A stretch of DNA of 64,000 bases. Origin: a virus. Below are positions 1-64,000 of the stretch, in pieces. Positions within the stretch are counted from its first letter, which is position 1; each line of letters starts with the position of its first letter. The position numbers and the translations under genes are program-made. The notes below the pieces were generated by a model. That model was not told the DNA's origin and searched no databases. It worked only from the letters and a program-made list of their open reading frames with translations. The stretch lies in IMG/VR virus record IMGVR_UViG_3300025099_000012, positions 18,300 to 82,299 of that record. One strand, written 5' to 3'.

Positions 1-151
1 CGTACGACATACGACCTTCTGGAGTATCTGGATATCCAGCTTTTGTTGCCGCAGCAGTAAAAGTCCCTTTTGTTCCACCCTTTTTGCCGTGAGACATTTT
101 TTTAAATGCCGTGGCTAACCCTTTTGCTTGCTTGCGAGTTTCCTTTGACAT
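1..151 (-). CDS. Small basic hypothetical protein (partial, runs off window)
   Basis: ATG at 151-149 overlaps the stop of the upstream ORF; reads MSKETRKQAKGLATAFKKMSHGKKGG... Confidence 0.6.
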   Translation of the reverse strand, partial: MSKETRKQAKGLATAFKKMSHGKKGGTKGTFTAAATKAGYPDTPEGRMSY

Positions 152-405
152 TACGAGCGATGCTTTGCGGCTTCATCTGCAACATCCTTAGGCTGCTTGC
201 TGTACTGTTCTCCCTTTCGAATAGACGCACGTTTCTTAGCATTTGACCTAGCCTTTTGACTATTAGTTAATGCTTCTCTAGCTCCTTTAGGACGATAACG
301 TTCACCCGTTGCATCCTTTCCTTGAGTACTATTTTTACCTGAGTCTGTACCCCAATCTTCTTTAGTCCAACTATCTAGAGAATTTTGTGATTTTGCTTTA
401 GCCAT
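151..405 (-). CDS. Small basic protein resembling the C-terminal half of DUF5872-like proteins
   Basis: SLDSWTKEDW...GERYRPKGAREAL motif; start MAKAK at 405 avoids overlap with the upstream gene. Confidence 0.55.
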   Translation of the reverse strand: MAKAKSQNSLDSWTKEDWGTDSGKNSTQGKDATGERYRPKGAREALTNSQKARSNAKKRASIRKGEQYSKQPKDVADEAAKHRS

Positions 406-407
406 TG

Positions 408-785
408 TTAAAATGCCCATGGTGGTACACGCACATCACCAGACATTGTGGTTCCTTCTATGAATCCTTCGCGTAAACTTTTTCCTGTAGTTTCTTTAGC
501 GATTACATCGCCTAAACCTAACAAAGGATGAGCTGCTCTTATTGCTGTATCAACTCCAGATTCACCGGTAAATGGTTTCTTTTGTATGAGATGTTTTCTA
601 ATTAGATCAGCGGCACCTATAACTGCAGATCCTAATGGACTGCCAGAAATAATCTTTGGAATTTGTAAGGCTTGAGTAGCCATACGAATACCCGATCCTT
701 TAGCTTTGCCGAAAAGGATGTCAGCGTTTTCAGCTGCATTTTTAGCGTAGTTATACTTATACCCGGTCTTTGAGAAAGGAGTCAT
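408..785 (-). CDS. Hypothetical late protein with Gly/Ala-rich hydrophobic segments
   Basis: 125-aa ORF packed between neighbours. Confidence 0.6.
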   Translation of the reverse strand: MTPFSKTGYKYNYAKNAAENADILFGKAKGSGIRMATQALQIPKIISGSPLGSAVIGAADLIRKHLIQKKPFTGESGVDTAIRAAHPLLGLGDVIAKETTGKSLREGFIEGTTMSGDVRVPPWAF

Positions 786-964
786 GACTTATACCCACCG
801 CCTTTAGCTTTATATTGTTTGGCTAACATCTGTGCTTTACGGGCAGACCACTGACCAGGCTTTCCGCCCTTACCGCTTGCTTTAATTTGAGCGAATAGTT
901 TCCTACGCATACCTGGCATTGTGTAATTGCCAGCCTCATTGACTTTAGATTTTTTTTCAGCCAT
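782..964 (-). CDS. Small basic protein resembling the N-terminal half of DUF5872-like proteins
   Basis: YT.PG.R...KGGKPGQWSARKAQMLAKQYKAKGGGY motif. Confidence 0.6.
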   Translation of the reverse strand: MAEKKSKVNEAGNYTMPGMRRKLFAQIKASGKGGKPGQWSARKAQMLAKQYKAKGGGYKS

Positions 965-1484
965 CAGTTTGATCTACCATGTATTCATCTGACCCTTCTT
1001 TATTATATTCTTTTTTAGGCATACATTCATCAGTAATCGGGCCTCCATGAACCCAAGCATCACAGGTACGATCCCCTGCACATTTAAATTTAAATAGCTG
1101 ACAATAACCAATGTTTGCTTTCACGATGACCTTACGTGGGTCTACATATGGCTCTTCATCTGTGCCAATACCTTTGCCAATACAGCACATGATTTTCCAT
1201 GTCTGATCAAATGCAGCGCAGTTGCCACAACGTGTGGACTTTGCTTCTTCTATAGATGTATGAAAGATGTCTGCTTTTTTCTCCCAGAACTCATCGTTAG
1301 GGAAATCAGGATTCATAGGACCATAACCGAAATTATCAATTGTCCAATCCCTATTCTTCGTATTTTCGTGAATATCTTGAGTTGCTTTTGGGCAGCAAGA
1401 TTGATGATATGTGACGTGTTTACCTAAGTTGGCTTGGGCCTTGCGTCCTTGATAATCCATTACCATTTCACCTTGTGTGACCAA
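957..1484 (-). CDS. Cys-rich protein, possible HiPIP-like Fe-S or Zn domain
   Basis: RCGNC...GYC...C....TCDAW pattern; true start may be MDYQ at 1460. Confidence 0.55.
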   Translation of the reverse strand: MVTQGEMVMDYQGRKAQANLGKHVTYHQSCCPKATQDIHENTKNRDWTIDNFGYGPMNPDFPNDEFWEKKADIFHTSIEEAKSTRCGNCAAFDQTWKIMCCIGKGIGTDEEPYVDPRKVIVKANIGYCQLFKFKCAGDRTCDAWVHGGPITDECMPKKEYNKEGSDEYMVDQTDG

Positions 1485-1768
1485 TAACGTGCGCTAAAAA
1501 TATCTGGCTTACTATCTTGTGCATTATGCCTAGCGTAGTAAGACTTCTTACGAGCTTTATCTTTTGCAGACTTAGGATTTTTACCAGCACCGGTCACGCC
1601 TTGCTGACCAAAACGGATGATTTTCTCTTTACCTTCTTTACAGGCTTTTACAACGTGAGATTTTGTTGCGTGGCCTTTTGTACGCATTGGTTTATTGCAC
1701 TTAAGTTTATCTTTGTCTAAGTGAGACTTAGCTTTTGATTTAGCTTTAGCACGAGCAGATGTTGCCAT
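1460..1768 (-). CDS. Small basic conserved phage protein
   Basis: KIIRFGQQG...RKKSYYARH...SARYWSHKVKW; late-type TAAAATA upstream. Confidence 0.65.
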   Translation of the reverse strand: MATSARAKAKSKAKSHLDKDKLKCNKPMRTKGHATKSHVVKACKEGKEKIIRFGQQGVTGAGKNPKSAKDKARKKSYYARHNAQDSKPDIFSARYWSHKVKW

Positions 1769-1789
1769 GTTATCTACATTATCCCTCTA

Positions 1790-1927
1790 TTATTTTAACG
1801 GTTCTAAAGGATCTGATTTACCATCAACGATTGCACAAGCACGTTTATAAAAGAAATTATCTGTAGTACCTTTCTCTTCCATAGCTTCCTTAATTTTTAG
1901 CCAATTGGCTTTTTCTTCGTCACTCAT
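1790..1927 (-). CDS. 45-aa cyanophage hypothetical protein (not in ORF track)
   Basis: Manually translated MSDEEKANWLKIKEAMEEKGTTDNFFYKRACAIVDGKSDPLEPLK; ATGA overlap with 1924..2196. Confidence 0.6.
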   Translation of the reverse strand: MSDEEKANWLKIKEAMEEKGTTDNFFYKRACAIVDGKSDPLEPLK

Positions 1928-2196
1928 TGGTTAGCTGCAATGTGATCCATCTCTGCGTGCATCAGGTCACTAAGATTTGACACCTGTGCACAGCAGCTCA
2001 TAATTAATCCACGTTGATTAGGAGTGAGATTGTCTGCATCAATGGCATCTTCTGATAGCACTATTGCTACATCTCCTAATGCCATGATGATTGCAGGCAT
2101 TCCCCATTTTTCAACCAAACCAGACATAACAGATAAAAGAGGATTATCTCCACTTTCAACTGATTTCCAGAATTGTTTGCGTTCTTCCGCTGTCAT
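1924..2196 (-). CDS. Hypothetical protein
   Basis: 90-aa ORF with TACAATAG motif upstream. Confidence 0.65.
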   Translation of the reverse strand: MTAEERKQFWKSVESGDNPLLSVMSGLVEKWGMPAIIMALGDVAIVLSEDAIDADNLTPNQRGLIMSCCAQVSNLSDLMHAEMDHIAANQ

Positions 2197-2216
2197 AATT
2201 ATAGCCCTAAGTATTA

Positions 2217-2233
2217 CTATTGTAGATAGAATA
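2217..2233. promoter_or_regulatory. Back-to-back divergent late-type -10 boxes (TACAATAG minus; TAGAATA plus)
   Basis: Same motif recurs about 20-35 nt upstream of many late genes. Confidence 0.55.
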
Positions 2234-2255
2234 CCTGAAGAGACATGTAGACATT

Positions 2256-3005
2256 ATGGCACAGATATCCGTAGAAGGTTTCAAGAATTTTTTTAAATAT
2301 TACGTAGAGGAATCACATCAACAATTAGGTATTGAAAAGCTATATCAATTAATTCCATTGGATGCGCTTGATGATAACTCTGAGTGGATGCTTCAGTATC
2401 GTAATCAGTTGAAAGATCAAACAAACAAAATCACGCAACAACCAATTACCAAGGTCCAAATGGGACTCATCATGAATTGCAGTCCTGAAAGTCTGCCTGA
2501 CTCACTGATGGCCGACTTTGCACGATGCGTAGATCTATATCAAATGGATCGCATTAGCATTGCATATTTCCTAGGACAATGTGGACATGAATCAGCTGGA
2601 CTTAGGTATCCTGTCGAAATTGCCTCAGGAATAAATTACGAAAACAGGGGAGACTTAGGCAATATTTATCCTGGTGATGGTGTCAAATTCGCGGGTACTG
2701 GCTGGATCCAAGTGACTGGGCGCTATTGGCATCAGCAATACTCAGACTATCTTCAGAAGAATGGAACATTTGATGAGAAGATTATGGAGGTAGGAAAGAC
2801 ACATACAAGTGAAAAGTATCCGTGGTCAATAAGCGGATACTGGTGGTATGCAAATAATATGAATGATTTCTGCAAAATAAAACCACCCGTCGATCAAGTA
2901 GGTCAACGAGTGAATGGTAAGTATTTGCCTAATGGGTATGAAGACAGACGTCTGTATTCTAAAAAAGCTTTTGAAGTATTAGGTCTACCGTATCCTGGTA
3001 ATTAA
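2256..3005 (+). CDS. Endolysin, glycoside hydrolase family 19
   Basis: FLGQCGHESAG, LGN...GDGVKFAGTGWIQVTGR, VNG...NGYEDR motifs. Confidence 0.85.
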   Translation: MAQISVEGFKNFFKYYVEESHQQLGIEKLYQLIPLDALDDNSEWMLQYRNQLKDQTNKITQQPITKVQMGLIMNCSPESLPDSLMADFARCVDLYQMDRISIAYFLGQCGHESAGLRYPVEIASGINYENRGDLGNIYPGDGVKFAGTGWIQVTGRYWHQQYSDYLQKNGTFDEKIMEVGKTHTSEKYPWSISGYWWYANNMNDFCKIKPPVDQVGQRVNGKYLPNGYEDRRLYSKKAFEVLGLPYPGN

Positions 3006-3511
3006 TCAAAGCTGATTAAACTATCAATGACACTATCTGATGTTACGCCTTCAGGTGTTGGCTCAGGTGTTGGCTCAGGTGTTGGTGCAGGTGGTTCCCA
3101 CTGAGAATAAGCAGCGGATGTAATATATGCAGCTAGCTCATCAGTCGTTGTTGTTGCACTGATGGCTTCACAGTAAGTACGAATCTCACCACGACGATCA
3201 AGCACATCTTGAGGAACTGCTACTTCAGTTTCTTGCTTACGAATAACATACCAATCACTAGGAGCAAGCAATGTATATGCTGTTTGATTGGTGTTATCAA
3301 TCCAAAGAGTAACTAGACCTTCGTGATCTTTTGGAAGATCTGGACCCCAGTAGAAACGTTGGTCGTACCAAGGTGCATCAGGAACTTCTGTAATTCCAAT
3401 TGCTGTTTTCTCTTCATATGAAGACAACCTCAGCCAATTGGCTGGATACTGAATACCTGCATGTGTGAATGCACGATCGTAAGATAGTGGGCGTCCGTCT
3501 AAGATAAGCAT
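3002..3511 (-). CDS. Putative tail-fibre assembly chaperone with Pro-Glu-Pro-Thr tail
   Basis: QYPANWL, LLAPSDWYVIRK motifs; directly downstream of tail fibre. Confidence 0.6.
   Translation of the reverse strand: MLILDGRPLSYDRAFTHAGIQYPANWLRLSSYEEKTAIGITEVPDAPWYDQRFYWGPDLPKDHEGLVTLWIDNTNQTAYTLLAPSDWYVIRKQETEVAVPQDVLDRRGEIRTYCEAISATTTTDELAAYITSAAYSQWEPPAPTPEPTPEPTPEGVTSDSVIDSLISFD
3051..3085. repeat. 12-nt tandem repeat x3 (TCAGGTGTTGGC) encoding PTPE
   Basis: Read directly from sequence. Confidence 0.85.
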
Positions 3512-3561
3512 GACAATTTCTCTGATGTTACTATTTTAGCTTTTTAAAATTGATTAGTTAA

Positions 3562-5637
3562 TCAACGCCCACGTGCAGTTTTAAAGGGATGCTCAGCTAC
3601 GGCGTAATATACATAAGTGACACCAGATTGGTTAAACCTAGCATTAGTATTTCTCACCTTAAATCCATTTGAAAGAATGTCAGTATTGTATGCACTGTTA
3701 GTAAATTCTTCTTGGCTTGTATTAGCCTTGATAAGAAGGCTGCTTACATTAAAGGCTGCTCGTGCTGTGTCAAGGATGACCCAATCTTCACCAGAAATGC
3801 TAGATGCTTTTAATAAAATAAATGCGGGACGAAAATTTGTATTTACAAAAACGCCGTCGCTCGATCCATTGCCGATGTACGAACCCACTGCTGAATATGA
3901 ATTTACGGGGGCGATGCAGTAATTAATAAATGTCATACCATTGTCCATATAATGACCATGGTAAAGGCTAAAAGTAGTGCTATTTACCGAATAGTAATCA
4001 GTAGCAGATGCCCCAGTTACTGCAGCACTTGTATCATCTAAAACAAGTTTTATAATGGCACCTGTGGCATTAGTATGAGTCAACCAGCTGCCAGTGCCGT
4101 CTCTTCTTTTTGTAATCACTAATGAAGGTGTGGTGTTAAGTCCATGTCCAATACTTTGCATTCCATAAGAACCGCCAGCCGTAAATGAAACAATCGAGAA
4201 CCCAGCACTTGGGTTGGCTCTTACGCTTGAAGCAATGCTGCCGTCGTTGTTAGTTACCGTCGATGTTCCGGCGTCCCACGCCCAACCAACGTATGACTGC
4301 CCAGAAGCATTTGTCTGATTAGCTGACCCTGTTAACGTAAAACCATTAGAGTCAAAAGACCCAATTGCAGGATCATTGGTCTTTTCAGCACCAGTATTGC
4401 TTGATTCCAGTGCTTTTGTAACACCTCTTATTTCATCAAATAAAGCATGTGCATTGGCGTCATTACGTCGTTTCAACCATAAAAAATCTGGCGAGAATCC
4501 AAGCCCCGTTTGTGCATTAGTTCCACTATTGCCCGTATATAACTTCGTATCAAAATACTGACTGCCATCCGCAATCGTTGGGGTCGGTAAGTTTGCGGTG
4601 CATACGGCCTTGTGTCCAGTGTTTGGAGTGCCGCTGAATGGTCGCTGTCCAAAATTATATGAGCCTGCAGCACTTGTAAAATTCGCTGCTGTCCCATCCC
4701 AGTTATAACCAGTCGTACCAATTTCGTAATACCATTGGCCAGATCCTGGAATAATTGTTGGCAGATCACTGCTGCCACTCGCATCTAGATTCCCATTCGT
4801 CAACGTAGAATGACCAGCGTGCAATGGGTTTAACGTTGCAAAATTGTTAGTTGGGGTGTCAGTTAAGCTGTCGTTGCCTACACCTGCAGTAATACTAAGA
4901 TTGTTAGGAGTAAAATTGTTGCTATTTCCAGAAGTATCTTTTCCTAATGTTGTTGCAGTTGCAGCGCTGTTATCTGCAAACAAAAGTCTAAAACCATTTG
5001 TTCCGAACGTTAGGCTAGCAGTATCAATAGCTTGCCACACACCGTTATCGTCAGTCTCACCAAAATCTGTGGGTGCTAATGCTTGACCATCGATGAAGTG
5101 GGTATCAGCTAAGTAAAAACTACTGTAACTATATGCAGGACTATATGCAAATGTATGAGGGACCGTACTGTTGACTAAACTGTCAAGATTTTGACTTGGA
5201 TAGGTTGACGTACTAAAATTAGTATGTTGAACACCATTGACATAAATTTTAATTCGGTCTGCACTAGTAGATTGCGTCGAATCAAATGATACTAAAAAAT
5301 GATACCAAGCAGAAGGGTCTCTGAATAATGCTGTAGTTTTTACTCGCCATACCCAAGATCCTGTATATGATTGCACCCACAATTCACCATCATTAATTCT
5401 AATAGAAAAATCGTTTGATCCGCTTGTGCCTCCATTAAATATATTAGCTTCTGTATCATCTACGATTTTTACCCAACCACTCCATGTCCACGTCTTGCGA
5501 TTACCTGCAGAACTTGGGGTTCTATTTAAGTACGCAGAATCTCCTGAGTTAAACCTAAGACTACGTGCGATCTCGTAGACACCAGCGCCTCCTTGTCCAG
5601 AGGCACCAGCAAGTATATTACTTCCTACAAAACTCAT
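3562..5637 (-). CDS. Tail fibre/receptor-binding protein with LamG/concanavalin-like domain
   Basis: RSLRFNSGDSAYLNRTP, WTWSGWVK, FRDPSAWYH, GFSPDFLWLKRR motifs typical of cyanophage fibres. Confidence 0.8.
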   Translation of the reverse strand: MSFVGSNILAGASGQGGAGVYEIARSLRFNSGDSAYLNRTPSSAGNRKTWTWSGWVKIVDDTEANIFNGGTSGSNDFSIRINDGELWVQSYTGSWVWRVKTTALFRDPSAWYHFLVSFDSTQSTSADRIKIYVNGVQHTNFSTSTYPSQNLDSLVNSTVPHTFAYSPAYSYSSFYLADTHFIDGQALAPTDFGETDDNGVWQAIDTASLTFGTNGFRLLFADNSAATATTLGKDTSGNSNNFTPNNLSITAGVGNDSLTDTPTNNFATLNPLHAGHSTLTNGNLDASGSSDLPTIIPGSGQWYYEIGTTGYNWDGTAANFTSAAGSYNFGQRPFSGTPNTGHKAVCTANLPTPTIADGSQYFDTKLYTGNSGTNAQTGLGFSPDFLWLKRRNDANAHALFDEIRGVTKALESSNTGAEKTNDPAIGSFDSNGFTLTGSANQTNASGQSYVGWAWDAGTSTVTNNDGSIASSVRANPSAGFSIVSFTAGGSYGMQSIGHGLNTTPSLVITKRRDGTGSWLTHTNATGAIIKLVLDDTSAAVTGASATDYYSVNSTTFSLYHGHYMDNGMTFINYCIAPVNSYSAVGSYIGNGSSDGVFVNTNFRPAFILLKASSISGEDWVILDTARAAFNVSSLLIKANTSQEEFTNSAYNTDILSNGFKVRNTNARFNQSGVTYVYYAVAEHPFKTARGR

Positions 5638-6074
5638 GAGTAATTAAGGGTAGCGACGGCTTGAATAGATGTAGAGCTACGAACGATGTAATCAATACGA
5701 TCTGTCTCATTAGCTCCAGTTGAAAGTGTGGGTGCGCTTCCGCCTATCCAATCCCAATAAGAACCCCACGCGGCTGTACGACTGCCTGTCCCATCCTGTG
5801 TAATAAAAATCGAACCTGATTGACCAGCAGTAATGTTTGTTGGATTTGCAATTGTACGATTGCCACCAAGAACTACGACGTAATTATTCGAGTCGTTTAA
5901 GTTGGGAGTAATTGTTGCTCCGTCCGTCAATGTTGTAATTTCTGCACGCTGTCCAGCTGTCCATGTGTTTGCAGTTGACAGTGACACACCTGAAATAGTA
6001 GAAACAGATAGCTCTACATCACTACCACTATTGTCATAAACTAAGGTATCAACTTTAATTTTCCCGTAAGCCAT
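5634..6074 (-). CDS. Tail fibre-associated protein
   Basis: GQSGSIFITQDGTGSRT...APTLST...DRIDY motif. Confidence 0.65.
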   Translation of the reverse strand: MAYGKIKVDTLVYDNSGSDVELSVSTISGVSLSTANTWTAGQRAEITTLTDGATITPNLNDSNNYVVVLGGNRTIANPTNITAGQSGSIFITQDGTGSRTAAWGSYWDWIGGSAPTLSTGANETDRIDYIVRSSTSIQAVATLNYS

Positions 6075-6145
6075 AATTAACCACTAGGCATCATATCTCT
6101 AAACCTATTGTAGTAGATATAGTTTGCAATATAGTTTAGGTGAAA

Positions 6146-6415
6146 TTACAGAATACGGAAGGTCGAACTTGATGGAACTGTTACTACAACACCTGAATCA
6201 ATTGCGAGATCACCTACAGCGCCTGTGTTGGTATTAGCAGCGATGACCTTATTAATAGTAAGTACTGTTGGTGTCTCAAGGAATTGACCTTCAGTTCCTA
6301 CTGTTGATGTTCCAAGTGTTTTCCACTTTTCTCCATCATATGTATAGCGAATTCCGTTTCCAGCAACGAAAAGATCACCTGCACTTGGATTATTAGGAAA
6401 CTGAATGGCGGCCAT
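6146..6415 (-). CDS. Small tail-associated protein
   Basis: IQFPNNPSAGD...YTYDGEKW fibre N-terminal-type motif. Confidence 0.6.
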   Translation of the reverse strand: MAAIQFPNNPSAGDLFVAGNGIRYTYDGEKWKTLGTSTVGTEGQFLETPTVLTINKVIAANTNTGAVGDLAIDSGVVVTVPSSSTFRIL

Positions 6416-6474
6416 TATTGCACTCCCTGCAGGTCGATGACTTCATCAATGTATCTTTAGTATATCGAAATTTC

Positions 6475-6672
6475 TTACTCCCCTATATCTTTCGAGTCAC
6501 TATCTTCTGTGATTTGAACGCTTGCCGAAACTTTATCATCCTCAAACTCAATAGTATCTAGCAAGCTTTGTACAAGATTGACACTGAAAGCTAGAAGGGT
6601 GTTGTCACCACTTGCTCTAGCGGCGCCGAATGAATTAATAGCAGATATTAAATCTGTTTTTTTGCAAGGCAT
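6475..6672 (-). CDS. Hypothetical protein
   Basis: 65-aa ORF in tail module. Confidence 0.55.
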   Translation of the reverse strand: MPCKKTDLISAINSFGAARASGDNTLLAFSVNLVQSLLDTIEFEDDKVSASVQITEDSDSKDIGE

Positions 6673-6714
6673 TTATATTATTCAACTATTGTGATTCTAC
6701 CCTATTTGCTTTGA

Positions 6715-9159
6715 TTAGACTGCAGCGACTGTCAGACTTCCTGCGTTACTAACAGTGATCCGATAGCGCGTACTATTTGGGGATCTGATAATAATTCCAG
6801 CACCATCCCCATGGATTTCCAGCTTGTCCCCTGGTGTGGTCGTACCAATACCAAGGTTGCCTGACGTATCCCAGTTCGGACCACCAGTACTTAAGTAGTC
6901 TGGCGTCACAGATCCAACAGGGATGCCACCATTCCAACTGGGATTCCCCTCTACCCATTGGCTTGAGTCTGTATCTACGTAATAGATGTACGTTCTTCCT
7001 TCATCTGAGTCATACCATTGATCGCCTTCATTCGCTGATGACGGTGCAGAGGTGCCTACAAATGTTTGGCGGCTACCAACTGTTATCCAACTTCCGTCAG
7101 CTCGTAAGAATTTCTGTGTTCCCCCACCGGACGAGGGTACTAGTCCTTTCTCGCTTGAGGTGAATGTAGGCAACGCAACGCCAGTACCTGTACTAGATGT
7201 AATCGTAGAAGTACTAGAGGTAAACCCTAGATTAGTTGCGGTTCCAGGTGGAGTGGCCCACGTGCCGTCTGCTCGTAGATAATTTGTAGTACCACCACCA
7301 GAAGCGCCAGTTAGTCCAGCAACGCTACTACTGAACAAAGGAAGTGTGGCATCTGTTCCAGTATCTGATTGAACCGTACGAGTAGAAGTGTTGTAAGAAA
7401 GGTTTGTTACTCCAGTAAAGGAAGCACTGGTATTAATAGTGATATCAGCTGAGCCGTCAAAACTTGCTGAACCTGTCAAGTCTCCTGTAAGTGATATCGT
7501 TCTTGCTGTTTCAAGTGTTGTTGCTGTTGACGCATTTCCAATTAATGCAGCAGTGATATTACGAGCTATAAAATCCCCCGACGCATCACGTGAAACAATT
7601 GCACTAGCAGAGTTTAAGTTCGTCGCTGTTGTTGCAGAGTTTGCAACCTTACCTGCTGTTGTAAGTGTTGCAAGATACGTATCTACAATCTGTGTTCCTT
7701 GCCAAACACCTGTACTAATTGTTCCTAGTCCAGTCAAGCTAGACCCAGTAACTCCACTTCCTAGAGACGAAGTGCTTAATACTTCTGTACCATTTATATA
7801 AAATGCTTTGCCAGATACCAAATTGAAGTGCTCACTCGATGTCCACGCATCTGTACTATCCACCCATAGCAAGGTTTTGTCCGTAGTACCTTTTAACGTA
7901 ATTCCACCATTATTTGCAGTTACATCCGTTGGTGAGCTGACCACACCTAATTGAATATTTCCGTCCTTGATGGTGACGATGTTTGCATCAAGCGATACTG
8001 TTGAACCTGTTACAGTCAAGTTACCTGCAACATTTACATTGGCATCAAATGTACTTATACCAGTGACATCTAAGGTTCCAGGTATATCTATATTTGATGA
8101 CCACTCGACACCAGTGCCTCCTGCATCTGTTTGCAGCAACTGATTTGAGCTTCCATCAGCTAGTTTACTAACAGCAATTTCAGCCGATCCACTAATATCT
8201 GCGTTGACAATACTACCATCAATAATATTGCTGGAGTTAACGGTGACATTACTTGGCAAGGCACCTGCAGCAATGTCAGTTGTGGCTACACCTCCCGCAA
8301 TTCCAGAGGAAGTAATTGTTATACCAGCAGGGAGTGCGCCAGTTCCAAGCTTGGTTAATGTTATAGCCGCTGTTGAACTTATGTCTGCATCGGCAATTGT
8401 CCCATCAACAATATTTGCACTAGCCACTGTAATTCCAGTAGGCAGAGCACCTGTGGCTAACTTTGATAAACCAATTGCAGCACTGCTATTAATATCTGAG
8501 TTTTGAATGGTGCCATCAGCGATCATCGCTCCTGTGATTGTTCCTGAATCACCAGTGCTCACCAAAGTACCAGTCGTATCAGGCAGTGACAGAACTCTAT
8601 CAGCTGTTGGTTCAATAACAGTTAAACGAATCTCATGTGCGTTTGCATTAGCACCTTCAAAAACAACCTTACCGTTATTCAAATAGATGTCGGATGCGTT
8701 TAGGTTTACACCTGCATTCAGGATAAGATTTCCTGTCATCGTGTCACCGTTTGAATTCACATAACGGTCATCTAATGTTCCACTTTGATGATTTAGGTTA
8801 GATGGATCAGGAATTAAACTTGTATCGAATTTTTCTGTACTTGCATCTACCCACTGTGTAGTACTGCCGTTGTTGTAGTAATAGTACAGACGGTTGTCGT
8901 CAGTATCAAAATATAGATTCCCTGCTACTAGTCCAGAGGGTGGTGTTGAGGCAGCTTGAATAGCCGCTTCATACCCAGTAAACGATAAGTTGGCTTTTCC
9001 TGCAATGCGTACAATATTTCCGGCACTATCTTTAATGAAAATTGCGGGGTCTGATGAATTGAAGTTTACAGCAATTTCACCGTCCAGCATATTGGCAGAT
9101 GTAGGCTGCTTAGCTGCACCACTGTCTAAAACATTAGAGTGCTTTAATTGAATTTTCAT
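6715..9159 (-). CDS. Long tail fibre protein
   Basis: GEIAVN N-terminal motif, repeated IADGTIxNADI units, FLRADG and GDQWYDSD motifs. Confidence 0.8.
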   Translation of the reverse strand: MKIQLKHSNVLDSGAAKQPTSANMLDGEIAVNFNSSDPAIFIKDSAGNIVRIAGKANLSFTGYEAAIQAASTPPSGLVAGNLYFDTDDNRLYYYYNNGSTTQWVDASTEKFDTSLIPDPSNLNHQSGTLDDRYVNSNGDTMTGNLILNAGVNLNASDIYLNNGKVVFEGANANAHEIRLTVIEPTADRVLSLPDTTGTLVSTGDSGTITGAMIADGTIQNSDINSSAAIGLSKLATGALPTGITVASANIVDGTIADADISSTAAITLTKLGTGALPAGITITSSGIAGGVATTDIAAGALPSNVTVNSSNIIDGSIVNADISGSAEIAVSKLADGSSNQLLQTDAGGTGVEWSSNIDIPGTLDVTGISTFDANVNVAGNLTVTGSTVSLDANIVTIKDGNIQLGVVSSPTDVTANNGGITLKGTTDKTLLWVDSTDAWTSSEHFNLVSGKAFYINGTEVLSTSSLGSGVTGSSLTGLGTISTGVWQGTQIVDTYLATLTTAGKVANSATTATNLNSASAIVSRDASGDFIARNITAALIGNASTATTLETARTISLTGDLTGSASFDGSADITINTSASFTGVTNLSYNTSTRTVQSDTGTDATLPLFSSSVAGLTGASGGGTTNYLRADGTWATPPGTATNLGFTSSTSTITSSTGTGVALPTFTSSEKGLVPSSGGGTQKFLRADGSWITVGSRQTFVGTSAPSSANEGDQWYDSDEGRTYIYYVDTDSSQWVEGNPSWNGGIPVGSVTPDYLSTGGPNWDTSGNLGIGTTTPGDKLEIHGDGAGIIIRSPNSTRYRITVSNAGSLTVAAV

Positions 9160-9197
9160 CGATAAACGCCCTAGACTATCTTCTTGATATATCTATT

Positions 9198-9428
9198 TTA
9201 GCTATTATCCCCTGTTGTTTCTTCTTTAATCATTTGACTTAAATTTGCATGGATCTGTTCTTTCAAAATAGTTCCTAGCAAATGTTGATATGTCATGAGT
9301 AATCGTGTTGTTTCCTTCAAGCTCGTTTGCAATGATTTCACATCACTGCATGAATCAATCTCATCAGTAATTACACGTAAACTTAGCACCTTCTCTAGTG
9401 GTAATGCATAGTCTTCCGGCTTGAACAT
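9198..9428 (-). CDS. Hypothetical protein
   Basis: 76-aa helical ORF. Confidence 0.55.
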   Translation of the reverse strand: MFKPEDYALPLEKVLSLRVITDEIDSCSDVKSLQTSLKETTRLLMTYQHLLGTILKEQIHANLSQMIKEETTGDNS

Positions 9429-9477
9429 AGACTATCCCTATTTATAATCTTCCTCTTTAGATTAGCGTACTATAAAA

Positions 9478-11364
9478 TTACTTGCTGTCAAACACCATAT
9501 ATGCGGTCTTCGTTGAATCTAGATTTAATCCCTTTGATAGTGAGAATACAATCTCTGATATTGATATTCCGGTTCTTGTATATGATTTATTAAAGTTTGC
9601 ATAGGAAGCGTCAATCTCCTTCTCTAGTTTCTCGTCAAACAATGCCCTGACTTCAGCAGTCGGATATTTATTAGGTTCTTTAACTCTGATGTCATCATTG
9701 AACATTGAAGCAACAGCGTGTTTGCATAGCTTGAAACTTAATCGATGTGATTCTGATTCCCAGCTGCTAACCTTACCTGCTGCCTGTGACTGACCTGATA
9801 TTCCATAATCATCTTGGCCTTGCGCTGTGGGTAGTGGATAGCGCAACTGTCTATTAGTTTTACGTTTACTTGGATCTTGATTTGACTGAGGCATCGACAA
9901 TAATGCCTGAGAATGATTAGGGCAACTGCAGGTATATGAGTTTGCTGGTGTTAACGCTGTACCTAAACCGAACACCTCATCCATCCATGGATCCACATCG
10001 GTATCAAGGTTTGTCCACTTAGTGTCTGTTGTAAATGTCTTTGCAAAACTATTGTCGGAGAATACCAATATTGATCCATCCAGCAGGTCAGGGTATAAGT
10101 TTATTTCTGCAGCATATGGGACTGCTTCATAGATCAAATTATTATTGACTATGTCAGCCTTACGAATTACAAAAGGAAGTATTGAATATGATATATTCTG
10201 CACTTTTGGGGCTATAAAATCTCCTGTAATATAGATGCCTGGAAAATACTTTTGATAATCCGACTTTCTAAATGCATACGATCCTTTTACGGTATATGTA
10301 GCATTAGAGGTTGTAAAAATAGTTGGAAGGGATGTAAGATCGAGCATTGCTGGGGGCAATTCGTTTACGCCTTGATCTAGTGCCACTAATGACTTAGCCG
10401 ATTCCTGCTCTTCTATTGTTAACTCAAAGAAGTAATCATCGTCCAGATACACTGCTGAATCTAGATTTGAAATAGCTTTTTCTATAAAGAAATTAGTTAT
10501 GTAAGTAATCTTGCCGTCTAGTAAGCTTGGGTTATTTAGTATGTCAAGTGTTTCTGCTTGTCTCGTTTGTGAGTTAATTCCTTGGTTAGGTACGAATGTT
10601 CCTGAGTTCTGAGTAACTGCTACATCACTTACAGGTATGCTCACTGATACTGTTGTGAGATTTCGAGTTAAATTGATCGCATTCGACAGTTCCCTTGTTA
10701 ATGTTTTTCCATTAAAAATACTTGGCAACCCGCTTGACGTTAGTACGTTTTTAAGTGTGGCTTCAGTTCTACCATTTTGTGTCAACGGTCCGTCAGAAAT
10801 TCGTTCCCCAATCAGCTGTGGTAAAAGAAATTTATTTGTTGCGTCAGGAGTGATGACTACGTGTATTTCTCTATTTGCTTTATTTACTGGATAAGCAACA
10901 ACATCATTCTGAACCGATGTTATGGATCCTAAGTTTTTATACTCCTGAATTTTCTTTATGACATAGTACGTGTTTGTGTCAGCGTTAGCCGTTGGGTATT
11001 CGTATCCTGTGTATGTATTGTCAATTTCATAGCTCTTACCTTTGAACAAGGTAGAAGTAATTACTGCCTTTTTAAATGGCTGATTCGTAGAGCTTTTAGG
11101 TAGACCGGGGTCATACGACGTATCTTTGACCTTAAGGTCGTTCCATCCAGCATTGCTATATATCTCAAACCCCTTACGCCACTTCACCCAGTCACTATCT
11201 AAGTTCCACTTCTCAATTACTGATCGTTGGACCACTGAGCCGAACTGGCGATCACCTGGATAATATCCAGCAGCACCTGTTCCCTTACCTTTATCCAGTC
11301 GTCCAAATCCTTTAAACGCAAATGACTCTGTCGTACCAAAGCCATTCTGCTTCCTAGGCATCAA
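9478..11364 (-). CDS. Large late protein with C-terminal SWIM-like zinc finger
   Basis: YTCSCP...LCKH motif. Confidence 0.6.
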   Translation of the reverse strand: MMPRKQNGFGTTESFAFKGFGRLDKGKGTGAAGYYPGDRQFGSVVQRSVIEKWNLDSDWVKWRKGFEIYSNAGWNDLKVKDTSYDPGLPKSSTNQPFKKAVITSTLFKGKSYEIDNTYTGYEYPTANADTNTYYVIKKIQEYKNLGSITSVQNDVVAYPVNKANREIHVVITPDATNKFLLPQLIGERISDGPLTQNGRTEATLKNVLTSSGLPSIFNGKTLTRELSNAINLTRNLTTVSVSIPVSDVAVTQNSGTFVPNQGINSQTRQAETLDILNNPSLLDGKITYITNFFIEKAISNLDSAVYLDDDYFFELTIEEQESAKSLVALDQGVNELPPAMLDLTSLPTIFTTSNATYTVKGSYAFRKSDYQKYFPGIYITGDFIAPKVQNISYSILPFVIRKADIVNNNLIYEAVPYAAEINLYPDLLDGSILVFSDNSFAKTFTTDTKWTNLDTDVDPWMDEVFGLGTALTPANSYTCSCPNHSQALLSMPQSNQDPSKRKTNRQLRYPLPTAQGQDDYGISGQSQAAGKVSSWESESHRLSFKLCKHAVASMFNDDIRVKEPNKYPTAEVRALFDEKLEKEIDASYANFNKSYTRTGISISEIVFSLSKGLNLDSTKTAYMVFDSK

Positions 11365-11870
11365 TAGAATCCGCCGTGCACCCCAAGCAATGGTGCCGCT
11401 GTAGCTGTGTCATTAGCACTTTGCTTCTTGACTGCTGCCCACAGAGCCTTGCCCTTAGGAATGTATAAGGCTTGGAATTGAGTTCCAATTACAATACTTG
11501 AGTCTGTAGAACCAACCCCTGGTACTGGATTCAATACAAACGGCATTCCTCCATACACAGTTTTTGATCCTTCTGTAGTAGCTCCATTGAAGGTGCCCAG
11601 GAAGGCTGCTTGAGATGGAATCAAGATATCCCTAGCAGTAGATAAATACATGTTGACTGTATATGCAGTATTGGTCTGCCTTGCCAATGTATAGATCTCA
11701 CCAATGATGGCCCCGTCATTTGTAGTGCAGTCAACGATTAGCTTGGCTCCGTTCGAACCACCAATAGAGATAACAGATGTCTGCTCAACTGTTGCACCGG
11801 CAAGGTCAACAATATTATGCAGTACGTTATCAACTAGTAGCGGTTGCTTATTAGTAGATGTAGAAGCCAT
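11361..11870 (-). CDS. Putative virion structural protein
   Basis: beta-rich 169-aa ORF in structural cluster. Confidence 0.55.
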   Translation of the reverse strand: MASTSTNKQPLLVDNVLHNIVDLAGATVEQTSVISIGGSNGAKLIVDCTTNDGAIIGEIYTLARQTNTAYTVNMYLSTARDILIPSQAAFLGTFNGATTEGSKTVYGGMPFVLNPVPGVGSTDSSIVIGTQFQALYIPKGKALWAAVKKQSANDTATAAPLLGVHGGFY

Positions 11871-12355
11871 TATGCATTACCTTTGTTTGATTTACCTTTC
11901 TTGGCAATTGTAGTTTTAGTGCTGCCAGGAACCATTGCCATTGGATCAGGCATCATTGCTGGTTGACCAGTTAGTCCCATAGCGCTCTGTGGTTTACCCG
12001 TCATCGCAGGATGTGAATTGATTCCCACTGTGGCCAAATAATCTTGTGGTGCAAACATTGTTTGGTTATTTTTCAATGGCTTCACTTCTGTGCGACTTAC
12101 CAATGTGGGGTCAATTGCATTTGCACCTAGTTGAGGTGCATTGACAAGACCCTTGTCTTGATACGTAAATTTATTGACAGTCATTGCATTTGGACCCTGA
12201 GGCATAGCACTAAACTGTGGTCCAAAGCTAACAACATTGTCTGGGTTGTTATTCTGTGTTGTTGGATCCCCAGGTGTCACTGACATGTTCATTGACAACA
12301 TTGCCCGTTTTGGGTCCAGGTTAATTGAGTTCTGTTGTGCTTTACTTAGAGCCAT
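11870..12355 (-). CDS. Hypothetical late protein (Met/Pro/Asn-rich)
   Basis: ORF track; start MALSK. Confidence 0.55.
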   Translation of the reverse strand: MALSKAQQNSINLDPKRAMLSMNMSVTPGDPTTQNNNPDNVVSFGPQFSAMPQGPNAMTVNKFTYQDKGLVNAPQLGANAIDPTLVSRTEVKPLKNNQTMFAPQDYLATVGINSHPAMTGKPQSAMGLTGQPAMMPDPMAMVPGSTKTTIAKKGKSNKGNA

Positions 12356-12357
12356 TA

Positions 12358-12663
12358 TCAAATCCTCGTTGTTTGTTGACGATCATTGTTGCCATCATCT
12401 GAATTACCAACAGCATTCCGATACATAGCAAGCTTCCTGTCTAGAGCATCTGAAGCCATATCATTTTGTTCCTGAGCTTCAGGTTGAGGTTTTTCAAACC
12501 TTGCGTCAGGCATGGGTTCTCCAGTGTTGATTTCTGGTTGTACTCCACCAACAAAGGGGTTACCATCTGCTTGCGCACGAGCTTGCTTAAGTCTCATCTG
12601 ATAGTCATCTTCCTGACTATTCATGGTAATTTTAGGAGCACCGTGTGTATTTACGGCATGCAT
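12358..12663 (-). CDS. Hypothetical late protein
   Basis: TAGAATAG at 12688-12695 upstream. Confidence 0.55.
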   Translation of the reverse strand: MHAVNTHGAPKITMNSQEDDYQMRLKQARAQADGNPFVGGVQPEINTGEPMPDARFEKPQPEAQEQNDMASDALDRKLAMYRNAVGNSDDGNNDRQQTTRI

Positions 12664-12698
12664 AGTTTTATGGTTTAAATCCTAAGACTATTCTACAC

Positions 12699-13196
12699 TT
12701 AACACCAACTTGTGCTTAGCATCATTCGAGTTCCCACTGCTGTATCTGCTGGACCTGGAACTGCCAAGATAAACTCTGCACCAGCACGTTCAAATGCATA
12801 ACGACGTACTTCTGGTCTCCGGTAGTTTGGAACGTATAAACTCTCAGCTAATCGATCGATTTCTCGTAGATAGATTTCACGGAAATAATCGTCACCTTTT
12901 AAGGGATCTGATGTTTGAATTGTACGTTCAACATCACCTGAAATAATTTCTTGTCTTGACGGATTTAGCGTCCGGCTGCCGCCTGCATCGAAGTAGTCAT
13001 CTGGAATGGCTGCACTTGCACGCCACGCAATGTCACACCGTTTAATGTGATAGACAATTTGCTCATACCAGTAGTTGTCTGGAATAAGAGCCATGGCCTC
13101 TTCTAGGCGTGACCGATCTCCAGCAGGAATCTGTGCACCAGCATTGAACCCAAGATGAAATCTAGTTTTGGACTTTAGATAATCGTCTAGTTCCAT
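12699..13196 (-). CDS. Putative head completion/adaptor protein
   Basis: Helical 165-aa protein downstream of capsid genes; function inferred from position. Confidence 0.4.
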   Translation of the reverse strand: MELDDYLKSKTRFHLGFNAGAQIPAGDRSRLEEAMALIPDNYWYEQIVYHIKRCDIAWRASAAIPDDYFDAGGSRTLNPSRQEIISGDVERTIQTSDPLKGDDYFREIYLREIDRLAESLYVPNYRRPEVRRYAFERAGAEFILAVPGPADTAVGTRMMLSTSWC

Positions 13197-13645
13197 TACG
13201 CAGCTCCAGTGATATTGCTGTAAGTGTCAGCTAACACTGATTGCAGTTGATATGTTTCTGAAGGGCTTAATGCTCCTTCAGTTTGTAGCTTTGCCAATAG
13301 TATGGCTGCTGGATTGTCTTGCATAGCTTCTTGCTGGATACCCGCACCTAAAGCTCCACCTAGAATTGCTCCTACTAAGCCTCCAGCAAAACGAGGCCCT
13401 GGTTTAACTGCGGCACGCACACCCTGCAATCCAGTTTTTGAAACTGGAGTTAATCCTTTCCCTGCCGCCAAACGATCTTTCAGATTGTTAATGAATAGTC
13501 CACCTTGATGTGGTAATTCACCTGCGACTGCACCAAGGAGAGCACCACCTCCACCTCCTAGTAGAGCAGCAGTGCCAGTACCCATTTGATTCTGTTGATC
13601 TTGCTGCGCTTTAGCTAGTAACGCTTCTTCAATACTAATTGCCAT
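13196..13645 (-). CDS. Glycine-zipper protein, putative internal virion protein
   Basis: LLGGGGGALLGAVAG and RFAGGLVGAILGGALGAG segments. Confidence 0.6.
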   Translation of the reverse strand: MAISIEEALLAKAQQDQQNQMGTGTAALLGGGGGALLGAVAGELPHQGGLFINNLKDRLAAGKGLTPVSKTGLQGVRAAVKPGPRFAGGLVGAILGGALGAGIQQEAMQDNPAAILLAKLQTEGALSPSETYQLQSVLADTYSNITGAA

Positions 13646-13674
13646 TACTATACTTTGACTTTAATATTACTAGT

Positions 13675-14109
13675 TTAACTAATAAAGATTAAGTCCTCTT
13701 CAATTAATTGATCCCAATTAACCCGTGGGATGTTCTCAAGCTGCTTGAGATTAGCAAACCTCTCACCACTCAGAGACATACGTAGTTCAACTATCTTTTT
13801 GGCTGTAGCAAAACCTACACCTGGTAACCGTTTTGCAATCTGTTCTGCTTGAGCTGCATTCAAATTCAATCGCATATCTTCAATAGGAACAATCGGATCA
13901 GGCAATGGCTCTTCAGGAAGCTCTTGCTCAAGCTGTGCAATCTTAACCATTCGACCTTTTTCACGGTCATACGGAACAAGTTGATCCAATGTCATGAATG
14001 TGACGTTACCTCCAGCATCTTTTACCATCGCAAATTCTTTATCGTGAGTACTGATAAACTCAACTAGTTTGCCAGTCTTACTATCTTGAAATAACTTTTG
14101 ATCGGACAT
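13675..14109 (-). CDS. Helix-hairpin-helix (ComEA-like) DNA-binding protein
   Basis: LNLNAA...LPGVGFATAKKIVELR...F..L..L..IP; start MSDQK lies downstream of the terminator and a TATAATA box. Confidence 0.75.
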   Translation of the reverse strand: MSDQKLFQDSKTGKLVEFISTHDKEFAMVKDAGGNVTFMTLDQLVPYDREKGRMVKIAQLEQELPEEPLPDPIVPIEDMRLNLNAAQAEQIAKRLPGVGFATAKKIVELRMSLSGERFANLKQLENIPRVNWDQLIEEDLIFIS

Positions 14110-14144
14110 ATTTTTTGGGGTATTCCTTTTCATATTATAAGCAC

Positions 14145-14172
14145 AAAAAAAGCGCCTCATAAGAGACGCTTT
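14145..14172 (-). terminator. Rho-independent terminator of capsid operon
   Basis: Minus strand AAAGCGTCTC-TTAT-GAGGCGCTTTTTTT. Confidence 0.8.
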
Positions 14173-14191
14173 GGTTATCTGATTGTTATTA

Positions 14192-14833
14192 TCAGGTGCC
14201 TTGACCAGCTTCAATTCCGTAAGGAATGTGAGCATCGCTAGCGTCAGGAGCCGGAGCAGGACGGTAGTAGCAGATCTCGACCAGAATGGCGGAGGGGCTC
14301 TTACGGTCTGCACCCACAGAAGGGTTCTGCTCAGCAGTGCAGTTTGCAGAAGTAATGACCTGAACGGTGGTATCAGCAGAAGTGCTAATAGCAGTTCCGT
14401 TGACAATGCCCAACATTGCGGAGGCAGCGCCATCAGCAGGGAAGAACTTGTCAGCAGCTGCAGTCAGTGTTACTTCACTGCCAGTGTCACCAGGAGCGTT
14501 ACCACCAAGAGCAACAATCTTGATGGTGTTACCAGATGCAGTAGCTTTAACGCCAGGTGCATTCAATGCGGTGCGATAAACAACGGAATTCTTAGGAATC
14601 ACGAATGCTTTATCGGTACGTGGCTTGTCATCCTGACGAAGATCAGGTGACAGAACCTTCAAGCTATAGGTGCCAGCAGACAGGACACCACCGGAAAGAG
14701 TTCCAGCGTTGTCAGGATCTAAAACGAGAGCACCGACGATACGGTAGAACTCAACACCTGGGAGAGCCTCAACACCCTGTTCGCGATATGCGTTCAGGTG
14801 GGCTACATAATTACCGGGAAAAATTACGGACAT
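14192..14833 (-). CDS. Putative capsid decoration/minor capsid protein
   Basis: Directly downstream of MCP, preceded by AGGAG RBS, highly-expressed codon bias. Confidence 0.6.
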   Translation of the reverse strand: MSVIFPGNYVAHLNAYREQGVEALPGVEFYRIVGALVLDPDNAGTLSGGVLSAGTYSLKVLSPDLRQDDKPRTDKAFVIPKNSVVYRTALNAPGVKATASGNTIKIVALGGNAPGDTGSEVTLTAAADKFFPADGAASAMLGIVNGTAISTSADTTVQVITSANCTAEQNPSVGADRKSPSAILVEICYYRPAPAPDASDAHIPYGIEAGQGT

Positions 14834-14849
14834 AGTTAGTTAGCTCCTA

Positions 14850-15998
14850 TCAATAAACGAAAGAGTAACCAACCGTAATGAAATCGCGGTTAAGCGTTTC
14901 AAAACCGGCAAACAGCGACCAGATCATGATGATGAAACGGCTGAAGTCATCGTTGTTATTCAACAAAATCTGAGCGTTGTTACCACCAATACCCACGCCA
15001 ACAGCCTGAGGGCCGAAGAAGACAAGTTGAGATGCTGTGTAATCAGCAGCTCCTGCAGCTTCGTCAGCAACAATCAAGTTGTATGTGGTTTCGGGCAGGT
15101 TGGTGGACTCAAACCAACGGACACCCTCAAAGAGGAAGCCAGTAGGCATAACGGGTTGACCGGCAACAAAGCCAGCTTGGCCGTAAGCAGGTCCCATGCC
15201 TTGGTAGAAGTTGGCGTTGGGAGCCTCAGCAGGGTTCATAGGATTAACAATCCCTTGACCCGGATAACGAGCGATCTCGCGGAAGTCTGCGTTCTGACGC
15301 AGATGCATCATTGCGGTTGGATCGACGATGCAACGGTAGTAACCATCAGCGAAGGTAGGAACGTTGCGCTTACGCATGTCCTTAACCACTTCGAGGAGGT
15401 CAGTCTTTACATCAAATTTGGCGGACTCACCAGCGGCGTACGTCACACCCAAGGTTCCACCAGCACCGCCTTTAGGCTTGCCACCTGGCAGGTAGTAACC
15501 ACCTTGATCTTTGCTGGCTTGACCAGCAGCTTCTGCCTTCAGCAGTTCGTTTGCGAAGACACGATCACGCCAACGACGATAGTCATCCAGCAGGGTCAAA
15601 GAACCGATGCTTTGGTGGAAGACATTCAGGTTGCCAGTATCAAGTAGCAGACGCTGAGCAGTAATCAGGGTTTCACGAGCCACCTTAAAAGTAGAAGGCT
15701 GTGAAGCATCGCGGGAATCAGCGGGACCGGTGTACTCGCGGAGAGTAACCAGTACTTTGTCCTTGACGATGTTGCGTGCGGAGGCGGATCCAAGTGTTTG
15801 ATCGGCAGTCCGCTCACGGGACTCCTTAGTGCCAGGTTTGCCCCAGAAGCGATACCGGTCTAACTGAACAGTTTGACCAGGTTGCTTGGAGAAATCATGA
15901 ACGACCACAGGTTCAACGGCCATCTCAATGATGTATGCCGGATGCGGACGATATAGTTCAGCACCAAGAAGCTTCGGAAAATCATTATCAATCCACAT
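14850..15998 (-). CDS. Major capsid protein
   Basis: 382 aa, strong C-ending codon bias, DFSKQPGQTVQL N-arm-type motif, GGAG RBS, position near portal/scaffold. Confidence 0.75.
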   Translation of the reverse strand: MWIDNDFPKLLGAELYRPHPAYIIEMAVEPVVVHDFSKQPGQTVQLDRYRFWGKPGTKESRERTADQTLGSASARNIVKDKVLVTLREYTGPADSRDASQPSTFKVARETLITAQRLLLDTGNLNVFHQSIGSLTLLDDYRRWRDRVFANELLKAEAAGQASKDQGGYYLPGGKPKGGAGGTLGVTYAAGESAKFDVKTDLLEVVKDMRKRNVPTFADGYYRCIVDPTAMMHLRQNADFREIARYPGQGIVNPMNPAEAPNANFYQGMGPAYGQAGFVAGQPVMPTGFLFEGVRWFESTNLPETTYNLIVADEAAGAADYTASQLVFFGPQAVGVGIGGNNAQILLNNNDDFSRFIIMIWSLFAGFETLNRDFITVGYSFVY

Positions 15999-16105
15999 AG
16001 GATCGTAACTCCGTAAGCTAAAAAGTTATAAGTGACTTCGACTTAGTCACATATAATGATAGTACTTGTTATTGCTATACTTTTAACTATATACCCCAAT
16101 ATTTT

Positions 16106-16489
16106 GTGGTTATGGAATTTATAGATGATAAAATTTGGACGCCTATTCATACCTTGCCTGGATATGAATGCTGCATCGAATACTACATAAACTCAATCGG
16201 TGATATCAAAAGTACTAAAGGTCGATCTGAAAAGCTTTTGAAGCAGCGTAAAAATAAAAATGGATATATGCAGGTCAACCTCACGCAACGCATTGGTAGA
16301 AAACGTACTGTTACCGTTACTGTTCATAAGCTTGTTGCACTTGCATTTCTAAAGCCTCCATTAACAATGCCCGGAAGGACTAAAGCTTGCAGCCGAGTAG
16401 CACATGTAGATGGTCATAAAAACAATAACTCTGCTTCAAATCTTAAATGGACTAAAATAGAAGAAAGTTGTAATAGCAAAAATGGCTGA
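16106..16489 (+). CDS. NUMOD4/HNH homing endonuclease-like protein
   Basis: W.PI..LPGY...Y.INS.G.IKS, NGY..V.L, VHKLVALAF, HVDGHKNNN..SNLKW. Confidence 0.75.
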   Translation: MVMEFIDDKIWTPIHTLPGYECCIEYYINSIGDIKSTKGRSEKLLKQRKNKNGYMQVNLTQRIGRKRTVTVTVHKLVALAFLKPPLTMPGRTKACSRVAHVDGHKNNNSASNLKWTKIEESCNSKNG

Positions 16490-16970
16490 TAGTCTTATTC
16501 TTTCTGGTGTTAAAGGTGTATCTAAGCACACTGGTAAAGAACTGCTGCTGACTCGTCCAAAGCGTGGTGGCGATACACATAAACTTAAGGAATGGTGGCA
16601 CGGTACTAATGGTGCACAGTATGTAAATTGCACAATTTTTGATGTCACTGCTAATGGACAAACAGTTAAATTAGCTGTCGCAACAGGGGACTCTTCGTTC
16701 TTGCGTATTGATCATGATGGTAAATTGAATTTTGCTTTCTATGGTGCACGTGGCGTTACTCGTGCGGCACTCTTTAGCTCTGATCTAAAGCTTATTGAGC
16801 ACTATGTCTTGCCGAGTATTAGTAAAGGTAAAGTCATGACTGTCAAACCACATGGCTCTGAAGAGAAGCCCTCCTCTATAGTCAAGCCTGAGCCGAGACC
16901 TCTCGCACCTAAGCCTGCTAAGAAAGTAGCAAAGAAGACTATTAAAGCGTTAATTAAAGACGAAGACTAG
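16482..16970 (+). CDS. Hypothetical protein with Lys/Pro-rich tail
   Basis: ORF overlapping HNH gene end. Confidence 0.55.
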   Translation: MADSLILSGVKGVSKHTGKELLLTRPKRGGDTHKLKEWWHGTNGAQYVNCTIFDVTANGQTVKLAVATGDSSFLRIDHDGKLNFAFYGARGVTRAALFSSDLKLIEHYVLPSISKGKVMTVKPHGSEEKPSSIVKPEPRPLAPKPAKKVAKKTIKALIKDED

Positions 16971-17656
16971 AAGCTCGGACGGTCTGCAAGTCGCATGATG
17001 TAGCTTTTGTCTTCAATTGACTCAAGCGACTTGTATTCGTTGCCAACATCAATCTGAATTTTATAAGGAAGGCGTTTAGTGTTTCTAGCATGGATGCCTA
17101 CGTAGAAGAAGTCTCGTGGCTTGATATACATCTTGTCGTAGGGATGTTCTTCATTCTCACTTGTATATAGTCGAACATCAAGATAGCTGTTGTTATAGAT
17201 ATTTGATGCTTTAAGATTTTCAAGATCTACACTCAGGTATGAATCTGATCCAATTGCCGGAAGAGTAAGTGGAGGCGTAGCAGCTGACGAATAGCCTGGA
17301 TCTGATTCGGCACCCGCTTGATCGAGACTACTGGTTACATAACCTGTGTCGTCTTCTTCGCTGTAGAAATCAATATCTGCTTTGATATAACCAGGCTCCA
17401 GATATTCCTTAAGAACAATGTCGCCAATAATATTCAGCTTTACTTTGATGAAATGATTTTCTACACCAAATAAACCTACTGCATCTTCATACTGCAGTGA
17501 GAATGGTACAACATTGACCTCCGCTACTTCAGCTTTGGATATACTCGCACCAGTCGCATAGTTGAGAGATTTACTTGATGAATACCGATCTGGATTAGTG
17601 TTGTCACTAGCAGAATATGTATTGTTTTGCCTCAGTATTTCTGTAGTGACATTCAT
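16967..17656 (-). CDS. Hypothetical late protein
   Basis: 229-aa ORF; TACAATAG at 17678-17685. Confidence 0.6.
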   Translation of the reverse strand: MNVTTEILRQNNTYSASDNTNPDRYSSSKSLNYATGASISKAEVAEVNVVPFSLQYEDAVGLFGVENHFIKVKLNIIGDIVLKEYLEPGYIKADIDFYSEEDDTGYVTSSLDQAGAESDPGYSSAATPPLTLPAIGSDSYLSVDLENLKASNIYNNSYLDVRLYTSENEEHPYDKMYIKPRDFFYVGIHARNTKRLPYKIQIDVGNEYKSLESIEDKSYIMRLADRPSF

Positions 17657-17685
17657 GTCTGCATTTATTCAATAACTCTATTGTA

Positions 17686-18627
17686 TTAAAGATACTCGCT
17701 TACACTATTGGACTGTTCTCGTAGATTTTTAAGAGCTTTATTTTCTAGAGTTCTGACTCGATCACGGCTCATGTTCAACATTTGTCCAATTGCAGTCATG
17801 GACATTGGTTCTAGTATTTCTTCCCCAATCCCATATCGCATACTAATTACTGCAGCCTGCATTTCAGGTAGATCTTGAATGAGCTCACGAATGTCTTCCT
17901 TAATGAATTGTTGTTCTAGCAGCATCTCAGGTAATTGTGTTTTATCTTCTAGTAGATCTATTAGAGCGGTATCTCGGTTCTCTCCAATTTTTATTTCAAG
18001 TGATGTTGGTTGCCGAGCTTTACACATCAAATCTTTAATGTCATCAACAGACAGGTTGAGGTATTCAGACAACTCAAATACGTTTGGTAGTTGACCATTG
18101 ATTTGACTTAGTTCACGCTGGGCTTTCTTAAGTTTGTTGAGGTTCTCAGTAACATGGATCGGTAAACGAATCGCCCTCGATTTTTCAGCGATAGCGCGAG
18201 TGATCCCTTGACGGATCCACCAGTAGGCGTAAGTAGAAAACTTGTAACCACGACCAGGATCAAACTTCTCCACGCCACGGACCAAGCCAATGGTACCTTC
18301 CTGGATAATATCCAATAGGTCCATGTTGCGCTTAGTATATTTTTTGGCGACTGAAACAACAAGCCGGAGGTTTGCTGTAACCATTTTGTCTTTTGCCTTT
18401 TCACCATCTCTAATTTGCTTACGAAGTTCCTTGTAAGGAATGTCCATTACTTGAGAAAGATCTTTTGTATCGTCTAGTGCTAACTCTTCTTTGATCGCTT
18501 TAATTTCCATTAGACGTTGTACATTTCTACCTAGCAGGATTTCTTCGTCATGCTGAAGTAAGGGAATTCTTCCAATGTCACGAAGATATGCACGGACAGA
18601 ATCTCCAGTACTCTTTGTAGATGCCAT
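17686..18627 (-). CDS. RNA polymerase sigma-70 factor (group 2-like, cyanobacterial type)
   Basis: Region 1.2 DSVRAYLRDIGRIPLL, region 2 NLRLVVSVAKKY...FSTYAYWWIRQGI, region 3 AIRLPIH, region 4 HTH. Confidence 0.93.
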   Translation of the reverse strand: MASTKSTGDSVRAYLRDIGRIPLLQHDEEILLGRNVQRLMEIKAIKEELALDDTKDLSQVMDIPYKELRKQIRDGEKAKDKMVTANLRLVVSVAKKYTKRNMDLLDIIQEGTIGLVRGVEKFDPGRGYKFSTYAYWWIRQGITRAIAEKSRAIRLPIHVTENLNKLKKAQRELSQINGQLPNVFELSEYLNLSVDDIKDLMCKARQPTSLEIKIGENRDTALIDLLEDKTQLPEMLLEQQFIKEDIRELIQDLPEMQAAVISMRYGIGEEILEPMSMTAIGQMLNMSRDRVRTLENKALKNLREQSNSVSEYL

Positions 18628-18674
18628 ATTTCCTTTTTGCTTATATTTAATTCTATCAGCCTATTTGATATTTA

Positions 18675-18965
18675 TCAACCATATATTCGTGCAAATCTTG
18701 TATTTTCTCCTGGGTTTTCGCCAGACTCAAGTGACTCAACCGCCATTGCTTGGGCAGCATGCTCGTTAAACCCTTTCTCCTTATAATTGTTCAAGTTCCT
18801 TTCATACTGCTCTATTGAGCTTTCAAAGTCTTCGCCGTGGTGAATCATCTCAGCTGCCATTTGATTTGCAGCTTGATCCTCTACTCCATCTGATTTTAGA
18901 TGTTTCCATATTGCCTGAAAAATCTCAGGATCATTTGCATAATCACCCGCTTTTCTGTTATTCAC
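18675..18965 (-). CDS. Hypothetical late protein with internal repeat
   Basis: G.E.QAANQMAAE / GFNEHAAQAMAVE duplication; N-terminal RKAG. Confidence 0.6.
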   Translation of the reverse strand: MNNRKAGDYANDPEIFQAIWKHLKSDGVEDQAANQMAAEMIHHGEDFESSIEQYERNLNNYKEKGFNEHAAQAMAVESLESGENPGENTRFARIYG

Positions 18966-19006
18966 TTGGCAACACTTTGAATCTCTATTTATTCTATCAA
19001 TTACTA

Positions 19007-19330
19007 TTAAGCGAATCCTTTAAGGCGTTCCCGTAGTAAAGCTTGTTCGGGCACAGATGCCATTTTAAAAGCAGCATAGTTTGGGTCTGCCATTCTTGCC
19101 GTTTCACTGTCATTACCTTTAGCTGCCAAAATTGCCATTGCAACATGACCTGACTTCTGCTGGTTAGCTATTTGTGCGGCACTAAGACCAGCAACACGTT
19201 CCATGCCTTCCCTGGCTGCAAGTCCTTGAGTTTCATTAGTAATTGCCTGTTGTCCGGCATTACTGGCTAGTAGCTGACCTTGAATTTTTTGTTGGTATGA
19301 ATTTGCATCCATATCGTTGGAGTACATCAT
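19007..19330 (-). CDS. Hypothetical late protein
   Basis: TACAATA at 19360-19366. Confidence 0.55.
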   Translation of the reverse strand: MMYSNDMDANSYQQKIQGQLLASNAGQQAITNETQGLAAREGMERVAGLSAAQIANQQKSGHVAMAILAAKGNDSETARMADPNYAAFKMASVPEQALLRERLKGFA

Positions 19331-19372
19331 TTCTACAATTAGCTTAATTCTGTTACTTATATTGTACGTAAA

Positions 19373-19747
19373 TTAAATACGTCCTTGTTCGGGACCATCT
19401 ACGTAATCAACTGCTGCTAATAGACCAGCTAGTCCACCAGCTCCGGCTAGCACTTCACCCGCCATTCGCTTTTTAATTTCTTGTTTGAGGGCGTGTTTGC
19501 CACCCTCTTTAAGTAATTCTCTTACAAGAGTGTCAAGGTTTTTGTTTTCAGGACGTGAGGCAATCTCAAGTGCTGCAGCTACATCCTCTGGCGTTGGATT
19601 ACGACCTAAGATCTTTTTGAGAGTTTCAGGTGTGAGATCCTTCTGATCGTGAAATACATATTCCAAGTCAGGATTAGAAGGCAACGACCCCGAAGAGCCG
19701 ATGCCTAGTTCTCTCGCTCGTCTGCCAGAGTTGTAGTAACTCATCAC
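19373..19747 (-). CDS. Hypothetical late protein with C-terminal Gly-rich hydrophobic helix
   Basis: RMAGEVLAGAGGLAGLLAAV. Confidence 0.55.
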   Translation of the reverse strand: MMSYYNSGRRARELGIGSSGSLPSNPDLEYVFHDQKDLTPETLKKILGRNPTPEDVAAALEIASRPENKNLDTLVRELLKEGGKHALKQEIKKRMAGEVLAGAGGLAGLLAAVDYVDGPEQGRI

Positions 19748-20733
19748 ATGTCTTGGATAAGAGCCTTAGCTTGCAGAGCACCTTGAGGAGCCTGTGAGAG
19801 ATAACGCCATGCGTTCTCAGGGGAGCTGTCCATCATTTCGCTGAAGGAGCCCCAGAAATCATTTGCCTGGTTGACCTGACGGCCGGGAGTAGGCATATCC
19901 ATTTGAGGACGCTGGAAGTTCTGTGGAACTTGTCCTTGCTCTTGAGCTTGGATCTCAGCTTCGAACTGAGCACGAGCTTCTTGTTGCTGACGTACTTGTG
20001 TTTCGTCAGGGGTCTCAGTGGGATAAGGACCTTGAGGACCGAAGAACTCATTGACGTAATCAGCCAACACATCAGGGTTGGTGAGCATCAGGTTCATTGC
20101 ACCGTTCTCCTCGTTGGAAGCTTCGAATGCACTGAGGACATTGTTGCCACGCTGAACCTGCTCGATCAGTGCATCTTCAACTGCACATGCGTAGGTGTTT
20201 AGGAGAGCAGGAGCTTCAGCACCAAAGTGCTCAAGAACCTCAAGACTTTCTCCGCTGATTCCGCTTAGGTACTGATCCTGAGCCTGACTTGCTCCGTGCT
20301 GCACCGCTTGCTGCACCAGGCTGCTGACGTCGGATTCCGTATAGCTCTGGGTTGAAGCTTGGGGCTGCGAAATCTGCTGAACCTGTGGGGCCATTGAAGC
20401 CCAACTGGGCTGAGTAGTTGCCTGAGGCGTCGGTGTTGTCTGGTATGCCGAGGGTGAAACCTGGGCCGGGGAGGGGCTGGACGTATTCAGGCTTGCGCTG
20501 AGCGCCTGGAACGCCTGCTGCCATGGATTGCCCTGAGTTGCTGCCGAACCCTGCGGGGCCTGGGCCGATGCCTGGTAAACCGGTGCCTGCGGTGCCACTG
20601 GTTGTCCCATTGATGCCGGGGAGGTTGGGGACTGGCTCGTCGCGTACTGGCTCGCCGCGCTGGGCACGTAGTTGGTCGGCGTTGCTGAGCTCGTCGGGGA
20701 TACTTGTTGCGCTGGCTGGCTTGTAACTTCCAC
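19744..20733 (-). CDS. Putative capsid scaffolding protein
   Basis: Acidic, Gln/Ala/Pro-rich, follows portal; strong codon bias; GTG start. Confidence 0.6.
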   Translation of the reverse strand: MEVTSQPAQQVSPTSSATPTNYVPSAASQYATSQSPTSPASMGQPVAPQAPVYQASAQAPQGSAATQGNPWQQAFQALSASLNTSSPSPAQVSPSAYQTTPTPQATTQPSWASMAPQVQQISQPQASTQSYTESDVSSLVQQAVQHGASQAQDQYLSGISGESLEVLEHFGAEAPALLNTYACAVEDALIEQVQRGNNVLSAFEASNEENGAMNLMLTNPDVLADYVNEFFGPQGPYPTETPDETQVRQQQEARAQFEAEIQAQEQGQVPQNFQRPQMDMPTPGRQVNQANDFWGSFSEMMDSSPENAWRYLSQAPQGALQAKALIQDM

Positions 20734-22501
20734 TGTAACTTAACTCCTTACGTAAGAATTCTAAAGATCGATATAGGAACCCTGTCATGTCAAGGTTCGG
20801 GTCAGAAGCCAAAGGCATGTCTGGCATCTGTGGATGAGGCAATTGATAGAACTGCCCAAGTAAACTAATAAAACTGTTAATACTACTTTGTGTTTGCTGG
20901 ACCATTCTGAAGGGGAATCCGCTTAACATTGCAGCCCGTTCTTCATCAGTTTTACCAGGGAATAGATATTTGAGAGCTTCAATAGAATCAACTCCCAATT
21001 CTTGAAGGTTGCGAACGACGATGCTGTTGTTGAGCAGATCTTCAGTGCTTTCTTCAAAAACTTCTCCCATCCAACGCCAACTGACTTTTAATGCCCCATC
21101 AGGGACAAGACCAGTTACACCAGGGGGTATTTCACCTGCGTCTAGTTTAGCACGCATCTCTTTATTACGTTTTTCAAGGAACTTTTGGTATTCCTTTTCA
21201 TACTTATTAAATGCCCTTTCATATTCTTTCTCATCTTGAAAATCTTCGGGTAACGGCAAATCAGGTTCCGTTAAATTGATTGCTTGGCTAAACGAATCAT
21301 TGAAATTACGCTCTTCTGCATAAATCATCATTGAGAACAACGAGCACAGCCCATAAGTAAATAGAGCTCTTGCTTTTTTCTCTGCTGTTGCGGCTACACG
21401 TCCATATAGTGTTTTAATTTCATATGCTGTGGCAGCCGTTCTGATTTCAATGTCATCAACGCCTCCAAGTGCAAGCCGGATTTCTGAACGATACTGTTTT
21501 ACGTATAAGTTCTGATCTCCTGAAACACTATCCGGTGTCATATATCCAACACGATCAGTTGGTTCTAGGTTTGCAATTACTCGTGGAACTTTGATCTGAC
21601 CATCCAAAGTACCAGCACCGAATGGTTGGCTAACACGAGTACTTGCTCTACCTGAACCACCAATTGGAGCAAACCCCGCCTGAGAGCTGATAGTAGGGCG
21701 GAAACTATTGTCATCACCACTATCAAGAATGTCATGACGTGGACGACTTGATATAAGTGTGGGGTTTCCAAAGAACTTCATGTTCTTTCGGATATTTCTT
21801 ACAAGTTCATCGTGATAGAGGATCTGATTAGCTAACCAATCGAATTCTCCGTTACCTGTTGCTTCACCTGTACAGTCCATGTGATTAAACACTTCGACTG
21901 CAGGAATGAACCCAAGGCTATTAGTCAGTACCTCTGTTTGACCGGGCATCTTGAAGGGCATTGCACCCATTTGGTTTGAAAACTCAATTTTCTCGTCTGA
22001 AATCGTTTGCTCAATGCGATCTTTGTAGACTTTTAATTGAATCCATTTCTTTTTTCCATTTGACCCATTAGCTCCTGGCAAATTGTCTGCTAAGCCAATT
22101 GTCTGCTGGACATTAAATGAATAGACAAGGACTAATGACTCAAGATCACCAGCTTGGTCCCTATATGCTCGATAACTATCCTTTGGGAAGTAAAGAACTT
22201 GATAACTTTCACCAGCAGGGCGGAAATAAAATAGACCTTGACCGTCACAAAGGAAATAATCAACAATACTTTCGAATTTCATCTCCAGCATGTTCTCTTC
22301 GCAGATCTTGGCTAGGAACTCACGTCGTTTACCAAAAGAATCCTGCTCTGCATAAAATTCAATTCCTCTCCGAAGCATAAACGTACGCATTTGGGCGAGA
22401 TGTGAAGACACAATCATTGTGTCTACAGATAAATCACCTCGTCGCTCTTTAGCTGCTAGTAGTATTTGCTGAAATTCACTATTGATTGAATTCATTGCCA
22501 T
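20240..22501 (-). CDS. Putative portal protein
   Basis: 753 aa downstream of terminase; NSLGFIPAV motif of SPP1-type portals; Gly/Pro-rich tail. Confidence 0.7.
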   Translation of the reverse strand: MAMNSINSEFQQILLAAKERRGDLSVDTMIVSSHLAQMRTFMLRRGIEFYAEQDSFGKRREFLAKICEENMLEMKFESIVDYFLCDGQGLFYFRPAGESYQVLYFPKDSYRAYRDQAGDLESLVLVYSFNVQQTIGLADNLPGANGSNGKKKWIQLKVYKDRIEQTISDEKIEFSNQMGAMPFKMPGQTEVLTNSLGFIPAVEVFNHMDCTGEATGNGEFDWLANQILYHDELVRNIRKNMKFFGNPTLISSRPRHDILDSGDDNSFRPTISSQAGFAPIGGSGRASTRVSQPFGAGTLDGQIKVPRVIANLEPTDRVGYMTPDSVSGDQNLYVKQYRSEIRLALGGVDDIEIRTAATAYEIKTLYGRVAATAEKKARALFTYGLCSLFSMMIYAEERNFNDSFSQAINLTEPDLPLPEDFQDEKEYERAFNKYEKEYQKFLEKRNKEMRAKLDAGEIPPGVTGLVPDGALKVSWRWMGEVFEESTEDLLNNSIVVRNLQELGVDSIEALKYLFPGKTDEERAAMLSGFPFRMVQQTQSSINSFISLLGQFYQLPHPQMPDMPLASDPNLDMTGFLYRSLEFLRKELSYSGSYKPASATSIPDELSNADQLRAQRGEPVRDEPVPNLPGINGTTSGTAGTGLPGIGPGPAGFGSNSGQSMAAGVPGAQRKPEYVQPLPGPGFTLGIPDNTDASGNYSAQLGFNGPTGSADFAAPSFNPELYGIRRQQPGAASGAARSKSGSGSVPKRNQRRKS

Positions 22502-22526
22502 ATTTATCTCTTTTTATAGTTCAATA

Positions 22527-23462
22527 CTAATCCATTTCCTCTCGGGCTTCCCTATAAATCTCTTCTGCATTTGAAGTAATTTCCTCAGGAGGTTCAGGAG
22601 GTGTATATTCAAAGTTAAAAGCACCACTATCACCGTACATATTCCTTCTCAGAGTATTAGAACGATTACGGGAGCGTTGGATCCCTTCTTCTAATTCATT
22701 ATTTAGTCCTCTGATTCGTGATGGATTAGTCGGACTATTGTCTGTAGTTCTGTTTCGCTCAAACTGACGGCGTAGGTCTCGTTGACCTCTTATAGCTGAG
22801 TCAGTGTACATACTCATAAACCTATTAGCAGCAGCAGGGCTGTCATCTGTGTCGTAGTACCCACCCATTGTGGCTCTAGAAGTAGGTGAATCATAAAGAC
22901 TACTTTCACCACGACCGCCGTTGTAATTAAAGGTACGGCTACTACCACCATAGGAACGTCGTGAGTAGTCCCTATTGTCTCGGCTATTATCAACCCTGTT
23001 ATCTACTGTTTGTCTAATTGAATTATCTTGATTAACTCGGTTATTATTACCATCAATGCCTATACGATTGCGTTGCGAAATTGGCGATGAGATTGAATTA
23101 TCTCCAGCTTCCGAACCACCTGATCGTGAATTACGATCATCCGTATTTGGATTAGGAGAAGGATTCGGCTCAGGATTAGGATTAGGATCTGGCTCATCGG
23201 CAAAACCCTGGAGTGTATCTAGAGCTCTCCGTGTAGAACTCCCATGTTTAGTAGTATCTTTGATTCGATCAAAATAATCTAATACTGCTCGCGCACCGTC
23301 CCGCCGAGAAACACCCTCACCACGATTCTGGAAAACATGGTTAACGTCTAATCCACTAAACCTGGAAGTACCTCTATCAGACCCAGCACCTCTTGCAGTT
23401 AAGTCATAATCTGCAAGATAGTCATTAAAGCTTCTTAGAGCTTCTCCTGCCATTCGAGCCAT
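22527..23462 (-). CDS. Arg/Asn/Ser-rich, Lys-poor late protein
   Basis: PN repeats; N-terminal RMAG; segment homologous to 45755..46378. Confidence 0.65.
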   Translation of the reverse strand: MARMAGEALRSFNDYLADYDLTARGAGSDRGTSRFSGLDVNHVFQNRGEGVSRRDGARAVLDYFDRIKDTTKHGSSTRRALDTLQGFADEPDPNPNPEPNPSPNPNTDDRNSRSGGSEAGDNSISSPISQRNRIGIDGNNNRVNQDNSIRQTVDNRVDNSRDNRDYSRRSYGGSSRTFNYNGGRGESSLYDSPTSRATMGGYYDTDDSPAAANRFMSMYTDSAIRGQRDLRRQFERNRTTDNSPTNPSRIRGLNNELEEGIQRSRNRSNTLRRNMYGDSGAFNFEYTPPEPPEEITSNAEEIYREAREEMD

Positions 23463-23470
23463 CTTATTAT

Positions 23471-25009
23471 TTATAAATTAAAGCTGTCACTATTGTAGTC
23501 CATCTGTAAACTACCTCTTCTAAGTAGTCCACCCATAGTTAATACCATTGAGTCCACAGCGTCATCATGTGGTGAATGTCCAAAGTTCAGTAGTTCTTCT
23601 TCAAGTACATCCCACTTACGCCATTTATTCCAGACAACTTTTTTATGTTCATATAAACCAAGCACGCCTCTTAGTCTTGCAAGCTTATCTCCTTTGAAAC
23701 CTTTTACTGGAGAAACTGAAAGATTATAAAGTGCACGTTGCTCTAGGATTATTCTTTTGAAATCTCCTTCAAAAGAGTTTTGATAAGCAACCGCTTCAGG
23801 CCATATGATGCATGGGGACATTGTTGGAAAGAAGTCACCCTCGTCATTTTCAAGAACAATATTCCAATCAGCAAGCATTTGACAGAGTAAATCCATCTTG
23901 TCGAGATTTCCCATTGTCCGGGCACGACGTTGATCAATCATGAATAGCTTGCCATCTTTAATCCCACCTAGGGTCATGACTGTCCAGTCATTCTTTTCCT
24001 TTAGTCCAGCACTTAAGTCAATACCCACACCAAGGCAGTCGTAATCCTCTGGCACTTCACCTTTAATGATTAATTCCGGTGATATCCCAACATCCGTTGA
24101 CTTAACAGCTGTATTTAAATACTGATATGCAAATGCAACTCTATCTTCTGTCTTTCGTTCATTCAGATATTTCATTGACCAGAACTCTGGCCAGTATGAA
24201 CGTTGTTTACCATCTTGGTCAGTTATGACTGCTCGCTGAACAATCTGTTTCCATTTGTTCTTTGGAACGAATAACGTGGCGTGAATGTCGTCATAGTGGA
24301 AGCGGGTTCCCAAACAAATAGCCCGTGCACCTTGAAACATCGTTGGTGCGATAACGTTAGACCACGTCTGCTCCATCTCACGGCGAATGTCTGGGTTGTT
24401 GATTGAAATGGCAGATTTGATAGGGTCATCAATAAGCACCAACTGCGATCGTTTAGAGGTGATTGCACCTTTGAGACCACCACACGCAATTGTGAAAGCT
24501 TCTTCACCCGCTGTGTCAATTCCTGCAAACTCATAATCAATAGACCAGTATTCATCTGAACGTTTTATTTTTGAGAGCCTTACCATTGGGAAGATCTCTC
24601 TGTATTTATTACTTGTAAGTATCCCTTTGATTGTTGCCGATTTCGCTCGGCTTATGTCTACCATGTAGGCGATGTACAGAATACGTAGCATCTTCTTGGC
24701 AGCTGCATGTCGTCCAATCATCCAGGCTGCAAACAAACCAAGGACAGTACTTTTTGCAGAACCACGTGGTGCGAGGATCGATGTATTTGGACCTGCGATT
24801 CCAATCAGGCATTCACTATCTTCTCCAGTACATAACTCTGTATGCCACTCCAGCATATGTTTTGCAGGAGCTTTTCCCATGAACTTACAAAAGTCTTGGA
24901 AGCTGTCTCTTGCTTTTAGAACATCTTCACTTGGTGGTTTGACAGTTACCTTTGTAGCTGTCATCAGTGCTATTCGTCTGTACGCTAATGATGCGCTAGG
25001 TATTGCCAT
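23471..25009 (-). CDS. terL: Terminase large subunit
   Basis: Walker A APRGSAKS, Walker B LVLIDDPIK, GTRFHYDD, nuclease GIDLS...HDDAVDS. Confidence 0.9.
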   Translation of the reverse strand: MAIPSASLAYRRIALMTATKVTVKPPSEDVLKARDSFQDFCKFMGKAPAKHMLEWHTELCTGEDSECLIGIAGPNTSILAPRGSAKSTVLGLFAAWMIGRHAAAKKMLRILYIAYMVDISRAKSATIKGILTSNKYREIFPMVRLSKIKRSDEYWSIDYEFAGIDTAGEEAFTIACGGLKGAITSKRSQLVLIDDPIKSAISINNPDIRREMEQTWSNVIAPTMFQGARAICLGTRFHYDDIHATLFVPKNKWKQIVQRAVITDQDGKQRSYWPEFWSMKYLNERKTEDRVAFAYQYLNTAVKSTDVGISPELIIKGEVPEDYDCLGVGIDLSAGLKEKNDWTVMTLGGIKDGKLFMIDQRRARTMGNLDKMDLLCQMLADWNIVLENDEGDFFPTMSPCIIWPEAVAYQNSFEGDFKRIILEQRALYNLSVSPVKGFKGDKLARLRGVLGLYEHKKVVWNKWRKWDVLEEELLNFGHSPHDDAVDSMVLTMGGLLRRGSLQMDYNSDSFNL

Positions 25010-25046
25010 AAGTTAGCCTTTCCTAAAGTCTAACTAATAATTAGTT

Positions 25047-25328
25047 TCATGCTAGGCCAAAAGCTTTGGCTTGTTTATCAGCAGCTCTGCCTTTCATACG
25101 ACTAATAGCTCTACTTCTTGCTTCCCTTAGTTTACTTTCTCTGAATGATATTCCCATATCTCGTAGAAAGATAGCGGCTTCTTCTGCACGCCCCTTTGAA
25201 CCAGAACTACCATCTGGCATTTTTGGTAAAGCCTTTGGCAGAGTTCCTTGCAGCCGTAATCCAGAAGACTTTGCATCCTCAATTGCTGGAAGTTCAGGAA
25301 GTTCAGGAACAGGGGGTAGATAGCTCAT
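25047..25328 (-). CDS. Hypothetical late protein
   Basis: 93-aa ORF. Confidence 0.55.
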   Translation of the reverse strand: MSYLPPVPELPELPAIEDAKSSGLRLQGTLPKALPKMPDGSSGSKGRAEEAAIFLRDMGISFRESKLREARSRAISRMKGRAADKQAKAFGLA

Positions 25329-25867
25329 TAACTTAGTTCACTATAAATCTTTGCAAATACTGCATTGATAGCATTATCAATTGGCTCAGCAAGATGTGGA
25401 TCATCTTTGAAGATAGAGGTCATCTCACGCATTACACGATCTGCACCAGCAAGGATCAAACCTCTTTTGTCTGTTGTACGGTTCATCCGATCAGACGTCT
25501 CAATGTGCGAACGTAACTCCTTTTCAAGCGAAGCAAGACGTGCCGCACCATCCGAACCTTTGATCTCTCCCGAGGTAATGGCCATTCGTAGGTCCTGTAT
25601 ATCGGAGTGGAGAGCAGCAATTTCGCTATTGAGTATTTCACGGCGATTAAGCTTTTTATATTTCATTTTGACCCAACGGGCCATATCATTGAATGTACCT
25701 GGATATTTTAAAATTCCTGCATATACCCAAATTTCAATGATTGATGGAGTGACTTCAGCAAATTCTTTGAACTCTTCTGACTCAGATGCTGGTAAAGTAT
25801 CTAACCACTGATCAACATAGGTAACATAAACTTTACCGGTCTGAGTATTTTTTGTACCGACAGTCAT
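25328..25867 (-). CDS. Putative terminase small subunit
   Basis: 179-aa helical/coiled-coil protein upstream of terL; positional inference. Confidence 0.45.
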   Translation of the reverse strand: MTVGTKNTQTGKVYVTYVDQWLDTLPASESEEFKEFAEVTPSIIEIWVYAGILKYPGTFNDMARWVKMKYKKLNRREILNSEIAALHSDIQDLRMAITSGEIKGSDGAARLASLEKELRSHIETSDRMNRTTDKRGLILAGADRVMREMTSIFKDDPHLAEPIDNAINAVFAKIYSELS

Positions 25868-26562
25868 CAGAAGCTTCTCGATAGTTGATTAGCCCGACGA
25901 CGATTACGTTCTTCCCCACGAGCTGTAAGCATGTCGCTATGTTCGTTAGTCTTACGTGTCTGATCACCTGTGGCTGCTGTTCCTAATCGATCCTGTTCAC
26001 CTTCAGTAATTGTTTGAAGACGATTCTCTACACCTTGTGCTCTATAGTTTCGTCTAGTCTGATCATTTGTTGCTTGTATATCTGTTATTCTCCTTCCTAA
26101 CTGACGGTTTTGATATTCATCCTGTAGTTCAAACTGCCTGTCTAGATTACGCATTCCATATCCAAATTCATCAGCGCGGTTCTCCATATTATTACGGAGT
26201 TCTAAATTTGCAGCAAAACGTGCATTTCCTCTAAACAACCCGGACTGTTCCTGAGCTTGTTGACTTGAACGTTGAGCATCCATGCTCTTATCTATTTGAC
26301 TTGCCATGATGCTGTCCTGTAAACCAGAACGCCTAGTTTCTTCTCTACTTGCAGGACTAAAAAAGCTGCTAAGGTTATTTCTAAAATTAGTCATACCTTG
26401 TAGAATTCGCTGAGTATCATTATTACTATTACTGCTATCACGTCGCCTACGATCACGTTGGTTACTATTTCGATTATTCCTGCCGTCTTGATCTTGCTGA
26501 CTGTCATCAATACCGTCTCTATTTGTATCACGAAATGAACTTGGCATTACTTTTCTGATCAC
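25867..26562 (-). CDS. Arg/Asn/Gln-rich putative internal virion protein
   Basis: Coiled-coil-like, Lys-poor; TACAATA at 26572-26578. Confidence 0.6.
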   Translation of the reverse strand: MIRKVMPSSFRDTNRDGIDDSQQDQDGRNNRNSNQRDRRRRDSSNSNNDTQRILQGMTNFRNNLSSFFSPASREETRRSGLQDSIMASQIDKSMDAQRSSQQAQEQSGLFRGNARFAANLELRNNMENRADEFGYGMRNLDRQFELQDEYQNRQLGRRITDIQATNDQTRRNYRAQGVENRLQTITEGEQDRLGTAATGDQTRKTNEHSDMLTARGEERNRRRANQLSRSF

Positions 26563-26617
26563 TAATATAAATATTGTATCTAACTAGAATAGATGTATAT
26601 AGGAAAGTAAACGTGCC

Positions 26618-27550
26618 ATGGCATTAACATCTAGTAATTCTAGTAACTACTTAGCAGGTGCTGCTGAAGTAAATAATATCTCCAGTAATCTCTACAATGT
26701 TGCCAGACAGACCGGTGTCAATACTAACCAATTAGTTGAGGCTGAGATTAAAACAAGGGCAAATCGATTCAAGGCTAAAACTGATGCTGAAGAAAAAGTT
26801 GGTAAGCAAGATCTGAAGATCAACTCTATTCTTAAGTCAAATGAAATTGATGCTAAAGCTAAAAAAGACGTAGAGAAGATCATGAAGCCAGCCCAAATGG
26901 CAGGAGCTTTAGCCCAAACTGTCGACTTAGGCAATATGGGATTGATAATGCATCAAGATAAGAAGCGCCTTGATATGGAAAATGCTGAAACTAAACGTAT
27001 TCAAGCTGAAGAAGATTTAAAACAAGAAGAGCGTGATAGAAAAACAGCAGAGTTGTATAGGAAAATTAACGAATCACTGACTTCTGGTGATAAACCTACT
27101 TCTAGTACAGGAGGTACTCCAGAAAAGACCGAGGGTACATCTTCTACTACGTCCACTAATACGACTTCAACAACCTTGAAGCCTTTGGCTGGTTCTACTA
27201 AATTACCTAAAAGTTCTATTCGTCAATTAGCCATTGACCAAGGATTTACTCCTGAAGATGCCGGGATTGTTGTTGGCATAGCTGGTGGCGAGAGTGGGTA
27301 TGATCCAACTAATAGTACTATTCGCTCTGGCCTTTATAAAAGGGAAGGTGAAGATAGTGTTGGCTTAATGCAAATTAATTGGGGATTTCACAAAGATAGT
27401 GGTTGGTTACAAAGTTTAGGTATTAACAAGCGAGAAGACTTATTTGATCCAGTCAAAAATATGAAGGCAGCAAAATATCTACATTCGGGAAGTGGTGGTT
27501 TCAGTGATTGGACTGTTTATGATAAGGGAATTTATAAGGATTACATGTAA
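26618..27550 (+). CDS. Virion-associated lytic transglycosylase (C-terminal SLT domain)
   Basis: IAGGESGYDP, SVGLMQIN, LFDPVKNMKAAKYL, GFSDWTVY; N-terminal coiled coil; TAGAATAG at 26585-26592. Confidence 0.8.
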   Translation: MALTSSNSSNYLAGAAEVNNISSNLYNVARQTGVNTNQLVEAEIKTRANRFKAKTDAEEKVGKQDLKINSILKSNEIDAKAKKDVEKIMKPAQMAGALAQTVDLGNMGLIMHQDKKRLDMENAETKRIQAEEDLKQEERDRKTAELYRKINESLTSGDKPTSSTGGTPEKTEGTSSTTSTNTTSTTLKPLAGSTKLPKSSIRQLAIDQGFTPEDAGIVVGIAGGESGYDPTNSTIRSGLYKREGEDSVGLMQINWGFHKDSGWLQSLGINKREDLFDPVKNMKAAKYLHSGSGGFSDWTVYDKGIYKDYM

Positions 27551-27571
27551 TCTTATTCGTGGCTGCTACTC

Positions 27572-28276
27572 TTAAAATCCTTGACCAATATTCTGTAATC
27601 CTCCCATAATCATCATTAGCATTTCACGTTGAGCTTTACGTGCATCTCTAGCTTCTTGAAGATCTAACCTACGATTATCCATACGTCTCTGTGAGGCACG
27701 TTCAGCTGCTGCATTTTCAAATTGCAGCATTTGTAGATTATTTTGATTCGCTAGAAGGGTTTGTGCATCTGTCCTTGCTTGGTCGGCTTGTGCACGATTG
27801 TGTCTTAAAACTTCGATTCTTCCACCGAATTCTTTTTCCTTTGTAGTACGTTTATCATTTTTGTAATCATTAAAATTTTTCAATTTTTGTTGATAGGTGG
27901 AAGCTGGATCAGGAATAAAGCCCTCTTTCGCCATATCCAAATTAAGGCTTTGATTTATCTTTAAATCCTGTGCGTGTTCTTCAATTAACTTGTCTAAGTC
28001 AATTCTGCTTTTGTCTTTTGTAAGTTCTGCTTCCTCGTCGCTTATTAGATTATACTTTCTTAGTTCTTTGAGTCTGTTTCCATACTTATCTTTCAGATCT
28101 TGTACGTATGCACTTTCTGTTGCTTTGTCAAGAGTTTCACCTTGCCATGTAAATAGATCTCCTACATGATCTCCAATTTCTTTCTGCCTACCACCTAATC
28201 GGGGATCATACGTCTTCATTTCACGTTGTGCGTGTTGAGCCGTTGAACCACCAAAAAGAACATCTGTAAACGACAT
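27572..28276 (-). CDS. Coiled-coil putative internal virion protein
   Basis: 234-aa ORF ending in a hydrophobic Gly segment. Confidence 0.55.
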   Translation of the reverse strand: MSFTDVLFGGSTAQHAQREMKTYDPRLGGRQKEIGDHVGDLFTWQGETLDKATESAYVQDLKDKYGNRLKELRKYNLISDEEAELTKDKSRIDLDKLIEEHAQDLKINQSLNLDMAKEGFIPDPASTYQQKLKNFNDYKNDKRTTKEKEFGGRIEVLRHNRAQADQARTDAQTLLANQNNLQMLQFENAAAERASQRRMDNRRLDLQEARDARKAQREMLMMIMGGLQNIGQGF

Positions 28277-28289
28277 TAAACTAACCCTC

Positions 28290-28447
28290 GCTGTTGTAGT
28301 AACTTAAGCGCTTCTTCTATATTACTAGTTTCAAACATCATCCCATTCCACCTAGTATTGCACCAGGCAATCCACCAACTGATCCTGCTAATGCTCCACC
28401 AACATTAAACCGTTGTTGCTGTTGTAGTAACTTAAGTGCTTCTTCTA
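28290..28447. repeat. 30-nt direct repeat (28290-28319 and 28418-28447, 29/30 identical)
   Basis: GCTGTTGTAGTAACTTAAGYGCTTCTTCTA twice. Confidence 0.85.
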
Positions 28448-28946
28448 GCTTACGCTCTTCTGCAGACTTTCCTCCGCCAAATAAGAACTGAAGTCCATCA
28501 CTAGCAGCCTTGCCTACAGAGGCACCACCTGCAATCATTAGTGGATTGCCCATTCCAAGCACTCCACCAATCGTTCCACCAATACCCATACCTGCTGTGT
28601 CCATTACTTTATTGCCAAGACTGTCGTCACCCGTAAGAATATCTCCAACATCTCCTACAGCTTGGACTGCACCAAGCACAGGTAGAGCTCTTCCTGCAAA
28701 ACGCATAGGAGCGGATCTAACAATACCCATTGCTCCTTGACGAAGACCTTTAGGTAAAGCTTTTACTCCAGCTGCTACTAGCTTATCTCCTTCCATAATT
28801 CTGTTGGCATCATCAGCCATATTGCCAATGCCACTTAAGGTTTGTCCACCTAAGTTCCTTAGTAACTTGCCTTGTACAGCACCCCTCATGAACTCTGGAT
28901 TGTTTTGAATGGCTTTTAGAAGTAGATCTCTTTCTAGTGGAGTCAT
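28338..28946 (-). CDS. Glycine-zipper putative internal virion protein
   Basis: Multiple GxxxG runs; RFAG motif. Confidence 0.6.
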   Translation of the reverse strand: MTPLERDLLLKAIQNNPEFMRGAVQGKLLRNLGGQTLSGIGNMADDANRIMEGDKLVAAGVKALPKGLRQGAMGIVRSAPMRFAGRALPVLGAVQAVGDVGDILTGDDSLGNKVMDTAGMGIGGTIGGVLGMGNPLMIAGGASVGKAASDGLQFLFGGGKSAEERKLEEALKLLQQQQRFNVGGALAGSVGGLPGAILGGMG

Positions 28947-28968
28947 GACATTGTATTTAATAGTTTAA

Positions 28969-29403
28969 TTAACCGATTGCACTACCAAGTGCTTTGCCAC
29001 CTTGTGCAGCAGCCAGCCCCACTATTGGTCCACCAAGAATTGTTCCGCCGATACCTGCGACAGCACCAAGTGCAGAACCCATGATGCCCTTACGAGCTTG
29101 TTTTTTGGCAGCTTTTTTTATAGCTTTAGCTTTTTTCTCTGCTTGATTGACCATTCCAATAGCACCTAAGCTTGAAGCATATGCATTGGCATCAGCCTGG
29201 TAGGCTGCGCTTTGCTTATATGCTTCACTCGCTAGATCAGTGGCTGTAAAAGATGCTGGATCAAATGCTCCAGTTCTATTGTTTGACCAAATCTTACTAA
29301 GGTCTACAGCATTACCATACGCAGCCGCATTAGAAGTTCCACCAGAAAATGATGGTTCTGTAAAAACTAATCCAGATGGAGATGATTTAAAACTAGTAGC
29401 CAT
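28969..29403 (-). CDS. Glycine-zipper putative internal virion protein
   Basis: GIMGSALGAVAGIGGTILGGP. Confidence 0.6.
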   Translation of the reverse strand: MATSFKSSPSGLVFTEPSFSGGTSNAAAYGNAVDLSKIWSNNRTGAFDPASFTATDLASEAYKQSAAYQADANAYASSLGAIGMVNQAEKKAKAIKKAAKKQARKGIMGSALGAVAGIGGTILGGPIVGLAAAQGGKALGSAIG

Positions 29404-29445
29404 ATTTTTCAATTAGCCTTTATTAAGTGTATCAATATTAAAGTA

Positions 29446-29868
29446 TTAATTTTGAGGAATTCCATAATTTGGGCCTAATGTTCCTACAGTTTCTTTTCCA
29501 AAAAGTCCAAACTTTGGCAATGTGCCTCCTCCAGCACCAATTGGAGTACTTCCAAAAATATTATTCATAAAAGTTTTGCTGGGATCAAAGCCTCCCGCAG
29601 CACCAAATGATCCTATGCTTCCAGCAAGGCTGATTGCTCCCCCAATTGCGGATGCAGTATTCATTGTTGATTGTGCTGATTTTTGAGCAGAATTTAATAT
29701 GTTTCCCGCTTTATCTTGAGCGAATGTTCCCAATGCTTGTCCTCCTAGATTTGAATCACTTAAAAATGCTTGACCGCGTAATTTAGCCTGTTCTCTATTG
29801 TCAGCCCCTGAGACTGCCCCTACATTCAGAGGATCATTAAAATTACTTGGACCAAAACTCATTGCCAT
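29446..29868 (-). CDS. Gly-rich putative internal virion protein
   Basis: AIGGAISLAGSIG. Confidence 0.55.
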   Translation of the reverse strand: MAMSFGPSNFNDPLNVGAVSGADNREQAKLRGQAFLSDSNLGGQALGTFAQDKAGNILNSAQKSAQSTMNTASAIGGAISLAGSIGSFGAAGGFDPSKTFMNNIFGSTPIGAGGGTLPKFGLFGKETVGTLGPNYGIPQN

Positions 29869-29873
29869 TTTAA

Positions 29874-31109
29874 TTACCCTAAATATTGTTCAGCGCTACC
29901 GCCTTGCATTTGATTCTCCAGAGAATTTCTGCGACGACGCTCATCTTCAATTATATTACCTCCAACTTGACCTGCGGCTAATCCAGCCATCCCGCCAATT
30001 AGTCCACTAATTGCAGCACGTTTGTCCCTTACTCCATACTTTGCTCCAGCCAATCCACCAGCTAATGCCGTTGCAAAAGGAATAACTCCTGTTGTAACTG
30101 GCAGACCTCTTCCCAAAAACTGAACCTCAGGTCCGTGAATACCTTCATCTGTAAACTTAAGTGCACCTGCTCCAATAGTCACATCGCCATCTAGTGGGTT
30201 GTAGTCTTCGCGCTTGTCATACTTAAATGCTTGGTAGCGGTTGTAATCCTCACGACTTACATCTGGTCTTACTTTCTTAAACTCTTCATAAGGAAGTAAT
30301 TGACCGGTCCTACCCATTAAATACTTAAGACCAATTTCACCAATAATGTTTGCGCTTTTTGTTGGATCCTCTTCTGAAGGAATTGCCGCTTTATATCCCT
30401 CAGCACCTCCAAATGGGCTCATAAGCCCTAGTCCGGTATTAATTGCAATGCCAGTAGGTATTGCTAATGCTTGGACCATCCCAGGGCTGTAATTACGCTT
30501 TTGTAAATCACCTGAATCATCAAAGCTGTATCCACGAGCTGCTGTTAATTTGTCATCTATATACTTTGCTTTTTTACTATCCACCATTTCTTTGATGGAG
30601 TCCTTATCTTGTATATTCAAATATCTTGGAACATTGCCCTCTGGTGTAGACCTGAATGGAATCTCAGAGCTTTGTACACGAGACTTTTTATAAAGCTCTG
30701 GGACAACACGAGACAATGCTTGCTCATTAATTACTTCACCTGTTGCCTGTAGTGCGTTGAGTAGCCAGTACACACTACGGGTGGTGTCCTGAGTCAAGTC
30801 ATTAGCAACACTTCCCATTATTTGTCCAGACTTTCGAGCATTACTGCCTTTCAGCTGCATGTCTAGCTCTTCAAGCGCTTGACGTTTTTCAGGCCTCAGG
30901 TTTCCTGTAAGTTCTTGTATTCGAAATGCGGCAGGGTGGGTTCCCATAAGAGAATCCCATTTAGTTGATTCTTCAGTTTGACCGCTTAGCTTCCGATCTC
31001 GAAGCATTGCATTTCTACGATCCTCACGTCCTAGCGAATAGTCATCTTTAAAGCCTTCACCAAAGTCGCTGAGGATATTCCGAATCATCTGCATCCGATC
31101 TTTTGCCAT
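29874..31109 (-). CDS. Putative internal virion protein with C-terminal glycine zippers
   Basis: 411 aa; ALAGGLAGA / GLIGGMAGLAAG. Confidence 0.6.
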   Translation of the reverse strand: MAKDRMQMIRNILSDFGEGFKDDYSLGREDRRNAMLRDRKLSGQTEESTKWDSLMGTHPAAFRIQELTGNLRPEKRQALEELDMQLKGSNARKSGQIMGSVANDLTQDTTRSVYWLLNALQATGEVINEQALSRVVPELYKKSRVQSSEIPFRSTPEGNVPRYLNIQDKDSIKEMVDSKKAKYIDDKLTAARGYSFDDSGDLQKRNYSPGMVQALAIPTGIAINTGLGLMSPFGGAEGYKAAIPSEEDPTKSANIIGEIGLKYLMGRTGQLLPYEEFKKVRPDVSREDYNRYQAFKYDKREDYNPLDGDVTIGAGALKFTDEGIHGPEVQFLGRGLPVTTGVIPFATALAGGLAGAKYGVRDKRAAISGLIGGMAGLAAGQVGGNIIEDERRRRNSLENQMQGGSAEQYLG

Positions 31110-31615
31110 TAACCAATACCTTGGTTGTCGTATAGATAGCTTTGTGTAGATCCTGGTAGCAGTCCTAATTCAGCTAACAGCTTTCCTGTTTGATCCTGTC
31201 GGATCATGTTCTCTAGTGCTTCACGATCCTGTGCACTTAGCTTTTCATAAGGTGTCTGACCTTTTCCACCCATAGCAAGATCTTTACCTTGTTGTAGTTT
31301 TTCAGCAACTACTCGGCCACCCATATCTCCACCAATCGAACCTGCCATATCTAGCATCCTTGCTAGGTTTACATTTGTTCCACCAAGTCTTCCTAAAGCT
31401 AATCCACCTAAACCACCACCTACTACTGTTGAACCACCAGCAATTAATTTATCTCCAATATCTCCAGGTGTCAGTGCCATTTCTATGCCACCATAAAACA
31501 CTTCTGGAAGAAGACGTTCTCCAAGCGCCATGTTACCCATATATTTTTTTGTAGCAGGATCCCTGAATAAACCTTTGACAGCACTACCTGCAAATCTTCC
31601 TACTTTACCAATCAT
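31109..31615 (-). CDS. Glycine-zipper putative internal virion protein
   Basis: GRFAG at N-terminus; VVGGGLGGLALG. Confidence 0.6.
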   Translation of the reverse strand: MIGKVGRFAGSAVKGLFRDPATKKYMGNMALGERLLPEVFYGGIEMALTPGDIGDKLIAGGSTVVGGGLGGLALGRLGGTNVNLARMLDMAGSIGGDMGGRVVAEKLQQGKDLAMGGKGQTPYEKLSAQDREALENMIRQDQTGKLLAELGLLPGSTQSYLYDNQGIG

Positions 31616-31655
31616 TATTCCTTACGCAGATTAATAGTTATCAATATTATATCTT

Positions 31656-31943
31656 TTAGGTAACCTCTTGACCAAATTGTGGATTGTTGAAGTTATCCAT
31701 CCAGTTATCTGTTATTTTTGCGTTCTTTGGATCTTCCATATACTGCTGAACTCTGAATCTTGCTTCTGTTCTAGTATTTTCTGGACGACTAAAGTTTTCT
31801 GGATGTTTTACATCTGGCACCCCTGCACTGTATCCAATGATGCTTGGTGCAAACATTTTATCTTCTTGTGTCCTTTTCCCCTGTGCAATTTCATTACGGT
31901 TTTGCAGATCTACACGGGCTAAATTTCTCTTGTTAAAACTCAT
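31656..31943 (-). CDS. Hypothetical late protein
   Basis: 95-aa ORF. Confidence 0.5.
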   Translation of the reverse strand: MSFNKRNLARVDLQNRNEIAQGKRTQEDKMFAPSIIGYSAGVPDVKHPENFSRPENTRTEARFRVQQYMEDPKNAKITDNWMDNFNNPQFGQEVT

Positions 31944-31945
31944 GA

Positions 31946-34087
31946 TCAGGCTCGGGGGAAACGTGAACGACGGCCTACTGGAGGCAGTTGGGAAATAATT
32001 GAACTCATTGCATCTGCACGACGAGTGAGGTCCTCATCTGCTCTGCGTTGTACAGCTTGTGCACCAATGATGTTGGATTTATTGCGCTTACGGCGAATAG
32101 CCGCATCTGCTCTGGATTCAGGTCTCTTTTTCTTTTCTGCAGCTGCTTGGGCACGACCCTCACTCAGCTGTTTAAGATTTGATCGAATCGCGGCAGGGTC
32201 TGATTCACCAGTGTTGTTATAGACCAGTTGCTGACCAAACGTAGACAGTGGGTTGGTTGAGCGCTGCGCGGGCATCCCAATATATGGCTTTTGCGCTCCT
32301 GATGTTTCTAGCTTGCCGAACCGCTTTTTAATGTCTTCTTCTGCACCTCTTCCTGAACCTAATTCACCGCGAGTACCAATTGGTGCTCTAGTGCCTCCTT
32401 TCTGTTGAGCAATTTGAATGCTTCCAAATCCTTCTGAGGGTGAATCAAATACAACACCGCCACGCTTACGGCGTTCATTCTCTACTAGTGCTTGAGCGGT
32501 ACCACCACTGACACCTTTATAGCTTTCAGGTGATAAGGAGATTTGAGGTTGTTCAATGGGAGTGTTTGTTCTCCCCAAGTAAGTGCCTGTTGGGTTTTGA
32601 TTAACTGATGAACGACGGGCAGCGTCTAGTTGGAACAATGAGTTAGCCAATCGCTGTTCATCTCCACTTCCCAGGTCCAATTTGTTCATTAATCCGCTAA
32701 CAACCTGTGTTCCAGCTGGAATATTATTTTCAAATTGATCTTTAATATACAGTGTGTTTCCTTTACGCTTCAGCTCTTGATTTACAAACGTTGCAGCTTT
32801 CTCAAGCTCATCAATTGACCGGATATTTCCTGATATCTGCTGTAGAGCGGGATTTTTCATACGAACACCCAGTGCACGCAGTTTATTTGCGAAATTTGAT
32901 GTCTCTTTAGAGATATTTGCCTGTGGGTAACGGGGAGGAGTGCTTCCTGTGTCCTGAACCATGGCAGGGAGGTTGCTTGCAACCCACTCACGCGCAGTTT
33001 GTGGATTCTGTGGAGCATTCATCATCTGAGCAGTGTCAGGTGTGTTAGCTCCTTGGGTTGAAAGGCTGATACCTAAAGCAGGGTCCAAAGCAATAGGAGC
33101 CTTGGTCACTGGATCTGCATATCCCACAATCCGTCCAGTGTTATCAACGATCTCTTCTGCATTAGGGAAGGTTCCCTGTGGACCTTGGCGAATGACCTGT
33201 GTTTGTTCCATACCTCCAAGGGAGCCTGCGGCTCCGAGGCGGCGAATTTCACCAATACGGCCAATAGCTTCATCAGCCATGGCACCTGGTCCGTTAACTG
33301 TGTAACCCAACCGTGCATAAGTATCCGCTAGATGACCCACAGCTTCATCATTCTCTGCTCTCATCTGTGGGCTAAAGCGAGCACTGTCACCTCGTACTGT
33401 TGCTCGTCCAACTCGTGCATCAGCTACCCTTTCATTCCCTAAATAGACGTTGAGAGCGTCCATTGCTGTCTTTGTTTCGCTATCAACCCCAGATCCACCG
33501 AATACACGGGCAATAGATCCACCAATTCCACTCTGTTGCCGTTCAGCAGAACGTTGTAGATCACTCAAAGCATCACTAAGCACCGATTTAGGAGCATTGG
33601 CACCTATATATCCCAGTGGTTCTATAAATGTTTGCTTTCCTACAAAGGCTTTGCCATCTTTTTTGCGCTTTCTACGGCGTAATCCTTCGAATTCGCCATA
33701 TTCAAGAGGCTTTTGCTCTTCTAAAGTCTCTCTACGAACTAATCCAGTCTCTTCATCCTCCGTAAAACCTCGATCATACGCTCTATATGTCTGCTCATCG
33801 TCCTGCATTTGGCCAAAAGCAGCAATTAATTCATCATCATCAAGATATTTAAGATCATCTAACTCTTGACGACCTACTTCAGCCCTAGTTGTCTTCTCTG
33901 ACTGTGCAATCTCACGTAGATATTGTTCTGGATCAAACTGTTGGTCAGCCCTAGCCTGTCGACGTCGCTTACGAGACACAGCTTCAAGCATCTGTTCTTG
34001 CGTCAACCCAAGGGTTTGACGTGCGGCCTGAAATTGTGCACTCTCTATTAATGCATTGTTTAGGGCTTGTTTAGCTTCTAGTGACAC
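31946..34087 (-). CDS. Large hypothetical late protein (probable internal virion protein)
   Basis: 713 aa; TACAATAG at 34112-34119. Confidence 0.65.
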   Translation of the reverse strand: MSLEAKQALNNALIESAQFQAARQTLGLTQEQMLEAVSRKRRRQARADQQFDPEQYLREIAQSEKTTRAEVGRQELDDLKYLDDDELIAAFGQMQDDEQTYRAYDRGFTEDEETGLVRRETLEEQKPLEYGEFEGLRRRKRKKDGKAFVGKQTFIEPLGYIGANAPKSVLSDALSDLQRSAERQQSGIGGSIARVFGGSGVDSETKTAMDALNVYLGNERVADARVGRATVRGDSARFSPQMRAENDEAVGHLADTYARLGYTVNGPGAMADEAIGRIGEIRRLGAAGSLGGMEQTQVIRQGPQGTFPNAEEIVDNTGRIVGYADPVTKAPIALDPALGISLSTQGANTPDTAQMMNAPQNPQTAREWVASNLPAMVQDTGSTPPRYPQANISKETSNFANKLRALGVRMKNPALQQISGNIRSIDELEKAATFVNQELKRKGNTLYIKDQFENNIPAGTQVVSGLMNKLDLGSGDEQRLANSLFQLDAARRSSVNQNPTGTYLGRTNTPIEQPQISLSPESYKGVSGGTAQALVENERRKRGGVVFDSPSEGFGSIQIAQQKGGTRAPIGTRGELGSGRGAEEDIKKRFGKLETSGAQKPYIGMPAQRSTNPLSTFGQQLVYNNTGESDPAAIRSNLKQLSEGRAQAAAEKKKRPESRADAAIRRKRNKSNIIGAQAVQRRADEDLTRRADAMSSIISQLPPVGRRSRFPRA

Positions 34088-34136
34088 TATTTCTACTGCG
34101 TAAACCTACAACTATTGTAGATAATTTAAATATCTT

Positions 34137-35180
34137 TTATATTCCCAATAACCGTGTAAAGTAATTGCTGTTTATATCACTCTTGATAGGTACTCCCGTT
34201 ATGTTTTCTGCTAGCTGTTGCATTGCACTATTATTCATTAAAGCTTTGTAGTCAATAGGATCGGACTGATTAAATGCATCTGCATAGTTTGTTGTAGACG
34301 GAGCAGGCATATCTTTGATTATTGGTTTTATGTTGGGATTTTTGTAAGAATTGATTACTGCGTTTGTTGCTTCATCTTTAAATTCCTGTGCTTGTGGAAT
34401 GATACGCACATCTGGTTCGCCTGATCCATCTACATCTACTTCTACACTTCCACCTTTGTTCCCATGAATTGCATCAAACTTTGCTGGATTGAAATCCTCA
34501 CCCTTGCTAACATCTTGATTCATTACTCTGTAGTCGCTCATTAGGTCCCTTCGATCTTGAGCTTTTTCTTTTGCAACACCTTTTGTATATTCTTTGTATG
34601 CCAAAGCAGGGTTTTGTTGTGCCCATATTGCTAGATTCTCTCCATTCTTTTGACCTTTGAAATAGTCTTGCATTGCATCTTTGTTTGCTTCACCCGCTTT
34701 AAAGTTAGATGCATATTGCTCAGTAGCGTTTGGGTCTAACCGAGGACCTTTCGATAGAGGAGGTGCATCATTTAGATCTGGATCTGGATCTGGATCTGGA
34801 TCTGGATCTGGTGTGTCAACCGTTGTTTTAAAACTCTTCATCAGTGGAGTTATTGTCTTTGGCGTGAACACTGCATTGTTCCCTTGCTCTAACCCATACC
34901 ACGTGGTACCGCCTAATTGAATGGTGTTAGGTACATAGCCTTCTTTTTCCAAAAAATAATTGTCAGCATCTTGGAATTTTACATCTTTAACTAAAACTGC
35001 TGGCTTATTGTTCAAAACTGTTGAGGTTCCATCAAACCTGCCTCCAGTTTGCCCCTGCAATCCCGTAAATTTTGATCCAGGTGTCATTAATTTAGCAGTA
35101 ACCGCTTTTTGTAAAGCAACCTGTGCTTTTTTCCGAGCACTATTTGCACTTGTTGTTCTTCTTCTATTACTTGCGGGCAT
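34137..35180 (-). CDS. Hypothetical late protein with PD repeat
   Basis: 347 aa; first gene of left arm. Confidence 0.6.
   Translation of the reverse strand: MPASNRRRTTSANSARKKAQVALQKAVTAKLMTPGSKFTGLQGQTGGRFDGTSTVLNNKPAVLVKDVKFQDADNYFLEKEGYVPNTIQLGGTTWYGLEQGNNAVFTPKTITPLMKSFKTTVDTPDPDPDPDPDPDLNDAPPLSKGPRLDPNATEQYASNFKAGEANKDAMQDYFKGQKNGENLAIWAQQNPALAYKEYTKGVAKEKAQDRRDLMSDYRVMNQDVSKGEDFNPAKFDAIHGNKGGSVEVDVDGSGEPDVRIIPQAQEFKDEATNAVINSYKNPNIKPIIKDMPAPSTTNYADAFNQSDPIDYKALMNNSAMQQLAENITGVPIKSDINSNYFTRLLGI
34775..34810. repeat. (GATCTG)x6 perfect microsatellite encoding Pro-Asp
   Basis: Read directly from sequence. Confidence 0.9.
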
Positions 35181-35189
35181 ATCTAATTT

Positions 35190-35842
35190 GCAAATATCTT
35201 TAATTTTACCTAATTCAAAAACTACTCTTGCTACGCTATTTCCCTATATTGTTTATTTGAAAATGATAGGAGGAGGAGAGTAGCTAGGAATTAACAAGGG
35301 ATATATACAAAACAAGCGTATTTTGCGTAGTTCGTAGTTTCGATTCAAACAAAGCAGCGCTGCATCGTGATATCAGTAATTGTCAACGTCCGCTAACACA
35401 GCCATATTTAGTTTGTACCCGAAAATAAAGACCATATACCCAAATATTCTTGGGTCAGAGTCAGCTAAATTGACATATGGCACAAAAAGATCCCCTATAG
35501 GACCCTAAATTAGTTAGAAAATTTTCGACACGTCTAATCCCTTCTGTACCCCGGTAACCGGTGGAACAAAAAAAATAGTCACAAGTTTTACATGTGATTT
35601 TTCTTTTGATTTAACTTCTGTTAAACAGAAGGATTCAACTCAAGTTAACAACAGTTAATTTTACACAAGATGTTTCACATTTGTTTAACTTATGTTGTAA
35701 CAGTTGAGTTCTTACACATGTAACGTTCACTTAACAGAAGTATAACTTTCGTTTATACATCTGTCGTTGACGTATGTGTATTCATTGATGACTCATGTCT
35801 CACCTCGTAGAGATGTCATCATTCCCCCTCAATTCAATTACC
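35190..35842. other. Non-coding pivot between divergent late and early arms; candidate origin/terminus region
   Basis: No credible ORF; strand switch; inverted repeats. Confidence 0.55.
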
Positions 35843-35882
35843 GAACACACTCACTCACGCCTATCGGCGTGTCTATTAGTTA

Positions 35883-36101
35883 GTGTTCTTTGCTCGTTCT
35901 GTCGTGCTCGCTGTTTTCTCCGCCTCGTTCCTCGTTGGCTTTGGCTTGGCTTTCGCTCCTCGTCGCTCCGTCTTCTGTGAGGCTCCCTCTGGTACCCCTG
36001 GCGTCTGCGCTTCTCGCGTGGCTTTGCCTCTGCTTCCGTTCGTCTTCGCCTTTTGGTGGCTGCGTCTTGCTCCTCGCGGTTGCTCGGTGTTCGTTCTTTG
36101 A
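35883..36101 (+). CDS. Adenine-depleted ORF encoding a hydrophobic 72-aa peptide (or an ncRNA)
   Basis: GTG start at the GTGTTC box; only 3 A in 35883-36116, one of them in the TGA stop. Confidence 0.5.
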   Translation: MFFARSVVLAVFSASFLVGFGLAFAPRRSVFCEAPSGTPGVCASRVALPLLPFVFAFWWLRLAPRGCSVFVL

Positions 36102-36176
36102 GGGCTTTGCCCTCTGAACACATTTAACTCGCTGACTCGCGAGTCTATTCATTAGTGTTCTTTTTATATAACAGCC

Positions 36177-36320
36177 ATGTTCACGATCGTTGATCTTCTC
36201 ACAATGAAGGAACTTGCTACCTTCTCCTGTCACTACAAAGCTTCCTGTCGTGTAGCAGAGATGGAAGAAGAGTTAGATGCCAAAGGAATCAAACATGAGT
36301 TCCTGATTTGGCCTGAGTAA
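36177..36320 (+). CDS. 47-aa early protein (not in ORF track)
   Basis: MFTIVDLLTMKELATFSCHYK...IWPE, between hairpin elements 2 and 3. Confidence 0.65.
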   Translation: MFTIVDLLTMKELATFSCHYKASCRVAEMEEELDAKGIKHEFLIWPE

Positions 36321-36383
36321 GGCAACACATGAGCCCGTCTATCGACGGGTCTATTTCACTGTGTTCTTTATGAGTATGCACTC

Positions 36384-36545
36384 ATGTCCATTCGTAATTG
36401 GGAAGCCCACCTTGAAATCCAAGGGTGCCATATCGCATCCTTCAAGTTGTCTAACCCAAACGAACTTGCGGACAAGGTGACACTGGATGACCTCCAGTTC
36501 TGCGACAAGATCACACTTGTCCCTGTCCGCTTGCCTCGTGACTGA
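36384..36545 (+). CDS. 53-aa early protein (not in ORF track)
   Basis: MSIRNWEAHLEIQG...RLPRD, between elements 3 and 4. Confidence 0.65.
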   Translation: MSIRNWEAHLEIQGCHIASFKLSNPNELADKVTLDDLQFCDKITLVPVRLPRD

Positions 36546-36603
36546 ACACAAGTGCAGGCGTCTATCGACGTCTGTATTTTTTCGTGTTCTTTACATCAAA
36601 CAG

Positions 36604-36774
36604 ATGTACACAGTTTCCTACTTCGAAGTTCACTGTGATGACGGTATCCCTGAAGCTACTCGCCAGTACTTCAATACCTACCACGAAGCACAGGCTTACG
36701 CTAAGTCCTTCGATGACTGGGACGACGTTCGCGTTGATTACCTCCAGGTAAACACAGAACCTCTCCCCTTCTGA
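36604..36774 (+). CDS. Small acidic early protein
   Basis: MYTVSYFEV...EPLPF; start reassigned to follow element 4. Confidence 0.65.
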   Translation: MYTVSYFEVHCDDGIPEATRQYFNTYHEAQAYAKSFDDWDDVRVDYLQVNTEPLPF

Positions 36775-36831
36775 ACACACATGGCCCGTCAATTGACGGG
36801 TCTATTTCACTGTGTTCTTTTAATCAATCTC

Positions 36832-36960
36832 ATGATTACTATCAAATTCAACGCTCCTTACACTGGTGCACTCCGCACTCAGTCGTTCTCATCACTTGCA
36901 GAAGCTCAATCAATGATTGACTTCTATGCATCATGTGGAACTAGAGCTTGGTTTGCATAA
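36832..36960 (+). CDS. 42-aa cyanophage early protein (not in ORF track)
   Basis: MITIKFNAPY...RTQSFSSLAEAQSMIDFYASCG. Confidence 0.7.
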   Translation: MITIKFNAPYTGALRTQSFSSLAEAQSMIDFYASCGTRAWFA

Positions 36961-37021
36961 CCATTGAAGGCAGTCTATCGACTGCTTTCTTTCACTGTGT
37001 TCTTTATATCTAATTCACACT

Positions 37022-37201
37022 ATGAGTAATCCTTACATCACGCAAATCTGTCAACAGACTGGCGCTACTGAGCGCGAAGTCGTCCGTGACATGATGCCTA
37101 CATTTCGTCCTATGACTTTCCCTTGTGAAATCCATGGACGTCATTTCGAGTCACACGATGACTACATGAATGAGTTACACGAGTTCATAGCTGGTATGTA
37201 A
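37022..37201 (+). CDS. 59-aa early protein (not in ORF track)
   Basis: MSNPYITQI...FPCEIHGRHFESHDDY. Confidence 0.65.
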   Translation: MSNPYITQICQQTGATEREVVRDMMPTFRPMTFPCEIHGRHFESHDDYMNELHEFIAGM

Positions 37202-37259
37202 CACAATGGCGTCAATTGACGCCTCTATTTCATTGTGTTCTTTCGATACTAAGTATCTC

Positions 37260-37580
37260 ATGCGTAAACTCGCAACCCTTACCAAGATGACTGCTAAAGG
37301 CTTGTCAACTTGGACATTCGCTCAATGTGACAGTGTCTACGTTGCATTCGGTGGTACTACTAACCGATGCATCGTTCTACAGACTAAACGTCACTTAGAG
37401 GACCTTATGTCTCAATTTGTGTCCTCTTATGGTTACGAGAGACCACGTCCTAAAGCAATTAGCTTGGACGGTGTAAATCTCAAACCTATTAAGCGTGTAC
37501 CCCCTTCTATGCAGAAGGAGCTTGCTCTATTAGCAGCAACTCCCTCCCCTGCAGAAGAAGAGTTGGTACCACTCTTTTGA
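37260..37580 (+). CDS. Early hypothetical protein
   Basis: Start MRKLATL after element 7. Confidence 0.6.
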   Translation: MRKLATLTKMTAKGLSTWTFAQCDSVYVAFGGTTNRCIVLQTKRHLEDLMSQFVSSYGYERPRPKAISLDGVNLKPIKRVPPSMQKELALLAATPSPAEEELVPLF

Positions 37581-37658
37581 GCAATAAGAGTCTTGGCGTC
37601 TATCGACGCCTTTCTCCTTCTATGCCCTATTGGGCTTATTCACTTATCCGTTACACGT

Positions 37659-37907
37659 ATGCTCATCAAAGTTCCTGGTCAAGATCTCAATCTTCGTTTC
37701 TTCGAAAAAGTTGAGACTGTTGACGACCAGTACAACATCTACGACATTGGCGTAGAGCAGCCTGGAGAAGATGGCAAGACCATCATCGACAGCATCTGTG
37801 TCGGTGGATCTTTCTCCTATGCCAAGTCATTGGTGAAATCCATTGATGACAAAGCTGCGGCTAAGAAAGCTGATGCTTCTGACGCGTCCTCCGCCGCTGC
37901 GGCTTAG
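37659..37907 (+). CDS. Early hypothetical protein
   Basis: Start MLIKVPG after element 8. Confidence 0.6.
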   Translation: MLIKVPGQDLNLRFFEKVETVDDQYNIYDIGVEQPGEDGKTIIDSICVGGSFSYAKSLVKSIDDKAAAKKADASDASSAAAA

Positions 37908-37967
37908 CTTGACGCCTGTCCCCGCTACTGCGGGGGCTTATTTTACTGTTATCCGCTAATCTGACTT

Positions 37968-38174
37968 ATGCGTATTGAAGCTCCTTTCGATCTCCCTGTA
38001 GAAGCTCTCATCGGAGCAGTCATTACAAGTGACGATGGCGCTGAACTAGGAGTTATAGCCGACGTCAGAGTGGACATTACTAATCACGAGTTTATTCTCA
38101 CTCTTGATGATGGCATTGGTCTACTCTGGAGTAATTTGAAAGACTATTCAATCAAATTCCAAGGCTCTATCTAA
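37968..38174 (+). CDS. Small protein, PRC-barrel-like
   Basis: LIGAVITSDDGAELGVIADVRVD resembles a PRC-barrel. Confidence 0.5.
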   Translation: MRIEAPFDLPVEALIGAVITSDDGAELGVIADVRVDITNHEFILTLDDGIGLLWSNLKDYSIKFQGSI

Positions 38175-38721
38175 ACCCTCTAGTACTTACTTCCGTAATT
38201 TTATTTACTGGAATATTTGCCACGTCCATCCTTCTCTTTACCGAAGGTATGGCAAACGCTGCTCCTGTTAAAGCTGCTATACCTATTGAACTAGGTGTTA
38301 TGGACAACTGTCCAGGCTCCTGTTCATCTGCGGGTCCTCCGAATCCAGCAGCGATATCCATAACTCCACGACCTGCTAAGGCTACGCCTGCGGCCGGAAT
38401 TACGTATTTGGGCACTGCATTTACTACTGGCAAACCATACTCAACAACCTGACGTTGTTTCTGTCCCATATACGTTTCAGGACCATATCTACCAATTGGT
38501 CTACCCATTTTATCCCTAACTATAGGGTTATCTGTAAATGGTGAAAGCGTTGCTTTACGTAAGCTTGGGAGTCCACCTCCTATGCCTGTGCCAAGAGTAC
38601 GTACAACTGGATTAGCATCCTTGTACATATCTCTGATACGTAGACTGTATCTATCATCAACGTCTTGAAGACTCTCAATGATTTGCCTAAGCATATCTCC
38701 AGCCTTACGTCTTACTTCCAT
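38167..38721 (-). CDS. Inserted late-type protein with hydrophobic Gly/Ala helices
   Basis: Opposite strand; TACAATA at 38744-38750; RRKAG motif. Confidence 0.6.
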   Translation of the reverse strand: MEVRRKAGDMLRQIIESLQDVDDRYSLRIRDMYKDANPVVRTLGTGIGGGLPSLRKATLSPFTDNPIVRDKMGRPIGRYGPETYMGQKQRQVVEYGLPVVNAVPKYVIPAAGVALAGRGVMDIAAGFGGPADEQEPGQLSITPSSIGIAALTGAAFAIPSVKRRMDVANIPVNKITEVSTRGFR

Positions 38722-38987
38722 AACACTATCTTTATTTATACCTTATTGTACCTACTATTGAATTGAGACTTATATCTACCGATGGCTATTACCTACGTCA
38801 TAATCTTAGGTACCTGGGGCATAGCCTCAATCGCACTTCTACTACTTAAACTTCTATAGTTTATTGAGAACAATTATCAACTATATAGATATAGAGCGGG
38901 TATTTACTACACCCATTACCGTATATACCGTGACCTGTCCTATGAATTACGTAGGTAAATTAGGGGAGCGGTATATATAAATAAGCA

Positions 38988-39227
38988 ATGTCCGTATTTG
39001 ACCTTATGAGCCCATTCGAACCATGGCTGACTTCACGAAGTCCGTCCGTTTATGTTATATCTGATTCAGAAATGAAGGCATATAAACAGAAACAGGCAGT
39101 CGCGGAGATCGCGGAACTGCAACGGCTAGTCGATAGTCACAAGAGTTCTATTGAACGCCTTGAGGCTCACATCAGCCAACTCGAAACAGAGCTTCCAAAG
39201 CTCACCGAAACATCTAATGCCGCATAA
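38988..39227 (+). CDS. Coiled-coil hypothetical protein
   Basis: Heptad-rich C-terminus. Confidence 0.6.
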   Translation: MSVFDLMSPFEPWLTSRSPSVYVISDSEMKAYKQKQAVAEIAELQRLVDSHKSSIERLEAHISQLETELPKLTETSNAA

Positions 39228-39434
39228 CTGCGGCTGTAGATATAAATGCTCCATATATAGAAACAAGCAATGATCGTATTTGATCAAACTACCATCATCC
39301 TCGCAATCATTGGCATGATTGGGCTCCTCTCCACAGGAGTTGTCCTTACAACTGCCTTCAAGCGTAGACCTTTGAGTTAGCAACACTGGCGCTTATCAGC
39401 GCCTGTATTTATTTATGTCCTTTGGATATTTTCC

Positions 39435-39668
39435 ATGACTATGCAACCAGTAACTCTTAACAATGCACTCGATATTGCTGAAGAGCGTGCTTATGCACAA
39501 TCTCGTCCGAGCTTTCCCCCTGTAACAGACACAATTGTCTGGATCAAGCAGGTGGATTGGGCGGACGTACGCAACCGATGCCGTGGTGGAGTTCACAACG
39601 TAGGGCTTGTCCTTGCTGTGACTGGTGAAAAGATCCATGACCTTGGCGCTTGGTTAGCTGAGGTCTGA
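39435..39668 (+). CDS. Early hypothetical protein
   Basis: Follows hairpin element at 39388. Confidence 0.6.
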   Translation: MTMQPVTLNNALDIAEERAYAQSRPSFPPVTDTIVWIKQVDWADVRNRCRGGVHNVGLVLAVTGEKIHDLGAWLAEV

Positions 39669-39789
39669 TCTATCTGGGGATAACAGTGTGGGAGCTCTGC
39701 ATTTCGCAGACGAGGCATGACAACCCCAGAGTGAACAAGATTGCCGCTTAATCGCGGCTTTCTTTTTACATGTTCATCACCATATAAAC

Positions 39790-39978
39790 ATGGCACCTTT
39801 TAACAACGCTGTGTACCTTCAAAATGGTTTTTACAACCGTGAAGAGTACCTTGCATCATTGAAAGAAGAGTATGGAGCGGAGATTGTAGAAGCACTGACT
39901 TCTATTCTTCCAGCGTCTGAAGACTTCGATGGCTTAGTCACCGAACTTGAAGACTACGAGTCCACCACACTGATGTAA
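39790..39978 (+). CDS. Small acidic early protein
   Basis: Y.QNGF.NREEYL.SL.EEYG...EDFDGLVTELED. Confidence 0.65.
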   Translation: MAPFNNAVYLQNGFYNREEYLASLKEEYGAEIVEALTSILPASEDFDGLVTELEDYESTTLM

Positions 39979-40031
39979 ACAAGATTGGCGCTTAACTGCG
40001 CCTTTCTTTTTATGTACTCTTTGCAAGATTA

Positions 40032-40551
40032 CATGAACGCTATTGCATCAACTCACTACGTAGGAATACACCGTACGTCCCCATCTAAACAACGCATCGT
40101 ACATGCGTTTGACTTGGACGACACTATTACGATCAAACCGGATCACTTCAACAACTTAGGGCTTACCAAAGACGAGTTCTTTGATGCCTCCAGGTCATTC
40201 GAACCAGATGACCGTGTTGTTGATTTACTACGGATGATGTATCAGTGGGGCGATTCAATCGCTATATGCACTGCCCGTCCATCGGACAGGCTCACTGAAT
40301 CCTATAACTGGCTTCGCAAGTGGTCTATTCCATTCGATTGCATACTTGTGTCCACTGGTGTGGACAACAGCGGTAATACGAAGCAGCACATGCTTCAGTA
40401 TTTACGCAAGCAATATCGAATGGTTGGCACACTTATCGATGACAGCCCTTACAACATTGAAGGTGCACGCCTTCAGAGGATCAAGCGTATCCATGTCCTC
40501 AAAAATTGTGAGTACTGGGACTCTCATCCCGAAGTTGTAACCAAGATCTAA
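40032..40551 (+). CDS. HAD-superfamily phosphatase (PNK 3'-phosphatase-like)
   Basis: FDLDDT motif I, CTARP motif II, K, IDDS motif IV. Confidence 0.8.
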
Positions 40552-40559
40552 TCTTTATC

Positions 40560-40685
40560 ATGCTTAAACTACTTATTCAACAGCATTCTGCTCCACGAAC
40601 CCGTTTCACTGTCAAGTTTAACGGTAAGCATCTTGCTTTCAATACCTTTACTGAAGTTAAAACCTTCATTCTCAACAACCAATAG
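40560..40685 (+). CDS. 41-aa protein (not in ORF track)
   Basis: MLKLLIQQHSAPRTRF... Confidence 0.45.
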   Translation: MLKLLIQQHSAPRTRFTVKFNGKHLAFNTFTEVKTFILNNQ

Positions 40686-40731
40686 CCGCTGACTCGCGGC
40701 TTTCTTTTCTCGTGTCCAATGAATTGTCACT

Positions 40732-40854
40732 ATGACTGATGTACAACTTCGTGCTGCTGCTCGACTTAAGGCTGAACTCCTACGTCAGACCAAAGAGCGA
40801 GTACGTGACGCCTATTACCTGCGTAAAGCAGGGGTCATGACAGCCATCGTGTGA
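40732..40854 (+). CDS. 40-aa early protein (not in ORF track)
   Basis: MTDVQLRAAARLKAELL..., flanked by elements 13 and 14. Confidence 0.6.
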   Translation: MTDVQLRAAARLKAELLRQTKERVRDAYYLRKAGVMTAIV

Positions 40855-40914
40855 ACACTTGAGGGTCGCTGACTCGCGACTCTCTTTTTTAGTGTTCTTC
40901 AAATCGAATGCTTA

Positions 40915-41124
40915 ATGGCAATCACCTACGACTTCACCATTGTTGATACCAACATCACTGGTTTGTCTAAGGTGGTTCCTCAGAACGAAGCTGCGTTCTG
41001 CTATCTCGTAGATGAGACCGATTACACCGTTTTTGCTGACGGTTCCACTGCTCTATTCGAAGAGCGTGTCGGTGACTTCATCTCCGATGCAGGCCACGCA
41101 CACATGTGCTGCGATATCGCTTGA
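40915..41124 (+). CDS. Early hypothetical protein
   Basis: Follows element at 40861. Confidence 0.6.
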   Translation: MAITYDFTIVDTNITGLSKVVPQNEAAFCYLVDETDYTVFADGSTALFEERVGDFISDAGHAHMCCDIA

Positions 41125-41184
41125 GTTAACCACCATTGGCGCAAATTTGCGCCTTTCTCATTTTTTGTAATTTATGAGGTCTAT

Positions 41185-41577
41185 TTGACACAATCGTTTA
41201 ACGTTCCAGATGGCATCTCTATGGATGAGCTTAAATCTCATCTAAATGATGCGAGAAATGAATCAGATATTCACGAAGATTGCACCTGTGAACGTGCAGA
41301 TGCGACAGAAGATTTAATGGAGCTTGCTTCAGAGCAAATCGCATTAACTGGACGTATGACAGACGATCCTGTTGCATTTCACAAAATCATGATGGTCATG
41401 ATTGTATCCAATATGATCGACTTTCACATGAATGTTGCAACTAAAGCAGGTGGAATGGACGATGGTACGTCTCATGCATGGATTCGTGATGCTGGCAAAT
41501 TACAAGCAGTCATGAACATTCTTACGTCTATTTCATGTGGTCCTGATGACCCATATGTAACAGTATCGGGCAACTGA
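41185..41577 (+). CDS. Early hypothetical protein
   Basis: Follows element at 41138. Confidence 0.6.
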   Translation: MTQSFNVPDGISMDELKSHLNDARNESDIHEDCTCERADATEDLMELASEQIALTGRMTDDPVAFHKIMMVMIVSNMIDFHMNVATKAGGMDDGTSHAWIRDAGKLQAVMNILTSISCGPDDPYVTVSGN

Positions 41578-41638
41578 TTGCCTCAATAGCCGCTTATCAG
41601 CGGCTTTCTTTTTACATGTTCTTTATCAAAGTTTTCCT

Positions 41639-42124
41639 TTGAACAACACTTCAAAACGCTACGCTCAGTTCAACGCTCTTACCGTCACCGGTCGCATCTT
41701 CAATGCTGAGATCGTAGACAACAAAGGCAACAAGTTCTTGAGTGTATCCGTAATCAGCACTGCCTCCAAGGATGGCGCTGACTTGGTCTACACCTTCAAC
41801 AACTCCAATGGCTTGATGAGCCTCTTTGAGAAGGGTTTCTTCTGCAGAGGACGTCAAGTGACTATCACTGGACACATTCACAACGTTTCTGAGGTTTACA
41901 CCACACGAACAGGTGAAGTCACTCTGCGTAAGCGCCCTGAGATCCATCTCACAGGCGTAAACGTACTTGATGGTGGCCTTGGTCCTATGCCTGCCGCAGA
42001 AGGACAAGCACAGCGCTCCTCAATAGGCTCTGTCATCACTCAAGTAGGAACACCTGAGGTGGATGAAACTCCATCTATGGAGCCTGTTGAAGAAGCAGAA
42101 GAAAAGGTTGAAGCTCTTTTTTGA
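41639..42124 (+). CDS. Single-stranded DNA-binding protein (OB fold)
   Basis: N.LTVTGRI, RGRQVTITG.I, acidic tail ending EALF. Confidence 0.65.
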   Translation: MNNTSKRYAQFNALTVTGRIFNAEIVDNKGNKFLSVSVISTASKDGADLVYTFNNSNGLMSLFEKGFFCRGRQVTITGHIHNVSEVYTTRTGEVTLRKRPEIHLTGVNVLDGGLGPMPAAEGQAQRSSIGSVITQVGTPEVDETPSMEPVEEAEEKVEALF

Positions 42125-42132
42125 TAACAACT

Positions 42133-42163
42133 CCCGGCCGTGTATCCCACGGCTGGGTTTTTT
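42133..42163 (+). terminator. Rho-independent terminator
   Basis: CCCGGCCGTG...CACGGCTGGG followed by T-run. Confidence 0.7.
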
Positions 42164-42204
42164 CATTTTTTAAACTATGGACATCGCAATCTATCTAACT
42201 ATCT

Positions 42205-42453
42205 ATGCCACGTTCGCAATCTACTGCTACGTCCTCACGAAAGTCCAAGAGAACTGATTGGACATACACTTTAACCAAAAGCAGGTATGGGTTATACACA
42301 TCTATTCTTACTGATGGAACTCGAATGGTTACTGGAATGACAGAGGAAGGTGTTCGTGAAGTCACGGACACTATTCACATCCCTGTCATGAAAGGTGAGT
42401 TCGATGGATACACATCAATACCACGTAAGGGTGTAGTGGATGGGAAGCTTTAG
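42205..42453 (+). CDS. Hypothetical protein
   Basis: C-terminal GVVDGKL; true start may be upstream in another reading. Confidence 0.5.
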   Translation: MPRSQSTATSSRKSKRTDWTYTLTKSRYGLYTSILTDGTRMVTGMTEEGVREVTDTIHIPVMKGEFDGYTSIPRKGVVDGKL

Positions 42454-43463
42454 TGCTTGCCGTTCTTACCGTTACCGTTGATCGCCTTATTCATATAGAC
42501 CTTGTCTGCAATGACAGTGACTGCCTTACCTTGGTCAGATGTATTGATATCACCGTCAAGTGCTTGACGATAAGCACTTAAAACTGAATCATCTGCAAAT
42601 CTTTTGCCTAGCATGTTATTTACTTTAGAATTTAATTCCATTTTAAGTTCTTTATTCTTTTGACGAGTTTCTTTTTGTTTCTGTAATTTACGTAAATACT
42701 GTATTTCTTTAATTTCAGCAAGGTTTTGTGTTAAATCATCTGCATTAGTAACGTAACGTCTACCTTGCAATTGATCTAAAACCGCCAAAGCCATTTCTGA
42801 ACCTTCAGCATTTTGTAAAATTTGATTTAAATGACCTCCTTGTAGTCTTAAATCTTCTTTTAAGTGGGTTAAAACATCACTTTCAGAGTTAGGAACAATA
42901 TGACCTTGATTTGGTTTTTGATGCGTTATTAAATCTTTATATACACGATCATATCCCAAACCTAAATCATAAGCATATTGTGCCATTACTCCTGGTTGTT
43001 CGGCAACATTACGAGCTCCTTCATGCATTCCATGCCTACCACCAAACTTTGCTAACGTTTTTGCTGACATCAATGCTTTTACTGCTTGTTCAAGTTCAGC
43101 AATTAATTTTGGATTAGTATCCATAGGCAGTGAAGGCATATCACCTCCTGATAGTTCACTTACTAAATATCGCTGAAGTGAGTCATTTTGTTGATTGTGA
43201 GTTAATACTGGATCGCTTTCCTTGTATTTAGACAACGTCCATTTATCTGGTCTTTCTGGATCAGGAATAATATCGTGATAATCTCCTATTTCAGCTCTTA
43301 AAACTTCCCTTTGGGATAACTCTTTAAGAAGCTTATATATCTCTGGGTCATCTTTAAGATTGAATCCATCTGCAATTTCATCAAAGTCTAAATCTCTAGT
43401 ATCCGTATTTAAACGTGATACATCTTGCCTAATTTTTGCTTTACGTAAATTTTCAGATAGCAC
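42450..43463 (-). CDS. Inserted AT-rich late-type protein
   Basis: Opposite strand; TACAATA at 43521-43527; GHIVP...N segment weakly HNH-like. Confidence 0.6.
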   Translation of the reverse strand: MLSENLRKAKIRQDVSRLNTDTRDLDFDEIADGFNLKDDPEIYKLLKELSQREVLRAEIGDYHDIIPDPERPDKWTLSKYKESDPVLTHNQQNDSLQRYLVSELSGGDMPSLPMDTNPKLIAELEQAVKALMSAKTLAKFGGRHGMHEGARNVAEQPGVMAQYAYDLGLGYDRVYKDLITHQKPNQGHIVPNSESDVLTHLKEDLRLQGGHLNQILQNAEGSEMALAVLDQLQGRRYVTNADDLTQNLAEIKEIQYLRKLQKQKETRQKNKELKMELNSKVNNMLGKRFADDSVLSAYRQALDGDINTSDQGKAVTVIADKVYMNKAINGNGKNGKH

Positions 43464-43582
43464 CCATATCTATATACCTATGTGTTGTTTATTGATTACA
43501 TAAGTAACATCTCCTTTAAATATTGTATTTAATTTCTATATCTAACTTGCCGCTGACTCGCGGCTCTATGTTTTAGTGTCCT

Positions 43583-43819
43583 TTGACACTTAGATCTATG
43601 GAACAACAAATGATCCTGATTTCTAAACCAGAAGTTGAAAGACTTTTATGCAAACTTCAGCGTGCAGAGGGTTATTGCCGTAATGCACGTTCGCCTATTC
43701 CTTTCAACCCTGAAACGGACATCCATGCAGAACCGTGGGAGTTCTTTGTCGGATCCTCTGGATTCGCAGGAATGACTATGCGTGATGTAATCCAATCACT
43801 CGAATCACATCTGAACTAA
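43583..43819 (+). CDS. Early hypothetical protein
   Basis: Follows element at 43549. Confidence 0.55.
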   Translation: MTLRSMEQQMILISKPEVERLLCKLQRAEGYCRNARSPIPFNPETDIHAEPWEFFVGSSGFAGMTMRDVIQSLESHLN

Positions 43820-44250
43820 TGGGAACTCGATCTGCTATCGGCTATCTACAACCGTCCGGTCGCGTCCGTGCGGTTTATTGCCATTGGGATGGCTACCCAG
43901 AAAATCAACTCCCGATACTGAAGTCGAAGTACAACACTCTCGCCAAAGTAAGAGCTCTGATTAAACCTGGGTTTATGTCATGCCTGGAAACTACCCACAC
44001 CTGGGAATCTGAATACCAGCGCGATGACAATGGTAAAGCGTTATTCGATTTACCTCGGACAAATCTTCGTGACCCGCAGCCTCTTTATCACGCAGAGCGT
44101 GGGCACGGTGAAAAACCCAAAACCAGTAGCAAACCATATGACTACTGGCGCGATATGGATTGTGAATACTTGTATGTGTTCAATGGTACTTGGTGGATTA
44201 CATATTCACTAACTGATAACCCACATACACGTATGCATATCCATGATTAA
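43819..44250 (+). CDS. Conserved phage hypothetical protein
   Basis: MGTRSAIG...VYCHWDGYP...EYLYVF motif. Confidence 0.7.
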   Translation: MGTRSAIGYLQPSGRVRAVYCHWDGYPENQLPILKSKYNTLAKVRALIKPGFMSCLETTHTWESEYQRDDNGKALFDLPRTNLRDPQPLYHAERGHGEKPKTSSKPYDYWRDMDCEYLYVFNGTWWITYSLTDNPHTRMHIHD

Positions 44251-44437
44251 ACCTAACCCATCTAAGTACATTTTTACTTAGTATGGACCTGTACTCCCGC
44301 AGAAGAACAGCGTCAGGGAGGCCAATTAGGTTGTAGACATTTTTGCTGTTTCTGTCTACTTAATTAATCGGATCGCCATTTAACCGGTGGTCCGATCCCT
44401 CACTTGTTGACTTATATACTTTCTAACTTCATTCACC

Positions 44438-44731
44438 ATGGCTAATTACACAATCGAAGTCACTACTGAAGATGGTGGCAACTTTACTTTTCCTTGTGAT
44501 AGTGAACAGTACATCATTGAAGCAGCTGAAGAAGCAGGCGTTGAACTTAACTATTCATGCCGTGCTGGTGCATGCTCAACCTGTGTAAGCAAGCTTGTGT
44601 CTGGCACTGTTGATCAATCAGATCAAAGCTATTTGGACGATGACCAACAAGCAGAAGGTTTTTTTATGTCCTGTGTTGCTTATCCAACCTCAAACGTAAA
44701 AATGATCTCTGATGTTGAAGACCAACTGTAA
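44438..44731 (+). CDS. petF: Plant-type [2Fe-2S] ferredoxin
   Basis: YSCRAGACSTC...VDQSDQSYLDDDQ...CVAYP. Confidence 0.95.
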   Translation: MANYTIEVTTEDGGNFTFPCDSEQYIIEAAEEAGVELNYSCRAGACSTCVSKLVSGTVDQSDQSYLDDDQQAEGFFMSCVAYPTSNVKMISDVEDQL

Positions 44732-44911
44732 ATCATTTAATTTCCATGTTTACTACTTCTTGCGTCACATTAATCTGTCTATCATCCTTTTTCAATTCAC
44801 CTACTACATTCAAAAGGATTGATAACAAGATATACGAAGTTAGAACTATGGGTGCTATTTATCGATGTGCAAAAAATCAACAAGATGCCTTTGTCTGCAT
44901 CTCATTAAATT

Positions 44912-45532
44912 CTAATTAATGGATGGTTTTTTGTACCAATTGGGATTAGCCTTCACACGCCTCTCATGAATTTGATCTAATTGATTTTTCAAAAATACTT
45001 GAGCAGCAGTCTCTTGAGGACTCTCTGCTTGAGATTTTGGTTTATCTAATCCATCGATATAGATTTCATTAGGCACTGGTGTATTACCAACGCCTCCATG
45101 TCTAAATCCAACTTGAGCTCCAAAGTTTCCTTTTTGATATGGATTTACTGTCATATTTACTGATGTTTTACGATCATCAGTTGTATAACTTCCACCAATT
45201 CCACCTTGATTTAAATTAAAGCCGATATTCGGACCCTGAATACTAAGCCCTGAACCTACAGTAACGCTACCGCCTTCACCATCAAATGTAATTGGTGCAC
45301 CTGTCACGGCATTGATTAATGGATTTATAGCTGAATGATGCCCCTGGCCACTATTAGCACTTTCCTTAAACCCAGCGTCAATCAGCTGTTGAGGGCTATA
45401 TCGCATCGGTTGAGGACTATTTCGAACCTTAGGTCCATTCCCCTTAAATATTTCAGAAGATACTTCTGATGGAGATGGATCGTAATAAGGGTCTAAATAG
45501 TTCTCTGATGGAGTTTGACCTAAATAGCTCAT
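44912..45532 (-). CDS. Inserted late-type hypothetical protein
   Basis: Opposite strand, AT-rich, Gly/Asn-rich beta segments. Confidence 0.6.
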   Translation of the reverse strand: MSYLGQTPSENYLDPYYDPSPSEVSSEIFKGNGPKVRNSPQPMRYSPQQLIDAGFKESANSGQGHHSAINPLINAVTGAPITFDGEGGSVTVGSGLSIQGPNIGFNLNQGGIGGSYTTDDRKTSVNMTVNPYQKGNFGAQVGFRHGGVGNTPVPNEIYIDGLDKPKSQAESPQETAAQVFLKNQLDQIHERRVKANPNWYKKPSIN

Positions 45533-45754
45533 TTTAATATATATTCGTTTATATTTAGTATAAACAACGTAATTGTACTCACCTAATCTACCTATTCAAT
45601 GGATGAACACATTGGCTTCTTCCCCTTCGACGACATCGAAGAACTGGAACGTGAAGAAGATGAATTGCCTGCCATTCCTGAATGGCCTTCTATCTTCGAA
45701 TCAAGCCCTACTAATAATTAAGTAAAATATCCATAGCATATAAATTAATTAGCT

Positions 45755-46378
45755 ATGGGCAAAAAGAAATCTGGACTATATTTACCTGACAATGGCCGGA
45801 GACCTACTTCCGGTCGTAGAAGTACTAATGAAGTAAGTTTTGACGGTAAGTCCTTTCATTACCGTGACCCATACAACGAAGAGCACAATAATGCTGTTAT
45901 TGCTGCACGCGGTGGTGACAGTGGTAGTGCTGAAGATAATAAGAATCAGTTTGCCCGTGAGTACATGAACCCCCTTTACGACTATTCGTATGGACAAGTT
46001 CGTGATGCTGCTAAAGATCTCAATATTCGCAATGTAAATAGCCAAGGCGAAGTCGATGATCTATTAGAGCGTTTACGTGAAAGAAATACCCGTAGTGAAA
46101 GAAGTGAATCTGCTGATACACCTACCCGAGAAACTTTCACTAGGGACAACATAAATGAGCAGACCCGTGATAACACTAATACGGAGTTAGAGATCCCCTC
46201 ATCTGTTGCTGGTGATAATAGTATTAGTTCTACAAGTAACCAGGAAAATCGCCTCAGAGTAAATGGTGACTACAACCGCGCAAGTCAAGGAAATAGTACA
46301 CGCCAAGATGTCGCAAACAACTTTTTAGACCAATACCGACTGAATCTAGGCAGGCGTACTGGACTTGACCTCAATTAA
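45755..46378 (+). CDS. Arg/Asn-rich late-type protein, partial paralog of 22527..23462
   Basis: AGDNSISS...N...G..NR..Q.NS.RQ shared; TAAAATA at 45723-45729. Confidence 0.65.
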   Translation: MGKKKSGLYLPDNGRRPTSGRRSTNEVSFDGKSFHYRDPYNEEHNNAVIAARGGDSGSAEDNKNQFAREYMNPLYDYSYGQVRDAAKDLNIRNVNSQGEVDDLLERLRERNTRSERSESADTPTRETFTRDNINEQTRDNTNTELEIPSSVAGDNSISSTSNQENRLRVNGDYNRASQGNSTRQDVANNFLDQYRLNLGRRTGLDLN

Positions 46379-46710
46379 AAATACAGAAAATACACTAACT
46401 ACGCTACTTCTCTATATGTGCATTTTTAAAAAGATATAGATATAGAGAGTACGTAATAAAAAAAGCATATATAGAGGACTTGTGTAGTTTGTGCAGTTTT
46501 GTAGTTTATCTCTGTACCCCAATAAATGCATCTTCCCCTCTCCTGCAACGAATCTCGAGCAAAAAAACACTTTTTAAAATTGACCGCATAAGTACAAATT
46601 ACACATGTTCAAGTAATCCATACAATTCGTAACCGAGCCTAAATTAAAGTATTTGTGCTTGATTTGGGCCATAACCCTGTATGTTTTATGAGATTTCCAT
46701 ATTCGCATTT

Positions 46711-47058
46711 ATGCAGCGGATCGACGTCAAGGTTGACGAACAATTTGCTGCTGTCCTCAAGGAGTACTGCGCCTATTGGGGTATGACCATGGGAGAGCTC
46801 ATGTATGAGGCTGCAAAACAGCACATCCATGCATCAGCAGAAATTTGCAAGTTTGCAGACTGCGTGCTGGAAAAATACGGCATGGCTCCTGATAAACGTT
46901 CTGCCAAGCAATGTTACGGCTATCTTTGCCGGTGCTGCAAGCATGAGCTTACGTGCAGAACTGGTTTGTACAAAAACGAATGGGAAATAGCTGACGAATA
47001 CAAACACTTGCTCAAAGAACAAGAAAGTGAATGCTCCTGTGGTAACTGCCAGGCATGA
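46711..47058 (+). CDS. Ribbon-helix-helix-like plus Cys-rich regulator (paralog 1)
   Basis: MQRIDVKVD..., GMTMGELMYEA, CYG..C.CC.H...CRTGLY. Confidence 0.6.
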   Translation: MQRIDVKVDEQFAAVLKEYCAYWGMTMGELMYEAAKQHIHASAEICKFADCVLEKYGMAPDKRSAKQCYGYLCRCCKHELTCRTGLYKNEWEIADEYKHLLKEQESECSCGNCQA

Positions 47059-47372
47059 AGAAAGTCCAAGTTCAAATGTCCGATAAGTGTCATGCGGTTC
47101 TAAAAGATTTTGCAAACGCTTGGGACATGACTATGTCTGAAGTGTTGTACGAATGTGCCCGAGCGAACATCCATAAGATGTCTAAAGATTGTCCATATGT
47201 CGCTCATATATTTAAATACAAGCAAATTACACCAGACAAACGACTAGATAAATCCTGCTATGGACAGGATTGTTTTGCCTGCGAACACCTCACTTCCTGC
47301 CGTACCGGACTTTATGAAGGCGAATTCAAGCTATCTAAAAAAGCAAATGTATTGTTCGATACATTTCAATAA
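47055..47372 (+). CDS. Ribbon-helix-helix-like plus Cys-rich regulator (paralog 2)
   Basis: MKKVQVQMSD..., DMTMSEVLYEC, CYG..C..C.H...CRTGLY. Confidence 0.6.
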   Translation: MKKVQVQMSDKCHAVLKDFANAWDMTMSEVLYECARANIHKMSKDCPYVAHIFKYKQITPDKRLDKSCYGQDCFACEHLTSCRTGLYEGEFKLSKKANVLFDTFQ

Positions 47373-47516
47373 TGCATCCGTTTACACACTTAATAACACT
47401 TAATTGTTTTCCCTAGTCATTTATTTAACGTTGTTTTCTTGTACTTACTAGACATACTTTAGGTGTCGCTTACCAGCGACTTTCACAACTGGTGTCCAAT
47501 ACATGGCTACAACCAA

Positions 47517-48467
47517 ATGCCCTCAAATTTCACATCTGGCTGGCTCGGCAATGGAGAACGTGCATGGCACGGGCAAGGGGTTGTCACCCCTGGCACTCTC
47601 CCAGCGCGAGAAGCGTTTGAAACAGCAGACGCACTATTTTCTGTCGAGAAACGCGAGCTCTTCTACCTCACTGATCCAGTCCCACCATGCACTTCTGGAG
47701 CACGCAACAGTGATGCCTTCGGAGTTATCCGAACTGACACCCAAGCCTTGCTCGGAGTTGTCACCAAGCAGTATGAAATCGTTCAAAACGAATCGCTCCT
47801 ACGCATGGCGGAGTTCATCCGCGACGAAGCAGACATGGACTGCGTCATCGTTCTATCAGACGGAGCCAAAGTCTGCTTTACCGCCACACTCCGTGGTGCG
47901 GAGACGGACATCGTCCCTGGAGACACAGTCAAACGACGAATTGTTGGTTACTTGGGCCACGACGGTAAAACCGGCTGTGGAGCAAAATTCACAAACATCC
48001 GTGTGGTTTGCCAAAACACTTTGACTGCAGCTATGTCTGGCACTGGTGCTTCTTCAAGCATCACGCACAAAGGCACTGCTAACGCTAACTTCGATGCTCT
48101 TATCAACAGCATTGACGTATCACGTCAGGACTTTATTACTGAGTGCGAGCTAATGCGTGAGTTCTCACGTACTGCTATGAGCATGAGTGCCTTCAACGAC
48201 TATGTCGATCAAGTGTATGACGTAAAAGAAGGTGACATCCTTCGTAAGCGTCAAAAGCTAGAGCAAGCATTCCGTGTTGGATACGGTGCTGAGTATGCTT
48301 CTTTCAGCCTATGGAATGGCTTTAATGCCATTACGCAGCTAGAAACAAGCACTCGTAACCAAACTGCTGCTAAGTCTCGTGCACAGTTTGCACGCGGTAC
48401 TTTCGGTCTCGGTGCACAGATTAGTAAGCGTGCATTTGCTATTGCAACTGAATTAGTCACTGCTTAA
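47517..48467 (+). CDS. DUF932/DUF945-family phage protein
   Basis: AWHGQG, LGVVTKQYEIVQN, HDG, T.IRVVCQNTL, SLWNGFNAIT; start after element at 47465. Confidence 0.8.
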   Translation: MPSNFTSGWLGNGERAWHGQGVVTPGTLPAREAFETADALFSVEKRELFYLTDPVPPCTSGARNSDAFGVIRTDTQALLGVVTKQYEIVQNESLLRMAEFIRDEADMDCVIVLSDGAKVCFTATLRGAETDIVPGDTVKRRIVGYLGHDGKTGCGAKFTNIRVVCQNTLTAAMSGTGASSSITHKGTANANFDALINSIDVSRQDFITECELMREFSRTAMSMSAFNDYVDQVYDVKEGDILRKRQKLEQAFRVGYGAEYASFSLWNGFNAITQLETSTRNQTAAKSRAQFARGTFGLGAQISKRAFAIATELVTA

Positions 48468-48527
48468 TTATCAGGCATCTTAACAAGTGTAAGTCCTTAT
48501 TTATAATTAAATATAAGTAATTAATTA

Positions 48528-49259
48528 TTGATAATGTTTTCAAATAAACTTAGAGACCGTTTAGATGGTTATATTGTTAGGCACGATGGCCGTATCAATA
48601 AAGCTTTAGGCGGTTCTCCCTTTGAAGACGCTGACCCCTCCTCCGATATTTATAAAAGAGTTTTACCTAGCCTTCAGCCATACATTGAATTTAGTGACAA
48701 TGAAAAAGCCGCATTAGGAATGTATGGTGAAAACGTACATCAATATTACAAACAACTAAATAATCAACTACGCACTCCTAATGCTTCACCTTTAGATCCT
48801 GAATCAGCAGAAATTGTGGAGTTCATGCAATCTAATCTTGCAAGTGCTCTTCAAAAACTAAAAGCTGTTCAACCGAGAGGTCATACTAGATTCACTAATG
48901 GCCAAGAAACACAAGTTCCTGGTCAATTCAATCGTGCTGTAACAGGCGATTTTGTTGAACAACTATCACGTTTAAAGCCAGGAGACGAAATTTCTGATGC
49001 TGGATTTGCTTCTTATACAGATAGAGGTGGTCCTACATTAGAAATGTTTTTATCTAATAACAAAGATGTTCCTAATGCTGTTATTCAATTAGCTGAAGGC
49101 TCATCTTTAAGGAACATTTCTCCAGTCACTGAATACCATGAAGGCGAGCACTTAGCTATGCCTAATACAAGGTATAAACTTCAAAGTGCTAACCCTGCTG
49201 GTCATTACAGTAGAAAAGCTGGTGATTTGCCTTTATATATTCTTGAAATTCTTGAATAG
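48528..49259 (+). CDS. ADP-ribosyltransferase (Alt/VIP2-like, R-S-E class)
   Basis: Y..LN..LR, FNRAV, D.GFASYT, EGEHL.MPNTRYKL. Confidence 0.75.
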   Translation: MIMFSNKLRDRLDGYIVRHDGRINKALGGSPFEDADPSSDIYKRVLPSLQPYIEFSDNEKAALGMYGENVHQYYKQLNNQLRTPNASPLDPESAEIVEFMQSNLASALQKLKAVQPRGHTRFTNGQETQVPGQFNRAVTGDFVEQLSRLKPGDEISDAGFASYTDRGGPTLEMFLSNNKDVPNAVIQLAEGSSLRNISPVTEYHEGEHLAMPNTRYKLQSANPAGHYSRKAGDLPLYILEILE

Positions 49260-49267
49260 TCACACTA

Positions 49268-49504
49268 ATGAAACTCTACATTGAATATGAAGTTACTACT
49301 TCATTCCGAATCACGGTTGAACGTGATCAACTACCAGAAGACCACGACGCATTACTTGAGTCTGTCACTCGTGATGAACTCATAAATGCTCCCTGCGATG
49401 TCTATCCAATGGAATGGGATCACATGAAAGAGGCGTGGCGAGGGTCGTCCCCAGAGAATACTTATGTATTCAACGAAAATAACGATCAATTATATTTAGG
49501 CTGA
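49268..49504 (+). CDS. Hypothetical protein
   Basis: 78-aa acidic ORF. Confidence 0.5.
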   Translation: MKLYIEYEVTTSFRITVERDQLPEDHDALLESVTRDELINAPCDVYPMEWDHMKEAWRGSSPENTYVFNENNDQLYLG

Positions 49505-49782
49505 GTGACTTGCAAAGAAGCGTTAATTTCCTACTATAAAGTAGTTGGCAGACATCCCTGCGGTTTTAGCTCATACGCTCCTAGGCTGAGTTACCATGAG
49601 GCTCAACTTCATTACAATACCCTTCTTCGCAAAGGATATAAAGTAAAAGTTAGCCCTCTACTTGAGCATGTAAAAAATAATCAACGACAATTTTTATAAG
49701 ACTGATTGTTAACATTGAGGGTACGCATTAGTGCCCTCTACTTGTTAATTTATAACTTCATCCAAACTAAAAATAATCTTAT

Positions 49783-50127
49783 ATGTTTATTAAATCAATT
49801 AGCACTATTGCTGCTGCTGTCCTCCTCAGTGTCAGCACATCCGTCCAGGCAGGAGGCTCAATGCTTTCTTCCTGGTACGGTGGTTATTTCCACGGTAGGA
49901 CTACAGCAAACGGTGAAACTTACGACATGTACGGACTTACCGCCGCACATAAAACGCTACCTTTCGGCACAAAATTACGTGTCTGCTATGAAGGATGCGT
50001 GGATGTACGTATTAACGATCGTGGTCCTTACATTGGGGCTCGTCAGCTTGATCTATCTTATGGGGCGGCAAATGCCATCGGATTGATTCAACCAGGTGTA
50101 GATTATGTAAGCGTTACGTATATCTAA
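49783..50127 (+). CDS. rlpA: RlpA-like double-psi beta-barrel lytic transglycosylase with signal peptide
   Basis: SWYG..FHGRTTANGETYD...TAAHKTLPFGT...VRINDRGPY...LDLS. Confidence 0.9.
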   Translation: MFIKSISTIAAAVLLSVSTSVQAGGSMLSSWYGGYFHGRTTANGETYDMYGLTAAHKTLPFGTKLRVCYEGCVDVRINDRGPYIGARQLDLSYGAANAIGLIQPGVDYVSVTYI

Positions 50128-50374
50128 CCCATAGCCATAAAATACCTTATATATTAAATTCAAGACAAAGCTGCTTTAACTTTGCCTGCTAATCAATAGG
50201 AGAAATTATGTCTAGATCAATTAAGCAAGAGAAAACGCATGGGTTCCTTGACAACATCAGCAAACTTAGAAAGTTGCGCAAGGAAGTACGTGCGAATAAA
50301 GCACAAATGCTAACCGACATTGAAACTCTTACTGGAAAAGCATTCATTCCAGCTCAAGAATATTAAGTATCATT

Positions 50375-50424
50375 GCCTACTCGTATGTTGATTTCATAAC
50401 TTAACATATAACAGTAGGCTTTTT
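50375..50424 (+). terminator. Long hairpin with T-tract upstream of psbA
   Basis: GCCTACT...AGTAGGC plus inner TATGTTGA/TTAACATA, followed by TTTTT. Confidence 0.5.
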
Positions 50425-50466
50425 AAAGCTGAGTAATACCCACAAATACACCGCACTATTAATCAA

Positions 50467-51549
50467 ATGGCTTCAACTGTTATGCAGCGCTCCGGCGCTA
50501 AGAGTAACTGGGAAGAGTTTTGTCAGTGGGTTACGAGCACCAACAACCGTCTTTATGTCGGTTGGTTTGGAATTCTCATGATCCCTACGCTCCTCGCAGC
50601 GACTATTTGTTTCATTATCGCCTTCGTTGGCGCACCCCCTGTAGATATTGATGGCATACGTGAACCTGTTGCTGGATCGCTCCTATACGGAAATAACATT
50701 GTATCGGGAGCAGTTGTCCCGTCTAGCAATGCAATCGGACTCCACTTCTATCCCATCTGGGAAGCAGCTTCACTCGACGAGTGGCTCTACAACGGAGGAC
50801 CATTTCAACTCGTTGTCTTCCACTTCCTCATCGGTATCTACTCTTACATGGGACGAGAATGGGAACTTAGCTACCGGTTAGGTATGCGCCCATGGATCTT
50901 CGTTGCTTACTCTGCACCAGTTGCAGCAGCAAGTGCCGTCTTTCTTGTTTATCCCTTCGGTCAGGGTTCCTTCTCTGACGCAATGCCTTTAGGTATCTCT
51001 GGAACCTTCAACTACATGTTGGTGTTCCAAGCTGAGCACAACATCCTGATGCACCCCTTCCACATGCTGGGTGTTGCAGGAGTCTTTGGTGGAAGTTTAT
51101 TTTCTGCTATGCATGGTTCTCTTGTTACATCATCTCTCGTTCGTGAAACTACTGAAAATGTTTCTCAAAACTATGGCTATAAATTTGGACAGGAAGAAGA
51201 GACGTACAACATCGTTGCAGCGCACGGCTATTTTGGTAGGCTTATTTTTCAGTATGCTTCTTTTAACAACAGTCGTAGTCTCCACTTTTTCCTTGCCGCT
51301 TGGCCTGTTGTTGGCATTTGGTTTACCGCTCTTGGTGTCTCTACAATGGCGTTCAACCTAAATGGTTTTAACTTCAATCAATCTATACTTGATAGCAACA
51401 AACGTGTTGTTAATACTTGGGGAGATATCCTCAATCGCGCTGGACTTGGTTTAGAAGTTATTCATGAAAGAAATGCACATAATTTCCCATTGGATCTTGC
51501 ATCAGCTACCACTACTCCAGTGGCCTTGACTGCGCCAAGTATTGGCTAA
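50467..51549 (+). CDS. psbA: Photosystem II D1 protein
   Basis: [34 protein letters not shown]; 360 aa, uninterrupted. Confidence 0.99.
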
Positions 51550-51892
51550 GTTTCAAGATTCTTTGAATATTGTCGTCTAATAAACCTAGGGCAGTGTTGC
51601 ATTTGTGGCACAGTAAGCCCCTAGGTTTTTCAGTGCAATGACAATGATCAATACACAATCGTTTGTTACTACCACAAACAGCACATACTCCAGGTGCCAA
51701 GAGATGATCAAGTTCTGCTTGAGTTAAATTCAACTGTAGTCTTATAGCTGTATGCGGTCGATAGTTTTTTCTACGAGTAACTCTCGAACATGCTTTACAC
51801 ATTGATTGCAAGCCAATCTTACCGCTTTTATAAGTTCTTTTATGAAAATGATCTTTAGGTAATGATTGCCTGCACTTATTGCAGGTCTTCAC
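51512..51892 (-). CDS. Endonuclease VII-type free-standing homing endonuclease (F-CphI-like)
   Basis: C..C N-terminal finger, CAVC...IDHCH...[13 protein letters not shown]; convergent with psbA. Confidence 0.85.
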
Positions 51893-52232
51893 GACAAATA
51901 TAGATATTCAACAAATCAATAGTAAATGTTTTTAATTAAATGAGTGGAAAATATTGTCTTTCAATTTCACTTGGTATGTGGAGAAAACGTCTATTGAAAA
52001 TGAGGATTCACCAATTTAAATCTCATCCATCTGTTGTGACTTACAAGCCTTTGCTACAGTTGCAACAGAAAAATATGCATCAAATGGATCGTCTCAATGA
52101 AACTGACCGTTGAACAACTTAAGGATGTAATGCATGCAATGAGGTATTACCAGTATCATCACATCAGCATCAAAAGTCCTCGATATGAGGAGTTTTCAAA
52201 TATATTAAATACATTGTCAGAAGAAATAAAAA

Positions 52233-52901
52233 ATGCGAATCTTTCTTGATACAGCAAACGTTGAAGATGTTGCAAAGCATTTTCTTACTGGACTTATTGA
52301 TGGAGTAACCACTAACCCAACGCTAATTCGTCAATCTGGAAAAGATCCACTTAATGTTTATCAAGAGCTATCACAAATTGGTGTTCGTGACATCAGTATG
52401 GAAGTGTATGGATCTGCCCAAAATATGTTTGAAGAAGGATTGAAACTGGCTAACTCTTTTAGTGGAGTTGCAACTATCAAACTGCCAATGACAAGATGTG
52501 GTCTATTAGCTTGCAAAGAGCTTTCTCGAAAGCATATTAGAACTAATGTCACTCTTATTTTTACTATCCCTCAAGCCATCCTTGCAGCAAAAGCAGGGGC
52601 TACATATGTCTCTCCATTTGTGGGACGACTAGATGATCAACAAGTATCAGGCTTAGAAGTTGTACGTGGAATCAAAGGTTTATATGCAGCAAAAGGTGTA
52701 GATACACAAGTACTTGCGGCTTCTATTAGAAGTGTGCATCGAGCAGTACGTTCATTTTACAATGGCGCCGATATTGTGACTATGCCACCATCAGTTTTCG
52801 AAGGAATGTATAACCACATTCTTACTGATGCTGGATTAGAAATCTTTGAAAAAGACATCGCACAAATTGAATGTAAAGAGCTAAACTTTAACAAGAATTA
52901 A
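52233..52901 (+). CDS. talC: Transaldolase (TalC family)
   Basis: FLDTA, GVTTNPTL, IKLP, TNVTLIF, YVSPFVGRLDD, VLAASIR. Confidence 0.95.
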   Translation: MRIFLDTANVEDVAKHFLTGLIDGVTTNPTLIRQSGKDPLNVYQELSQIGVRDISMEVYGSAQNMFEEGLKLANSFSGVATIKLPMTRCGLLACKELSRKHIRTNVTLIFTIPQAILAAKAGATYVSPFVGRLDDQQVSGLEVVRGIKGLYAAKGVDTQVLAASIRSVHRAVRSFYNGADIVTMPPSVFEGMYNHILTDAGLEIFEKDIAQIECKELNFNKN

Positions 52902-52909
52902 TATTTAAT

Positions 52910-53101
52910 ATGACTGTAACTACGGAAGACCGAGGACAACAAAATGTTTGGGCCAAGGAACCACAAATTAATGTAATGGAGGTCAGCGTGACACACAACG
53001 AAAAAGCTGAAATGTTAAATGGACGTGTAGCAATGCTTGGAGTAATTGCTGCTCTTGGGGCATATGCACTTACTGGGCAAATTATTCCTGGGATTTGGTG
53101 A
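52910..53101 (+). CDS. hli: High-light inducible protein
   Basis: AEMLNGRVAMLG...YALTGQIIPGIW. Confidence 0.95.
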   Translation: MTVTTEDRGQQNVWAKEPQINVMEVSVTHNEKAEMLNGRVAMLGVIAALGAYALTGQIIPGIW

Positions 53102-53326
53102 AGACTAGCTATCATAAATATATATTGAGGAATACAAAATGACTTTAGGTGACGAAGCTGCTGCACAAAATACACGCAACCCTGTTCGTTCTACGGTGAT
53201 TGGTGCACAACAAGCAGAGCAAGCAAAAGAAACTAAGCAAACAACTAGTGAAGAGCCAAAAGCCGCTGAATAATATTTAGCACTACATTTGATTGTTAAA
53301 CTAAATGTAGTATTTTGTTCGAAATT

Positions 53327-54004
53327 ATGTCAGCTGCTGAAGAGAATACTCGTATGATGCGCATGGCCGCACCTACGGGTACTCGAAATTCAATTACTAT
53401 TAGTAATGTAGGTAACGCTCGTTCATCATCAAACAGTGCCTCCTCTGTCAGTGGAAACGCTACCGCTGGTGGAATGGCTGTTCCGATGATGATGATGTCC
53501 ACCCCAACCCCAACTCCACCTCCAATGATGGATGGAATGGGTGCTGCTATCAGAGCAGAACGTGAACGCGCCCGGAACATGGCTCTCTCAGTAAGAGCTA
53601 GGCGTCAGCGTCAAAGAGACATGGATCGTGCAACAAGAGCTGATCGACAACGTGCTCGTGACATGGCACGTGCAACAAGAGCTGAACGCAGACGAGCTCG
53701 TCAAATGTCAGGCAGCGGAATGAGCATGGCTCCTGACGGAATGAGCATGGCTATGAGCATGACAGCAGAAGAACAACGACAGGCAAGACGTCGCTCAAGC
53801 CGTCAAATGATGATGGCGATGATGGCTCGACCAATGCTTCTAGGTGAAGCTAATCAACGTCGCATGCGTAGGGATGCTGCAATACGTCGCATGAGGCAAG
53901 CACAACGTCGTAGAGATGCTGAGACACGGCGTCAACGGCAAGCACGTCGTCGTAGAGACCGCGCAATTCGTGCAAGAAGGATGAATATGCGGGGGCGACG
54001 TTAA
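53327..54004 (+). CDS. Arg/Met/Ala-rich Lys-free protein (part 1)
   Basis: Low-complexity basic ORF; start MSAAEE. Confidence 0.6.
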   Translation: MSAAEENTRMMRMAAPTGTRNSITISNVGNARSSSNSASSVSGNATAGGMAVPMMMMSTPTPTPPPMMDGMGAAIRAERERARNMALSVRARRQRQRDMDRATRADRQRARDMARATRAERRRARQMSGSGMSMAPDGMSMAMSMTAEEQRQARRRSSRQMMMAMMARPMLLGEANQRRMRRDAAIRRMRQAQRRRDAETRRQRQARRRRDRAIRARRMNMRGRR

Positions 54005-54011
54005 CCCGGGA

Positions 54012-54467
54012 ATGAACAGCATGTCGCGTGAACCTGCGCGGCAAATGAATTCTCGGGTGAATCAAATGATGGATGCGGAAACTCGTGCTAGTCGCGAGCG
54101 TGCTCGCCGTATGGCGGCCGCTGAACGAGCTAGCCGTGAACGCGCTCGTCGGATGGCTCAAGCAGAGCGGGATAGACGTGAGCGTGCTCGCCGTATGGCA
54201 GCTGCAGAGCGAGCTAGACGTGAACGCGCTCGTCGGATGAGTAGGCCAATGCGCTCACAACCGATGAGACAACCAGCTCCAATGAGACGACCTCCTCCAA
54301 TGAGATCTCGTCCAATGAATAACGATGCTGCAATAAGAGCTAGCCGTGAACGAGCCCGTCGAATGGCAGCTGCAGAACGAGCTAGACGTGAGCGTGCTAG
54401 ACGCATGGCTGCAGCAACAAGAGCTAGACGAGAACGAGCCCGTCGAATGGCACGTCGGAAGCGTTAA
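54012..54467 (+). CDS. Arg/Ala/Met-rich repeat protein (part 2)
   Basis: 14-aa repeats RA.RERARRMAAAE. Confidence 0.65.
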   Translation: MNSMSREPARQMNSRVNQMMDAETRASRERARRMAAAERASRERARRMAQAERDRRERARRMAAAERARRERARRMSRPMRSQPMRQPAPMRRPPPMRSRPMNNDAAIRASRERARRMAAAERARRERARRMAAATRARRERARRMARRKR

Positions 54468-54980
54468 TTATCTCTTATTAGTTAAACAAATCTAATAAAG
54501 CAACCATAGCCGCCGATTGGCGGCTATATTTATGGAATGGAGCAGAGCTCCGTAGTTTATATATCTATCAATGGAAATATCCAAAGAACTAAGCAAAGAG
54601 ATTCAAGAAATTATAGAAGATACTGTTCAGTACTTCTGTGATCAACATGTCGTATCTGGTGAACTCGCCTGGATTCTTGTTGAGTGTCAAGCTGCAGCAA
54701 AAATTGCTGAACTAAAAGGAGAACTAGCTCCTGTTTGATGCTTGATACAGAAAAACTATCCAGGTTGTTTCTTCATTTCGTGGAACAACTAATAATTCAG
54801 CATGAAGCTGATGACCCACAGTCTGTATATCAACGATGCTCTGAATTATGTCAAAGCGAAGCTAATCGATTAGCAGGACTGGACCCTGCGCGAAACAAAT
54901 AACAATACTGCCGCTTATCAGCGGCTGTATCTCTCTATGCCCTTTTGGGCGTTCACTTACTTACTTACTTACAAATTCAC

Positions 54981-55622
54981 ATGACCATGCTCGTAGATAG
55001 TTCTGCAATTGTTGCTGACCTCGTATCAGGTGGAGAAGCACCTGAAATTAATATGATGATCGGCATCGGTGTAGTCAAAGAAAGCGAAGCTGTACTGTTT
55101 CACTACATTGGCAATGATGAAAAGCCTGCAGCCTTGATGACAAAGGCTGGAAAGCCAATGACTCGTCTTGGGAATGTCAAGCTTGTCGATATTGCCATTG
55201 TTACTGGTATTGGCACAGAAAATGCCACCAAACTCAATGTGATTCTTGAATCAAATCATGGCAACAGAATCTTAGTCACTTCAGGTATTCAAACCTGGTG
55301 GACTACGTGCGTCATTGCAGGTCTTTTTGGACTACTTCAAAACGGTTTGATTGATACACCATTCAACCTTGACTCATATCGTGGCAATATTGGTCGTAAG
55401 CCTATCTTTGCATCGATTCGTTCAGGTCAGGTCTACTCTGATCAAGATCTTTATGCGATTCTCAAGTCTGATCGCAAAGACAAAGCCTGGGATTCATATG
55501 AATCAAATGTGTCTTCTGTTGTTGAAACACTGAAGAAAGCATTGAACACAACGCTTGATTCTGACACTTCTGTTGAAGCAGTTGAAGTCCAGGTCGAAGA
55601 GACTGTTGGAGGTGACTTCTAA
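54981..55622 (+). CDS. Hypothetical protein with acidic tail
   Basis: Follows hairpin element at 54910; C-terminus VEETVGGDF. Confidence 0.65.
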   Translation: MTMLVDSSAIVADLVSGGEAPEINMMIGIGVVKESEAVLFHYIGNDEKPAALMTKAGKPMTRLGNVKLVDIAIVTGIGTENATKLNVILESNHGNRILVTSGIQTWWTTCVIAGLFGLLQNGLIDTPFNLDSYRGNIGRKPIFASIRSGQVYSDQDLYAILKSDRKDKAWDSYESNVSSVVETLKKALNTTLDSDTSVEAVEVQVEETVGGDF

Positions 55623-56119
55623 TGGGAGCTGCATCTGAACGCCGAGCACTGCTCAATGAATCAAATGATGATTATGATCCTTGTTTATTCGTTGATATCA
55701 ATGAATACTTGATTGAGGAGTGGGAAACTCTTACTTACAAGCAGAGGCAATCTGTTTGGCATCTTTGTCAGAATGACGAAGATTTTGATTATTCATCTAT
55801 TCATGATCAAATTGACGCCAAAGTTTATGAGTTTTCTGAAACCAATCCCGAAGTTGACCTCGGAAATACTAAGGATCCTGTTGAAGTTGATGAATCTGAT
55901 GAAGAAGTAGATGATTTAATCTATGACATGATGTGTAATTACTTAGCAGTTTATTGGCCTGCTTTAACAGGTGAACAGTTGGATTCTATAAGTAATTCTC
56001 TTGTAGTGAAACAAGCACTTCTGTTTGATTTCTTGGATCTATTTCTTATAGAATACGCCAATGAGAGTGATTCAAGTATCGATTTATCCGAATTGGAGAC
56101 TCAAGAAGAAACAGCATGA
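55622..56119 (+). CDS. Highly acidic protein with internal duplication
   Basis: YL...W..LT..Q repeated twice; Asp/Glu-rich. Confidence 0.6.
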   Translation: MGAASERRALLNESNDDYDPCLFVDINEYLIEEWETLTYKQRQSVWHLCQNDEDFDYSSIHDQIDAKVYEFSETNPEVDLGNTKDPVEVDESDEEVDDLIYDMMCNYLAVYWPALTGEQLDSISNSLVVKQALLFDFLDLFLIEYANESDSSIDLSELETQEETA

Positions 56120-57548
56120 CAATGGATTCAATTGCTCACTTAAGAGCAACTCGAAGGTATGTAACTTCAATTTTGCTAAACCTTCCAATCCAGCCAAATG
56201 AAACAAGCGTTTCAACTTTACTTGTAATGCTTGACCATTTTTCTGCCTATCCCGATGAATACTTAGACCTTCTCAATGACAACCAATTCTCAACTAGAAA
56301 AAGTTCCTGATTATGACGTCCTCGATGTCGTATTGCTGTGTCACGCAGCATTGGCCCAAGACTCACCAGAGTTTCCTACGGTCTATCTCAACCAGATACT
56401 CAACATCATGTTTGGTTATCTCACTAGCGATCAGCGCAAAGAAGTCGAAGTGTACCTTGCTGAAAAAAAGTATCTGCCACCTTTGAAATTACACCTGCCA
56501 AACACATGATGTATCTTCTGCAGCAACAGGCTTACAACAATTCCTGGGTAACTAGAGAATTGTTTGAAGATAAAGAACTAGCTGAACAAGAATTAGCATT
56601 ACTCAATAATCTTTTGATTAATGGCAAGACACTTTCAACCTATCGCGTTATCTCTAAAACATGACAGCAACACACTATCGCGAACCTCTTCTTGACCCTG
56701 ATACCAAAGAGTTATCCAATGATCACTACAGTCTTATGACAACCGCACAATGGTGGAAAATTGCTATGTGGTCATTAGAAACTGGCAAAGATGTCAAGAC
56801 ATTGCTTCTAGAATTTAACCCTATAGCTGAAGAAGAAACAGCTACAACTATTCGATTAGTAGGTGTTCTTCCTAACAGCGGATTAACTGGATGCCTTGAT
56901 TCTGATGGCTCTACTCACACTTAATTAACTCCTGATGAAAGACTACGACGTAGTTTATATCGATAAAAATGGCAGCAAACAACAGTTTGTTGTTACAGCC
57001 ATAGATACCAATACAGCTATTGCAAACACATTAGAACTGCGTTCTGATTGTCGTCGTGTAATTCGCTGTAAGCCAACCACTTATAAAGATAATGAAGCTA
57101 ACAAAACAGAATCTTGATTTCCTTGATGACTTGTTTGACAAGTTACTCAAGAATACTGATAAAGAGATGATTGATCTACATGAGGATGATACTTGTGTAG
57201 ATCACATCCAATTTGAAAAACTCACTAACAACGATTCTACTAATGAGACTTCAGACTGAAATGGAAGCAGTGCCTGTGACTCAACCTGAGTTACGCACTG
57301 TCTTTGATCCGGCAACATCCACTCCCGTTGATCACCTTGCTTATGACGCTGAGATTCAGTACAAACGCAAGCCACCTGCTGTGCGGATGATTATGTGCAG
57401 TCGGCTCGACAGAGTGAATGTTGGTGAGCCTGTGATGATTTCCTATCACATGGGCATGCGTTGCTATCAGCACTCTCGGCATTTAGTAATATCAAATAAT
57501 GACAACTGTATCGGTGGTTTTTATTATACCGATGGTACAGAAGCATGA
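56116..57548 (+). other. Run of small hypothetical CDSs (56116-56310, 56276-56509, 56661-56924, 56935-57117, about 57243-57548)
   Basis: Tightly packed ORFs from the track. Confidence 0.5.
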
Positions 57549-57714
57549 AAACATTCATAGAAAGTTTCTTACTTGACTACATAGCAGACAATCCAGACAT
57601 CCCAATATCTACTGACGACATACCTGTTGTCACTGAATACATGTGGATGAACTTTGATTGTTCTGATATGTACTATCAGTTTGAACGATTACTTTCTGCT
57701 TACATTGCTAAAAA

Positions 57715-58062
57715 ATGATGAAAAATTACAAGCTCTATGTATTTACCCAGGACGGGTGTGCTCCTTGCGATCGGCTCAAGGATCACGTCAAAACTCTCAC
57801 GGAAGACGAAGCAGCTGAACTCGACTTTGTCCCTCTTAAGGCGCCCTCGGGCAGCCGTACGGCGCTTGCGGAGGAGCTATCGGTGGAGTTGTCACCAACA
57901 CTCGTCGTTGTTCATGAAGAAGTCTCCTGTCAATTAGATGATGACGGTGATGAAGATTGTGATTATGTTGAACAATCAGTAGAAAGGTTTGTAGGTGCTA
58001 ATAATATAATTGAACATCTGCATGCCACATTAGATGCATATACTTACGCCCATCCCGAATGA
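57715..58062 (+). CDS. Thioredoxin/glutaredoxin-like protein
   Basis: FTQDGCAPC, cis-Pro SPTLVV; upstream of RNR. Confidence 0.75.
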   Translation: MMKNYKLYVFTQDGCAPCDRLKDHVKTLTEDEAAELDFVPLKAPSGSRTALAEELSVELSPTLVVVHEEVSCQLDDDGDEDCDYVEQSVERFVGANNIIEHLHATLDAYTYAHPE

Positions 58063-58206
58063 ATCCTGAGTACTATTTATTATTGATTGGTGAGCTTAAT
58101 GGCTGCTATCAATACTTGAAAGTTTTAGGGCAACAACGTGACCTAGAAATCATTGAAGAAATGATTATCAAGTACAACAAATTATATTTCAAGACTAAAA
58201 AAGCAT

Positions 58207-58434
58207 ATGAGCAAGAAAGCAAATGTCATCGAGACTAAAGGCACAATTTTCAAAGAAAGTGGTAACGGTTATTTCAATGTTGAATTAGATGAGCCTCCAG
58301 AGCATAAATGTCTTTGTAGAGCATCTGGTCGATTGATTACTAGAAAAATCCAACTATTAGTTGGTGACCGAGTTACCGTAGAACTTAGCCCATATGACTT
58401 GGGACGAGGACGTATTACATTGCGAGAAAAATAA
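58207..58434 (+). CDS. infA: Translation initiation factor IF-1
   Basis: VIE.KG.I....GNGYF.VELD...SGR...I.LL.GDRVTVELSPYDLGRGRI. Confidence 0.9.
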   Translation: MSKKANVIETKGTIFKESGNGYFNVELDEPPEHKCLCRASGRLITRKIQLLVGDRVTVELSPYDLGRGRITLREK

Positions 58435-58868
58435 TGAGTTTAATGAATCAAGCCCGTAAATTTCGGGAAGTTTTCAGTCAAGAATCACTTGATAATATTT
58501 CTCGATACGGTTTTATTAAAAAGAAACTGTGGGATATGCAAGTCTCTCTTGTTGAGGAAGAAGCTGTAGAGTTTCTACAAGCCTCACGAGAGTGCTTCGC
58601 AAATCCAGTAGATCAAGAACTACGCGAAAATCTAGTCAAAGAATTATCAGATCTTGTCTTTGTTTGCTACCAGTTTGCTGCTACTTATAACATCGAATTA
58701 GACGTAGCAATGCAACGCGTATTTGAATCTAATCTCAGTAAACTAGATGAACAAGGGAAGCCCATCTACAGAGAAGATGGCAAAGTTCTAAAAGGACCTA
58801 ATTATAAACAAGCAGATTTATCTGGTTGTGTGCCCGAAGCTCAATCCTATTGCAAACGAGACAAATGA
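58434..58868 (+). CDS. MazG-like NTP pyrophosphohydrolase
   Basis: EEEAVE, KELSDLVFVCY, RVFESNLSKL, REDGKVLKGPNY. Confidence 0.8.
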   Translation: MSLMNQARKFREVFSQESLDNISRYGFIKKKLWDMQVSLVEEEAVEFLQASRECFANPVDQELRENLVKELSDLVFVCYQFAATYNIELDVAMQRVFESNLSKLDEQGKPIYREDGKVLKGPNYKQADLSGCVPEAQSYCKRDK

Positions 58869-60292
58869 AAACTAATAACGTAATTGCACGAACTGGTCGT
58901 GTTCAGAACTGGATGGATGACCCCACATCACGACTGCCTGTCAGCTGCACAGTTTTTGTGTGTGAAGACAGCATGACCGGTGAAAACGGAATTGAAGCTA
59001 GCTGGCGTTACGTAAGTCACGGCCTTCGCTTCGGTGCAGGAGTTGCAGTTCATTTGACAAACCTACGTCCAGCAGGTCATGACAATGGCAAAGGACTTGT
59101 AAGTTCAGGTCCATGCTCTTTTGGAAAAATTTACTCCTGTCTTAATGAGCAGCTACGTAGGGGCGGTGTCTATAAAAATGGTGCTGTCGTTCTTCATTTA
59201 GATCTAAACCACGCTGATATTCTTGAATTTGTCCAAATGCCTAGACAAGAAATACCTTGGGCTAAGCGCTGCGTTAACCTTTCTCCAGTTATGTGGGACA
59301 TGGCTACTCCACAAGTCAAGCAAGAAATACTCAAAGGCATTGCACGTGGAGATATATGGCTTGCAAAAATCAGACATGATCAACATGGTGAAAGAATTTT
59401 CGCGAATGTCTGTTTGGAAGTTTTTATAAAATCAAGAGGCACTTGTTTGTTAGAACACATTTCCTTAGGTGGCTGCACTCTTGAAGAGCTTCCTGGAGCC
59501 TTTGTCGCTGGTATGGCAGAACTATGTTCGTTACATCCCAATACTGGTGTTGAGAAAACTAGCGAGTATCTTTCTCAAGATGAAGATCGTCAAGTTGGAC
59601 TAGGGATGCTGGGTCTAGCCAACCTCCTTGCACTGGAAGGTGTCACATATGCCGAGTTTGGTGAAGCATTGACCGCTCATAACTATCCTGAAGGTCAATA
59701 CAACGTGACTCCTGCTGCACGTAAGATAGTTAAAGCACTTCAAGCAGGTATCGACGGAGCAACTGAAGTAGCACGAAACGCCAACATGGATCGTGCTTTT
59801 GCGATTGCACCTACTGCCTCTTGTAGTTATCGTTATAAAGATCGAGCAGGCTATACCACCACCCCCGAAATTGCACCGCCAATCGGGCGTACCGTGGATA
59901 GGGACAGCTCTACATTCGGGGTCGAATCCTTCGATTACGGTGATGTAGAAACAGCTGAATCAGTAGGCTGGGAAAACTATAAACGCGTAGTTGATGGAAT
60001 CATGGAGATGCTTAATCGCACCGGCCTAGCCCATGGCTATAGTTTCAATTCATGGAGTGACGTAGTTACTTACGACAACGACTTCATTGAAAGCTGGCTT
60101 GATTCTCCGCAAACTTCGCTGTACTACAGTTTGCAAGTTATGCAGAACACGCAAGCCAAAGATGATGCTTTAGCTGCCTTAGATGGTAACTTTGGTGCAA
60201 TGTTCGGCTTTGATGATTCAGAAGATTTAGTCAGCGATCCCGTGCTCGATATCTTTAATGATCCCGCTTCATGCGTGGGTTGTGCAGAGTAA
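58865..60292 (+). CDS. nrdA: Ribonucleotide reductase catalytic subunit (compact cyanophage type)
   Basis: PVSC, ANVCLE, QVGLGMLGLA, AIAPTASCS, SLYY, C-terminal CVGCAE. Confidence 0.85.
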   Translation: MKTNNVIARTGRVQNWMDDPTSRLPVSCTVFVCEDSMTGENGIEASWRYVSHGLRFGAGVAVHLTNLRPAGHDNGKGLVSSGPCSFGKIYSCLNEQLRRGGVYKNGAVVLHLDLNHADILEFVQMPRQEIPWAKRCVNLSPVMWDMATPQVKQEILKGIARGDIWLAKIRHDQHGERIFANVCLEVFIKSRGTCLLEHISLGGCTLEELPGAFVAGMAELCSLHPNTGVEKTSEYLSQDEDRQVGLGMLGLANLLALEGVTYAEFGEALTAHNYPEGQYNVTPAARKIVKALQAGIDGATEVARNANMDRAFAIAPTASCSYRYKDRAGYTTTPEIAPPIGRTVDRDSSTFGVESFDYGDVETAESVGWENYKRVVDGIMEMLNRTGLAHGYSFNSWSDVVTYDNDFIESWLDSPQTSLYYSLQVMQNTQAKDDALAALDGNFGAMFGFDDSEDLVSDPVLDIFNDPASCVGCAE

Positions 60293-60309
60293 ACCTATTA
60301 ACTATAAAA

Positions 60310-61041
60310 ATGAAAGCAGAAACTCCTTACATTCATCTTCATCAGCGCAAACGCACTTGGACTCCAGTCGAAATATCTGCTGGTCAATTGCTTACAGGCG
60401 GTGAAGAAGTCATTCAACGTGCATTAGCACTTCGTTGTCTTGAAATACCTGTAGGTAATTTCATTAGTGATGCTATGAAAGGCGATCTTCCTGACGTCAA
60501 AGGCTGTAAAGAGCTTCTAGCTTCAAACGTTATTGATGAAGAAAATCATGATATTGCCCTCAATTTCGCAGCTAAAGCGCATGAGGTTTCCCCTAAATTT
60601 GAAAAAGAAGCTGCTCACATCTGTAAGACGTGGTTGGAACTTGATAGGCACCCTGTTCTCAAAGCTGTGGTCCTTGAAAGATCCGTGTTCTTCGTCCTCC
60701 TACCGATATTCCGATTCCTGGGAGATACAGGATTGCGCACGACAAGTGCCGATATCAGCCGAGACGAACAGACCCACGTCGCCGCTAACACGCTTGTCTG
60801 TGAAGCGCTTGGACTTAAGTCAGACAAGACGCTCAATAACTTGAGGAGAGCTACGGTTGCTTGGTGCCTTCAATCACTCAAAGGAGAAGCTGAACATAGA
60901 CACTTATCCAGCAACTTCTGGCTTAAAAGTTCAGATTCTCTGTACACTAGAGGTAAAGCTGAAGGGTTAGCCGAGACGCGTGCTAGCAGAATGCCAGCTT
61001 TTTTTGAGACTGCCAATCAGAATCTACCGCAGTATGCATAA
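60310..61041 (+). CDS. nrdB: Ribonucleotide reductase small (ferritin-like) subunit
   Basis: LE...DEENH...LE...DISRDEQTH di-metal ligands; adjacent to large subunit. Confidence 0.75.
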   Translation: MKAETPYIHLHQRKRTWTPVEISAGQLLTGGEEVIQRALALRCLEIPVGNFISDAMKGDLPDVKGCKELLASNVIDEENHDIALNFAAKAHEVSPKFEKEAAHICKTWLELDRHPVLKAVVLERSVFFVLLPIFRFLGDTGLRTTSADISRDEQTHVAANTLVCEALGLKSDKTLNNLRRATVAWCLQSLKGEAEHRHLSSNFWLKSSDSLYTRGKAEGLAETRASRMPAFFETANQNLPQYA

Positions 61042-61766
61042 TGTCTACACCTAATTCTCAACAATTTAGAGATCAATTTCTTATCAGCTTATTTTTAAAC
61101 TCTGACGATAATCCTGATCCTTTTAAAAAGTATCTTTTGCAGTCTGTTTTAAAAGACTATCAACAAAATAATATTAATACATCTATTGACAATGACACAT
61201 TATCTATTCCCTCTATCTTTAATCCTGACAACAACAGTAATGCTGGAGGTTCAGAGCCTAAAAAAGTAAGCACGCCTTCTCCAGTTGTACCTGTTGAATC
61301 TAAGGCACCACAACCTACTACTCCTAAAACTAGTAAATCTAACTCTTCTAATACTCTGTATTACGGAGACAGCATTGCTACCGGATTAGGCCATGGTGGT
61401 GCACGTGGAAATAATAATAGTGATGCAATGTGGGGCAGAGGAGCTGCTGACACACTTGCAATATTGAACAATCGTCCTGAAGGAACATTCAAAGGGAAAG
61501 ACGTTGTCTTGTCTTCTGGAGTTCTGAATAGTGGTGCTGATTGGGATACTGTTAGATCTCAAGTTCGTCTTCTTAAAAATAAAGGGGCAAATTCTATCAG
61601 TCTTGTAGGGGCTCCATCTAATAATGAGCGCTTTAAGGGATATAACAGCAATCTCTCACGTATTTCTAAAGAAGAAGGCATTAACTTCCTTAACGGTTAC
61701 AAGGCTGGAGATGATGGTGTTCATTTTGACTATTCTAGTTCACCCGTGTATCGACCACTTAACTAA
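61041..61766 (+). CDS. Protein with C-terminal SGNH/GDSL-like hydrolase domain
   Basis: YGDSIA, G, SSGVLN, DGVH blocks after a Pro/Ser linker. Confidence 0.7.
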   Translation: MSTPNSQQFRDQFLISLFLNSDDNPDPFKKYLLQSVLKDYQQNNINTSIDNDTLSIPSIFNPDNNSNAGGSEPKKVSTPSPVVPVESKAPQPTTPKTSKSNSSNTLYYGDSIATGLGHGGARGNNNSDAMWGRGAADTLAILNNRPEGTFKGKDVVLSSGVLNSGADWDTVRSQVRLLKNKGANSISLVGAPSNNERFKGYNSNLSRISKEEGINFLNGYKAGDDGVHFDYSSSPVYRPLN

Positions 61767-61792
61767 TTTTTATGCACTATTAAATTAAAGAT

Positions 61793-62077
61793 ATGGATAC
61801 ACTATTAACATTTCTACCTGCAGATAAACTTAAAGTTCAAATACTTGAACAAGAGATTTGTCCGGCTACATTTAATGACAATGAACTGCCAACCGATGTT
61901 CATATTGTTACCTATACTGTAGCTGGAGATACATATTACGATGCTGTACGTGCTTATACTAAAGTCGATATATTTGACGCTTATTACGATAAACTGAAGA
62001 GTATTGGAACGATAAAAGACATTAAGTCTGGACTTGGTAAAATTAGACCTAACTTATATGGCAAAATCAAAAGCTAA
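61793..62077 (+). CDS. Hypothetical protein
   Basis: LPTD...VDIFDAYYD...G.IRPNLYG. Confidence 0.6.
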   Translation: MDTLLTFLPADKLKVQILEQEICPATFNDNELPTDVHIVTYTVAGDTYYDAVRAYTKVDIFDAYYDKLKSIGTIKDIKSGLGKIRPNLYGKIKS

Positions 62078-62188
62078 AACTAAAAGTGAACATGTAGAAG
62101 AGCTTTTAGCTAGGATTGAAGACAAAGTGAATAAACTTACAATTAAACAATTAAAACTATTACACGCTAAACACTTTTCAAATTCATA

Positions 62189-62821
62189 ATGCATTCAGCA
62201 AAACTTATATGGATTACGCCTAATGCGGAATCTTTGGTTGGCAAAATTGCTCGTGTATCTAACCCTAGCAACGAAGATAATCCCGATGTAGATAAGCTCA
62301 TTAAGTACTTAATCAGCCACAAGCATTGGAGTCCATTTGAAATGGCATCTATGTGTGTACAGATTGATACTACACGGGCAATCTCACCTCAAATTCTTCG
62401 TCATCGCTCATTTACATTTCAGGAATTCAGTCAGAGATACGCAATTCCTACCGATACTTTTGCGACTGTACTCCCTGAACTTAGACGACAAGATCATAAC
62501 AATAGACAGAACTCTATTGATGACCTTGAAACTGAAACACAACAATATTACGAGCAACGCATTGACGATCATTTCCGAGAATCAGTAAGACTATACGAAT
62601 CTTTGCTTCACTCAGGTGTGGCAAAAGAATGTGCTCGTGCAGTATTGCCAATTAACACTGTTACCCGGTTATACATGTCCGGTACTATTCGTAGCTGGCT
62701 CCACTATGTTGATTTACGTGGCGACAATGGAACCCAAGCAGAGCATATGTCAATTGCAAAATCAGTCGGTGAAATTCTTAAAGATGAAGTTCCTACAATT
62801 GCTCGCGCTATGTGGGGATGA
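62189..62821 (+). CDS. thyX: Flavin-dependent thymidylate synthase
   Basis: HWSPFE, QILRHRSFTFQEFSQRY, AKECARAVLP, TQAEH. Confidence 0.95.
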   Translation: MHSAKLIWITPNAESLVGKIARVSNPSNEDNPDVDKLIKYLISHKHWSPFEMASMCVQIDTTRAISPQILRHRSFTFQEFSQRYAIPTDTFATVLPELRRQDHNNRQNSIDDLETETQQYYEQRIDDHFRESVRLYESLLHSGVAKECARAVLPINTVTRLYMSGTIRSWLHYVDLRGDNGTQAEHMSIAKSVGEILKDEVPTIARAMWG

Positions 62822-62857
62822 GTTCTAAGATAAAGACTGGAAAAACAAACAGTCATA

Positions 62858-63517
62858 ATGAATTTTATTGCAGCTACTATTGAACTACGATCCTTCATTG
62901 CAGATCCGATCAATGCTTACGGGCTTGACTATTGTGGTGCTAATGCTGTCGTGCCCGCTGGCAGTGGTGCTTCAGAGGTCCAGCTTCGTATTCTCTGCTA
63001 CAACCGAGAAGGAGCAAAGCTTTCTCTTTATAAAGATTGGAAAGAAGGGACCCGTGCACTAATTACTGGCAACCTTGTTTTTTCTGATGATGTAAGCAAG
63101 CCTCTTGATCTTATTGTCACAACAATTGAACCCTCAATTCCTGACAATGTGTATTGCAATCAAGTTGTATTAGGCAATGCATTCTTTGGATCTAATGAAA
63201 TCAAAGAGCGAAAGAACAATCAAGTTGCAGTAAAGATTGGAACAACACTAGATAATTCAGACATTGTTACATGGCTATTTCTTGAGACACATGAATCACG
63301 CAAGAAAAAACTTACAGATCGAATCCGTAGCGGACGCCCTATCTGCGTTCAAGGCTATCTCCGCGAATATCGCAAAGACGGGAGTGACAGTCCTTATCGA
63401 GCTATCGTCGCTTCTGACTTCACTACTCGTAAGGATAAGGAGCGAACTCAACGGAATCCACAAACGAACGGTTCAGCGGCGGGTTACTCAGAGGTGGATC
63501 CGACGCCGGACTATTGA
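62858..63517 (+). CDS. Tandem OB-fold SSB-like protein
   Basis: GTRALITGNL and NQVVLG...GRPICVQGYLREY; acidic tail EVDPTPDY. Confidence 0.6.
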   Translation: MNFIAATIELRSFIADPINAYGLDYCGANAVVPAGSGASEVQLRILCYNREGAKLSLYKDWKEGTRALITGNLVFSDDVSKPLDLIVTTIEPSIPDNVYCNQVVLGNAFFGSNEIKERKNNQVAVKIGTTLDNSDIVTWLFLETHESRKKKLTDRIRSGRPICVQGYLREYRKDGSDSPYRAIVASDFTTRKDKERTQRNPQTNGSAAGYSEVDPTPDY

Positions 63518-63575
63518 TCGAAGCAAGCATCTCAAGTCAGGAAAACTTGGCTGGGATGCTCCTGTTTATAAATAA

Positions 63576-63869
63576 TTAATCAAATGGAGTAGGTCCACCC
63601 AGCATGCCAGTTTGCATGAAAGTTTTTTGTTTTTTAAAAAACTTTTCTAAGTCAGGTGATATACCTAAAGGAGCTGTACCTATTTCTTGAATTTTGGCAA
63701 TCCCGCCTGTCATATCTTTGCCTATCAAGCCAGGGATAACTCCTTGCGACATGTCTTTGCCAGTAACTGCACCAACTAAACCACCTTGATTTACTAAATC
63801 AGTGAGGTCAATTCCAGTTATTGCTCCAGCTAAACCTTTCCCAAAAATGTCTGCAAATTGCATCATCAA
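63576..63869 (-). CDS. Inserted Gly-rich late-type protein
   Basis: G...A.TG.D repeats; TACAATAG at 63885-63892. Confidence 0.55.
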   Translation of the reverse strand: MMMQFADIFGKGLAGAITGIDLTDLVNQGGLVGAVTGKDMSQGVIPGLIGKDMTGGIAKIQEIGTAPLGISPDLEKFFKKQKTFMQTGMLGGPTPFD

Positions 63870-63926
63870 CTATCTCACATTTAACTATTGTACTAACTAT
63901 ATTTGAAAGGTCGATATTAACTACAT

Positions 63927-64000
63927 ATGACCCTACAAGTACTGCCTCCTGAACTTCTTGAGGCACCAAAAGAAAGAATTGAAACTAAAGAACCTCAACC
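63927..64000 (+). CDS. Partial CDS running off window
   Basis: MTLQVLPPELLEAPKERIETKEPQ. Confidence 0.5.
   Translation, partial: MTLQVLPPELLEAPKERIETKEPQ

What the first reader, a model, noticed from the sequence alone, without database searches (positions are those of the whole stretch)
35883..36116. First early unit is almost adenine-free (3 A in 234 nt), so its template strand is nearly thymine-free
SEEN: from the G of the first GTGTTC box (35883) to the next element (36116), the + strand has A only at 35980, 35994 and 36101. The A-free runs are 97 and 106 nt in an otherwise AT-rich genome. The tract starts exactly at the box, independently supporting it as a transcript start. Frame 35883 gives a hydrophobic 72-aa peptide built almost entirely from A-free codons. 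Its three As fall in GAG, ACC and the TGA stop, and it would be leaderless (GTG at +1). INFERENCE (competing ideas): (i) a template without TT and nearly without TC/CT resists polymerase-blocking UV dimers, protecting the first transcription or entry step of a surface-ocean phage; (ii) the RNA needs almost no ATP; (iii) it escapes A-specific ribonucleases and most A/T-containing palindromic restriction sites; (iv) it is a functional ncRNA rather than an mRNA.
Basis: partly seen in the sequence, partly recalled or inferred. Interest (0 to 1): 0.9.

Follow-up and report, generated by a model that had tools for sequence, protein, structure and literature searches.

The report
Adenine-free small gene in cyanophage
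An uncultured marine cyanophage carries a small early gene for a hydrophobic 65-residue protein that is written almost without the letter A; relatives keep this even where the silent codon positions have diverged almost completely, so something selects against adenine in this one message, and the reason is not known.

Summary
Window 35883-36116 has 3 A in 234 nt, in A-free runs of 97 and 106 nt; the next longest run in the 82-kb genome is 31 nt.

The tract is not a non-coding RNA and not a special "first transcript". It is one cargo gene in an array of early-gene cassettes, each made of a hairpin, a T-rich spacer and a GTGTTCTTT box. The gene most likely runs 35904-36101, starts with GTG and encodes 65 aa with two hydrophobic helices.

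Eleven protein homologues and two DNA homologues (L149, L150) exist in marine metagenomes. The reading frame is under purifying selection (dN/dS 0.07-0.26). Silent sites are close to saturated (dS 0.5-1.7), yet none of 127 four-fold sites carries A, where 20-35% is expected.

The gene sits in slot 1 here but in slot 3 in L150 and slot 2 or later in L149. In 14 relatives slot 1 holds other genes with normal composition. Distant family members do contain A-requiring residues.

My best reading is selection on this gene's message or its translation against an adenine-dependent attack; this is inference. The UV, ATP and restriction-site ideas fail on arithmetic.

Earlier AI notes of this scan report adenine-free genes on plasmids; I did not test those.

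The parts
35856..35871 (+). Cassette hairpin (CACGCC-TATC-GGCGTG), terminator-like, upstream of the unit
   Evidence: stem of 6 pairs, loop of 4. The same hairpin heads slot 1 in L107, L129, L133, L136 and L148, where different genes follow it.
35872..35882 (+). T-rich spacer TCTATTAGTTA between hairpin and box
   Evidence: the motif TCTAT-N6-GTGTTCTTT occurs 13 times in the window, against 0.76 expected.
35883..35891 (+). GTGTTCTTT box that heads every cassette gene
35883..35903 (+). Probable 5' untranslated leader, 21 nt with 0 A (the other cassettes have 4-7 A in the same 21 nt)
   Evidence: Frame-breaking indels among variants are seen.
35904..36101 (+). Coding sequence: GTG start, 65 codons, TGA stop. 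It encodes a small hydrophobic protein with core motif LPFVFAFWWLRLAPRGCSVF.
   Evidence: Homologues. dN/dS is 0.07-0.26 with an excess of third-position changes. Stop position is conserved in 10 of 11 protein homologues and both DNA homologues. Two homologues have ATG at this start.
35907..35954 (+). Predicted hydrophobic helix 1 (residues 2-17); absent from the L150/P0006 form
   Evidence: AlphaFold2, low confidence, pLDDT 61.
35979..35981 (+). GAG codon for Glu26 (A35980), a nearly invariant residue whose codon necessarily contains A
   Evidence: E26 in at least 90% of 14 sequences.
35994..35996 (+). ACC (Thr31, A35994). It is TGC (Cys) in the X3 and X19 variants, and Cys in L149 and in five protein homologues, so this A is a peculiarity of this copy.
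   Evidence: 35994 A>T, 35995 C>G.
36030..36068 (+). Predicted hydrophobic helix 2 (residues 43-55), the most conserved part of the family
36100..36114 (+). Extra small hairpin GAGGGC-TTT-GCCCTC overlapping the stop codon; found in this copy and close variants only
   Evidence: The antisense-called proteins P0012-P0014 begin in it. It is absent from L149 and L150.
36116..36163 (+). Next cassette junction: GAACAC, hairpin 36127-36144, spacer, GTGTTCTTT box at 36155
   Evidence: L007 and a joint in run X3 (35850 to 36124, skipping 273 nt) lack exactly the stretch between the two junctions.
35883..36116 (+). The adenine-depleted tract as reported (3 A in 234 nt)

Best explanation
The tract is an ordinary-looking cargo gene of the phage's early-gene cassette array, with one extraordinary property. 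Shown: it is a + strand unit with the same layout as its neighbours (hairpin, T-rich spacer, GTGTTCTTT box, leader of about 21 nt, start codon, short ORF, stop, next junction). It belongs to a small family known so far only from uncultured marine phage contigs. Its reading frame is under purifying selection. Its four-fold silent sites have diverged almost to saturation among T, C and G without ever using A. Also shown: the gene keeps this property in three different genomes and in different slots, while neighbouring genes have normal composition. More distant family members use Ile, Lys, Tyr, Thr, Gln, His, Asn and Met where the A-free clade uses Val/Leu, Arg, Phe, Ala/Ser, Arg and Cys/Ser. 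Inferred: selection acts against adenine in this gene's message or codons, not on the DNA, because only a benefit tied to this one gene's expression can pay for purging about 60 positions in 200 nt. Inferred mechanism, my best guess: an mRNA without A, read only through codons without A, is a poor substrate for adenine-dependent attacks on RNA and translation. Candidate attacks are host RNase E, ribosome-dependent toxins and anticodon nucleases. In a model cyanobacterium RNase E prefers A at -3/-4 together with U at +2, and in Prochlorococcus it is induced during phage infection. HigB-type toxins cut A-rich codons. An A-free message does not need the tRNAs that anticodon nucleases usually target. 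The small membrane-associated protein could then still be made when other messages are being destroyed. What the protein does is unknown. A superinfection-exclusion or anti-defence role is a guess, based on its being an early small hydrophobic protein in a slot that holds a signal-peptide-like gene in other relatives. Sub-confidences: protein-coding on the + strand 0.85; real selection against A 0.9; the reason lies at the RNA or translation level 0.45; RNase E specifically 0.15.
For: Tract and its uniqueness. Cassette layout and fixed start distance. Family. DNA homologues with 4 A in 198 nt and 4 A in 150 nt. Codon periodicity: 20 of 38 and 25 of 35 differences fall at third positions, with dN/dS 0.26, 0.22, 0.07 and 0.17 and dS 0.5-1.7. 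A at four-fold sites is 0/48, 0/44 and 0/35, against 20% in neighbouring early genes and 35% genome-wide (P from 4e-4 down to 1e-9 per gene). In the 21 shared four-fold codons, 12 of them variable, the third base is T 31, C 19, G 13, A 0. A is replaced by C and G, not by extra T, so the rule is 'no A' rather than 'more U'. An independent variant in run X3 differs at 10 positions; none of the 6 listed creates an A and one removes A35994. A variant is present in a metatranscriptome assembly (X19; weak evidence). Literature: cyanobacterial RNase E has an adenine (-3/-4) / uridine (+2) cleavage signature (PMC8682795). Host RNase E is induced during cyanophage infection (PMC3113571, PMC9692554). 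HigB cuts adenosine-rich codons (PMC4931118).
Against: No experiment or expression data ties any nuclease, toxin or tRNA attack to this gene. The other early genes of the same phage are A-rich and evidently manage without this protection. The leader is A-free in only two of three DNA copies, and those two leaders are homologous, so it is not settled whether the constraint covers the whole transcript or only the codons. Two or more A always remain (the Glu codon and the stop). dN/dS cannot separate the + frame from the antisense frame that shares its third positions. The host and its defence repertoire are unknown. Only three DNA copies could be analysed.
Confidence: 0.42

Rival explanations
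1. The A-poor, pyrimidine-rich composition is an RNA 'zip code' or another expression-tuning feature of a membrane-protein message. Precedents are the uracil bias of bacterial membrane-protein mRNAs and the adenine-less signal-sequence coding regions of metazoa. On this reading it is not a protection against attack.
For: The product is a small hydrophobic protein. [quoted passage not shown] Metazoan signal-sequence coding regions lose adenine through both amino-acid choice and silent codons (PMC3635865).
Against: At four-fold sites T is not raised (48% against 46% in neighbouring genes). The missing A is replaced by C and G, and extra C reduced membrane binding in the cited work. Other small hydrophobic or signal-peptide-like genes in the same arrays have normal A content. 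Known biases are statistical, with tracts of about 40 nt, not a near-total exclusion over 200 nt.
Confidence: 0.15
2. The real gene is on the minus strand: a T-free (U-free) message encoding a basic, disordered Arg/Lys/Thr/Glu-rich protein of about 80 aa. The hydrophobic + strand peptide would then be its mirror image.
For: The antisense frame that shares third positions has nearly the same dN/dS (0.34, 0.09, 0.14) and three-way identity (0.64 against 0.67) as the + frame. Gene callers chose it on five short contigs. A T-free strand has no stop codons.
Against: A T-free strand also has no start codon. The antisense ORFs start and stop at different places outside the tract in the three genomes (81, 92 and 124 aa). 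They read through terminator-like hairpins and run into neighbouring genes. The + ORF has the same start distance from the box and the same stop in all copies, and matches the orientation of every other cassette gene. The GAACAC box that supplies the antisense GTG in the window is absent downstream of the gene in L149 and L150. At + strand Phe and Cys codons that overlap antisense four-fold boxes, the third base is T or C in 23 of 23 cases and never G, as expected only if the + frame is read.
Confidence: 0.1
3. The constraint is on the DNA. A template strand without thymine would resist transcription-blocking lesions or enzymes that act on T, such as UV dimers or thymidine-modifying toxins. 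Alternatively, a coding strand without A would avoid adenine methylation or adenine-directed DNA enzymes.
For: Template-strand dipyrimidines fall from about 50 to 17 per 234 nt, and TT from 17 to 0. The phage lives in sunlit sea water (psbA gene; marine runs).
Against: The saving is about 33 sites out of roughly 40,000 in the genome, while the other strand gains about 54 dipyrimidines, including 11 more TT. The property follows the gene and not a genome position. No DNA-modification genes turned up among the 30 large ORFs scanned.
Confidence: 0.08
4. There is no adaptive meaning. The pattern is a hitch-hiking compositional quirk from a local mutation bias, recent transfer from a differently composed genome, or de novo birth from pyrimidine-rich DNA.
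For: The family is small and young-looking. The tract is 59% G+C in a 42% genome. Hydrophobic proteins are already poor in A-requiring residues.
Against: Silent sites have turned over nearly to saturation (dS up to 1.7) in three genomic backgrounds without gaining one A at four-fold sites. T, not C or G, is the commonest third base, which is unlike a high-GC donor. Flanking genes are normal.
Confidence: 0.08
5. It is a functional non-coding RNA, or a transcript designed to be made with little ATP.
For: There is no Shine-Dalgarno sequence and no ATG. The fold is slightly better than shuffles (z = -2.4).
Against: Substitutions have three-base periodicity and the stop codon is conserved. There is no Rfam match. 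The fold energy is ordinary for the region and weaker than expected for its G+C content. Translating the product needs far more ATP than about 60 spared AMP residues.
Confidence: 0.04

Closest known systems
Adenine-less tracts in metazoan signal-sequence coding regions (ALREX elements; PMC3635865 and the work it cites)
   Same: A coding region for a hydrophobic peptide loses adenine through both amino-acid choice (Leu not Ile, Arg not Lys) and silent codon choice. The composition itself acts at the RNA level.
   Different: Those tracts are about 40 nt long, lie at the 5' end of long eukaryotic ORFs, and work through nuclear export and RanBP2, which bacteria and phages lack. Here a whole 200-nt phage gene is affected, and nothing is known about a reader of the signal.
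Uracil bias of bacterial membrane-protein mRNAs and mRNA targeting of small membrane proteins (PMC10066597, PMC4520561)
   Same: A small hydrophobic protein encoded by a pyrimidine-rich, A-poor message.
   Different: The known bias is a modest U enrichment that follows from hydrophobic codons. Here U at silent sites is not raised, and A is excluded and replaced by C and G.
Target-motif avoidance in messages and mobile elements (ACA-less mRNAs that survive MazF, PMC9102682; restriction-site avoidance, from general knowledge)
   Same: Sequence is rewritten at silent sites so that a nuclease finds no target while the protein is kept.
   Different: Known cases remove a 3-6-nt motif. ACA-less genes are mostly engineered. 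Here a single base is removed altogether, in nature.
PeSL (promoter-early stem-loop) cassettes of T4-type phages (PMC2839356, PMC4122927)
   Same: This concerns the setting of the gene: small early ORFs separated by a repeated stem-loop plus fixed motif, with genes gained, lost and swapped exactly at these junctions among relatives.
   Different: The phage lineage is different (TerL 55% identical to Synechococcus phage S-EIV1). The motif is different (GTGTTCTTT, with no sigma-70-like hexamers found). PeSLs say nothing about base exclusion.
Adenine-free DprA-like genes on plasmids noted earlier in this scan (AI notes e1-3270886, e1-2564746, e1-1354703; unchecked by me)
   Same: Genes on mobile elements whose sense strand is purged of A across many relatives.
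   Different: The proteins are unrelated, the elements are different (plasmids, not a phage), and I did not re-examine those claims.

Membership tests
Protein-coding gene on the + strand | Substitutions concentrated at every third position; dN/dS well below 1 | tested here: met
   20 of 38 and 25 of 35 differences fall at position 3, and dN/dS is 0.07-0.26. The mirror antisense frame scores almost the same.
Protein-coding gene on the + strand | Conserved start and stop in homologues | tested here: met
   GTG lies 20-21 nt after the box in the window, L149 and L150, and is ATG in P0005 and P0008. The stop is at the same position in 10 of 11 protein homologues and both DNA homologues.
Protein-coding gene on the + strand | Detected transcript of known strand, or detected peptide | not testable with these tools
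   Only unstranded contigs of one metatranscriptome were available.
Non-coding RNA | Match to a known RNA family, or a conserved structure without codon periodicity | tested here: not met
   There is no Rfam match at E <= 1. Codon periodicity is present. The fold energy is ordinary.
Leaderless mRNA | Start codon at the 5' end of the transcript, in frame in all relatives | tested here: not met
   Frame-breaking indels lie between 35883 and 35903 in variants. The conserved start is 21 nt downstream. The transcript 5' end itself was not mapped.
PeSL-type mobile early-gene cassette | Repeated stem-loop plus fixed motif between small early ORFs | tested here: met
PeSL-type mobile early-gene cassette | Gene gain, loss and replacement exactly at the junctions among close relatives | tested here: met
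   One search shows a joint from 35850 to 36124 in run X3.
PeSL-type mobile early-gene cassette | Sigma-70-type early promoter inside the junction | tested here: not met
   no promoter-like hexamer pair at any junction, and no more in the whole region than in shuffles. Promoter activity of the box is untested.
Metazoan adenine-less signal-sequence element (ALREX) | Adenine loss through both residue choice and silent codons in a hydrophobic coding region | tested here: met
Metazoan adenine-less signal-sequence element (ALREX) | Acts through nuclear export and RanBP2 | tested here: not met
   This is a phage of cyanobacteria, which has no nucleus. The resemblance is one of form only.
   The largest ORF is 814 aa. 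None of the 30 large ORFs scanned matched an RNA polymerase. Small ORFs and the first 18 kb of the genome were not scanned.
Known protein families | Match to Pfam or PHROGs | tested here: not met
   nothing significant. There is no relative in 50,697 GenBank phage records and none in 185,579 species genomes.

The most novel reading that the evidence does not exclude
Writing a gene without adenine is a general counter-defence device of mobile elements. A phage, or a plasmid as in this scan's earlier notes, encodes one critical early protein in a three-letter alphabet. Its message and its decoding then survive an adenine-directed attack on RNA, such as an A-dependent endoribonuclease, a ribosome-dependent toxin, an adenosine deaminase, or cleavage of tRNAs that read A-containing codons. 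The A-free protein would be the factor that rescues or secures the infection.
Probability: 0.3. Interest if true: 0.85.

Novelty: new variant of a known kind. Interest (0 to 1): 0.68.

Why it matters
Silent sites are usually treated as nearly free. Here 127 four-fold sites in three diverged copies never use one of the four bases, which is about as clean a signal of selection on the message, rather than on the protein, as sequence alone can give. If the cause is escape from an adenine-dependent attack on RNA or translation, that would name a selective force in marine cyanobacteria-phage conflicts. It would also flag the tiny protein as important to infection. It would further offer a simple sequence signature, long single-base-free coding tracts, for finding such genes in other mobile elements. 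The gene is small enough to synthesise in A-free and recoded versions, so the question can be tested directly.

Tried and rejected
1. Nearest cultured relative: Synechococcus phage S-EIV1 has no base-free tract (longest 48 nt) and no homologue.

2. A scan of viral contigs with the junction motif alone was unspecific: 117 or more single chance hits. A 22-nt exact piece of the tract found nothing.

3. I tried to scan viral contigs for the junction motif followed by a run of 'not A' letters. A collection-wide search for A-free cassettes was therefore not done.

The codon analysis rests on three DNA copies plus the variant tables.

6. Exact look-up of six candidate ORFs found none in the protein collection.

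7. There is no Rfam family, no meaningful tandem repeat, and no Pfam or PHROGs family. There is no hit in GenBank phages or in bacterial and archaeal genomes. A second viral scan returned the same two loci.

8. The AlphaFold2 model has low confidence (pLDDT 61). I used it only for the two helices and did not search it against structure libraries.

9. RNA structure as the reason was rejected: the fold energy of -70 kcal/mol is within the range of neighbouring windows (-62 +/- 13) and weaker than expected for its G+C content.

10. The metatranscriptome contig over 35849-36010 (X19) shows presence in an RNA library. It does not show strand, 5' end or level, and DNA carry-over is not excluded. Parts without cover in any run were not interpreted.

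11. dN/dS could not separate the sense frame from the mirror antisense frame. The discordant third-position changes were too few to decide (2 against 1).

12. I did not run complex prediction, because there is no candidate partner.

Full report
WHAT IS THERE. The window is 64 kb of an 82,299-nt viral contig. It is a marine cyanophage. It carries psbA, a transaldolase, ThyX and a ribonucleotide reductase. Its large terminase is 55% identical to that of Synechococcus phage S-EIV1 and far from everything else in GenBank. Structural genes run on the minus strand up to 35180. From 35883 onwards, small early genes run on the plus strand.

The reported tract is exactly as described. Positions 35883-36116 are T 92, C 76, G 63 and A 3, with A at 35980, 35994 and 36101. 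The A-free runs of 97 and 106 nt compare with a next longest run of 31 nt anywhere in the genome. No other base shows anything similar. There is no tandem repeat behind it and no Rfam match.

IT IS REAL DNA. Contigs of public runs from different studies carry the tract. X1 is identical, but it may be the sample the window was assembled from. X3 has one unitig over 35863-36153 with 10 differences. X2 has a near-identical piece and a more diverged copy. X19, a metatranscriptome, has a contig over 35849-36010. Of the six X3 differences listed inside the tract, none creates an A, and one (A35994>T, together with C35995>G) removes one.

THE SETTING: A CASSETTE ARRAY. Every small early gene is preceded by a GC-rich hairpin, a T-rich spacer and the box GTGTTCTTT, and it often ends in (T)GAACAC. 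The start codon follows the box by 20-25 nt.

About 340 nt of non-coding DNA upstream of the array are nearly identical in some 25 metagenomic and viral contigs. What follows differs between them. In 14 relatives with enough sequence, the first slot holds one of three other genes. These are a signal-peptide-like gene, an MFTIV/MFTIQ gene or an MYTV gene, all with normal composition.

L007 and one X3 contig lack exactly the stretch between two junctions. The unit is therefore one exchangeable cargo. This is the behaviour described for PeSL cassettes of T4-type phages (PMC2839356, PMC4122927), although the motif and the phage lineage are different.

IT IS A GENE. The + frame peptide has seven homologues in the 5.8-billion-protein collection, and a profile search of 1.84 billion cluster representatives adds four more. 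All are unannotated metagenome proteins. They share the core LP(F/V)VFA(F/Y)WWLRLxPRGCxVF, and 10 of 11 end at the same residue.

Two homologues were found as DNA in viral contigs. L149 has its box at 2984 and its ORF at 3004-3201. L150 has its box at 2969 and its ORF at 2989-3138. In all three genomes an in-frame GTG lies 20-21 nt after the box, and in P0005 and P0008 that codon is ATG.

Upstream of it, variants carry frame-breaking indels (X19 deletion at 35899; P0001 and P0004). The gene therefore starts at 35904 and not at the box, and it is not leaderless. The product has 65 residues. A low-confidence model shows two hydrophobic helices at residues 2-17 and 43-55. The L150 form lacks the first helix.

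Between the copies, 20 of 38, 25 of 35 and 23 of 37 differences fall on third positions. dN/dS is 0.07-0.26 and dS is 0.5-1.7.

A caveat applies to the strand. The antisense frame that shares third positions scores almost the same, and gene callers picked it on five short contigs. I still prefer the + strand, for four reasons:

- Its start and stop are conserved.
- It has the orientation and spacing of all other cassette genes.
- The antisense ORFs have no internal start; they begin and end at different places in each genome and read through the hairpins.
- At Phe and Cys codons the third base is T or C in 23 of 23 cases where the antisense frame would allow G.

THE ANOMALY IS AT THE NUCLEOTIDE LEVEL. 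The three coding sequences hold 3, 4 and 4 A in 198, 198 and 150 nt. These are the invariant Glu codon, the stop, and one or two lineage-specific codons.

At four-fold silent sites A is used 0/48, 0/44 and 0/35 times. It is used 20% of the time in the neighbouring early genes and 35% across the genome's large genes. In the 21 four-fold codons shared by all three copies, 12 vary, and the third bases are T 31, C 19, G 13 and A 0. All 20 synonymous differences between the window and L149 are among T, C and G.

The share that A would have goes to C and G, not to T. The rule is therefore 'no A', not 'more U'. The start codon is GTG, not ATG. The 21-nt leader has no A, where other cassettes have 4-7. 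This holds in two of three copies only, and those two leaders are related.

At the protein level, the more distant homologues (P0007, P0009, P0010, P0011) use Ile, Lys, Tyr, Thr, Gln, His, Asn and Met. At the same positions the A-free clade uses Val/Leu, Arg, Phe, Ala/Ser, Arg and Cys/Ser. This looks like a normal small protein transcribed into the ten-residue alphabet that needs no A.

WHAT IT IS NOT.

- It is not tied to the first slot. The gene is third in L150 and second or later in L149.
- The tract edge does not mark a transcript start in the relatives, and the RNA-library contigs extend upstream of the box.
- UV protection fails on arithmetic. The template strand loses about 33 dipyrimidines out of roughly 40,000 in the genome, while the other strand gains about 54.
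- Saving about 60 ATP, or restriction sites, in 234 nt of 82 kb cannot matter.
- RNA structure is ordinary.
- Neutral explanations are hard to keep. Silent sites have turned over nearly to saturation in three genomic backgrounds with normal neighbours.

WHY, AS FAR AS I CAN SAY. Only a benefit tied to the expression of this particular gene can pay for purging every A. The candidates are RNA-level or translation-level.

The one with most local support is RNase E. In the model cyanobacterium Synechocystis the enzyme's cleavage signature is adenine at -3/-4 and uridine at +2 (PMC8682795). In Prochlorococcus the enzyme is induced during cyanophage infection, and antisense RNA can shield messages from it there (PMC3113571, PMC9692554).

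Ribosome-dependent toxins such as HigB cut A-rich codons (PMC4931118). From general knowledge, anticodon nucleases mostly hit tRNAs for NAN codons, which this gene hardly uses.

A membrane-targeting 'zip code' is a weaker rival, because U is not raised and because extra C reduced membrane binding in the cited work (PMC10066597). The closest formal precedent is the adenine-less signal-sequence coding region of metazoa (PMC3635865), but its machinery does not exist here. None of this is tested, and the host is unknown.

EARLIER NOTES. Notes of this scan on the same genome describe the hairpin-box array and the outer inverted repeat, and I confirm both. Notes on other genomes describe adenine-free DprA-like genes on plasmids, read as escape from an adenine-directed attack. 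I did not check those notes. They suggest the phenomenon is not unique to this phage.

VERDICT. It is partly wrong: this is not the first-transcript device, not leaderless, not non-coding, and not explained by UV or ATP. The finding is a protein-coding cassette gene under strong, unexplained selection against adenine. I found no description of such a gene in phages in the searchable literature.

Noticed in passing
window 35400-35880: About 480 nt of non-coding DNA between the divergent late and early gene blocks are nearly identical in some 25 metagenomic and viral contigs, including an invariant 25-mer at 35543. Many of those contigs end 250-370 nt after the 25-mer, which is at the first cassette. 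This probably reflects assembly breaks at the repeated, variable array. The region could hold the early promoter, an origin or a packaging site.
   Followed up: partly
L107, L129, L130, L136, L138, L148 (slot 1, about 130 nt after the first box): In six relatives the slot occupied here by the A-free gene holds a gene of about 75 aa that starts VFTTVRSSLITLVVLASGC. It looks like a signal peptide with a near-lipobox, which would suit a superinfection-exclusion-type lipoprotein. Its base composition is normal.
   Followed up: no
genome contig 82173-82299 and 717-843 (outside the window and near its left edge): The last 127 nt of the contig repeat exactly at 717-843. This looks like an assembler k-mer overlap, so the contig may be circularly joined with about 716 nt of extra or misplaced sequence at its start.
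   Followed up: partly
L125 and L126 (IMGVR_UViG_3300050343_000255, 106 kb): This contig holds the conserved upstream 25-mer twice. In one copy the upstream region is fused directly into the middle of a cassette gene. The contig may be a chimera or concatemer of two related phages.
   Followed up: no
window 48528-49259 (+) and 47463-48467 (+): One ORF has a weak, below-threshold match to ADP-ribosyltransferase exoenzymes (E 2.8e-4). It lies next to a DUF932 protein in the early/middle region.
   Followed up: no
window 35876-36233, minus strand: Because the tract has no T on the minus strand, three long antisense ORFs (81, 90 and 117 aa, Arg/Lys/Glu-rich) are open. Gene callers have deposited such antisense 'proteins' from other contigs (P0012-P0016), which are probably annotation artefacts.
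   Followed up: yes
window 36100-36114: A small extra hairpin (GAGGGC-TTT-GCCCTC) overlaps the stop codon of the A-free gene. It is present only in this copy and its closest variants, and its purpose is unknown.
   Followed up: partly
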